Assembly: GCA_030839005.1 (NCBI GenBank)
Contig: JAUZEM010000050.1
Location: 1-30,582 of the forward strand
Reading direction: 5' to 3'
Source of the DNA: Actinomycetota bacterium
Lineage (GTDB): Bacteria > Actinomycetota > Acidimicrobiia > IMCC26256 > PALSA-610
Length of the DNA stretch: 30,582 bases
In this document: positions 1 to 30,582 of the stretch, in pieces
Layout: each line of letters opens with the position of its first letter
How positions within the stretch are numbered: position 1 is the first letter of the stretch
Notes under the pieces: model-generated
Seen by the model: only the letters and a program-made list of their open reading frames with translations
Database searches by the model: none
What the model was told of the DNA's origin: nothing
Translations under genes and position numbers: made by a program

Positions 1-399
1 GGCACGACCGACACGCAGCGTCTCACGCAGGTGATCAACCGCTCGGTACGCGCGTTCCAGCGTCAGCCCTCGTTGGCGCGGCTCGTCGCCACCCTCGAGA
101 CGTCGGCCGATCCGTTCGCAACCGAGATCCTCGCCCGTCTCGCGCACACGACCAATGACATCTACCTCGAAGCGATCCACGATGTCGATCGCGACACGGC
201 GCACCGCATCGTCTCGGTGGTCGACGCGGTTCTCGCCTCGCGACTGCGATCGTGGGTTGCGGGCCGGAGCTCGATCACGGCCGTAACGGACGACCTGGCC
301 GACGCGATCAGTCTGTTGCTCGACCCGGGCTCACGTCTCTCCGAAGTTCGTCACTCCGAAGTTCGGCGCTCCGAAGTTCGTCAGACGGCGCGCTCGTAG
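1..399 (+). CDS. TetR-family regulator, KstR-like C-terminal domain (5'-truncated by window edge)
   Basis: Frame is open from base 1 (GTTDTQRLTQVINR...). ...RIVSVVDAVLASRLRSWVAGRSSITAVTDDLADAISLLL resembles the KstR C-terminus (IARVISDVWLSNLLAWLTRRASATDVSKRLDLAVRLL). The HTH lies outside the window. TAG at 397-399. Confidence 0.65.
   Translation, partial: GTTDTQRLTQVINRSVRAFQRQPSLARLVATLETSADPFATEILARLAHTTNDIYLEAIHDVDRDTAHRIVSVVDAVLASRLRSWVAGRSSITAVTDDLADAISLLLDPGSRLSEVRHSEVRRSEVRQTARS
339..383 (+). repeat. 3 x 15-bp tandem repeat CTCCGAAGTTCG(TCA/GCG) in the 3' end of the KstR-like gene
   Basis: ctccgaagttcgtca / ctccgaagttcggcg / ctccgaagttcgtca at 339, 354 and 369; encodes SEVRH-SEVRR-SEVRQ. 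Confidence 0.9.
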
Positions 400-674
400 T
401 ACAGCGGTTCGCCACTCTCCTGCGCGAAGTAGACGCGGCCGCGCCGGTAGGCGAGCTCGAGTCCGGAACGTACGGACACGAGCGCGTCGTCTCGCTCGAC
501 GGCCCACAGCTCACGGTCGCTCGCGCGTATGAAGTCGTGGCCACGCTCGGCGTACGCGAAAACCGCGCCGTCGTCGAACCTGCACAGGCACCGTGGAAGG
601 GCGTCGCCGATGGAATCGTCCGACGGCGCGCTGGAGGGCCCGGAGGTGTGGAGAAGATCGGTCTGCAAAGCCAT
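381..674 (-). CDS. Small hypothetical protein (97 aa) with four ~17-aa internal beta-hairpin-like repeats
   Basis: ATG at 674 is preceded by an AAGGGGG RBS and a TAGGCT -10 box (minus strand, 713-708). Composition is aromatic-rich and protein-like, unlike the Arg/Pro/Ala-rich shadow frames. Confidence 0.65.
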   Translation of the reverse strand: MALQTDLLHTSGPSSAPSDDSIGDALPRCLCRFDDGAVFAYAERGHDFIRASDRELWAVERDDALVSVRSGLELAYRRGRVYFAQESGEPLYYERAV

Positions 675-722
675 GAGGCCCCCTTACCCAGCCGCCGCAG
701 TGGCACAAGCCTACCGGCGGCA

Positions 723-751
723 ACCGGTCCGAACCAGGGGTTCAAACCGGT
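723..751. promoter_or_regulatory. Imperfect 13-bp inverted repeat (operator or terminator)
   Basis: ACCGGTCCGAACC-agg-GGTTCAAACCGGT, 11/13 paired. It abuts the MmyB stop and covers the expected -35 zone of the 674 gene promoter. Confidence 0.45.
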
Positions 752-1572
752 CACGCGGGCGCGGATTCCATGCGCGCGAAGAGCGCGGAAGCGGTCGCGG
801 CGTCCGCCGGAAGGAAGGTCTCGAGCGACAGCTCGGCGAGTGTGATATCAAGCGCCGTACCGAAGGTTGCGATCATCGTCATTAGGGCCAGTTCGCCCGC
901 GTCCGTTCGCAGTCGCATAGGCATCGCGATCGGGCGCCCCGGCTCCGCTGCGGGCGGCACCGCGATGCCCATGTCCGCGGCGTAACCGACCAACTCGAGT
1001 TCGAGCTCACGCAGTTCGTCGTCACCAGTGACGGCGATCTGCCGCCTGAGATTGTCGATGATGTGCGCGCTCCACTGCGCGATGTTCGCGATCCGTGGCG
1101 CCACACCCTTCGGGTGCAAACTCACTCGCAACACGTTGCAGGTCGGCGCGAGCAGCTCGGGCGCGACGCCGTCGACGAGCACCGTCGCGGCGCGGTTCGC
1201 ACCGACGAGCTGCCACCGGCGATCGACGAGGATCGCCGGATACGGCTCGTGCGCCGCCAGGATGCGCTCAACGGCTTCGCGCACTGATTGCATCTCGGGC
1301 GCGTGGAAATCGGTGGCGTGGTACGTCGGCGCGTATCCACCGGCGATGAGCAACGGGTTGCGCTCGCGCAGCGGGACGTCGAGGTTCTCCGCGAGATGTA
1401 ACAACATCGCCCGGCTCGGCCGCGAGCGACCGGTCTCGACGAAGCTGAGGTGACGCGCCGAGATCCCGGCGGTCGACGCGAGCTCGAGCTGGCTCATCCG
1501 TCGGCGGATGCGCCAGTCGCGCAGTAACTGCCCCGCGGGTGCGCCGGCCGTGGCCTCGGTTGAATCGAGCAT
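751..1572 (-). CDS. XRE-family HTH regulator with MmyB-like (PAS-like) ligand-binding domain
   Basis: N-terminal HTH (LRDWRIRRRMSQLELASTAGISARHLSFVETGRSRPSR), then HEPYPAILVDRRWQLVGANRAA and DITLAELSLETFLPAD, typical of MmyB/MLTR. Start moved from 1581 to ATG 1572 because TACGGT (1585-1580) lies 7 nt upstream. Confidence 0.92.
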   Translation of the reverse strand: MLDSTEATAGAPAGQLLRDWRIRRRMSQLELASTAGISARHLSFVETGRSRPSRAMLLHLAENLDVPLRERNPLLIAGGYAPTYHATDFHAPEMQSVREAVERILAAHEPYPAILVDRRWQLVGANRAATVLVDGVAPELLAPTCNVLRVSLHPKGVAPRIANIAQWSAHIIDNLRRQIAVTGDDELRELELELVGYAADMGIAVPPAAEPGRPIAMPMRLRTDAGELALMTMIATFGTALDITLAELSLETFLPADAATASALFARMESAPA

Positions 1573-1607
1573 CGAGATCACCGTAGCGACGGGCGCGCGC
1601 CCGGGCC

Positions 1608-1624
1608 ATTACCTCCGAGGGAAT
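1608..1624. promoter_or_regulatory. Palindromic operator candidate for the MmyB-like regulator
   Basis: ATTACCTC-C-GAGGGAAT (7/8 paired); an AT-richer island in the divergent intergenic region 1573-1658. Confidence 0.55.
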
Positions 1625-1658
1625 CGACGGGCGTCGCGCCGCAGCGCACACTCGCCGC

Positions 1659-2312
1659 ATGACGACAACCATGCTCTCCCGCACGCACGTTTCCGCCGGA
1701 TGCCTGGCCGAATACGAAGCCTTCGCCGCTCTGATCGAGGGCTTGAACGACAAGGAATGGAATGCCTCGACTCGATGCGTGGGATGGCAGGCGCGCGACG
1801 CGGCCGGCCACGTGGTCGGACTCGCGGAGGACACCGCGGCCGGCGTTCCCGGGAGCCGTAACGCCGAGGAGGAGGCCGCGTCCGTGCGCCACGAGTCGCC
1901 CGCCGGTGCCGCGGCGCGCCTGCGTACCGCGACCGCGACTCTGCGCGCGTTGGTCGACGCGATCGACGACGACGCGTGGAACGGTCCGAGTGGGGTACCG
2001 GATCTCTCGCTCGGCGAAGGAGTGCTGACGCTCTGGTACGACACCTTCGTGCACGCCGACGACATCCGCGCCGCGATCGGCCGGACGTCCGAACGAGGTC
2101 CGGGTCTCGACGCGACGATCGCGTATCTCGCGCGACAGCTCACCGCGAAGAGTTGGGGTCCGGCGACGCTGGCGCTCGACGGGGCCGGCCGACACGACGT
2201 GAGGGGCGGCGGACCGGAGATCACCGGGGACGCCCTGCAGTTCGCGCTCGTGGCAACCGGCCGCGCGGATGCTTCGACTATCGGTCTCGATCCCGACGTC
2301 AATATCTACTGA
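1659..2312 (+). CDS. Maleylpyruvate isomerase family mycothiol-dependent enzyme (MDMPI/DinB superfamily)
   Basis: EWNASTRCVGWQARDAAGHVVG and WYDTFVHADDIRAAIG metal-binding motifs; C-terminal SCP2-like tail (ITGDALQFALVATGR). Confidence 0.88.
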   Translation: MTTTMLSRTHVSAGCLAEYEAFAALIEGLNDKEWNASTRCVGWQARDAAGHVVGLAEDTAAGVPGSRNAEEEAASVRHESPAGAAARLRTATATLRALVDAIDDDAWNGPSGVPDLSLGEGVLTLWYDTFVHADDIRAAIGRTSERGPGLDATIAYLARQLTAKSWGPATLALDGAGRHDVRGGGPEITGDALQFALVATGRADASTIGLDPDVNIY

Positions 2313-2337
2313 TCCCGGCGCGGCTACCGTGCGCGCC

Positions 2338-3357
2338 GTGGCACGGGACGACGACGCGATCGAGCTCGAGATCGACGGGCACCCGGTACGCGTCACGAGC
2401 CCCGGCAAGGTGCTGTTCCCGGAGCGGGGCGAGACCAAGCTGGACCTCGTGCGCTACTACCTCGCCGTCGCCGAGCCGATCATGCGCACGATGGGCGGCC
2501 GACCCGTGCTCATGCAGCGGTATCCCCACGGCGCGACCGGCTCGTCGTTCTTTCAAAAGCGCGTGCCCGACAATGCGCCGGAGTGGCTCGAGACCACGAT
2601 CGTCAGTACCCCGAACGGCACGACGTCGCGCGCGCTCGTCGCCGTCGACCTCGCACACATCGCGTGGGCGGTGAACCTGGGATGTCTCGGCTTCCACGTG
2701 TGGCCCGCGCACGCGGCAGATCCCGACCACGCCGACGAGCTGCGCATCGACCTCGATCCGCAGCCCGGCACCGGGTTCGACGAAGCACGGGCCGCGGCCG
2801 CCGACGTGCGGGCGTTGTTCGACGAGATCGGGATCGTCGCACACCCGAAGACCACGGGGAACCGCGGCATTCACGTGTACGTGCGACTCCTCCCGCGTTG
2901 GGATCCCATCCAGGTGCGGGCCGCCGCGGTCGCGGTGGCGCGTGAGCTCGCCCGGCGGTATCCCGCGCTGATCACCGACGCGTGGTGGAAGGAAGAGCGG
3001 GGCGAGCGCATCTTCGTCGACTTCAACCAGAACGCGCCCCACAAGACGGTGTTCGGCGCGTGGTGCGTGCGGGCGCGCGAAGGCGCACAAGTGTCGACGC
3101 CTTTCGACTGGAGCGAGCTCGACACGATCGACCCCGACGCGCAGACGATCGCGACGCTGCCGGCGCGCGTCGAGGCGCTCGGCGACCCGTGGGCCGACAT
3201 GCCGTCGGAGCCGCAGTCGCTCGAACCGCTGCTGGCGATGTCGGAGCGCGACCTCGCCGGCGGGCTCCAGGACGCGCCATGGCCGCCCGTGTATCCGAAG
3301 ATGCCGGGCGAGCCGCCGCGGGTCGCGCCCAGTCGCGCCCGCAAGAAGGACATGTAG
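2338..3357 (+). CDS. Stand-alone AEP primase-polymerase (Prim-PolC/Rv3730c-like, LigD polymerase-domain family)
   Basis: VTSPGKVLFP, QRYPHG, FFQKR, DELRIDLDP (DxD), PKTTGNRGIHVY, WWKEERGERIFVDFNQN, and C-terminal YPKMPGEPPRVAPSR as in mycobacterial Prim-PolC. Start set at GTG 2338 (TACCGT 7 nt upstream). No ligase or phosphoesterase domain. Confidence 0.92.
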   Translation: MARDDDAIELEIDGHPVRVTSPGKVLFPERGETKLDLVRYYLAVAEPIMRTMGGRPVLMQRYPHGATGSSFFQKRVPDNAPEWLETTIVSTPNGTTSRALVAVDLAHIAWAVNLGCLGFHVWPAHAADPDHADELRIDLDPQPGTGFDEARAAAADVRALFDEIGIVAHPKTTGNRGIHVYVRLLPRWDPIQVRAAAVAVARELARRYPALITDAWWKEERGERIFVDFNQNAPHKTVFGAWCVRAREGAQVSTPFDWSELDTIDPDAQTIATLPARVEALGDPWADMPSEPQSLEPLLAMSERDLAGGLQDAPWPPVYPKMPGEPPRVAPSRARKKDM

Positions 3358-3378
3358 GCGCCCGCGTAGGCTGACGGG

Positions 3379-4041
3379 GTGACGTTCCAGGGCTGGCCGG
3401 ACGCCGCGCTCGAGTTCTACGTCGGCTTGGAGGCCGACAACTCGAAGGCGTACTGGCACGCAAACCGCGCGACGTACGACGAGTGCGTGAAGGCGCCGTT
3501 TCTCGAGCTGTCGGACGTGATCGGCCGGGAGTTCGGAAGGCTGCACGTGTTCCGGCCCAACCGCGACACGCGTTTCTCCAAGGACAAGACGCCTTACAAG
3601 ACGGCGGCCGCCGCGGTGACCGAGGGTGAGGGTGGTGCCGCGTACTACGTGCAGGTCTCGGCCGAGGGCCTGTACGTGGGTAGCGGGTACTACATGCTGG
3701 CGAGCGATCAGTTGCAACGGTTCCGCGACGCGGTCGTCGACACGCGAACCGGGCCGAAGCTCGCAAGCGCAGTCGAGGCATTGCGCAAGAACAGGTACGA
3801 GGTCGCGGCGCGCGAGGCACTGAAACGCGCGCCTCGAGGCATCGACCCCGACCATCCGCGCGCCGAGTTGCTGCGCATGAAGGGCGTGCACGTGGGTCGC
3901 GTGTTCGGCGCACCGCGCTGGCTGCACACCAAGGGTGCCGCGGAACGGATTGTCGCGGCGTGGCGCGACGCGGCCCCGGTGAACCGGTGGCTCGACCGCC
4001 ACGTCGGTCCGAGCACCCTGGCCCCGCCCGAACCCGACTGA
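3379..4041 (+). CDS. DUF2461 family protein
   Basis: FQGWPDAALEFYVGLEADNSKAYW, FRPNRDTRFSKDKTPYKT and YVQVSAEGLYVGSGYY are characteristic of DUF2461/TIGR02453. Confidence 0.9.
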   Translation: MTFQGWPDAALEFYVGLEADNSKAYWHANRATYDECVKAPFLELSDVIGREFGRLHVFRPNRDTRFSKDKTPYKTAAAAVTEGEGGAAYYVQVSAEGLYVGSGYYMLASDQLQRFRDAVVDTRTGPKLASAVEALRKNRYEVAAREALKRAPRGIDPDHPRAELLRMKGVHVGRVFGAPRWLHTKGAAERIVAAWRDAAPVNRWLDRHVGPSTLAPPEPD

Positions 4042-4078
4042 TCACTCTCCCGGCACGCCGCCCGTAGGCTGGCCCGCA

Positions 4079-5905
4079 ATGTGCGGCATCGTCGGGTTTG
4101 CCCGCTCGGATCCAGAGCGGTTGGAGCGGATGCTGCGATCGATCGTGCACCGAGGGCCCGACGGGCAGGGCACCGACATCGGGACGTACTTCTCGATCGG
4201 GATGCGCCGGCTCGCCATCATCGACGTCGCGACCGGTGACCAGCCGCTCTACAGCGACGACCGCAACCTCGCGCTCGTCTTCAACGGCGAGATCTACAAC
4301 CACGCCGAGCTGCGCCGCGAGCTCGAGCAGAAGGGCCGACGGTTCGTCACCCACCACTCCGACAGCGAGGTCATCCTGCGCGGCTTCGAGGAGTGGGGCC
4401 GCAACGTCGTCGACCACCTGACCGGAATGTTCGCGTTCGCGATCTCGGATCACGAACGCGGCGAGCTCTTCCTTGCGCGCGACCGTCTCGGCATCAAGCC
4501 GCTGTACTACGTCGACGGTCCGACCGGCTTCGCCTTCGCGTCGGAGCTCAAGGCGCTCTTCCAGGATGCGGCCGTGCCGCGCCGTCCCGCGGTCGACGCC
4601 CTGCGGCGCTTCCTCTTGTTCCGTGTTCACGACGACGGTGAGGAGACCTTCTTCGATGGCGTGAAGCGATTGCTACCGGCGCACACGATGCTGGTTCGGC
4701 CCGACGGGATCGTGAAGGTCGAGCGCTACTGGAATCCGTCGGTGAATCCGGAGTTCGCGTCGAGCCGAAGCGACGACGACTACGCGCAAGAGTTCGCGAG
4801 CCGGTTCGACGACGTCGTGAAACGGCATCTCATCTCGGACGTGCCTGTCGGCGTCCCGCTTTCGGGCGGGCTCGACTCCAGCGGGGTGGTGTCAACCATG
4901 GCCCGGCTCCGGTCGGGTGGCACGAACCTGCACACCGCGGGCCTCTACACCTTCTCCGCGCTGTATCCGGGTCAGAGCATCGACGAGAGCGAGTACATCG
5001 GCGAGGTCGAGCGCGCGGTCGGCAGCATCCCGCACTACGTGTACCCGAAGCTCGACGAGTTCTGGAGCGAGATCATGGAATGGATCTGGTATCAGGAGGA
5101 GCCGACGATCGCGTCGGCGCCCTACGCGTACTACTCGGTGTACCGGCTCGCGAGCGCGCACGTGAAGGTCATGGTGAGCGGCAACGGCGGCGACGAGCTG
5201 CTGGCCGGCTACATCCCCTACTTCCGCACCTACCTCAGCTCCGCGATGGCGCAGCACCACTATGTCGCGGCCGCCCGCGAGGTCGTGAAGGGCCGCGACC
5301 TCTACAAGAAGTATGCGGGCGAGCTGATCCGCTCGAAGCTGCCCGGACGCGCCACGAATCCCGTGAACGCTCGCGAGTTGCTGGAGCCCGGGTCGTCGGT
5401 CGCGACCGCGCACTTTCGCGCGCACGAGAACCTCAACGAGCGCCTCGCGAGCGACGTGCTGCAGTACTCGACCCCCGACCTCCTTCGCTACGAGGACAAG
5501 AACTCGATGGCATTCTCGATCGAGGCACGGGTTCCCTTCCTCGACCACGAGCTCGTCGAGTTCATCTTCTCGCTGCCCATCGACCAGAAGATCAAGGGCG
5601 GCTGGAACCGCGCGGTGTACCGCAACGCGATGAAGGGACGCATGCCGGAGAAGAACCGGCTGCGCCGCTCGAAGATCGGTTTCACCAACCCCGACATCAC
5701 CTGGATGAAGGAGAAAGCGTCCGAGATCCGCGCGATCTTCTCCTCGTCCGACCTCGCGTCGCGCGACCTCTACAACCCCGCGCAGCTCGTGACCGCGTGG
5801 GACGAGTACCTCGCGGGCCGTCCGGGTGACGGGCTCATCTTCTGGCGCGTGCTGGTCACGGAGCTGTGGATGCGCCGGTACATGGATCAGGCGGTGGCGG
5901 TGTGA
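4079..5905 (+). CDS. asnB: Asparagine synthase (glutamine-hydrolysing) family amidotransferase
   Basis: N-terminal MCGIVG (Cys2), HRGPDG, RRLAIID, FNGEIYN, RDRLGIKPLYY, LSGGLDSS PP-loop, SGNGGDELLAGY, EARVPFLDH. Confidence 0.95.
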   Translation: MCGIVGFARSDPERLERMLRSIVHRGPDGQGTDIGTYFSIGMRRLAIIDVATGDQPLYSDDRNLALVFNGEIYNHAELRRELEQKGRRFVTHHSDSEVILRGFEEWGRNVVDHLTGMFAFAISDHERGELFLARDRLGIKPLYYVDGPTGFAFASELKALFQDAAVPRRPAVDALRRFLLFRVHDDGEETFFDGVKRLLPAHTMLVRPDGIVKVERYWNPSVNPEFASSRSDDDYAQEFASRFDDVVKRHLISDVPVGVPLSGGLDSSGVVSTMARLRSGGTNLHTAGLYTFSALYPGQSIDESEYIGEVERAVGSIPHYVYPKLDEFWSEIMEWIWYQEEPTIASAPYAYYSVYRLASAHVKVMVSGNGGDELLAGYIPYFRTYLSSAMAQHHYVAAAREVVKGRDLYKKYAGELIRSKLPGRATNPVNARELLEPGSSVATAHFRAHENLNERLASDVLQYSTPDLLRYEDKNSMAFSIEARVPFLDHELVEFIFSLPIDQKIKGGWNRAVYRNAMKGRMPEKNRLRRSKIGFTNPDITWMKEKASEIRAIFSSSDLASRDLYNPAQLVTAWDEYLAGRPGDGLIFWRVLVTELWMRRYMDQAVAV

Positions 5906-6597
5906 CGATCCGACGCGCGCAGGGGGTCGACTACGAGCGGATCGCGGTGCAGACACACCTGATCCACATCAAGGAACCGCTCGAGCCCGTGTTCGACGAG
6001 TACGTGAAACCGGTGCTGCAACCGGGGGACTGGCTCGCGGTGTCCGAGAAGTTCGTGACGATCTCGCAGGGACGGGTGATCCATCACTCGGTCGTCCGGC
6101 CCGGCGTGCTCGCCAAGCTGCTCGTCAAGGGCGTCACCAAGCATCCCGACGACGTCGGCTACTCCGACCCTCGGAAGATGCAGGTCGCGATCATGCAGGC
6201 GGGGTGGTGGCGCATGTTGGTCGCGATGATCATCGGCGCGACCAGCCGGCTCGTGCTGCGCCGCCGCGGCGACTTCTACCGCATCGCCGGTCACCGCATC
6301 TCCGAGATCGACGGCTTCAGTCCCGCGACGGTGAAGCCCTTCGACGAGTTCGCGATGCTCGGACCGGCGAACCCCGACGCCGCGGCCGAGGAGATCTCGG
6401 CGCATATGGGCGGCGTACCGGTCGTCATCGTCGACGCCAACAACATCAACGTCGAGGTCCTCGGCACGAGCCCGGGTTTCCCCGCCGACGCGTCGGCCGT
6501 CCGCGAGATATTGCTCGACAACCCGCTCGGCCAGAACGACGAGCTCACGCCGATCATCGTCGTAAGACGCCTCAGCCAGGTACGACGCCTCGGCTAG
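5902..6597 (+). CDS. Coenzyme F420-0:gamma-glutamyl ligase-like (CofE/DUF129 fold) protein
   Basis: GDWLAVSEKFVTISQGR, SEIDGF, VVIVDANN and DNPLGQNDELTPI match the non-canonical CofE-like subfamily. GTG 5902 overlaps the asnB TGA (GTGA). Ends in tandem TAG-TGA. Confidence 0.75.
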   Translation: MTIRRAQGVDYERIAVQTHLIHIKEPLEPVFDEYVKPVLQPGDWLAVSEKFVTISQGRVIHHSVVRPGVLAKLLVKGVTKHPDDVGYSDPRKMQVAIMQAGWWRMLVAMIIGATSRLVLRRRGDFYRIAGHRISEIDGFSPATVKPFDEFAMLGPANPDAAAEEISAHMGGVPVVIVDANNINVEVLGTSPGFPADASAVREILLDNPLGQNDELTPIIVVRRLSQVRRLG

Positions 6598-6620
6598 TGA
6601 CGCGCGGCACGGCCCGCGGC

Positions 6621-6638
6621 TTTTGACATCTTCTTGAC
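6621..6638 (+). promoter_or_regulatory. 11-bp-phased direct repeat T(T/C)TTGAC, OmpR/KdpE-type binding-site candidate
   Basis: TTTTGACATCT-TCTTGAC, a T-rich island upstream of the K+ transporter gene; a third TTGAC at 6666. Confidence 0.4.
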
Positions 6639-6733
6639 GGCCCCCGATGCGTTCCTGATACCGCGTTGACGGGTGTCCTGGTGTGATGAGAACCGGGCGG
6701 CCGACCGGCCGCGCGCGCATCGCAGGAGACACC

Positions 6734-9133
6734 TTGCTGACCGAGCCGACACCGACGACCGAGACGGCTCCCGCCGCCCGGGACGGCACCGCCTCGTGCC
6801 CGATGCCCGTGCCGCTCGTCCCCGGCGTGGAGCTGCCCTGCGACAGCATGCGCTACCGCCTCAAGAACACGTTGCTCGGTCCGCCGCTGCACACCGAGCA
6901 ACTCGAGCACGAGCGGCTCGGCAAGCCCACCGCGTTGGCGGTCTTCGCCTCCGACAACCTGTCGTCGTCCGCGTACGCGACCGAGGAGATGCTGCGGGTC
7001 CTCATCCCCGTGATCGGGTTGAGCGCGTTCGCGCTCGTCGTACCGATCACGACTGCGCTCTTGGTCGTCCTCTTCTTCTTGATCCTGTCGTATCGACAGA
7101 CGATCAAGGCGTACCCCACAGCCGGTGGCGCGTACATGGTCACGCGCGACAACTTCGGGTTGCTCCCGGCGCAGGTCGCCGGTGTCGCGCTGCTCACCGA
7201 CTATGTCTTGACCGTTTCCGTCTCGGTTGCGGCCGGGACGGCCGCACTGGCATCGGCCTTCCCGGTGTTCGATCCCTGGATCCTGTGGATCTCCATTGCG
7301 TTCGTGATCGTGATCGCGTACGGCAACCTGCGCGGCGTACGCGAGTCGGGCAAGGTCTTCGCGGTACCCACGTACTTCTTCATCATCAACATGGGCATCC
7401 TTCTCGCCGTCGGTGTGTTCAAGTCGATCCACGGCGGCTTGGTCCGCGCCAACTATCAGCACGCGACGGGGCTGATGCATTTCGGCAGCAAGAGCGGTGG
7501 CCTCCTCGCGGGCGCGAGCCTGGCGCTTGTATTGCACTCGTTCGCGTCGGGCGGCGCGGCGGTGACGGGCGTCGAGGCGATCTCGAACGGCGTGCCGGCG
7601 TTCAAGAAACCAGAATGGAAGAACGCGCGCACGACCCTCGTGATCATGGGCTCGCTGCTCGGCGTCATGTTCCTCGGGCTGTCGATCATGGACGCCAAGA
7701 TGAAGGTCGCACCGTTCACCAACGGCACACCGACCGTCATCTCGCAGATCGGCAAGCTCGCCTACGGCGGCGGCGCGCTCGGCAACGTCCTTTACTACTG
7801 CCTGCAAGCCGGCACGATGCTCATCCTGGTGCTCGCGGCCAATACCAGCTTTGCCGACTTTCCCCGCCTCGCGTCCTTCCACGCCGGTGACAACTTCATG
7901 CCGCGCCAGCTCACGAAGCGCGGCCATCGGCTCGTTTTCTCGAACGGGATCATCTTCCTCGCGGTCGCCGCGATCGTCCTGCTGCTGGCCACCGGCGCCA
8001 AGGTCGACCGTCTCATCCCTCTGTACGCGATCGGCGTGTTCACGTCGTTCACGCTGTCGCAGGCCGGCATGGCCAGGCACCACATCCGCGAGAAGGAGCA
8101 GGGCTGGCGCTGGGGATTGTTCGTCAACGGCTTCGGCGCGTTCCTGTCCCTTGTCGTCGACATCGTGATCGCCATCTTCAAGTTCACGCACGGCGCGTGG
8201 GTCATCGTCGTGTTCGTACCGATCATGGTTGTCTTCCTCGTGCGTCTGGCCAGGCAGTATGAGAAGGAGGACCACGCACTGGCGAGCGACGTGCCCAAGG
8301 CGGTCGCCGCACCCGTGCGCAAGCGACTCGTGGTCATGGTGTTCGTCGACCGCCTGGATCTCGCCGTGGCCCGCGCAATGCAGTTCGGTCGCGCGCTACG
8401 ACCCGACGAGCTGCGCGCCGTGCACTTCGTGATCGACAACCACCACGCCGACGAGCTCGCCGCGGAATGGCGGGAACACGGACTGACCAATCTCGGCCTC
8501 GAGCTCATCGATTGCCCGGATCGACGTCTCACGCGCTCCGCGGTCGAGACCGTGGCACACGAGCTGAGCTCAGGCGATTCCGAGGTGTGCGTGCTGTTGC
8601 CCGAGCGCCAGTTCAACGGGGCGTGGCACCGCATCCTCCACGACCAGACCGCCGAGTCGCTCTCGCGCGAGATCTCGCGGCTGCCGCACGCGAATGTGAC
8701 GATCGTGCCGTTCCACTTCGACGACCGCGGATCGATCTCCGTTGCCGACGCCGGCACGACGCCGAACGTGAACGGCAACGGCCGGGTCGACAACTACGGT
8801 CGGGGGAACGGCAAGACCAAGTCCAGCAGCAAGGTCCTCGCGGATACCGTGTCGATCGTCCGGCCCGCCGGCACCACGCCGATCGGCGAGGTGCGATGCC
8901 GTCAGAACGTGAAGGTGCACGGGCGGGTCCAGGCCGTGCGCGTCGAGCCGCTCGGGGGCAGCCCGAGCCTCGAGTACACGCTGGTCGACGAGACCGGCGG
9001 GGTATCGGTCGTGTTCTTCGGTCGACGCCAGATCGAGGGCATCGCGATCGGTGCCGCCCTCACCGTCGAGGGCATGGCGATCGACCACCACGGCCGGCTG
9101 GCGATCGTCAACCCGATTTACGAGCTTCGCTGA
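6734..9133 (+). CDS. KimA-like APC/KUP-fold K+ transporter with cytoplasmic domain and C-terminal OB-fold fusion
   Basis: ERLGKPTALAVFASDNLSSSAYATEE, TGVEAISNGVPAFK, ANTSFADFPRL and LIPLYAIGVFTSFTLSQAGM; about 12 hydrophobic helices; last ~85 aa form an OB fold (VKVHGRV...LVDETGGVSVVFFGRRQIEGI...VNPIYEL). TTG start at 6734, 5 nt after AGGAG. Confidence 0.88.
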   Translation: MLTEPTPTTETAPAARDGTASCPMPVPLVPGVELPCDSMRYRLKNTLLGPPLHTEQLEHERLGKPTALAVFASDNLSSSAYATEEMLRVLIPVIGLSAFALVVPITTALLVVLFFLILSYRQTIKAYPTAGGAYMVTRDNFGLLPAQVAGVALLTDYVLTVSVSVAAGTAALASAFPVFDPWILWISIAFVIVIAYGNLRGVRESGKVFAVPTYFFIINMGILLAVGVFKSIHGGLVRANYQHATGLMHFGSKSGGLLAGASLALVLHSFASGGAAVTGVEAISNGVPAFKKPEWKNARTTLVIMGSLLGVMFLGLSIMDAKMKVAPFTNGTPTVISQIGKLAYGGGALGNVLYYCLQAGTMLILVLAANTSFADFPRLASFHAGDNFMPRQLTKRGHRLVFSNGIIFLAVAAIVLLLATGAKVDRLIPLYAIGVFTSFTLSQAGMARHHIREKEQGWRWGLFVNGFGAFLSLVVDIVIAIFKFTHGAWVIVVFVPIMVVFLVRLARQYEKEDHALASDVPKAVAAPVRKRLVVMVFVDRLDLAVARAMQFGRALRPDELRAVHFVIDNHHADELAAEWREHGLTNLGLELIDCPDRRLTRSAVETVAHELSSGDSEVCVLLPERQFNGAWHRILHDQTAESLSREISRLPHANVTIVPFHFDDRGSISVADAGTTPNVNGNGRVDNYGRGNGKTKSSSKVLADTVSIVRPAGTTPIGEVRCRQNVKVHGRVQAVRVEPLGGSPSLEYTLVDETGGVSVVFFGRRQIEGIAIGAALTVEGMAIDHHGRLAIVNPIYELR

Positions 9134-9170
9134 CCACGCGGGACGTTCGAGTGCGCGCGACGATGTCGGC

Positions 9171-9776
9171 GTGAGCATCTTCAATGACGACCACCGCTAC
9201 TGGCAGGATCGCTTCGACACTCGTCGCGTCGCCGACCGGATCGACGAGCTGCTCGTGAGCGAACGCATAGACGAGAACACCAAGTCCTTCATCGAGTCGC
9301 GCGACATGTTCTTCCTCGCGACGTGTGATGCCGACGGCCACCCGCAGTCCTCATACAAGGGCGGTGACCCCGGTTTCGTACGTGTCGTCGACGAACAGAC
9401 GATCGCCTTTCCGGTCTACGACGGGAACGGAATGTTCCTCTCGCTCGGCAATATCCGCGCCCACGCCAACGTCGGCATGTTGTTCATCGACTTCGAACAA
9501 CCGAACCGCGTGCGGGTCAACGGCGTCGCGACCGTCGACCCGCAGGACCCGCTCGGCGCCGAGATGACCGGCGCAACGCTCGTCGTGCGAGTGCGAACCG
9601 CGCAGGTCTTCCCGAACTGCTCTCGTTACATCCACAAGATGCGACTCGTCGAGCGCTCGAAGTTCGTGCCGAAGCGGGACATCGAGCCGCCGATCCCCGA
9701 CTGGAAACGTATGACGTGGGCCCAGGAGTACCTCCCTGAGCACGATCCCGCGCGCGCGGCCGACCCACTGACGTGA
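9171..9776 (+). CDS. Pyridoxamine 5'-phosphate oxidase-like FMN-binding protein
   Basis: FFLATCDADGHPQSSYKGGDPGFVRV, DGNGMFLSLGNI, VGMLFIDF, FPNCSRYIH; GTG start at 9171. Confidence 0.88.
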   Translation: MSIFNDDHRYWQDRFDTRRVADRIDELLVSERIDENTKSFIESRDMFFLATCDADGHPQSSYKGGDPGFVRVVDEQTIAFPVYDGNGMFLSLGNIRAHANVGMLFIDFEQPNRVRVNGVATVDPQDPLGAEMTGATLVVRVRTAQVFPNCSRYIHKMRLVERSKFVPKRDIEPPIPDWKRMTWAQEYLPEHDPARAADPLT

Positions 9777-9782
9777 AGGAGA

Positions 9783-9835
9783 GGCTCGGGTCGCCGGGCG
9801 GCGGCGGGCGGTCCGACCGATCGGCGACCCGAGCC
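9783..9835. terminator. 14-bp perfect hairpin between convergent genes (probable bidirectional terminator)
   Basis: GGCTCGGGTCGCCG (9783-9796) pairs with CGGCGACCCGAGCC (9822-9835); 25-nt loop; no U-tract. Confidence 0.6.
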
Positions 9836-9906
9836 AGCCACACCGCGCGCGGCGCCGCGCGCCGATGCGACCGTCACGCGACATTCTTGCCAGATGCGAC
9901 CCGTTG

Positions 9907-11310
9907 TCAAGGGCTGCTCTCGTCGGGCAATACGTCGGGCAATACGTCGGGCAACAGGACGTGTGGATTCAGGATCCCGACCGGGTCGAGCGCGTGCTTG
10001 ATCGCGCGATACGTCGCGATCTCGACCGCGCTGCGCACCAGGTGCAGGTACCGCCGCTTGACGCTTCCGATCCCGTGCTCGGCACTGATGGAGCCGTGCA
10101 ACGCGGCGACGAGCTCGAACACGGCTCCGGTGACGCGCTCATCGTCCACCGGTACACCCGTCACGTTGACATGCACGTTTCCGTCGCCGGCGTGGCCGAA
10201 CATCCATACCGACGCGTCGGGCGCGAGCGCGACCACAAGGACGGGTACCGCGTGGACGAACTCGCCGAGCCGGTCGGCCGGGAGCGACACGTCGAGCTTG
10301 AGCGGCGCACCCTCGGAGTTGATCGCCTCCGGATGGCCCTCCCGGTAGCGCCAGAGCGCCCGCGCCGCGACGTCGTCGGTCGCGACCGCGACGTCCGCAA
10401 CGTCGGCACACTGCTCAACGGCCCGCCCCAGGGCTTCGGTCGGGTCGGTATTGGCGGCGGCTTCGACGAGCACGTACGCCGCGTGTGACGAAGCGAACGG
10501 CCGGGCGAGTCCGAGCCGGCGGCACACGAGCTCCAAGCCCTTGTCGAAGAACAGCTCGATCGCGTTCACGCAGTCGACCTCACGCCGCAGCGTTCCGACC
10601 GCGTCGAGCGCGGCGTCGACGGAGCCGAACGCGCACAGCGCGACGACCTTGCAGCGAGTCGGTGCGTGCAGGCGAAGTCGTGCGGCCGTGATGACGGCGA
10701 GCGTGCCCTCGCTGCCGCACAGCAGACCGGGCAGGTCGAAGCCCGAGTTGTCCTTCTCGAGACCGTCGAGCCGCCGGATGACGCGGCCATCGGCCAGCAC
10801 CGCCTCGATCCCGACGAGCTGGCGGCGCGTCGACCCGTAGCGCAACACGTGTACGCCGCCGGCGTTGGTCGCGACGGTACCGCCGACGGTCGCGACGTCG
10901 CGTGCGCCCAGATCGATGCCGTACTGCCAGCCCGCGTCACGTGCGCGACGTTGCAGCTCCGCCAGGGTCGCCCCCGCCTGCGCGGTTATCTGCCCGGTAC
11001 GCGGGTCGACCGGCCCGATTGCGTCCAGCCGCCGGACGTCGAGCACGAGCTCCCCGTGCAGCGGCACCGAGCCGCCGACGAGCCCGGTGTTGCCGCCCTG
11101 GGGCACGACCGCCGTTCGCTCGGCGTTGCACAGGCGGAGCACCGCCGCGACCTCATCGACCGTTCCGGGGCGCACGACCGCCGGGCTCACACCGCGGAAC
11201 CGGCCGGTCCAGTCGACGACGTTCGCCTCGATGACATCGGGATCGGTGCGCACATGCGAAGCCCCGACCGCGTCGCGCAACGCCGCGAGCAGACCGGACG
11301 AGACGCTCAT
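9907..11310 (-). CDS. FAD-binding oxidoreductase, D-2-hydroxyacid dehydrogenase (D2HGDH/GlcD) family
   Basis: VVPQGGNTGLVGGSVP, GGTVATNAGG, KDNSGFDL, GSEGTLAVIT, FGHAGDGNVH, SISAEHGIG. Start moved to ATG 11310 (TAGCAT 8 nt upstream). Confidence 0.92.
   Translation of the reverse strand: MSVSSGLLAALRDAVGASHVRTDPDVIEANVVDWTGRFRGVSPAVVRPGTVDEVAAVLRLCNAERTAVVPQGGNTGLVGGSVPLHGELVLDVRRLDAIGPVDPRTGQITAQAGATLAELQRRARDAGWQYGIDLGARDVATVGGTVATNAGGVHVLRYGSTRRQLVGIEAVLADGRVIRRLDGLEKDNSGFDLPGLLCGSEGTLAVITAARLRLHAPTRCKVVALCAFGSVDAALDAVGTLRREVDCVNAIELFFDKGLELVCRRLGLARPFASSHAAYVLVEAAANTDPTEALGRAVEQCADVADVAVATDDVAARALWRYREGHPEAINSEGAPLKLDVSLPADRLGEFVHAVPVLVVALAPDASVWMFGHAGDGNVHVNVTGVPVDDERVTGAVFELVAALHGSISAEHGIGSVKRRYLHLVRSAVEIATYRAIKHALDPVGILNPHVLLPDVLPDVLPDESSP
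9921..9956. repeat. 3 x 12-bp tandem repeat at the 3' end of the FAD oxidoreductase
   Basis: cgtcgggcaata / cgtcgggcaata / cgtcgggcaaca; gives the LPDV-LPDV-LPDE tail. Confidence 0.9.
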
Positions 11311-11363
11311 CGCCGACGATGCTACGGCTGTGGGCGCGCGCGTCCGCGTGCCAAGATCGGGTC

Positions 11364-11921
11364 GTGTCCGATCAGCCATCGCACCGCGGACGGTTGCTCG
11401 TCGCGGCGCCACCCCTCGTCGATCCCAACTTCGACCGGACCGTCGTGTTGATGCTCGAGCACGGAGACGACGGCGGCCTCGGCGTCGTCTTGAATCGCCG
11501 CAGTGAAACGACTATCGACGACGTGTTCCCCGAATGGCACGAGCTCGTGTCCCCGCCCGGAGTCGTCTTCGCCGGTGGTCCCGTGTCGACCGACGCCGTC
11601 ATCGCGCTCGCCCGACGCCGTGACGTCGAGGTCGAGGGCTTCGTCCAGGTTCTCGGTGATCTCGGGACGATCGACCTCGCCGACGACCCGCTCCGCATCG
11701 GTGCGTCCCTCGAAACGCTGCGCGTCTTCGCGGGTTACGCGGGTTGGACGCCCGGCCAGCTCGAGGCCGAGCTCGCGCAAGGGGCGTGGTTCGTCGTCGC
11801 CTTGGAGCCGGGCGATCCGTTCGTCGCCGCGCCCGAGCGTCTGTGGCGAGATGTGCTGCGCCGTCAGCGCGGACGGCTCGCCCTCTTCTCCAACTACCCC
11901 GAGGACGCCACGGTCAACTAG
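11364..11921 (+). CDS. YqgE/AlgH (DUF179) family protein
   Basis: GRLLVAAPPLVDPNFDRTVVLMLEH, LGVVLNRR, VFAGGPV, FAGYAGWTPGQLEAEL..GAW; GTG start at 11364. Confidence 0.92.
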   Translation: MSDQPSHRGRLLVAAPPLVDPNFDRTVVLMLEHGDDGGLGVVLNRRSETTIDDVFPEWHELVSPPGVVFAGGPVSTDAVIALARRRDVEVEGFVQVLGDLGTIDLADDPLRIGASLETLRVFAGYAGWTPGQLEAELAQGAWFVVALEPGDPFVAAPERLWRDVLRRQRGRLALFSNYPEDATVN

Positions 11922-11954
11922 TCAATTCGCAACGGGCACGAGCGACGAGCGGCC

Positions 11955-12734
11955 TCAGAGCTGGTTTATCGAGAGGAACCGTTCGATCATCGCATGCACT
12001 TGGTCGGGAACCTCGAGTTGGTTGAAGTGGCCCGAGCCGACGGTCTGCCCGATGGTGATCGTCGGGCACGCGCGGCGCAGATCGGCCGCGATGTCGTTCG
12101 GGACCGCGGAGCCGATCGACAGCAACGGCACCTCGACCGCGCCGAGCGCCGACGCGCCGTCGAATCGTGCCATGGCCCGGACAAGTGCGGCGGCGATCGC
12201 CGGCGGTTGCGTGGTCATCCCGCTGATGATCTCGTCGCGCCGAGCGGCGTCAGTGGGCAGGAACATCCCACTCACGAATCCGGCGCGCCACGACCCGTCG
12301 TCGTCGGCCTCGACCGCATCTGCGGCCTGACCCAGATAGGCCTTGATGTTCGCGTTCACAATCGGTGCCGGATCGATCATCACCGCGGCCCGGACGGCGC
12401 CGGCACGTGCCGCGCCGGCCAGGGCGACCAGACCGCCCATGCTGTGGCCGACCACTACCGGGCGGTCGCACCCGGCTGCTGCGGAGACCGCGAGCACGTC
12501 GTCGCAGAGTGCGCCGAACTCGTATACGCCCGAGCCCGGCTGGGGTCGATCACTGTCGCCGTGGCCCCGCAGATCGAGCGCGACGACAGCGTGGCGAGAC
12601 GCAAAGTGCTCGAACTGCGGGGCAAAGTACGAGCGGTCGCCCGCCCACCCGTGAACCAAAACAATCGCGGGAGCCCCGCGACCCGCAGTGTCGTACGCAA
12701 GCTTGACGCCGTCCCGATCAACGAACTTCGGCAT
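11955..12734 (-). CDS. Alpha/beta-fold hydrolase
   Basis: VLVHGW oxyanion motif, LDLRGHGDSD, GHSMGG nucleophile elbow, GHFNQLE His. ATG 12734 with GGAGG RBS; the ORF extension to 13481 is a shadow frame. Confidence 0.92.
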   Translation of the reverse strand: MPKFVDRDGVKLAYDTAGRGAPAIVLVHGWAGDRSYFAPQFEHFASRHAVVALDLRGHGDSDRPQPGSGVYEFGALCDDVLAVSAAAGCDRPVVVGHSMGGLVALAGAARAGAVRAAVMIDPAPIVNANIKAYLGQAADAVEADDDGSWRAGFVSGMFLPTDAARRDEIISGMTTQPPAIAAALVRAMARFDGASALGAVEVPLLSIGSAVPNDIAADLRRACPTITIGQTVGSGHFNQLEVPDQVHAMIERFLSINQL

Positions 12735-12869
12735 GCGCGCCTCCACAGCGAGGAATCGATCGTACCCTCGGCGAAGTGTCGTACGAAGGTGCGCGGCGAT
12801 CCGCTGATTGCCCGTGTCAGAGTGGATGGCGTCATAACAATCGCCCACCGCGCCGGATGAAGGGAAGCG

Positions 12870-13112
12870 ATGATGGACTGGATCACCGAGATGACGTTGC
12901 GCCTCGCGAGCGCGACCAACCTCGATGCGGCCGATCTCTTGCTCGACGCGGAGGCGAAGGAGACACTGCTCGACCTCGCCGGGGTCGCCGCGCACTCGTC
13001 CGGCGACCGTACGAACGCACCGCTGCTGTGTCACGTGCTCGGGCGTGCGATCGCTCGTGGCGCCACGTTCGACGAGTGTGCCCGTGCAGTCCACGACTTC
13101 GCGGCGGAGTAG
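12870..13112 (+). CDS. DUF6457-like small helical protein
   Basis: MDW...LLDLAGVAAHSSGDRTNAPLLCHVLG matches the DUF6457 pattern (LLDLA..AAH...R..AP); GGGAAG RBS. Confidence 0.7.
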   Translation: MMDWITEMTLRLASATNLDAADLLLDAEAKETLLDLAGVAAHSSGDRTNAPLLCHVLGRAIARGATFDECARAVHDFAAE

Positions 13113-13426
13113 TGCACCTGACGGCGACGGCTGTACGGTCCGGTGAGGTGCGCCCCGTCGACATCGAGGGCGAGGAATACGTGTTGTGGAGAGGGACGGA
13201 CGGCCGCCTCCGCAGCGCGCCCCGGCGTTGCCCGCACCTCGACCACGACCTCGCCGAGGGCCACGTCGCCGGAGATGAGCTCGTGTGCCCCGGTCACGCC
13301 TGGGCCTTCGACGGTGCCGGCAACGCGTACAAGCGAAACGAGTTCGGCCGGGTCGACCCGAAGGGCTCGGTCGCGACGCTGGAGATCCGCGAGGAAGACG
13401 GAACGGTCGTGCTCGAACCGCGCTGA
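13112..13426 (+). CDS. Stand-alone Rieske [2Fe-2S] domain protein (104 aa)
   Basis: CPHL...CPGHAWAFDGAG (CxH...CxxH). GTG at 13112 overlaps the upstream TAG by 1 nt. Confidence 0.88.
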   Translation: MHLTATAVRSGEVRPVDIEGEEYVLWRGTDGRLRSAPRRCPHLDHDLAEGHVAGDELVCPGHAWAFDGAGNAYKRNEFGRVDPKGSVATLEIREEDGTVVLEPR

Positions 13427-13479
13427 CGTGCGCCCGAAGGGCGCAGACGCGCGGCCATTCGGTACCGTCCCGGTTTCCC

Positions 13480-14304
13480 ATGACGGCCGTCTACCCGCCC
13501 GACCACCATCTCCTCCGCGACCTGCGCTTCTCGTTCGAGCACGACGCGGACGGACGCCGAAGTCGCGCGTGGATGCCCGTCGTCCGCGAGCTGTGCACCG
13601 ACCTCGGTCACGCGCGGGCCGGGGTACTCGCCACTCTCGTCGATGTGATCGGCGGCGGTTTGGCGGCGAGCGCGGCCGCGCCGGGGTGGATCGCCACGGC
13701 CGACCTCACGTTGCACCTCGTCGGAGCGGCGCGTCCGGGATCGGTCGTCGAGGCCCGGGCCGAGGTGCTGCGCGCCGGGCGGACGACCGTTGTCCTCGAA
13801 GTCGCGCTCGTCGACGAGCACGAGCGGAACGTCGGCATCGCCACGATGAGCTTCGCGGTGCTGCCCCGGCGAGAGGCGAATCCCGAGGTCGATCGCGTGC
13901 GCGACAGCCCGTCGACGATGGCGACGGCACGGTCGCGGCTCGACCGACCGTTGCTCGAGGAGCTGGACGTGCAAGTGCGCGACCCGGCGCGCGGCGTAAT
14001 CGAGGTCCCCGTCACCGACTGGTCGCGAAATTCGATGGGCTCGATGCAAGGCGGAGTCGTGGCAACGGTGGCCGAGGTCGCGGCCGAGACCGCGCTGCGC
14101 GCGGCAACGAACGAGCAACTCGTCGTCACCGATCTCCAGGTCACCTACCTCGGGTTCGGCCGGGTCGGGCCCGTCCGAACCACGGCCGAGGCGCTCGGCA
14201 CGGGTGATGGCCACGGCTCCGCGCGCGTCGAGCTCGTCGACGCCGGCGCGGAGAGCCGGCAGATGACAGTCGTGCACGCCGTCGCGACCCGGGTCCTCAC
14301 GTGA
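13480..14304 (+). CDS. Double hot-dog (PaaI-like) thioesterase
   Basis: Two hot-dog repeats: AGVLATLVDVIGG...TADLTLHL...AEVLRAGRTTVV and MQGGVVATVAE...TDLQVTYL; ATG 13480. Confidence 0.82.
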   Translation: MTAVYPPDHHLLRDLRFSFEHDADGRRSRAWMPVVRELCTDLGHARAGVLATLVDVIGGGLAASAAAPGWIATADLTLHLVGAARPGSVVEARAEVLRAGRTTVVLEVALVDEHERNVGIATMSFAVLPRREANPEVDRVRDSPSTMATARSRLDRPLLEELDVQVRDPARGVIEVPVTDWSRNSMGSMQGGVVATVAEVAAETALRAATNEQLVVTDLQVTYLGFGRVGPVRTTAEALGTGDGHGSARVELVDAGAESRQMTVVHAVATRVLT

Positions 14305-15101
14305 ACAGCGACGAGCGCCCGGAAGCGGGGCATCACGTCGGGCGATACATGGGCGTCGCGATGCGCGAGGTCGAGGAGCTGCACCTCGTCGGGCACGCTT
14401 CGGTCGCGCCCCACCTGCGCGGTCCGGCCGGTGGCGTCCGCACGGGCGCACTCCTGACGATGCTCGACAACGTCGGTGGAGTCACCGGCGGCCTCGCGGC
14501 ACTTCCGGACGGCTGGGTCGTGTCGACGAACCTTGCCGCACGCGTCGTCGCGCGCTCGCACGTCGGGCCGTTGCGCATCGACTCCTGCTTGCTGCGCCGA
14601 GGACGCAACAACGTCGTCACGAGCGTGCAGGTCCGCGACGAGGGCCTGCGCGACGCGCTCGTCGCGAGCGGCGTTCTCACCTCCGCGATCCTCGTTCCCG
14701 AGAACGGTCCGCCTCAATGGACCCGTCCTCTCGTCCTCGAGGCTGGGCCCGAACCCGCGCCCGATCTGCCGTCGATGCCCGACTGGCTCGGCGTACGCGT
14801 CGTCGGGGATCACGCCGTCGAGATCGAACTTGCCGCGGAGCTTCGGAATCCGTGGGGCATCCTCCACGGCGGGGTCGTCGCGACGCTCGTCGACCTCGCG
14901 GCCGAGCACGCGACCGGCGGCGGGATCACGACCGACGTCGTGCTGCACTTCCTCGCACCGAATCGCGTCGGTCCCGTGCGCGCGAGCGTGCGCGAGCTCG
15001 GCCGGCGGACTGATGGCCGCCTCCTGCGGGTCGAGGTCCGCGACGAGGGTGCCGCGCGCATGACCGCGCTCGCGATCGTTACGTGTGCCCCGCGGGCGTA
15101 A
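14301..15101 (+). CDS. Double hot-dog (PaaI-like) thioesterase, paralog
   Basis: TGALLTMLDNVGG and NPWGILHGGVVATLVD...LHFLAPNRVGPV; GTGA overlap with the upstream gene. Confidence 0.82.
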   Translation: MNSDERPEAGHHVGRYMGVAMREVEELHLVGHASVAPHLRGPAGGVRTGALLTMLDNVGGVTGGLAALPDGWVVSTNLAARVVARSHVGPLRIDSCLLRRGRNNVVTSVQVRDEGLRDALVASGVLTSAILVPENGPPQWTRPLVLEAGPEPAPDLPSMPDWLGVRVVGDHAVEIELAAELRNPWGILHGGVVATLVDLAAEHATGGGITTDVVLHFLAPNRVGPVRASVRELGRRTDGRLLRVEVRDEGAARMTALAIVTCAPRA

Positions 15102-15107
15102 CGCGAG

Positions 15108-16373
15108 CTACGCGGGTGTGAACTCGACGGGGAGATGCTGGATCGTGGTGACGAGCGAGTTGGCGCCGCGCTCGGCGTCGACACCTTCGGGAACGTGGAT
15201 GTCCGGCAAACGCGTCAGCAGCTCTTCGAGCAGGATCCTGATCTCGGTGCGGGCGAGGTTCGCTCCGAGGCAGAAATGCGGTCCCGTGCCGAACGCGAGG
15301 TGCAGGTTGGGCGAGCGATCGACGTGGAACGCGTCGGGATCGTCGAACACGTCGGCGTCGCGATTCGCGCTCGGGTAGACGTTGAGCAGCACGTCGCCGG
15401 CCGCGAGGGCGCGCCCCCGGAGCTCGGTGTCGCGGGTGACCGTGCGCGAAAAGCTGATCACGGGTGACACGTAGCGCAGGATCTCCTCGGTCGCGCTGTT
15501 CACGAGACCGAGATCGTCCGCGAGCTTGGCGCGCTGGGCGGGGAAATTCGACAGCGCGAGCATCCCACCGGACAAGGCGTTGCGCGTCGTCTCGTTTCCC
15601 GCGACCAGCAGCAGCACCAAGAAGGCGAGCAGGTCGTCGGCGCCGAGACCGAGGCTCGCCTCGGCGAGGCCGCCCGCCTGCACGCGGGTGTGGAGCGCCT
15701 GCTCGTCGAACGAGATCTCGCCCGCGTCGGCCGACGAGAGCAGCACCGAGATGAGGTCGTCGCGCGGATGCGCGCGCCGGTCTTCGAGCAGACCGACGAG
15801 GTAGGTGATGTACTCGGCCCACGCCTCACCTGCGGCCGACTGGCGCGGATCGTCGGCCTCGGCGCCTTCACCGGCCATCATCGTGTCGGACCAGTGTGCG
15901 AGGCGCCCGCGGTCGTCGACCGCGAGGCCGAGCATCCCCGCGATCACGATCAGCGGCAGTTGCTTGGCGATGTCGTCGACGAAGTCGCACTCGCCTCGCC
16001 CGGCCACTCCGTCGACGAGCCCGCGTGCGACCTCGCGAATGTGATCTGTCAGCTGCGTGATCCTCGCGCCGGTGAACCCGCGGCTCACGAGGCGACGCTG
16101 CCGCGCGTGCTCGGGGTCGTCCATCGACACGATCGACAGCGCGTCGGCGCCACCGCCCTTCGGGCGCACACCCTTCGCGCTGCTGAACAGCTCGGGCTGA
16201 CGTTCGACGTACGACACGTCCTCGTATTTCGACACGACCCAGATCCCGTTGCGCTCGTCGCGGTGCACCGGATCGTTCTCACGCATCCAGCGGAAGAGGT
16301 CGTGCGCGACGCCCCGAACGTACAACGTCGGGTCGAGCGCATCCGATTCGTACGGCGCAGCGGGGGCAGTCAT
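15108..16373 (-). CDS. Cytochrome P450 (CYP125/CYP142-like steroid or lipid oxidase)
   Basis: MDDPEHARQRRLV, AGNETTRN (I-helix), EEILR (ExxR), FGTGPHFCLGANLAR heme motif. Confidence 0.95.
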   Translation of the reverse strand: MTAPAAPYESDALDPTLYVRGVAHDLFRWMRENDPVHRDERNGIWVVSKYEDVSYVERQPELFSSAKGVRPKGGGADALSIVSMDDPEHARQRRLVSRGFTGARITQLTDHIREVARGLVDGVAGRGECDFVDDIAKQLPLIVIAGMLGLAVDDRGRLAHWSDTMMAGEGAEADDPRQSAAGEAWAEYITYLVGLLEDRRAHPRDDLISVLLSSADAGEISFDEQALHTRVQAGGLAEASLGLGADDLLAFLVLLLVAGNETTRNALSGGMLALSNFPAQRAKLADDLGLVNSATEEILRYVSPVISFSRTVTRDTELRGRALAAGDVLLNVYPSANRDADVFDDPDAFHVDRSPNLHLAFGTGPHFCLGANLARTEIRILLEELLTRLPDIHVPEGVDAERGANSLVTTIQHLPVEFTPA

Positions 16374-16972
16374 TGTTCCTCCATAGGGGTGGGCATTTCA
16401 GGCGGCGAATCCGCAACCCGGGCGAAAACGTGCGCCAGCTCGCGGGCCCGCGCCGCGAGCGCTTCCCGGCGGCCGTCGGATTGCGGCAGGTGCTCCACGA
16501 GGACGCCGATGACCGCGTTGCGGATCGCCGCCACGACGGCCGCGTCGTACAGCGCGGGCGCGTCGGGGCACAGGCTGCGCAACCACCCTGCGAGCGCGTG
16601 CTCGAAGGCGTTGGCGGTCTCGAGCAGCGGCTGGTACACGTCGTCGTCGCCGTGGATCGCGTCGGCGATGAGGGTTCGCCAAAGATCCTCGTCGGCGGTC
16701 ATGCCGACGAAGAGATGGTCGAGCAGGGCGGCGAGACGATCCTCGACACTGCCGGCCAGGCCCTCGGGAAACGGTGAGGGCCGCAGGTCGGCCGTGCGCC
16801 GGTGCTCGATCGCCGCGCGGAGCAGGTCGCGCTTCGACGGGAAGTAGTGGTACAGCGTTGCCACGTTGAGACCGCACGCGGACGCGACCGCCCGCATGCT
16901 CGTGCCGTGCGCGCCGCCCCGCGCCATCAACGCGAGGGTGGCGTCGAGGATCCGATCGCGTCGTACCGCCAT
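16370..16972 (-). CDS. TetR/AcrR family regulator
   Basis: RDRILDATLALMARGGAHGTSMRAVASACGLNVATLYHYFPSKRDL; ATGA overlap with the P450. Confidence 0.92.
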   Translation of the reverse strand: MAVRRDRILDATLALMARGGAHGTSMRAVASACGLNVATLYHYFPSKRDLLRAAIEHRRTADLRPSPFPEGLAGSVEDRLAALLDHLFVGMTADEDLWRTLIADAIHGDDDVYQPLLETANAFEHALAGWLRSLCPDAPALYDAAVVAAIRNAVIGVLVEHLPQSDGRREALAARARELAHVFARVADSPPEMPTPMEEQ

Positions 16973-16988
16973 ACTCCGGGCACCCTAT

Positions 16989-17002
16989 CAAACGTTCGTT
17001 TG
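16989..17002. promoter_or_regulatory. Palindromic TetR operator candidate
   Basis: CAAACG-TT-CGTTTG with perfect arms, directly upstream of the TAGGGT -10 (minus strand, 16987-16982) of the TetR-P450 operon. Confidence 0.65.
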
Positions 17003-17050
17003 GGCCGCCCCCAGTGCCGGATGCTTCGGCGAGCCCCGGTCGGTTGCTCC

Positions 17051-17071
17051 TTATGCTCACCGCGAGTACAA
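17051..17071. promoter_or_regulatory. NrtR-box candidate overlapping the nrtR -10 element
   Basis: 21-bp imperfect palindrome TTATG-CT-CACCGCG-AG-TACAA containing TATGCT (17052-17057), 7 nt before the nrtR GTG. 21-bp palindromes with an N7 core are the known NrtR site architecture. Confidence 0.6.
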
Positions 17072-17078
17072 GGGAGGC

Positions 17079-17837
17079 GTGAGCAGCGAGGCCGAATTCC
17101 TCGAGCAGTACAAGCCGGCCCGGTACCCGCCCGTCGCGGTCACGGTCGACGTCGTGCTCCTCACGGTGCGCTCTGGGCGGCTTTCGGTGCTGCTCGTGCA
17201 ACGCCGCGGGCATCCGTTCCGCGGGCGCTGGGCGCTCCCCGGCGGGTTCGTCGAGCCCGACGACGACCTCGACGGCGCGGCGCGCCGCGAGCTCGAGGAG
17301 GAGACGGGTGTTCTCGTCTCGGGCGGCGGAGAGTCGGTCGCGCTGGGACACATCGAGCAGCTCCGCTCCTACGGCGCGCCGGATCGCGACCCGCGCATGC
17401 GGGTGGTGTCGGTCGCGTACGTCGGGTTCACCGCCCACAACGAACCGGCGGTCGCGGGCTCCGACGCGGCCGACGTTCGGCTCTGGGCGATCGACGACCT
17501 CGCGATCCCCGGCTTCGGGAGCGACGACGGAGTACCTCTCGCCTTCGATCACGCGCAGATCATCGCCGACGGCATCGAGCGCTCCCGCGCCAAGCTCGAG
17601 TACACGACGCTCGCGACGGATTTCCTCGACGAGCCGTTCACACTCGGTGAGCTTCGCCGCGTCTACGAGGCCGTATGGGGCGAGACGCTCCACGAGGGGA
17701 ACTTCCGGCGCAAGGTGCTGTCGACGCCGGGTTTCGTGGAACCGACCGGCAGCACCGCGCCGACCGACGGGCGTCCGGCGGCGCTGTACCGCCGGGGTGC
17801 CGCGACGCGCCTCCACCCGCCGATCCTCCGACCGTGA
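17079..17837 (+). CDS. nrtR: NrtR-family regulator (Nudix plus winged-helix)
   Basis: VTVDVVLL, WALPGGFV...AARRELEEETGV Nudix box, EQLRSYGAPDRDPRMRVVSVAY, LAFDHAQII, wHTH FTLGELRRVYE...NFRRKVL...GRPAALY. Confidence 0.9.
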   Translation: MSSEAEFLEQYKPARYPPVAVTVDVVLLTVRSGRLSVLLVQRRGHPFRGRWALPGGFVEPDDDLDGAARRELEEETGVLVSGGGESVALGHIEQLRSYGAPDRDPRMRVVSVAYVGFTAHNEPAVAGSDAADVRLWAIDDLAIPGFGSDDGVPLAFDHAQIIADGIERSRAKLEYTTLATDFLDEPFTLGELRRVYEAVWGETLHEGNFRRKVLSTPGFVEPTGSTAPTDGRPAALYRRGAATRLHPPILRP

Positions 17838-18730
17838 TCAAGCGAGTCGTGACCGGCGTATATCCCGGCTCCTTCGATCCCTAGACGGTCGCGCATCTCG
17901 CGATCGCCGAGGCGGCCGTGCGCGCGGGGGACATCGACCGCATCGATCTCGCGCTCTCGAACGTCGCGCTGGGCAAGGAACGCGGCGCACATTCGAGCGT
18001 CGAGGCGCGCGCTGCCGCGATCCGGCGCGCGGCGCGGACCCGCCCGTGGCTCGGCGTCGCGGTCACCGACGCGCAACTGATCGCCGACATCGCGTCGGGC
18101 TACGACGTCGTCGTGATGGGCGCCGACAAGTGGACACAGGTACGCGATCCGCAGTGGTACGGCGGCGACCCGACCGCTCGCGACAGTGCGCTCGCCGCGC
18201 TCCCGCGCGTCCTGGTCGCGCGCCGACCCGGCTTCGAGGTCGTGGGCGCGGAGGCGCTCGACGTCGATCCCGAGCTCGCGCACGTCTCGTCGACACGCGC
18301 CCGTTCCGGCGAGCATCATCTCGTCGTGCCCGACGCGCGGCGGCGCCTGCTCGTCGACGGCAACAACGTGGTCGGCAGCCGCCCCGACGGTTGGTGGCGC
18401 GACCGCCCGGGCGCGGCCCGCCGGCTCGTCGCCGAGCTCGACGCGTTCGTTGCGCGCACCGGCGACCAGGTGATGGTCGTGTTCGACGGCCGGCCGGTGC
18501 CGGGCCTGGCCGCAGGCAGACACGAGGGAGTACACGTCGCCTACGCGACGCGCGCGGGTCGCAACGCGGCAGACGATCGCATCGTCGAGGAGATCGCACG
18601 CGACCACGATCCGTCGTCGCTCACGGTCGTCACGTCGGATCGCGAGCTCGCGCAACGGGCGCGCGAGCTGGGGGCTCAGGTCGAGGGTGCGGGCGCGCTC
18701 ACTCGCGAGCTGGGATCGGAGCGCCCGTGA
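17834..18730 (+). pseudogene. NadD/CoaD-like (HIGH-superfamily) nucleotidyltransferase fused to a YacP-like NYN/PIN ribonuclease; in-frame TAG at codon 17 (nonsense allele or sequence error)
   Basis: GTG 17834 overlaps the nrtR TGA. Reads GVYPGSFDP-[TAG 17882-17884]-TVAHLAIAEAA...VVMGADKW...HVSSTRAR, then in frame RRLLVDGNNVVGSRPDGWW...VVFDG...NAADDRIV...VVTSDRELA. The supplied ORFs 17675-17884 and 17918-18730 are the two halves. Confidence 0.78.
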
Positions 18731-19241
18731 CGTCGTCGTCGCGCTCGACCCGAAACGCGTTCAAGGCCATCGACACCAAGTGGTACTGGCCCACCGTGAA
18801 CACGAGGTCGAGCAGACCCTTTACGTCGTAGCGCGACACGAGCGCGGCGTATGTGGAATCGGACAAAGTCTGCTCGTTGTGCAGCTCGTCGGCCGCGCGC
18901 AACAGTGCCGCATCGGCCGCGGACCAGCCGTCGGCGTCCGGACCTTCGGCGACGCGCGCGATCTCGTCGTCACTGATGCCGATCCCGCGCGCGATCGCCA
19001 CGTGCTGACCCCACTCGTACGGCGCGCGGCAGTTCCAGCCCGTGCGCAGGACGAGCAGCTCGCGATCGCGGGCCGGCAGCGTGCTCTTGGCGAGCACATG
19101 GTTCCCGAACACGAGCCACCGCTTCATGAGCTTGGGATGATGAGCAATGGTGGCGAAGACGTTCAGCGTGCGGTCGCCCAGCAACGCGCGCGTCTCGTCG
19201 TCCCACTCTTCGCGCGGCAGCGGCTGCAGGCGAGGTTCCAT
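18699..19241 (-). CDS. Carboxymuconolactone decarboxylase/AhpD-like family protein
   Basis: LNVFATIAHHP, LPARDRELLVLRTGWNCRAPYEWGQHV, LLRAADEL, LVFTVGQYHLVSM; ATG 19241. Overlaps the convergent NYN end by 32 bp. Confidence 0.88.
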   Translation of the reverse strand: MEPRLQPLPREEWDDETRALLGDRTLNVFATIAHHPKLMKRWLVFGNHVLAKSTLPARDRELLVLRTGWNCRAPYEWGQHVAIARGIGISDDEIARVAEGPDADGWSAADAALLRAADELHNEQTLSDSTYAALVSRYDVKGLLDLVFTVGQYHLVSMALNAFRVERDDDVTGAPIPARE

Positions 19242-19265
19242 GGGGCCAGAGCGTAGGCTGCGCCG

Positions 19266-20090
19266 ATGCCTCGCGACCTTCGCGACGACACGATCCTCAC
19301 CGCCGATCCGGACCGGCCCGGCCGGTTCCGCGGGAACCTCCCCGACGCCTGGAAGGTCGTGTACGTCTTCGGCGGCGTCTCGATGTACGCGGCGTTGCGC
19401 GCGATGCAACAGCAGCTCGGACGCGCGGATCTCTCGCTCGTGACCGCGAACGCGATCTTCGTCGCGCCGGTTCCCCCGGGTCCGATCACCATCGACGTCG
19501 ACGTGTTGCGCGACGGCCGGCGGGCCTCACAGGTCGCAGCCGACCTGTGCATTCCCGGCGTTGACGGCCCCGCGTTGCGAGTGCACGGTGTGTTCGGCGC
19601 CGCGCACGACATCGAGCTGTCCCATCAGGAGGTGCGGTTCCCGGAGGTCCCGGGCCCGGCCGACGTCGAGATCCCGCCCGAGCGGCCGAACCCCTTCGGC
19701 CGGATCAACTTCCACGAACAGACCGAATGGCGACCCGTCAGCCCGCTCGACGATCCCGGCAAGGGCCACTTCCTGTCGTGGGTGCGGCTGCGGGAGACCG
19801 AGCCCGACCTTCTCAGCCTCGCCGTTCACGGTGATGTGCTGGGTCCCGCGGTCGGACGCGCGCTCGGACCGCCCGACGACTCTGCTCAAGTGTTCATGGT
19901 GCTGTCACTCGAGATCGGCATCCGCTTCGTGCGCGCGCCGGTGACGCCGTGGGTTCTCCAGGAGATCGAGGCCTGGCACGTCGGCGACGGCTACGCGACG
20001 GGTCCGGCCCGCTTGTGGGACGAGCACGGCCGCCTCTGCGCGATTGCGACGCAAACGGCGCACCTGCGCCGGCGCGCGGGCGGGGCATAG
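19266..20090 (+). CDS. Acyl-CoA thioesterase (TesB-like double hot-dog)
   Basis: W....VFGG, RDGRRASQV, LSLEIGIRF, GDGYATGPARLWDEHGRLCAIATQ. Confidence 0.88.
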   Translation: MPRDLRDDTILTADPDRPGRFRGNLPDAWKVVYVFGGVSMYAALRAMQQQLGRADLSLVTANAIFVAPVPPGPITIDVDVLRDGRRASQVAADLCIPGVDGPALRVHGVFGAAHDIELSHQEVRFPEVPGPADVEIPPERPNPFGRINFHEQTEWRPVSPLDDPGKGHFLSWVRLRETEPDLLSLAVHGDVLGPAVGRALGPPDDSAQVFMVLSLEIGIRFVRAPVTPWVLQEIEAWHVGDGYATGPARLWDEHGRLCAIATQTAHLRRRAGGA

Positions 20091-20100
20091 CCCGGAGGCG

Positions 20101-20146
20101 GGCATCCTCGGCGTGACTCCACCCGTCCCTCACGCCGAGGACTGCC
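20101..20146 (+). terminator. Strong hairpin between the thioesterase and diguanylate cyclase genes
   Basis: TCCTCGGCGTGA (20105-20116) pairs with TCACGCCGAGGA (20130-20141), extended by GGCA/TGCC across a 1-nt bulge; 13-nt loop. Confidence 0.55.
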
Positions 20147-20171
20147 TACCAACCCCCACTTCCCTCGAACA

Positions 20172-21644
20172 GTGAACACCACTACCACTCACCGTGGCAA
20201 GAACTTTCTCTGGTTGTTCGGGGGAGCGCCCGATACATCTCCTGTGAAGCGGCACGACGGCGGCTGGCGACTCCTCGGCGCGTCCCTCGTCGTCTTCGCG
20301 TCCGGACCCGCGGCGGCGATCGCCGTTCCCTGGCTGCAGCGCGCGCACCTGATCGCGGCCACGCCACTCTGGCTCCTGATCTCGTTGCTCGTCGCCTGCA
20401 GCCTTTCGAACGCGTGTGTCATCGCGTTCGAGGGACGACTCCCGCCCGCGTGGGGACTGCAGCTCCGCGCCGCGGTCGCCGCGATCAGCACCGCATGGGT
20501 CGTCTACGCGACGGGCTGGGGATCACTGCTCGTGATCGCGTACGCGATCGCGATCGCCGACGCGATGCGCGTACACGGCTCTCGAGCCTGGCGTCCCGGA
20601 CTCGTTTGGAGCATGGTCGCCGTCTTCGGGGGCGAGGTCGCGATCGAGCTCGGGCTCGCGCCTTCGGTCATGCGGCCCTCGACGTCGCACGCGGTCGCGG
20701 GTGCGACGACATGTTGTCTCGCGCTCATCGTGCGCACCCTCGGGGTGTCCGCGAAGAGCGCGGAAGACGCGGCCGTTCGCATCGAGGAGGGCCGCTCGTA
20801 CTTCCGGGATCTCGTACAACACGCCGCCGACGTGATCGCGCTGGTCAGCGCGGACCTGCGCATCCAGTACGTCAGCCCGGGGATCGAGTCGATGGTCGGC
20901 TGCACGCCGGCCGCGTGCATCGGGCACCACATTCGCGATGTGCTCGGGGCCGATGCGTCGGCGGACATCGGGCGGGCGCACGAGACGCTCACCCTGTCCG
21001 ACTACGTGAGCTGCGAGTGGCGCCTGACCAACGAGTTGCGCGGGCAGCGCCAGGTCTACGCGCGCCTGACGCTGCGGCACGACCAGTCCCTCGTCCTGAA
21101 CCTGCGCGACGTCACCGAGCAGCGCGAGCTGGAGGCCCAACTCCACCACCGGGCGAATGTCGACGAGCTCACCGGGCTGTCGAACCGTGCGACCTTGATC
21201 CAAGCGCTCGGTCAACGAGAACGCGTCGAGGTGACCGTGTTGTTCATAGATCTCGACGGGTTCAAGGAAGTGAACGACTCACTCGGCCACGAGCAAGGCG
21301 ACCGGGTGCTGCGCGACGTCGCCTCGCGGGTCGCGTCCGTCGTGCGCAGCGGTGTCACGGTCGGGCGCCTCGGCGGAGACGAGTTCCTCGCGATCATTCA
21401 GGGCTCCGACGTCGTCGCCGCGCACATCGTGGCCGAAAGGATCATCGACGGCATCGTCCAGGTCGGAGCGATCATCAAGTTCCCATTGAGCGCGAGCGTA
21501 GGGATCGCGTCGGGGACGCCCGACGAGTCCGCCGAACAGATCCTGCGCCGAGCCGACTACGCCATGTACCAGGCCAAGGCGGCAGGACCCGGGAACATCC
21601 GCGTCGCGCCGCGCGAGGAGAACGCCCCGACGCGCGCGTTCTGA
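20172..21644 (+). CDS. Membrane-anchored PAS-GGDEF diguanylate cyclase
   Basis: About six hydrophobic N-terminal helices, PAS (FRDLVQHAADVIALV...YVSPG), DELTGLSNR, FIDLDGFKEVNDSLGHEQGD, RLGGDEF, ADYAMYQAK. Confidence 0.92.
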   Translation: MNTTTTHRGKNFLWLFGGAPDTSPVKRHDGGWRLLGASLVVFASGPAAAIAVPWLQRAHLIAATPLWLLISLLVACSLSNACVIAFEGRLPPAWGLQLRAAVAAISTAWVVYATGWGSLLVIAYAIAIADAMRVHGSRAWRPGLVWSMVAVFGGEVAIELGLAPSVMRPSTSHAVAGATTCCLALIVRTLGVSAKSAEDAAVRIEEGRSYFRDLVQHAADVIALVSADLRIQYVSPGIESMVGCTPAACIGHHIRDVLGADASADIGRAHETLTLSDYVSCEWRLTNELRGQRQVYARLTLRHDQSLVLNLRDVTEQRELEAQLHHRANVDELTGLSNRATLIQALGQRERVEVTVLFIDLDGFKEVNDSLGHEQGDRVLRDVASRVASVVRSGVTVGRLGGDEFLAIIQGSDVVAAHIVAERIIDGIVQVGAIIKFPLSASVGIASGTPDESAEQILRRADYAMYQAKAAGPGNIRVAPREENAPTRAF

Positions 21645-21652
21645 CTTCTCGT

Positions 21653-23257
21653 CTACGCCGGCCGCTCGACCTTCAAGACCTTGCGCTCGCTCGGCAAGCT
21701 GTCGTAGAGGTCGGCGACGAGGTCTTCGCGCACCGCCTTGCACGCCGGGTCGCTCCAGCGGTTCTCCCACTGGTGCGGATCGTCTTCGACGTCGTACAGC
21801 TCGCCTTCGGTCCCGTCGTATGCGACCGAGCTGACGGGTCCGATGCCGCCGCCGAACATGCCGGTCGCGGCGAAGAACTCCTCCAGGCCGTTCGGCTCGC
21901 CGACGGTCGACGGCTCATAGGCCGTGCACAGCCAGCCGTCGCGGTATATCGAGCGGAGGTGCATGCCGTAGCCGGGAAACTGCGAGTCCCACTCGCACAG
22001 CACGCGTTCGCGTTCTGAGCCGGGTGCGGTCGGCAGGGGCGCGCCCTGCATCCAATCGGGCTGCGGGACACCGGCGATCTCGCAGAACGTGGGCGCGAGA
22101 TCGAGCTGGCCCACCGGCTCACCGATCTCCTTGCCGCCGGCGATCCCGGCCGCCGGCGCGGGACGCCAGACCATCGGCAGCCGCATCAACGAGTCGGTGT
22201 GGAACGGCCCCTTGAATATCAGGCCGTAGTCGCCCTGCAGTTCGCCGTGGTCGGTCGTGAAGAACACGTCGGTATCGACGTCCCATCCGCGCGCCTCGAT
22301 GCGGCGAAGAACGCGCCCGCACGCTTCGTCGATGAGCTCGTTCATGATGTGCGTCATCGCGTTGATCTCGCGGATGTTGTCGGCGGTGACGTTCTGCGGG
22401 CGGTACGACCCGGGCCCGCCCTCGGCGTTGACGAACGTGCCTTCCCAGAGCGCGAGCCAGTGCGCGGGCTTCTGCGCGAGCACCCGTTCGACGTCCTGGT
22501 TGCTCCCGGGATGGCCCGGCGGAAGGTCGAGGTCGCGCCAGTTGCAGCGGTGCTGTTCGCTCGCGGGCGGGTCCCAAGGATGGTGCGGGTCGGGGAACGA
22601 CATCCAGACGAACCAGTCGGCATCGTCCGGCAGCGAGTCGAGATACGCGATCGTGCGGTCGGCAACCCAGTCGGTGTGATACCACTCGCGCGGGATCGGG
22701 TTGATGCGCGTCTCGGGTGCGCCGGTCTCGCCGCCCGGCTCCGCCGCGAGCAACGGCGAAAAGCCCTTCGTGGCCTCGAGGCCATGGTTGTCGATGAGCC
22801 AGCGGCCGTAGTGCTGCAACGCGCGCTTGCCGAATGCCGGCACGTGCACGGCGAGCTCGGCGTGCTCGAACCCGCGGTACGGACCCGTGAGGCCGCGTGC
22901 CGACATGCTGTTCTCCGGCCACTGCAGCTCGAGATCGAAGCCGGGCTCGAAGTGCGCTTTGCCGAGCAGCGCGGTGCGGTAGCCGGCCTTCTCGCGCAGG
23001 TAGGCGGCGACACTCGGCGCGTCCGCGGGCAGTGGGACGCCGTTGGCGACCACTCCGTGCGTACGCACGTATTGGCCCGTCAGCATCGTCGAGCGGGCGG
23101 GCATGCAGACGGTGTTCTGGTTGTAGGCGCGCTGGTAGTTGACGCCGGCGCGGGCAAGCGCGTCGACAGTAGGCGTGCGCGCGATCCTGCCGCCGTTGCA
23201 GCCGAGCGAGTCGTACCGCTGCTGATCGGTCGTGACGAAGAGGATCTTGCGTCCCAT
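21653..23257 (-). CDS. Sulfatase-like hydrolase (Cys-type, formylglycine-dependent)
   Basis: ILFVTTDQQR, CMPARSTMLTG (CxPxR), GKAH, SFPDPHHPW, FTTDHG; ATG 23257 (TGATG overlap). Confidence 0.92.
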   Translation of the reverse strand: MGRKILFVTTDQQRYDSLGCNGGRIARTPTVDALARAGVNYQRAYNQNTVCMPARSTMLTGQYVRTHGVVANGVPLPADAPSVAAYLREKAGYRTALLGKAHFEPGFDLELQWPENSMSARGLTGPYRGFEHAELAVHVPAFGKRALQHYGRWLIDNHGLEATKGFSPLLAAEPGGETGAPETRINPIPREWYHTDWVADRTIAYLDSLPDDADWFVWMSFPDPHHPWDPPASEQHRCNWRDLDLPPGHPGSNQDVERVLAQKPAHWLALWEGTFVNAEGGPGSYRPQNVTADNIREINAMTHIMNELIDEACGRVLRRIEARGWDVDTDVFFTTDHGELQGDYGLIFKGPFHTDSLMRLPMVWRPAPAAGIAGGKEIGEPVGQLDLAPTFCEIAGVPQPDWMQGAPLPTAPGSERERVLCEWDSQFPGYGMHLRSIYRDGWLCTAYEPSTVGEPNGLEEFFAATGMFGGGIGPVSSVAYDGTEGELYDVEDDPHQWENRWSDPACKAVREDLVADLYDSLPSERKVLKVERPA

Positions 23258-23637
23258 CAGAGAATGCCTTGCCTCGGCGTGCACGCGAGCAGCACCGTGC
23301 GTTCCAACCCCGACTCACGGTGCTCGTGAGCCGCGTCGTACTCCTTCGACGTGGTCATCTCGACGAAGGACTTGCGGCTGGGGTACTGCACCAGCGCGAT
23401 CGCGTCCCACGCGTCGGCGTCGAGGTCGCCGATCAGGGTCTGGTCGACCTTGCCCATCCACAGCACCTTGCCGCCGCGCGCCTCGACCATCTGCACCGCG
23501 GCGCCGCCGTACTTGTTGTACTCCGAGACGCCCTCGCGCGGCTTGAACTTCAACAGGTTGAGCATCACGACCGGGCCCTCGTCGGGCGCGTTCGTGAGCG
23601 CGATGAACTGTTCCTTGTTCGGCCGGATACCACTCAT
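23257..23637 (-). CDS. DUF1330 family protein (dimeric alpha-beta barrel)
   Basis: GPVVMLNLLKF, YNKYG....VEARGGKVLW, WDAIALVQYPSRKSF..M...EY...HEHRESGL; ATG 23637 with GAGGGG RBS. Confidence 0.88.
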   Translation of the reverse strand: MSGIRPNKEQFIALTNAPDEGPVVMLNLLKFKPREGVSEYNKYGGAAVQMVEARGGKVLWMGKVDQTLIGDLDADAWDAIALVQYPSRKSFVEMTTSKEYDAAHEHRESGLERTVLLACTPRQGIL

Positions 23638-24182
23638 GTAACTGTCCCCTCGGTGAGATTGCGAACGACATCGGTGACCACGCGCCGCGCACGCGCGATG
23701 CTGCAACCCTGCGCGGTGCGCAAGCGATTCCACGCGTCCCAGCTCGTGACGAGCTCGAGCGCGTCGTGGGCATCACTCGTCAGCGCCGGGAACGTCGCCT
23801 CGAGCTGCCGCCGGAGCAACCGGTCGAGTCGCGCGAGATTGCGGGCGATTGCGGGCGAGTCGTGAATCGACAGCAGCGCCGCACGACGCACCGGTGTGAC
23901 CGCTTCGTAGAACGTCGCTCGCTGCTCGACCAGCTCATCGACGGTCGCGGCCGAGCCGATGAGCGGCGCGAATCGCTGCCATTGCCGCTGCGCCACCTCG
24001 GCGCGTAACGCCTCCACATCGGCGAAGTGGTTGTGCACCGAACGCGCGGATACGCCGGCGCGCGCCGCGACCTCGGGCACGCTCGGCCGCAACGCTCCGG
24101 CCTCGTAACACGCGAGCAGCGCGTCGACGATCGCCTCTCGATTACGCGTACCCCGGCCGACCCGGCCGTCCGCAACCGTCAC
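23634..24182 (-). CDS. TetR/AcrR family regulator
   Basis: RNREAIVDALL...PSVPEVAARAGVSARSVHNHFADVEAL; ATGA overlap with DUF1330. Confidence 0.9.
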   Translation of the reverse strand: MTVADGRVGRGTRNREAIVDALLACYEAGALRPSVPEVAARAGVSARSVHNHFADVEALRAEVAQRQWQRFAPLIGSAATVDELVEQRATFYEAVTPVRRAALLSIHDSPAIARNLARLDRLLRRQLEATFPALTSDAHDALELVTSWDAWNRLRTAQGCSIARARRVVTDVVRNLTEGTVT

Positions 24183-24199
24183 ATCCGAGAGTCTGCCAT

Positions 24200-24222
24200 T
24201 AGTTGCAGGCTTCCTGCAACTA
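24200..24222. promoter_or_regulatory. Perfect 10-bp inverted repeat, probable TetR operator
   Basis: TAGTTGCAGG-CTT-CCTGCAACTA between the divergent TetR and P450 genes, 4 nt upstream of a CAGACT -10 (minus strand, 24195-24190). Confidence 0.75.
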
Positions 24223-24250
24223 GTTCGGTCCCCGCTTCGGCGAAATCATG

Positions 24251-24266
24251 TGTGACCGATGTCACG
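24251..24266. promoter_or_regulatory. CRP/GlxR-type site candidate
   Basis: TGTGA-CCGATG-TCACG, a 9/10 match to TGTGA-N6-TCACA, centred about 45 nt upstream of the P450 start. Confidence 0.5.
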
Positions 24267-24303
24267 TGCCGCTCGTGGTGCCGGAAGGCGTACGGTCCTG
24301 CTC

Positions 24304-25557
24304 GTGACGACGAGCGAAACACCCGATACCGGTTACCTACCGGTGATGCTCAACCCCTTCGAGCCCGGCTACTTCGACGACCCGTATTCGCAGTACCGCC
24401 TGGTGCGCGAGCGGGACCCCGTACACCTCAGCCCGATCGGCGCCTTCGGGCTGTTCCGCTACGAGGACGTGCATCGCGTGCTGCGCGATCCGAGCCTCAG
24501 CGTCGAGGAACGGCACATGACGCCACTGGCGGCGACGGCCGACCCGGATATCGAGGCGATGCTCGTCGAGCGGCGCGAGGGCGGCACCCACACGATGCTC
24601 AACCTCGATCCGCCGGACCACCACCGGCTGCGCCGGCTGGTGTCGAAGGTCTTCACGCCCCACACCATCGAGGACCTGCGACCCCGAGTTCAGCAGCTGG
24701 TCGACGAGCACCTCGACGCCGCGTCTGCGACCGGATCGGACGTCGACCTCATCGCCGCCCTCGCGTTTCCCCTGCCGTTCATCGTGATCTCCGAGATGCT
24801 CGGCATTCCCGAGGGTCGTGATCGCTCCCAACTGCGGGAGTGGTCGGGGGCGGTCGTGAAGACGTTCGATCCGATCCTCACGCGCGAGGAAATACTCGCC
24901 TCCTTCGATGCGATCGACAACATCAACGCGTACATCAACGAGGTGATCGCCTGGAAACGCGAGCACCCGAGCGACGACCTGCTCAGTGCGCTGATCGCAG
25001 CCGAGGACGACGGCGACCGGCTCCGCGAGGTCGAGCTCATCGAACAAGTACTCCTGCTGTACGTCGCCGGGCACGAGACGACCGTCAACCTCATCGGGAA
25101 CGGCACACTCGCGCTGCTGCGCAACCGCGACCAGCTCGAGTTGATCGCGACCGACACGGCGGTCGACGCAACGTTCGTCGACGAGCTCCTGCGCTACGAC
25201 TCGCCCGTGCAGATGTCGCGCCGGATCACGCTGGCGCCGTACGAGATCGGTGACAAGACGATCGAGCCCGGCTCCATCCTCATGACCTGTCTCGGCTCGG
25301 CAAACCGCGACGCGGGCAAATGGGGTCCGACCGCCGATGCGCTCGACCTCCGCCGAACCGATGCGCGCGACCACATGTCGTTCGGCGGCGGGTTCCATTC
25401 CTGCCTCGGCGCCCATCTGGCCCGGCTCGAAGGTCAGGTCGCGATCACGACGCTCGTCCGCCGCCACCCGGGCGTCGCCCTCGCCACCGACACCCCCGTT
25501 TGGAACGGCCGGATCGTGCTCCGTGGCCTGGCGGAGCTGCCGGTAACCCTGTCCTGA
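24304..25557 (+). CDS. Cytochrome P450
   Basis: LNLDPPDHHRLRRLV, AGHETTVN, DELLRYDSPVQ, FGGGFHSCLGAHLARLEG. GTG 24304 is favoured (TACGGT 7 nt upstream); ATG 24346 is an alternative. Confidence 0.95.
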   Translation: MTTSETPDTGYLPVMLNPFEPGYFDDPYSQYRLVRERDPVHLSPIGAFGLFRYEDVHRVLRDPSLSVEERHMTPLAATADPDIEAMLVERREGGTHTMLNLDPPDHHRLRRLVSKVFTPHTIEDLRPRVQQLVDEHLDAASATGSDVDLIAALAFPLPFIVISEMLGIPEGRDRSQLREWSGAVVKTFDPILTREEILASFDAIDNINAYINEVIAWKREHPSDDLLSALIAAEDDGDRLREVELIEQVLLLYVAGHETTVNLIGNGTLALLRNRDQLELIATDTAVDATFVDELLRYDSPVQMSRRITLAPYEIGDKTIEPGSILMTCLGSANRDAGKWGPTADALDLRRTDARDHMSFGGGFHSCLGAHLARLEGQVAITTLVRRHPGVALATDTPVWNGRIVLRGLAELPVTLS

Positions 25558-25573
25558 CCCCCGTTCGATATAT

Positions 25574-25589
25574 GAGTGAGGGCTCACTC
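25574..25589. promoter_or_regulatory. Palindromic TetR operator candidate
   Basis: GAGTGAG-GG-CTCACTC with perfect arms, just upstream of the TATCGT -10 (25593-25598). Confidence 0.75.
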
Positions 25590-25606
25590 CGCTATCGTGG
25601 GGGGTC

Positions 25607-26194
25607 ATGACCGTGCCTGCGCTGGCGACGAAGACGAAACGGGCCCCCGCCCTCGCCCCCGACCAACGGCGGGCGATGATCGTCGCGGCGACGCTGCCGC
25701 TGCTGCTCGAGCACGGCGACCGGGTCACGAGCCGGCAGATCGCGGACGCGGCCGGCATCGCCGAGGGCACGATCTTTCGGGCCTTCGCCGACAAGGACGA
25801 GATCATCGCGGCGGTCGTCGAGTCCGCGCTCGACCCCGAGCCGCTCGAAGCGGCCTTGAACGCCATCCCCGACGGACTGGACTTCGAGGAGGGACTCGCC
25901 GCCGCGGTCGTGATCATGCAGCAGCGCGTCATCGACATGTGGAGACTCGTGTCGAGCGTCGGCACGCGGTTCCACGAGATGACGCGGCGCCCGATGGCCG
26001 ACAGCGACGCGCTCGTCCGCAGGTTCGAGGCGAGCCGCGCCCGGATCACGGTCGAGCCGATCGTCGCGGCGCGGTTGCTGCGCGCGCTCACATTGTCGAC
26101 AACGCATCCGATGCTCGCCGGCGAACCGAGGTCGCCCGCCGAGCTCGTGCACCTGTTCCTGCACGGCGTCGCGGTTCGGAGTCAGTCGTGCTGA
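25607..26194 (+). CDS. TetR/AcrR family regulator
   Basis: RRAMIVAATLPLLLEHGDRVTSRQIADAAGIAEGTIFRAFADKDEII. Confidence 0.92.
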   Translation: MTVPALATKTKRAPALAPDQRRAMIVAATLPLLLEHGDRVTSRQIADAAGIAEGTIFRAFADKDEIIAAVVESALDPEPLEAALNAIPDGLDFEEGLAAAVVIMQQRVIDMWRLVSSVGTRFHEMTRRPMADSDALVRRFEASRARITVEPIVAARLLRALTLSTTHPMLAGEPRSPAELVHLFLHGVAVRSQSC

Positions 26195-27924
26195 CGCGTC
26201 TCCTGAAGTCGCACCTCGGCCCCTACCACCGGGCATTGTGGTTGATCGTCGTCCTGCAGACGGTGCAGACCTCGGCCGCGTTGACGCTGCCAACCATCAA
26301 CGCGCGCATCATCGACAAAGGCGTCATCGCCGGAAACACGCACTACATCTACACGTGGGGCGCGATCATGTTGTTCTTCGCGCTCGTCCAGGTTGTGTTC
26401 TCGGTCGCCGCGGTCTACTGGGGCGGCAAGGTCGCGATGAGTTTCGGGCGCGACCTGCGCAAGAACCTCTTCCACAAGGTCACCGACTTCTCCGCACGCG
26501 AAGTCGGCACGTTCGGTGCACCGTCGCTGATCACCCGGATCACGAACGACGTGCAACAGGTGCAGATGCTCGTCGTGATGGCGTGCACCATGGCAATCGC
26601 CGCGCCGATCACGATCGTCGTCGGCGTGTTCATGGCGCTCCGCCAAGACGTCGGATTGTCGATCGTCCTGGTCGTGGCCATGCCGGTCGCGGGCGTGGTC
26701 CTCGGCCTGCTCGTGTCGCGGATGGTGCCCGCCTTCCGGTTGATGCAGGAGCGGATCGACCAGGTCAACCGGGTGCTGCGCGAGCAGATCACCGGCATCC
26801 GTGTGGTCCGGGCGTTCGTGCGCGAGCCGCAGGAAGCGGAGCGGTTCTCGGAGGCGAACGCCGACCTCACCGCGGTGTCGCTGCGCGCCGGCCGTTTGAT
26901 GTCGTCGATGTTCCCGACCGTGAACCTTCTGATCAACCTGTCGTTCGTCGGCGTGCTGTGGCTGGGCGCGGGCCGGGTGAACTCGGGGCGGATCGAGGTC
27001 GGAACCCTCGTCGCGTACCTCTCCTACCTCGTACAGATCCTCATGTCGGTGGTGATGGCCACCTTCATGATCTCGATGATCCCGCGCGCATCGGTGTCGG
27101 CCGATCGCATTCAGGAAGTGCTCGACACGGATCCGAGCGTGGTTCCCCCCGTCGATCCGGTGCGTGAGGTGCTCGAGCACGGCGCGCTCGAGTTCGAAGG
27201 CGTCGGCTTCCACTACCCGGGGGCCGAGCATCCCGTGTTGTGCGACGTTTCCTTTGCGACCGCACCCGGTCAGACCACGGCCATCGTCGGGAGCACGGGC
27301 GCGGGCAAGTCGACATTGGTGAACCTGATCCTGCGGTTGTTCGACAGCACCGAGGGCACCGTCAAGGTTGGCGGCGTCGACGTGCACGACCTCGACCCCG
27401 ACGTGCTGTGGAGCACGATCGGTCTCGTGCCGCAGCGTCCCTATCTCTTCTCCGGCACGGTCGCGAGCAATCTGCAGTACGGCAAGCCGGACGCCACCGA
27501 GGACGAGATGTGGGAGGCGCTCGAGGTTGCGCAGGCCGCCGACTTCGTGCGCTCGATGCCCGGCGGCCTAGACGCGCGCATCGAGCAGGGTGGCACGAAC
27601 GTGTCCGGCGGGCAGCGCCAGAGGCTGTCGATCGCGCGTGCGCTCGTGCGCAAGCCCGACATCTACGTGTTCGACGACTCGTTCTCGGCGCTCGACCTCA
27701 CGACCGATGCCCGGCTGCGCGCCGCGCTCGGCCCGTACACGAAGGACTCCGCGGTCGTGATCGTCGCGCAGCGGGTGTCGACCATCTCGACCGCCGACAA
27801 CATCCTCGTCCTCGAAGACGGCGTCGTCATCGGCCGCGGTACGCACGCCGAACTGATCAAGGACTGCCCGACCTACGCAGAGATCGTGCAATCGCAGATC
27901 GGCGAGAAGAGCGCGGCGGCATGA
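26188..27924 (+). CDS. Heterodimeric ABC transporter subunit, TMD plus degenerate NBD (Rv1273c/TM287-like)
   Basis: GTG 26188; six TM helices; GSTGAGKS, VSGGQRQR; degenerate Walker B FDDS and switch AQR. Confidence 0.93.
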   Translation: MLTRLLKSHLGPYHRALWLIVVLQTVQTSAALTLPTINARIIDKGVIAGNTHYIYTWGAIMLFFALVQVVFSVAAVYWGGKVAMSFGRDLRKNLFHKVTDFSAREVGTFGAPSLITRITNDVQQVQMLVVMACTMAIAAPITIVVGVFMALRQDVGLSIVLVVAMPVAGVVLGLLVSRMVPAFRLMQERIDQVNRVLREQITGIRVVRAFVREPQEAERFSEANADLTAVSLRAGRLMSSMFPTVNLLINLSFVGVLWLGAGRVNSGRIEVGTLVAYLSYLVQILMSVVMATFMISMIPRASVSADRIQEVLDTDPSVVPPVDPVREVLEHGALEFEGVGFHYPGAEHPVLCDVSFATAPGQTTAIVGSTGAGKSTLVNLILRLFDSTEGTVKVGGVDVHDLDPDVLWSTIGLVPQRPYLFSGTVASNLQYGKPDATEDEMWEALEVAQAADFVRSMPGGLDARIEQGGTNVSGGQRQRLSIARALVRKPDIYVFDDSFSALDLTTDARLRAALGPYTKDSAVVIVAQRVSTISTADNILVLEDGVVIGRGTHAELIKDCPTYAEIVQSQIGEKSAAA

Positions 27925-29831
27925 CGATCATCGACGACCACGCCGAACAAGACCAAGAAGAGCTCGACCTCGCCGCGCCGGAGATCCGCGCCGCCGGCCG
28001 CTGGAACTCGGCAGGCGTTCCCGGTGAGCGTTCGAAGGACTTCAAGAACGCGCTCCGGCGGATGGTCCGCATGCTCGGCCCGATGCGGTTCGTGCTCGGC
28101 ATCGTCTTCGTCGTCGCCATCGCGAGCGCGACCCTGAACGTCTTCGGGCCACGCGTGCTCGGCCACGGCACCGACATCATCGTCCAAGGCGTGCGCAACC
28201 ATCACATGGACTTCGGCGCGTTGCATCACGTGCTGATCCAGGCGATCGTGCTGTACGCAGCGTCCTCCGGGTTGTCGATTATCGCGGCCTACATGTTGGC
28301 CGGTGTCATTCAACGGCTCATGTTCACGTTGCGCTCCGACGTCGAGAACAAGGTGAGCGCGCTGCCGCTCAGCTACATCGACCGGCAGTCGCGCGGCGAT
28401 CTCCTCAGTCGCGTCACGAACGACATCGACAACGTGGCCCAGAGCTTGCAACAGACACTGAGCCAGATGCTCACCTCGGTGCTCTTGCTCATCGGTACCG
28501 CGGTGATGATGTTCACGATCTCGCCGCTGCTCGCGGTGGTCGCGCTCACGACGGTCCCGGTTTCGATCTGGGGCATGCGCGCGGTCGCGCGGCGGTCGCG
28601 CCCCAAGTTCATCTCGCAGTGGAAGAGCACGGGGATGCTGAACTCCCAGATCGAGGAGACGTTCACCGGCCACGCGGTGGTGAAGGCATTCGGTCGCCAG
28701 CGCGAGGTCGAACAGCGCTTCCGAGACACCAACGACGAGCTGTACGAATCATCGTTCGGCGCGCAGTTCATGTCGAGCCTCATGCAACCGCTCACGATGT
28801 TCATGGGGAACATCCAGTACGTGATCGTCGCGGTGGTCGGCGGTCTGCGGGTGGCGAGCGGCGCGATCACCGTCGGCGACATCCAGGCGTTCGTCCAGTA
28901 CTCCCGCCAGTTCTCGATGCCGCTCACGCAGGTGGCTTCGATGATGAACGTCTTCCAGTCGGGCATCGCATCGTTCGAGCGCGTGATCGAATTCCTCGAC
29001 GCCGAGGAGCAGAGTCCCGACGCGGCGGCGAGCGTGAATCCGCCGGCAGTGCGCGGTCGCGTCGAGTTCCGCGACGTCACGTTCTCCTACGACCCGAACC
29101 GGCCGCTCATCGAGTCCTTGTCGCTGGTCGCCGAGCCCGGTCAGACCGTCGCCATCGTCGGGCCGACCGGTGCGGGCAAGACCACGCTCGTCAACCTGAT
29201 CATGCGCTTCTACGAGCTGGACGACGGCGTCATCACGCTCGACGGACGCGACATCGCGTCGATCCCGCGCCGGGAGCTCCGGTCGAACATCGGGATGGTG
29301 CTGCAGGACACGTGGCTGTTCGGCGGCAGCATTCACGACAACATCGCCTACGGCAATCCGGACGCGACCGAGGAGCAGATCCTCGAGGCGGCGCGCGCGA
29401 CCTACGTCGACCGTTTCGTGCACTCCCTGCCCGACGGTTACAACACGCTCATCAACGAAGAGGCCGACAACGTCAGCGCGGGCCAGAAGCAGTTGCTCAC
29501 CATCGCTCGCGCGTTCCTCGCCGACCCGGCCATCCTCATCCTCGACGAGGCGACGAGCTCGGTCGACACCCGCACCGAGGTCCTCATCCAAGAGGCGATG
29601 AACGCGCTACGCAGGGAGCGCACCAGCTTCGTCATCGCACACCGGCTGTCGACGATCCGCGGTGCCGACGTCATCCTCGTGATGGAGAACGGGCGCATCG
29701 TCGAACAGGGCTCGCACAACGAGTTGCTAAGCCACGACGGTCCGTACTTCCGGCTCTACAACTCGCAGTTCGTGGCGCCCGTCGTCGACATCGACGGCGA
29801 CTCGCCTGATCGGCAACTCGAACACCGCTAG
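27921..29831 (+). CDS. Heterodimeric ABC transporter subunit, TMD plus canonical NBD (Rv1272c/TM288-like)
   Basis: ATG 27921 (ATGA overlap); RGDLLSRVTNDIDN, GPTGAGKT, VSAGQKQ, ILDEATSSVD, IAHRLST. Confidence 0.93.
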   Translation: MTIIDDHAEQDQEELDLAAPEIRAAGRWNSAGVPGERSKDFKNALRRMVRMLGPMRFVLGIVFVVAIASATLNVFGPRVLGHGTDIIVQGVRNHHMDFGALHHVLIQAIVLYAASSGLSIIAAYMLAGVIQRLMFTLRSDVENKVSALPLSYIDRQSRGDLLSRVTNDIDNVAQSLQQTLSQMLTSVLLLIGTAVMMFTISPLLAVVALTTVPVSIWGMRAVARRSRPKFISQWKSTGMLNSQIEETFTGHAVVKAFGRQREVEQRFRDTNDELYESSFGAQFMSSLMQPLTMFMGNIQYVIVAVVGGLRVASGAITVGDIQAFVQYSRQFSMPLTQVASMMNVFQSGIASFERVIEFLDAEEQSPDAAASVNPPAVRGRVEFRDVTFSYDPNRPLIESLSLVAEPGQTVAIVGPTGAGKTTLVNLIMRFYELDDGVITLDGRDIASIPRRELRSNIGMVLQDTWLFGGSIHDNIAYGNPDATEEQILEAARATYVDRFVHSLPDGYNTLINEEADNVSAGQKQLLTIARAFLADPAILILDEATSSVDTRTEVLIQEAMNALRRERTSFVIAHRLSTIRGADVILVMENGRIVEQGSHNELLSHDGPYFRLYNSQFVAPVVDIDGDSPDRQLEHR

Positions 29832-30582
29832 CCGAATATTCGGCCCGCGTGCATAAGCGCGCAGACGTCCATGGTGAACGCGATCGAGATATGGAGCGCG
29901 GCGCCCCACCACACCGATCGCGTCTTCAGGCTCAGCGTCCCGAGCACGATCCCGCCCACGATCGCGGCCAGCGCCTCGGGCATCGGCTTGCCATAGTGGA
30001 GCATGTTGTACGGCAACGCCATCGCGAAGATCGCGGCCCAACCGAGGCGCGGCGCGAGGCCGTGCAGGAGAAAGCCCCGGAAGAAGAACTCCAGCGCGCA
30101 GAACTGCAGCCAGTAGAGCACCCACCACGCGTACATGTACGGCCAGAGCGAGTGGCCGGCCGCGGGGTGGAAGAACGGGTAACGCTCCTGGAACGACGGT
30201 ATGAACGACGCCGCCACGATCACCGGCCCCGCGATCGCGTACACCGCCGCATAGACCCGGACGTGCGAGAGCATCCCCTGCACGCGTACGCCGTAGTCGC
30301 GCAGGTGCTCGCGGAACACGACCTTGATCACGAACACCGCGGGCAACGAGTACGCCGAGATGACGACGACCGCCCAGAAGGCGAGCCGGTTGAAGTCGTT
30401 GTGGCCCGAGAAGAACATCGCGTCGTGCAGGCGGGTCGCGAGTCCGCGCAGACCGACCGTGCGCAAGATGCGCTCGAGCCACTGCGGCCGGCTGCCGTCG
30501 GAGAGGAAATTCGAGCACGTCAGCGCGACCGCGGCCGTCACGAAGACGACCACCATCTTGCGATCGGTCGCCCGGGTCGTCG
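29828..30582 (-). CDS. CPBP-family intramembrane glutamic/metallo-protease (possibly 5'-truncated)
   Basis: LEFFFRG, MLHYGKPMPEA and GAALHISIA motifs with multiple TM helices; the frame stays open from 30556 to the window edge. Confidence 0.85.
   Translation of the reverse strand, partial: TTRATDRKMVVVFVTAAVALTCSNFLSDGSRPQWLERILRTVGLRGLATRLHDAMFFSGHNDFNRLAFWAVVVISAYSLPAVFVIKVVFREHLRDYGVRVQGMLSHVRVYAAVYAIAGPVIVAASFIPSFQERYPFFHPAAGHSLWPYMYAWWVLYWLQFCALEFFFRGFLLHGLAPRLGWAAIFAMALPYNMLHYGKPMPEALAAIVGGIVLGTLSLKTRSVWWGAALHISIAFTMDVCALMHAGRIFG

What the first reader, a model, noticed from the sequence alone, without database searches (positions are those of the whole stretch)
4079..6597. Translationally coupled AsnB amidotransferase plus non-canonical CofE-like ligase: a candidate ligate-then-amidate pathway
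Seen: asnB and a 231-aa CofE-fold gene overlap by GTGA and share one apparently leaderless promoter (TAGGCT 4065-4070). The ligase keeps SEK, IDG and acidic VDA motifs, but lacks the FbiB nitroreductase domain, and no cofC/cofD/fbi gene is nearby. Established: CofE-fold enzymes form amide bonds with glutamate in an NTP-dependent reaction (F420; folate in Chlamydia). Many AsnB paralogs amidate cell-wall carboxylates (LtsA/AsnB on mDAP; AsnH on D-Asp bridges added by an ATP-grasp ligase). Inference: the CofE-like protein adds Asp or Glu to an acceptor (peptidoglycan bridge, envelope polymer or cofactor) and AsnB amidates it, i.e. a CofE-fold replacement for the Aslfm/YxbA step.
Basis: inference. 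Interest (0 to 1): 0.68.

Follow-up and report, generated by a model that had tools for sequence, protein, structure and literature searches.

The report
AsnB amidotransferase paired with CofE-like ligase
Two overlapping genes encode a glutamine-using amidating enzyme and a distant cousin of the cofactor-F420 glutamate ligase; many bacterial phyla keep these two together or fuse them, they serve neither asparagine nor F420 synthesis, and they most probably decorate cell-wall (peptidoglycan) building blocks in a step nobody has yet tested.

Summary
asnB (4079-5905) and a 231-aa CofE-fold gene (5902-6597) overlap by GTGA. A -10-like TAGGCT lies 8 nt before the asnB ATG and is conserved in about 24 relatives.

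The pairing is strongly conserved: AsnB lies directly upstream in about 64 of 72 loci, from Actinomycetota to Patescibacteria, and at least 335 protein clusters carry the two as one fusion.

It is not an F420 or folate enzyme. The genome has canonical cofC, cofD-cofE, fbiC and folC on other contigs, and Patescibacteria that carry the gene have no cofD. The AsnB partner lacks two residues that E. coli asparagine synthetase needs to activate aspartate.

Peptidoglycan is the best-supported target. The CofE-like domain is fused to MurF and to Amidase_3. It sits next to FemAB, PBP1a, MurJ and a racemase-like gene in different lineages. It is anticorrelated with MurT (3 of 23 carriers against 179 of 378 non-carriers).

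The chemistry is untested, and all carriers found are uncultured. The scan has noted this pair or fusion several times before on other DNA, with similar verdicts.

The parts
4065..4070 (+). -10-like hexamer TAGGCT, 8 nt upstream of the asnB ATG; candidate promoter of a leaderless transcript
   Evidence: Sequence read. A TANNCT element lies at the same 7-8 nt distance in about 24 relatives although the rest of the spacer diverges. No RNA data were available.
4079..5905 (+). AsnB-family glutamine-dependent amidotransferase, 608 aa. Cys2 is at 4082-4084 and the PP-loop SGGLDS (residues 262-267) at 4862-4879. Asn369 (5183-5185) stands where E. coli AS-B has Glu348.
   Evidence: Pfam and NCBIfam assignments. 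Alignment to 1CT9 and 7YLZ. Motif table. It is 37-43% identical to the AsnB domains of fusions, against 30-31% to the genome's own two paralogues.
5902..5905 (+). GTGA overlap: the start of the CofE-like gene lies within the stop of asnB (translational coupling)
   Evidence: The same 4-nt overlap is seen in the close relatives L001-L003, L009, L010 and L014.
5902..6597 (+). Divergent single-domain CofE-fold ligase, 231 aa. Motif positions: SEK 6043-6051; family-specific helical insert with KMQVAIMQ, residues 63-120, 6088-6261; IDG 6307-6315; VDANN 6430-6444; DNPLGQ 6517-6534.
   Evidence: The profile search found 1166 relatives at E<=1e-3.

Best explanation
The two genes encode a functionally coupled enzyme pair that tailors a carboxylate-bearing precursor. 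That precursor is most probably the peptide stem of a peptidoglycan precursor (UDP-MurNAc-peptide or lipid II).

Shown here:
- The pair is a conserved unit that is often fused.
- The ligase has the CofE fold but is not the F420 or folate enzyme.
- The AsnB keeps its glutaminase Cys2 and its PP-loop, but lacks residues that E. coli AS-B needs for aspartate.

Inferred mechanism:
- By analogy with CofE, the CofE-like enzyme uses an NTP to turn a stem-peptide carboxylate into an acyl-phosphate and joins an amine to it. The most likely site is the alpha-carboxylate of D-isoglutamate, the site otherwise amidated by MurT/GatD. The amine could be an amino acid or ammonia.
- The AsnB partner adenylates a carboxylate on the same molecule and amidates it with ammonia taken from glutamine. 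That carboxylate could belong to the newly added residue or to the diamino acid.
- The genes are probably made from one leaderless transcript with coupled translation.
For: Coupling:
- AsnB is directly upstream in about 64 of 72 loci, including Patescibacteria.
- At least 10 of 63 long representative proteins, and at least 335 90%-identity clusters, are AsnB::CofE-like fusions.
- G035 and G231 give single HSPs of 824 and 876 aa against a fusion protein.
- The window's AsnB is closer to the AsnB domains of fusions (37-43%) than to its own paralogues (30-31%).

Not F420, folate or asparagine:
- The specific CofE and FolC2 models fail.
- Canonical cofC, cofD-cofE, fbiC and folC lie elsewhere in the genome.
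- Five Patescibacteria carriers have no cofD but do have Mur ligases.
- AS-B Glu348 is Asn or Gln, and the Arg of TTIRAS is Ala or Ser, in every CofE-linked AsnB examined.

Peptidoglycan link:
- One MurF::CofE-like fusion (TIGR01143 scores 321.6 against a cut-off of 288.6) and six Amidase_3::CofE-like clusters.
- The order PBP1a, LysM-CHAP, def, FemAB-like, then CofE-like in genomes that read TGA as Gly.
- MurJ next to the gene in 5 genomes, with a PknB-like kinase and a PASTA protein beside it in two.
- A racemase-like class-III aminotransferase directly downstream in 5 genomes.

Anticorrelation with MurT_C:
- MurT_C is found in 0 of 21 genomes of the window's genus, against 13 of 20 genomes of other genera of the order.
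- G209 is the only MurT-negative genome of 5 in its genus, and the only carrier there.
- MurT_C is found in 0 of 10 further carriers.
- In the phylum sample it is found in 3 of 23 carriers against 179 of 378 non-carriers, Fisher p = 0.001.
Against: - No member has been assayed, and every carrier found is an uncultured MAG.
- The neighbourhoods of the fusions are mostly unrelated to the cell wall: groESL, ABC transporters, gltX, CN-hydrolase.
- In the window itself the neighbours (LigD polymerase, DUF2461, a K+ transporter) say nothing about function.
- The MurF fusion is a single cluster. The MurJ adjacency is convergent, not operonic.
- The MurT statistic is not corrected for phylogeny, and G370 carries both a fusion and MurT.
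- The equivalence of the acidic motif residues with CofE's metal ligands rests on a weak profile alignment (E = 0.003).
- Some divergent fusions have a degenerate AsnB half, with Cys2 and the PP-loop lost. The AsnB chemistry is therefore dispensable in part of the family.
Confidence: 0.5

Rival explanations
1. Double-amidation variant, still on peptidoglycan. The CofE-like enzyme is a non-homologous analogue of MurT and makes D-isoglutamine from ammonia. That ammonia is free, or supplied by the AsnB glutaminase. The AsnB synthetase half amidates the diamino acid as LtsA/AsnB does. No amino acid is added.
For: Carriers lack MurT. MurT and CofE both work through an acyl-phosphate (established knowledge; CofE mechanism in PMC10861534). 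Actinobacteria commonly amidate both sites (established knowledge).
Against: A FemAB-like gene and a racemase-like gene next to stand-alone members suggest amino-acid chemistry. Stand-alone members have no glutaminase partner. The AsnB keeps its own complete synthetase site.
Confidence: 0.15
2. A small-molecule pathway. The ligase makes a dipeptide-like or gamma/beta-linked compound, for example an osmolyte of the N-acetylglutaminylglutamine amide type or a cofactor tail, and AsnB amidates it.
For: The NAGGN pathway uses the same ligate-then-amidate logic, and TIGR03104 is the third-best NCBIfam hit for the AsnB (341 bits). The fused genes mostly stand alone, as a self-contained pathway would. 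Peptidases (M20, AstE/AspA, CN-hydrolase) recur nearby or fused.
Against: TIGR03104 scores below its cut-off of 570. This reading does not explain the fusions to MurF and Amidase_3, the FemAB/PBP/MurJ neighbours or the anticorrelation with MurT. Roughly 1-Mb Patescibacteria genomes keep the gene although they make few metabolites of their own.
Confidence: 0.15
3. Modification of another envelope polymer or of a protein, for example amidated uronic acids, a teichoic-type polymer or C-terminal glutamylation of a protein.
For: AsnB paralogues amidate polysaccharide carboxylates; TIGR03108, the PEP-CTERM-associated amidotransferase, is the second-best hit. The FemAB-like neighbour is nearest to the PEP-CTERM FemAB model. 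Single fusions to PlsY and to a CDP-alcohol phosphatidyltransferase point to the membrane.
Against: Both hits lie far below their cut-offs. No glycosyltransferase or polymer-export cluster recurs beside the gene. MurF and Amidase_3 are specific to peptidoglycan.
Confidence: 0.12
4. The ordinary reading: AsnB makes free asparagine, and the second gene is a spare F420 or folate glutamyl ligase.
For: TIGR01536 and PF01996 both score above their cut-offs, and public annotation uses these names.
Against: The specific CofE and FolC2 models fail. The canonical F420 genes and folC are present elsewhere. Carriers exist without cofD. AS-B Glu348 and the Arg of TTIRAS are replaced. This reading gives no reason for the two to be fused in hundreds of clusters.
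Confidence: 0.03

Closest known systems
CofE / N-terminal domain of FbiB (F420-0:L-glutamate ligase; PF01996; PDB 2G9I, 2PHN, 7ULD)
   Same: Same fold: these are the only significant structural matches. The motifs are collinear: GD..SEK..QGR, IDG, VDxN and a C-terminal acidic/Gly motif. It is presumably also an NTP-dependent ligase that works through an acyl-phosphate.
   Different: - Only 16-20% identity, and TIGR01916 scores 18 against a cut-off of 180.
- A roughly 58-residue helical insert (KMQVAIMQ) replaces the region between the first two motifs.
- It is not linked to cof/fbi genes and coexists with a canonical cofD-cofE pair.
- It occurs in genomes without cofD.
MurT/GatD (lipid II D-isoglutamate amidation)
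   Same: Both are two-component systems: a ligase that activates a carboxylate plus a glutamine amidotransferase. They are nearly mutually exclusive with this family in Actinomycetota. Function reference: PMC3266927.
   Different: There is no homology. MurT has the Mur-ligase fold and GatD is a triad glutaminase. Here the parts are a CofE fold and an Ntn-type AsnB that has its own adenylating site. The equivalence is inferred, not shown.
Peptidoglycan-amidating AsnB paralogues (LtsA / AsnB on meso-DAP; AsnH on the D-Asp bridge added by Aslfm)
   Same: Same AsnB family, with intact Cys2 and PP-loop and probably a non-aspartate carboxylate substrate. The Aslfm-then-AsnH pathway is a ligate-then-amidate precedent (PMC8554201, PMC5485061 and PMC3885529, listed).
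   Different: Those enzymes have no CofE-like partner. Aslfm is an ATP-grasp enzyme that activates the incoming D-Asp. No curated model exists with which to test orthology to LtsA or AsnH.
NAGGN pathway (Ngg ligase plus AsnO amidotransferase, TIGR03104)
   Same: A ligase followed by an AsnB-type amidation of the product. AsnO is among the best NCBIfam hits.
   Different: The score is below the cut-off (341 against 570). The ligase there is a GNAT/ATP-grasp protein, not a CofE fold.

Membership tests
CofE / FbiB F420-0:gamma-glutamyl ligase | Score above the curated equivalog model TIGR01916 | tested here: not met
   18.2 bits against a cut-off of 180.65. The genome's true CofE on C239 scores 188 bits on PF01996.
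CofE / FbiB F420-0:gamma-glutamyl ligase | CofE fold / Pfam PF01996 | tested here: met
   PF01996 scores 31.8 bits (cut-off 25), with partial coverage. Foldseek matches 2G9I, 2PHN and 7ULD with probability 1.0 and TM 0.54-0.61.
CofE / FbiB F420-0:gamma-glutamyl ligase | Occurs with the F420 pathway (cofC, cofD, fbiC), usually beside cofD | tested here: not met
   cofD-cofE lie on C239, cofC on C583 and fbiC on C479; none is on the window contig. None of 5 Patescibacteria carriers has cofD above the cut-off.
CofE / FbiB F420-0:gamma-glutamyl ligase | GTP- and Mn-dependent glutamylation of F420-0 | not testable with these tools
   This needs an enzyme assay.
Chlamydial FolC2-type folate gamma-glutamate ligase (TIGR04132) | Score above the model cut-off, and absence of a canonical FolC | tested here: not met
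   16.9 bits against 350. Canonical folC is present at 316 bits against a cut-off of 162.65.
Asparagine synthetase B (glutamine-hydrolysing, makes free Asn) | Ntn glutaminase Cys2, PP-loop SGGLDS and the generic model TIGR01536 | tested here: met
   MCGIVG, SGGLDS at residues 262-267, and TIGR01536 at 426.5 bits against 267.1.
Asparagine synthetase B (glutamine-hydrolysing, makes free Asn) | Residues of E. coli AS-B tied to aspartate activation: Glu348 in SGEGSDE and the Arg of TTIRAS. Their roles are recalled from the literature; their positions were read from the alignment. | tested here: not met
   SGNGGDE (Asn369) and EEPTIASAP (Ala345) in the alignment to 1CT9. All CofE-linked AsnBs have Asn or Gln at this position. 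The AS-B equivalog NF006949 scores 262 against 499.
NAGGN amidotransferase AsnO (TIGR03104) | Score above the cut-off | tested here: not met
   341.2 bits against 570.1.
NAGGN amidotransferase AsnO (TIGR03104) | Partner genes: Ngg ligase and M42 hydrolase | not tested
   Neither was searched for specifically. No such gene appears among the Pfam-scanned neighbours.
MurT/GatD | Mur-ligase-fold MurT with the MurT_C domain (PF08353) | tested here: not met
   No MurT_C was found in the genome or in the 20 other genomes of its genus. The pair is at most an analogue, not a member.
LtsA / AsnB meso-DAP amidotransferase, AsnH | Orthology to the characterised enzymes and amidation of the stem peptide | not testable with these tools
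This needs a phylogeny with the characterised proteins and muropeptide analysis.

The most novel reading that the evidence does not exclude
The CofE-like family is the long-missing tRNA-independent ligase that substitutes the alpha-carboxylate of D-isoglutamate in the peptidoglycan stem. Such substitutions are the glycine, glycine-amide or alanine-amide decorations known from chemotaxonomy, for example Intrasporangium (PMC3035309). With its AsnB partner capping the new carboxylate as an amide, the system functionally replaces MurT/GatD in lineages from Actinomycetota to ultra-small Patescibacteria.
Probability: 0.25. Interest if true: 0.8.

Novelty: new variant of a known kind. Interest (0 to 1): 0.62.

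Why it matters
Hundreds of genomes label this gene pair or fusion simply as 'asparagine synthase' and 'F420-0:gamma-glutamyl ligase'. Both names are almost certainly wrong for function.

If the pair tailors peptidoglycan precursors, several things would follow:
- A third, structurally unrelated class of stem-peptide ligase would join the Mur ligases and the ATP-grasp enzymes.
- There would be a candidate gene for alpha-carboxyl substitutions of D-glutamate, which have been known chemically for decades.
- It would explain how many MurT/GatD-less Actinomycetota and minimal Patescibacteria neutralise or decorate their cell wall.

The hypothesis can be tested directly with standard lipid II or UDP-MurNAc-peptide assays.

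Tried and rejected
- **PDB sequence search:** a profile search of PDB sequences with the family alignment found nothing, even at E <= 1. Only the fold search linked the family to CofE.
- **Profile against one canonical CofE:** this failed. A 28-sequence canonical profile gave only E = 0.003, so residue equivalences are tentative.
- **Neighbour clustering across 72 loci:** no third conserved gene turned up. LigD-pol/DUF2461 upstream and the K+ transporter downstream are lineage synteny only.
- **An apparent 881-aa fused ORF in L038:** this is an alternative-frame artefact of high G+C. Real fusions were accepted only where tblastn gave single long HSPs.
- **Fusion neighbourhoods:** six look-ups showed no recurrent cell-wall genes.
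- **Promoter and terminator:** the sigma-70 consensus scan found no promoter. The hairpin after the stop codon folds no better than shuffled sequence (z = +1.3).
- **Literature:** searches for the pair, for PF01996 with peptidoglycan, and for the D-Glu alpha-carboxyl ligase found no description of it.
- **RNA evidence:** the tool that finds RNA runs was not available, so co-transcription and the leaderless start could not be checked.
- **Cultured carriers:** none was found among the named cluster members.
Full report
**1.

The window is a 67-70% G+C contig of an uncultured Acidimicrobiia-type actinobacterium. Its closest loci are MAGs labelled Acidimicrobiia or Actinomycetota.

A 608-codon ORF runs from 4079 to 5905 and begins MCGIVG. 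A GTG at 5902-5904 shares its last two bases with the asnB TGA (5903-5905) and opens a 231-codon frame ending at 6597. Homologues begin at the same position, which supports this start.

The first protein has GATase_7 and Asn_synthase domains and passes the generic asparagine-synthase model.

The second protein only just passes PF01996: 31.8 bits against a cut-off of 25, over residues 34-180. It fails the specific CofE model (18 against 181) and the chlamydial folate-ligase model (17 against 350). An AlphaFold2 model (pLDDT 82.6) matches only the Archaeoglobus CofE structures 2G9I, 2PHN and 7ULD, with probability 1.0 and TM 0.54-0.61. The next hit has E > 3.

**2. The promoter reading gains support**

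TAGGCT sits at 4065-4070, 8 nt before the ATG. That ATG is fixed, because Cys2 must become the N-terminal nucleophile.

In about 24 relatives a TAGGCT, TAACCT or TAGTCT hexamer stands 7-8 nt before the start codon, while the rest of the spacer has diverged. This is the footprint expected of a -10 element driving a leaderless mRNA.

It remains an inference. The consensus scan found no sigma-70 promoter, there is no convincing terminator after 6597, and RNA runs could not be searched.

**3. The pair is a conserved unit**

A scan of one genome per species found 72 loci encoding close relatives of the small protein, at 43-96% identity. In about 64 of them a homologue of the window's AsnB (58-97% identity) lies immediately upstream. 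These include four Patescibacteria loci: L039, L041, L061 and L064. No other neighbour is conserved across clades.

A profile search of 1.84 billion representative proteins found 1166 relatives, of which 218 score below 1e-30. Among the 63 long ones, at least ten are AsnB::CofE-like fusions. A search seeded with one fusion found at least 335 clusters with this architecture. They come from Dormibacterota, Actinomycetota, Chloroflexota, Acidobacteriota and Bacillota MAGs, and all are named 'asparagine synthase'.

Two assembled genomes of the window's own class (G035, G231) carry the fusion as one uninterrupted reading frame.

The window's AsnB is 37-43% identical to the AsnB halves of these fusions, but only 30-31% identical to the two other AsnB paralogues of its own genome.

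**4. It is not F420, folate or asparagine synthesis**

- **F420 and folate genes:** the genome has a complete canonical F420 set elsewhere: cofC on C583, cofD-cofE adjacent on C239, and fbiC on C479. It also has a canonical folC.
- **The window's genus:** all 20 other genomes of the genus have both the canonical CofE and the CofE-like gene.
- **Patescibacteria carriers:** five carriers of 0.7-1.2 Mb have no cofD, yet all have Mur ligases.
- **The AsnB active site:** in the alignment to E. coli AS-B (1CT9), the Glu348 of SGEGSDE is Asn369 here and the Arg of TTIRAS is Ala345.
- **Other CofE-linked AsnBs:** every one examined has Asn (unfused clade) or Gln (fusions) at the Glu348 position.

The roles of these two residues in aspartate activation are recalled from the AS-B literature, not tested here. 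Cys2, the PP-loop and the C-terminal Lys motif are intact. The enzyme therefore looks active, but on another carboxylate.

**5. What it acts on**

Several independent lines point to peptidoglycan precursors.

- **(a) Fusions to cell-wall enzymes.** The CofE-like domain is fused to a bona fide MurF (TIGR01143, 321.6 bits against a cut-off of 288.6). In six representative clusters it is fused to an Amidase_3 N-acetylmuramoyl-L-alanine amidase that shows no obvious signal peptide.
- **(b) Neighbours in small genomes that read TGA as glycine.** In three related genomes the gene follows a FemAB-family gene by 23 nt, with a class A PBP and a LysM-CHAP hydrolase just upstream.
- **(c) MurJ neighbours.** A MurJ homologue lies next to the gene in five genomes of different families. 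In two of them a PknB-like kinase and a PASTA protein lie beside it.
- **(d) A racemase-like neighbour.** In five small actinobacterial genomes the next gene downstream has a class-III aminotransferase fold. Its best solved relatives are amino-acid racemases.
- **(e) Anticorrelation with MurT_C, the marker of the MurT/GatD lipid II amidation system:**

| Sample | MurT_C in carriers | MurT_C in non-carriers |
|---|---|---|
| The window's genus, against other genera of the order | 0 of 21 | 13 of 20 |
| Genus g33 | 0 of 1 (G209, the only carrier) | 4 of 4 |
| AsnB-linked carriers in the class sample | 0 of 6 | not tabulated |
| Further carriers, from other clades and Patescibacteria | 0 of 10 | not tabulated |
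| 401 Actinomycetota genomes (Fisher p = 0.001, odds ratio 0.17) | 3 of 23 | 179 of 378 |

Within-family contrasts recur in families f14, f66 and f74.

Several caveats apply:
- The Fisher test ignores relatedness.
- G370 has both a fusion and MurT.
- The MurF fusion is one cluster.
- The MurJ adjacency is convergent, not operonic.
- The neighbourhoods of six fusions show nothing related to the cell wall.

**6. Mechanism (inferred)**

CofE activates the carboxylate of its large substrate with GTP as an acyl-phosphate, then lets the amine of a free amino acid attack it (PMC10861534). MurT uses the same chemistry on the alpha-carboxylate of D-isoglutamate, with ammonia from GatD (PMC3266927).

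The near-exclusivity with MurT also holds for stand-alone members. This suggests that the CofE-like enzyme itself works on that same carboxylate. It would add either an amino acid or ammonia. Glycine on this carboxylate is known chemically, for example in Intrasporangium (PMC3035309).

The AsnB partner would then amidate a carboxylate of the same precursor, either on the new residue or on the diamino acid.

AsnB is a frequent partner but not an obligate one:
- Four Patescibacteria genomes have the ligase but no AsnB anywhere.
- A Saccharibacteria genome has them unlinked.
- 18 of 20 loci from other actinobacterial classes are stand-alone.
- Some divergent fusions have lost Cys2 and the PP-loop.

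The ligase is therefore the core of the system, and 'ligate then amidate' is only one possible order. It is not supported by anything found here. It is also less consistent with CofE chemistry, because Aslfm activates the incoming D-Asp.

**7. Comparison, novelty and earlier notes**

The closest known family by fold is CofE/FbiB-N. Membership in the functional family is rejected on the specific model, on gene context and on distribution. The closest systems by logic are MurT/GatD, Aslfm+AsnH and Ngg+AsnO.

Literature searches found no description of the pair. No cultured carrier was seen.

Earlier notes of this scan on other genomes describe the same pair or fusion and reached similar verdicts: conserved, not F420, probably cell wall. 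I re-derived those points here.

- the anticorrelation with MurT;
- the MurJ and racemase-like neighbours;
- the replaced AS-B residues;
- the degenerate AsnB halves of some fusions;
- the conserved -10 element.

I class it as a new variant of a known kind. The enzyme folds are known, but the combination is untested and the substrate is probably new.

Noticed in passing
L053:6935-7672 (also L037, L062): The CofE-like gene of these roughly 1-Mb Patescibacteria genomes has five in-frame TGA codons, all at conserved glycine columns, so the genomes read TGA as Gly (code 25). One of them is labelled Candidatus Peribacteria. Read with code 25, the locus order is PBP1a, LysM-CHAP, def, FemAB-like, CofE-like.
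   Followed up: partly
window 6683-9133 (+): An 816-aa amino-acid-permease-superfamily protein with a C-terminal OB fold lies directly downstream. It is syntenic only in close relatives and is not part of the pair.
   Followed up: no
G000:C239:1770-3325 (locus L073): The genome's canonical cofD and cofE are adjacent. This CofE is a single-domain protein of about 235 aa, without the nitroreductase domain typical of actinobacterial FbiB. The same 235-aa form is seen across the order.
   Followed up: partly
proteins P0357, P0180, P0205, P0207, P0227, P0232, P0240, P0266: In several divergent AsnB::CofE-like fusions the AsnB half has lost the catalytic Cys2 (to Ser or Gly), or the PP-loop, or both, while the CofE-like half is kept. 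In part of the family the AsnB half looks like a pseudo-enzyme or scaffold.
   Followed up: partly
L128:4521-6625 and L132:4113-6043: The stop codon of the principal sigma factor gene (SigA/HrdB-like) overlaps the start of a stand-alone CofE-like gene by 4 nt in two genomes of one actinobacterial genus.
   Followed up: no
L130:3220-5257, L133, L135, L136, L137: In five small actinobacterial genomes of about 50-54% G+C, the CofE-like gene is followed after 13 nt or so by a class-III aminotransferase-fold gene. Its best solved relatives are Ala/Ser racemase, a broad-specificity racemase and isoleucine 2-epimerase.
   Followed up: partly
L113:6674-8290 and L114:6423-7907: TPR-repeat::CofE-like fusions lie next to a PknB-like Ser/Thr kinase, a PASTA-domain protein and MurJ. 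Unlike the AsnB-linked carriers, these two genomes do have MurT.
   Followed up: partly
window 751-4041: Upstream genes: an MmyB-like HTH regulator (-), a mycothiol-dependent DinB/MDMPI-like protein, a LigD primase-polymerase domain protein and DUF2461 (+). LigD-pol and DUF2461 are syntenic with asnB in close relatives only.
   Followed up: no
L117:11760-14696: A UvrD/PcrA helicase gene two genes downstream of a Dormibacteria fusion carries an intein (Pfam Intein_splicing).
   Followed up: no

What the first reader, a model, noticed from the sequence alone, without database searches (positions are those of the whole stretch)
17079..18730. NrtR-controlled gene fusing a NAD-type nucleotidyltransferase to an NYN/PIN ribonuclease
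Seen: the gene coupled to nrtR (GTGA overlap) has an N-terminal HIGH-superfamily domain (GSFDP-x-TVAH, GADK, VSST; ~170 aa). It continues without stop or frameshift into a complete YacP-like NYN domain (from ~18341) with the acidic residues intact (DGNN, FDG, ADD, TSD). Established: NrtR binds ADP-ribose and normally controls NAD salvage genes (nadD/nadM, pncB, prs); YacP/Rae1-type NYN proteins are RNases. I know both domains as separate proteins but not this fusion. Inference: a single protein couples NMN/NaMN or RNA-end adenylylation to RNA cleavage under ADP-ribose control. Possible roles are NAD-cap turnover, re-capping of cleavage products, or a nucleotide-gated stress or abortive RNase.
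Basis: partly seen in the sequence, partly recalled or inferred. Interest (0 to 1): 0.78.

Follow-up and report, generated by a model that had tools for sequence, protein, structure and literature searches.

The report
NrtR-controlled NadD-like enzyme fused to RNase
A soil actinobacterium (class Acidimicrobiia) has a conserved but unstudied gene, sitting behind the NAD-sensing repressor NrtR, that joins an enzyme resembling the NAD-building adenylyltransferase NadD to a small Rae1/YacP-type RNA-cutting domain; this window's copy carries a stop codon at codon 17 that near-identical DNA from other soils lacks.

Summary
Window 17834-18730 (+) encodes a 298-codon protein with CTP_transf_like (residues 9-157) and NYN_YacP (172-294). 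Its GTG start overlaps the TGA stop of an NrtR gene (17079-17837).

The fusion is not a one-off. At least 120 homologues of 65-95% identity have both domains. The gene is present in 19 of 20 genomes of the same genus, and nrtR lies directly upstream in 11 of 11 loci read.

The N-domain is a NadD-like paralogue, not the housekeeping NadD. Canonical nadD coexists with it in relatives, and in this MAG nadD falls in an assembly gap.

A conserved 21-bp palindrome lies before nrtR at 17051-17071. A similar site lies before nadA in five relatives. This puts the operon in an NAD regulon.

The order of assembly is visible in relatives: nrtR plus the transferase alone, a standalone mini-NYN gene, split adjacent pairs, and the fused form all exist.

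The in-frame TAG (17882-17884) replaces a family-invariant Leu. Near-identical contigs from three other soil runs read TTG. It is therefore a private allele or an assembly error, not recoding.

Function is inferred only: an NaMN/NMN adenylyltransferase linked to a Rae1-like endoribonuclease. NAD-cap chemistry is untested.

This scan has met the same fusion before on other DNA.

The parts
17051..17071 (.). Candidate NrtR operator: a 21-bp imperfect palindrome, TTATGCTC-N5-GAGTACAA, 8 nt upstream of the nrtR start and running into the Shine-Dalgarno region.
   Evidence: It is conserved at the same position in most of the 11 upstream regions compared in the genus (three are shifted, rearranged or more diverged) while the flanks diverge. 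It is the only match in the own genome at 2 mismatches or fewer. It is found before nrtR in 5 of 5 more complete relatives, and a closely similar site lies about 220 nt upstream of nadA in those relatives.
17079..17837 (+). nrtR: a Nudix-related transcriptional regulator of 252 aa with a Nudix domain and an NrtR winged helix. The Nudix box is nearly intact (REUXEE kept, first Glu replaced by Asp).
   Evidence: Pfam NUDIX E 2.7e-22 and NrtR_WHD E 5.5e-17. NCBIfam NF050029 gives 135 bits, below its equivalog cut-off of 400. Identity to genus relatives is 90-98%. dN/dS is 0.10.
17834..18730 (+). Fusion gene of 298 codons plus stop. The GTG start overlaps the nrtR TGA stop.
   Evidence: Homologues of 290-320 aa carry both domains. 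AF2 model: pLDDT 88.7, pTM 0.82.
17882..17884 (+). In-frame TAG at codon 17 inside the (T/H)xxH nucleotide-binding motif.
   Evidence: Leu (rarely Phe or Pro) stands here in all aligned homologues. The nearest relatives have CCG TTG. Near-identical contigs of runs X1, X3 and X4 read T at 17883, giving CCC TTG. The X2 contig starts at 17884. No laid contig shows the A.
17858..18304 (+). NadD-like HIGH-family nucleotidyltransferase domain (residues 9-157). Motifs: PGSFDPxTVAH, K48, T78-D79, GADKW, W108-Y109, VSSTRAR.
   Evidence: Pfam. NCBIfam best partial hit is NadD TIGR00482, 37.7 bits against a cut-off of 112. Foldseek top hits are NadD 3dv2, 5deo and 1kaq, TM by target 0.66-0.70. hhalign against canonical NadD of relatives gives 97.3% probability over 141 columns, including the W and SSTxxR motifs. 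Against CoaD it aligns only over residues 4-97.
18347..18715 (+). Rae1/YacP-type NYN (PIN-like) nuclease domain (residues 172-294). Acidic residues D175, D218, D247/D248 and D269 are invariant. It lacks the C-terminal helical extension of Rae1.
   Evidence: Pfam NYN_YacP matches profile positions 1-128 of 166. A family profile matches B. subtilis YacP 5mq8/5mq9 at E 1.7e-8. Foldseek to 5mq9 gives TM by target 0.62.
17918..17920 (+). In-frame GTG preceded by GAGG at a 5-nt spacing. It is a possible re-initiation start if the TAG is real, and would give a 270-aa product without the TxxH motif but with the NYN domain whole.
   Evidence: ORF 17918-18730 is listed and the sequence is. This is inference only.

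Best explanation
What is shown
- This is a two-gene operon, nrtR followed by a single gene for a bifunctional protein.
- The operon is inherited vertically in one family of uncultured soil Acidimicrobiia.
- The N-terminal half of the protein is a divergent NadD-like adenylyltransferase. It is a paralogue that coexists with the housekeeping NadD.
- The C-terminal half is a minimal Rae1/YacP-type NYN nuclease with all acidic active-site residues.
- A conserved 21-bp palindrome precedes nrtR. A near-identical one precedes nadA in relatives.

What is inferred
- NrtR represses both units and releases them when ADP-ribose, the by-product of NAD consumption, accumulates.
- The N-domain then adds NaMN/NMN adenylyltransferase capacity, as NrtR-linked nadD genes are thought to do in Pseudomonas and cyanobacteria.
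- The NYN domain cuts RNA, most plausibly mRNA in a translation-linked way like Rae1.
- RNA turnover or ribosome rescue is thereby switched on together with NAD resynthesis.
- The fusion arose stepwise: first nrtR plus the transferase, then a standalone mini-NYN gene placed downstream, then fusion.

This window's copy
- It carries a TTG-to-TAG change at codon 17.
- This is a private null or hypomorphic allele (about 0.6) or an assembly error (about 0.35). It is not recoding.
For: Anatomy and conservation
- Domains are identified.
- At least 120 two-domain homologues were found, and an ESM Atlas cluster of 81 members has the same architecture.
- The gene is in 19 of 20 genus genomes and in 31 of 36 genomes of the family.
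- nrtR is directly upstream in 11 of 11 genus loci, 4 of 4 GTDB fusion loci and 8 further family loci.
- Catalytic-motif columns are invariant in both domains.
- dN/dS is 0.22-0.36.

Paralogue status
- Canonical NadD (TIGR00482 above its cut-off) is found in 50 of 61 relatives, including fusion carriers.
- In the own MAG, the nadD neighbourhood is cut by two contig ends exactly around nadD.

NadD-likeness
- hhalign to canonical NadD aligns 141 columns, including the aromatic W/Y and SSTxxR motifs.
- hhalign to CoaD aligns only the N-terminal 89 columns.

Regulon
- Operator conservation is shown and its uniqueness in the own genome.
- The second site before NadA is shown.
- nrtR-nadD and nrtR<>nadABC linkage is established (Rodionov 2008, PMC2330246).

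Stepwise origin
- nrtR plus the transferase without NYN occurs in G029 and G032.
- NYN-only genes occur in other families.
- 4HBT-NT-NYN without nrtR occurs in G025 and G035.
- Split overlapping pairs occur.

Rae1 biology
- Rae1 cleaves mRNA at stalled or collided ribosomes (PMC12407103, PMC13622287).

The TAG
Against: - No enzymatic, expression or binding data exist for any family member.
- The N-domain fails the NadD equivalog threshold (37.7 against 112 bits). It has a PPAT-like TxxH with Ala in place of Gly, so its substrate is not settled.
- The NYN domain lacks Rae1's C-terminal basic helices and has GNN instead of the family's GYN motif. Ribosome-dependent action is therefore not assured.
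- The NT-NYN pair also occurs without nrtR.
- Standalone NT or NYN genes sit in unrelated contexts.
- In the own genome no nadA operator was found: the contig ends about 250 nt upstream of nadA and that stretch differs from relatives.
- The operator-regulator link is comparative, not experimental.
Confidence: 0.6

Rival explanations
1. RNA-end chemistry. The transferase domain acts on RNA 5' ends rather than on free mononucleotides, either joining NMN to pppA-RNA to make an NAD cap or running the reverse reaction. The NYN domain makes or removes the RNA ends it works on.
For: The only support is the physical fusion of a pyridine-nucleotide-type adenylyltransferase fold to an RNase fold, and their conservation as a unit. 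Chemically, the NMNAT reaction with an ATP-terminated RNA would give an NAD cap. That last point is general knowledge, not tested here.
Against: - The domain is small and has no added RNA-binding element. Its motifs match those that hold free ATP and NaMN in NadD.
- The same transferase family occurs alone behind nrtR without any RNase.
- The family is also fused to GNAT or alpha/beta hydrolase domains.
- No paper links NrtR with NYN.
Confidence: 0.1
2. Stress or defence effector. ADP-ribose released during phage-triggered or stress-triggered NAD breakdown lifts NrtR repression. The NYN RNase then shuts down translation (dormancy or abortive infection), while the transferase restores NAD or gates the RNase.
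For: Nudix-HTH (NrtR-like) regulators are predicted to control ADPr-centred conflict systems (PMC9503650). PIN/NYN nucleases are common toxins. dN/dS of the NYN half is higher (up to 0.62) than that of nrtR (0.10).
Against: - The gene is single-copy at one syntenic chromosomal locus in 19 of 20 genus genomes. Its neighbours are metabolic genes: P450, TetR, thioesterase, CMD.
- The operator is shared with nadA, a housekeeping biosynthetic gene.
- No antitoxin-like partner or mobile-element signs were seen.
- PADLOC was not searched.
Confidence: 0.12
3. The N-domain is not a pyridine-nucleotide enzyme. It adenylylates another phosphate-bearing substrate, such as 4'-phosphopantetheine or an ADP-ribose-related compound, or it serves only as a nucleotide-binding sensor for the RNase.
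For: - The motif is the PPAT-type GSFDPxTxxH.
- hhalign to CoaD is almost as strong as to NadD over the N-terminal half: 97.0% probability and E 1.2e-10, against 97.3% and 2.6e-11.
- The PDB profile hits to PPAT and NadD are of similar strength.
- In nrtR-less lineages the pair follows acyl-CoA-thioesterase-like genes.
Against: - The substrate-binding C-terminal half aligns only with NadD, including the aromatic pair and SSTxxR.
- The best structural matches are NadD.
- A bona fide CoaD is present in the genome.
- NrtR linkage and the nadA co-operator point to NAD.
Confidence: 0.25
4. For this window only: the TAG is a consensus or assembly error and the organism's gene is intact.
For: - No contig of four public runs shows A at 17883, and three show T.
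- The run whose contigs are otherwise identical to the window (X2) has low depth (about 3-7) and a contig break exactly at the site.
- The rest of the frame is undamaged, and dN/dS is like that of relatives.
Against: Short-read assemblies rarely fix a wrong base. A contig break at the site fits a real two-allele bubble equally well. Because canonical nadD exists in the lineage, loss of this paralogue need not be lethal.
Confidence: 0.35

Closest known systems
NrtR-linked nadD genes (Pseudomonas nrtR-nadD; cyanobacterial pncB-nadD-nrtR-nadE), Rodionov et al. 2008, PMC2330246
   Same: An NrtR gene sits in one operon with a NadD-type adenylyltransferase. A palindromic 21-bp operator is present. 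The operator is also found before de novo NAD genes, as with nrtR<>nadABC in Actinobacteria.
   Different: Here the transferase is a divergent paralogue, well below the NadD equivalog score. It carries a C-terminal NYN nuclease that no described NrtR regulon contains.
NadD, bacterial nicotinate-mononucleotide adenylyltransferase (e.g. B. anthracis 3dv2/3e27, M. abscessus 5deo, B. subtilis 1kaq)
   Same: The fold matches (TM by target 0.66-0.70). The nucleotide-binding motif, the K, T-D, GxD, aromatic W/Y and SSTxxR motifs all align.
   Different: The domain has TVAH instead of HxGH and is about 20 residues shorter. It scores 37.7 bits against a cut-off of 112 for TIGR00482. It coexists with a canonical NadD.
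Rae1/YacP of Bacillus subtilis (PDB 5mq8, 5mq9), a ribosome-associated endoribonuclease
   Same: The NYN_YacP fold and all acidic active-site positions are shared. The Pfam hit is above the cut-off and the profile E-value to YacP is 1.7e-8.
   Different: It lacks the roughly 40-50 C-terminal residues of Rae1. It has GNN instead of GYN after the first Asp. It is fused to an enzyme domain. It is not in the cysS-mrnC-rlmB-yacP operon context.
NadM-Nudix and NadR multifunctional NAD enzymes
   Same: These are precedents for NMN adenylyltransferase modules being joined to, or neighbouring, Nudix/ADP-ribose-handling and regulatory modules.
   Different: They belong to different transferase subfamilies, and no nuclease domain is involved.

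Membership tests
NadD (NaMN adenylyltransferase, TIGR00482 equivalog) | Score above the curated equivalog cut-off (112.45 bits) | tested here: not met
   The score is 37.7 bits, covering residues 10-81 only. Canonical NadD scoring 120-145 bits exists elsewhere in relatives.
NadD (NaMN adenylyltransferase, TIGR00482 equivalog) | HIGH-type (H/T)xGH motif plus C-terminal ISSTxxR motif | tested here: met
   PGSFDP-L-TVAH and VSSTRAR are invariant or nearly invariant in the family. Gly is replaced by Ala, and the first His by Thr.
NadD (NaMN adenylyltransferase, TIGR00482 equivalog) | Pyridine-ring-binding aromatic residue after the GxD motif, and the T-x-D region | tested here: inconclusive
   hhalign places W108-Y109 on the invariant Trp of canonical NadD and T78-D79 on SYTxDT. 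The assignment of those NadD residues to NaMN binding comes from my recollection of the NadD structures and was not re-derived here.
NadD (NaMN adenylyltransferase, TIGR00482 equivalog) | NaMN/NMN adenylyltransferase activity | not testable with these tools
   This needs an enzyme assay.
CoaD/PPAT (TIGR01510) | Score above cut-off (103.3 bits) and full-length alignment | tested here: not met
   The score is 27.9 bits. hhalign to the genome's own CoaD family covers only residues 4-97. A true CoaD is present on another contig.
NYN_YacP (PF05991) / Rae1 | Pfam gathering score | tested here: met
   The score is 50.8 bits against 24.6.
NYN_YacP (PF05991) / Rae1 | At least four conserved Asp residues of the active site | tested here: met
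   D175, D218, D247/D248 and D269 are invariant in 20-24 sequences and align to YacP.
NYN_YacP (PF05991) / Rae1 | 'GYN' motif after the first Asp, and two C-terminal basic helices (PMC5499597) | tested here: not met
   The motif is DGNN. The Pfam match stops at profile position 128 of 166, and only about 4 residues follow.
NYN_YacP (PF05991) / Rae1 | Translation-dependent mRNA cleavage on the ribosome | not testable with these tools
   This needs biochemical or in vivo assays.
NrtR (Nudix-related transcriptional regulator) | N-terminal Nudix-like domain plus C-terminal NrtR winged helix | tested here: met
   NUDIX scores 79.6 bits and NrtR_WHD 62.1 bits, both above their cut-offs.
NrtR (Nudix-related transcriptional regulator) | Palindromic, roughly 21-bp operator before its own operon and NAD genes | tested here: met
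   The site at 17051-17071 is conserved in the genus. A similar site lies before nadA in 5 relatives. In the own genome only the nrtR site was found.
NrtR (Nudix-related transcriptional regulator) | ADP-ribose-responsive DNA binding | not testable with these tools
   This needs EMSA with and without ADP-ribose. The NCBIfam equivalog NF050029 scores 135 against a cut-off of 400.

The most novel reading that the evidence does not exclude
The fusion physically couples pyridine-nucleotide adenylylation to RNA cleavage. Either the RNase is gated by the NAD/ATP state sensed in the transferase site, tying mRNA decay or ribosome rescue to NAD supply. Or the transferase acts on the 5' ends of RNA (NAD capping or decapping) that the nuclease produces or consumes.
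Probability: 0.12. Interest if true: 0.8.

Novelty: new variant of a known kind. Interest (0 to 1): 0.5.

Why it matters
NrtR regulons have so far contained only NAD synthesis, salvage, transport, pentose and ADP-ribose-handling genes. A ribonuclease as a conserved regulon member, covalently joined to a NadD paralogue, would be a first genomic hint that some bacteria link RNA turnover or ribosome rescue to NAD status.

The family offers natural controls for experiments, because four forms exist side by side: transferase alone behind nrtR, standalone NYN, split pair and fused protein. It also gives a minimal Rae1-type nuclease lacking the C-terminal extension, which is useful for working out what that extension does.

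If the transferase turns out to be an ordinary NadD2 and the RNase acts independently, the finding reduces to a lineage-specific gene fusion of modest interest.

Tried and rejected
- Complex prediction of the two halves as separate chains (alignment A2, residues 1-168 against 169-298) gave no verdict: score 0.00, controls not run. It says nothing either way.
- Literature searches found nothing. No paper contains both NrtR and NYN. 'nrtX' returned only unrelated papers. The PIN-superfamily classification lists no transferase fusion for NYN_YacP. The Rae1 distribution paper PMC6152456 is not held. The supplements of Rodionov 2008 are not held, so I could not find out what nrtX and nrtY are.
- A crude GC-frame gene caller for neighbour analysis was unreliable. 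I replaced it with targeted tblastn and Pfam on selected ORFs.
- Neighbours of standalone NT or NYN genes gave no consistent theme. They included RtcB, HNH, CN_hydrolase, GDPD, alpha/beta hydrolase, SRPBCC/AHSA1 (twice), ABC-F and DUF179.
- The consensus promoter and terminator scan found nothing useful in 16900-18900.
- Recoding of TAG was rejected. A relative ends the same gene with TAG, and near-identical populations have TTG.
- The idea that the fusion is the genome's only NadD was rejected. Canonical nadD is present in relatives, and in this MAG its position falls between two contig ends.
- The coordinates of the AF2 model were not available to scripts, so the inter-domain interface could not be inspected.
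- The PADLOC and PHROG libraries were not searched.
Full report
**1. What is in the sequence**

The frame starting with GTG at 17834 runs to TGA at 18728-18730. It encodes 298 codons, with one in-frame TAG at 17882-17884 (codon 17). Its start overlaps the stop of the upstream gene (GTGA).

The upstream gene (17079-17837, 252 aa) has a NUDIX domain and the NrtR winged helix. It is therefore an NrtR-family regulator. Its Nudix box is almost intact (RELEEETG kept, first Glu replaced by Asp; read).

The downstream protein has two Pfam domains, both above their cut-offs:
- CTP_transf_like at residues 9-157;
- NYN_YacP at residues 172-294.

**2. The fusion is conserved**

- A search of the 5.8-billion-protein collection returned 1411 hits. 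The best 120 are 270-322 aa long and 65-95% identical. All but two carry both Pfam domains, and some are auto-named 'NYN domain-containing protein' or 'nicotinate-nucleotide adenylyltransferase'.
- The ESM Atlas holds an 81-member cluster with this architecture.
- Among 60 relatives' genomes, the gene is found in 19 of 20 genomes of the same genus and 31 of 36 of the same family.
- In the exhaustive search of 50%-identity representatives, only about four full-length two-domain representatives appear. One of them is a 554-aa form with a Nudix domain in front.
- Most hits in that search are standalone transferases of about 175 aa or standalone NYN proteins of about 130 aa.
- The fused form is therefore one fairly narrow clade inside two much wider single-domain families.

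**3. Gene order and how the fusion was assembled**

- nrtR lies directly upstream in 11 of 11 genus loci, in the four GTDB fusion loci L024-L027, all from Acidimicrobiia MAGs, and in eight further family genomes.
- Two family genomes (G029, G032) have nrtR followed by the transferase alone. The next gene there is a DUF3817 membrane protein.
- Other families of the order have only the mini-NYN gene, at 50-64% identity, with unrelated neighbours.
- Two genomes (G025, G035) and two metagenome contigs have the transferase-NYN pair directly behind acyl-CoA-thioesterase-like (4HBT) genes, without nrtR.
- In the two metagenome contigs the pair is split into two genes overlapping by 19-28 nt.
- Where nrtR is present, the same 4HBT gene sits about 2 kb further upstream.
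- The simplest reading is stepwise: nrtR plus transferase first, then NYN added downstream and fused, with occasional secondary loss of nrtR. No tree was built to test this.
- Apparent splits in some few-contig, low-completeness assemblies (G001, G013, G014, G018, G020) look like frameshift errors.

**4. What the N-domain is**

- NCBIfam gives only partial, sub-threshold hits: NadD TIGR00482 at 37.7 bits against a cut-off of 112, and CoaD at 27.9 bits.
- The AF2 model is confident (pLDDT 88.7, pTM 0.82).
- Its best PDB neighbours are NadD structures (3dv2, 3e27, 5deo, 1kaq; TM by target 0.66-0.70), followed by PPAT.
- A profile of 20 fused and standalone family members aligns to canonical NadD from relatives over 141 columns (probability 97.3%, E 2.6e-11). 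The TxxH, K, T-D, GxD, aromatic W/Y and SSTxxR motifs are all in register.
- The same profile aligns to the genome's own CoaD family only over the N-terminal 89 columns.
- The domain is therefore a distinct NadD-like family, not an equivalog of NadD or CoaD.

It is not the housekeeping NadD:
- TIGR00482 above its cut-off is found in 50 of 61 relatives, including most fusion carriers.
- It is not found in the own MAG, which has 617 contigs and is 86% complete.
- Aligning the nadD neighbourhood of relative G006 to the MAG shows two contigs (C80, C381) ending on either side of the nadD position.
- The absence is therefore an assembly gap.

**5. What the C-domain is**

- A family profile hits B. 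subtilis YacP/Rae1 (5mq8, 5mq9) at E 1.7e-8. D175, D218, D247/248 and D269 align to its acidic residues.
- Foldseek agrees.
- Two differences from Rae1 stand out. The GYN motif reads GNN, and the C-terminal helices with basic residues that characterise NYN_YacP (PMC5499597) are missing, because the protein ends shortly after the core.
- Rae1 is now described as an endonuclease acting on mRNA at stalled or collided ribosomes. Rae1 homologues are reported in about 45% of Actinobacteria (PMC12407103, PMC13622287).
- Whether this minimal form works on ribosomes is unknown.

**6. Regulation**

- Upstream of nrtR, in otherwise diverging intergenic DNA, most of the 11 upstream regions compared in the genus keep a 21-bp imperfect palindrome. 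Three are shifted, rearranged or more diverged. In the window it is TTATGCTC-N5-GAGTACAA at 17051-17071, just before the Shine-Dalgarno sequence.
- It is the only match in the own genome at up to two mismatches.
- It is found before nrtR in five more complete relatives.
- One extra hit in G010 led to nadA.
- Inspection then showed a conserved site, TTCCACTC-N5-GAGTGTTA, about 220 nt upstream of the NadA match in all five relatives and in G010. It matches one nrtR-type operator at 17 of 21 positions.
- This mirrors the known actinobacterial nrtR<>nadABC arrangement and the known nrtR-nadD linkages (PMC2330246).
- It places the fusion gene in an NAD regulon.
- In the own genome the nadA contig ends about 250 nt upstream of the gene, that stretch differs from relatives, and no site was found.
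- A second perfect palindrome (CAAACGTTCGTTTG, 16989-17002) sits next to the divergent TetR gene. It is absent where TetR is absent (G003), so it is probably the TetR operator.

**7. The TAG**

- All aligned homologues have Leu (rarely Phe or Pro) at codon 17.
- The nearest relatives read CCG TTG where the window reads CCC TAG.
- Logan contigs of four soil runs were laid on the region:
  - a 550-nt contig of X1, with only three differences from the window, reads T at 17883 (CCC TTG);
  - contigs of X3 and X4 also read T there;
  - X2, whose contigs are otherwise identical to the window and which may be the source sample, has a contig starting exactly at 17884 and no cover at the site.
- No contig supports the A.
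- A relative terminates the same gene with TAG, so recoding is not in play.
- dN/dS of the window copy against relatives is 0.22-0.34, like relative-against-relative values.
- The TAG is therefore very recent or not real.
- If it is real, a GAGG-N5-GTG at 17918 could restart translation and give an RNase-bearing product without a working transferase site. This is inference only.
- The 95%-identical relative G015 is an unpublished genome. The statements that rest on it are its TTG codon and two dN/dS pairs. The same conclusions follow from G006 and the public runs.

**8. Mechanism**

Shown:
- the architecture;
- conservation of the catalytic motifs;
- the operon structure;
- the operator pattern;
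- the paralogue status.

Inferred:
- ADP-ribose-responsive derepression;
- NaMN/NMN adenylyltransferase activity;
- endoribonuclease activity;
- any coupling between the two activities.

The evidence leans towards an NAD-homeostasis accessory module rather than a defence or toxin module. The points in favour are the fixed chromosomal locus, vertical inheritance, the co-operator with nadA, and metabolic neighbours. The NAD-cap proposals remain untested speculation. The complex-prediction job gave no verdict.

**9. Novelty**

No paper in the searchable library links NrtR with a NYN nuclease. The PIN-superfamily survey does not list this architecture. The architecture is nevertheless present and auto-annotated in public collections.

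This scan had already noted the same fusion on three other genomes, with two follow-ups reaching similar readings.
- the operator pair (nrtR and nadA);
- the stepwise-assembly series;
- the proof that canonical nadD is only missing through an assembly gap;
- the population evidence on the TAG.

I rate it a new variant of a known kind (an NrtR-NadD operon with a fused Rae1-type RNase), interest 0.5.

Noticed in passing
Own genome contig C313 (locus L118:2575-2725, minus strand); same element in L114, L116, L117, L119, L120: A leader of about 110-150 nt between the NrtR-like site and the nadA start codon is almost invariant across the genus. It contains two AACCCCG boxes and a hairpin that covers the Shine-Dalgarno sequence. 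No Rfam family matches, even at E up to 10. The sequences are too alike to test covariation. It is a candidate cis-regulatory RNA of nadA.
   Followed up: partly
window 16989-17002: A perfect 14-bp palindrome, CAAACGTTCGTTTG, sits 17 nt upstream of the divergent TetR-family gene (16370-16972, minus strand). It is conserved in the nine compared relatives that have that TetR gene in view, imperfectly in one. It is absent in G003, which lacks the gene. It is probably the TetR operator for the TetR-P450 unit.
   Followed up: partly
L014 (G002), upstream of nrtR: A fourfold tandem repeat of a unit of about 16 nt (CACTCGAGAATTGGGA) is inserted in the nrtR promoter/operator region of one relative.
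   Followed up: no
P0133 (554 aa, metagenome protein): One representative joins a Nudix domain, the transferase and the NYN domain in a single 554-aa frame. This is either a triple fusion or a frameshift at the overlapping stop/start.
   Followed up: no
L041:4546-5444 (Mycolicibacterium sp.) and L134:2433-3459 (G049): In two distant lineages the standalone mini-NYN gene directly follows an SRPBCC/AHSA1-like gene (4-nt overlap in L041). This may be a separate conserved pair.
   Followed up: no
window 18699-19409 (minus strand): The convergent downstream ORF looks AhpD/CMD-like by eye; it was not scanned here. A gene with a CMD (carboxymuconolactone decarboxylase, PF02627) Pfam hit on record holds the same convergent position in a metagenome contig where the transferase and NYN are split and nrtR is absent. 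The right-hand synteny may therefore be older than the nrtR linkage.
   Followed up: no
L105 (metagenome contig): A standalone transferase of this family lies divergent to an RtcB RNA ligase gene. This is a single case.
   Followed up: no
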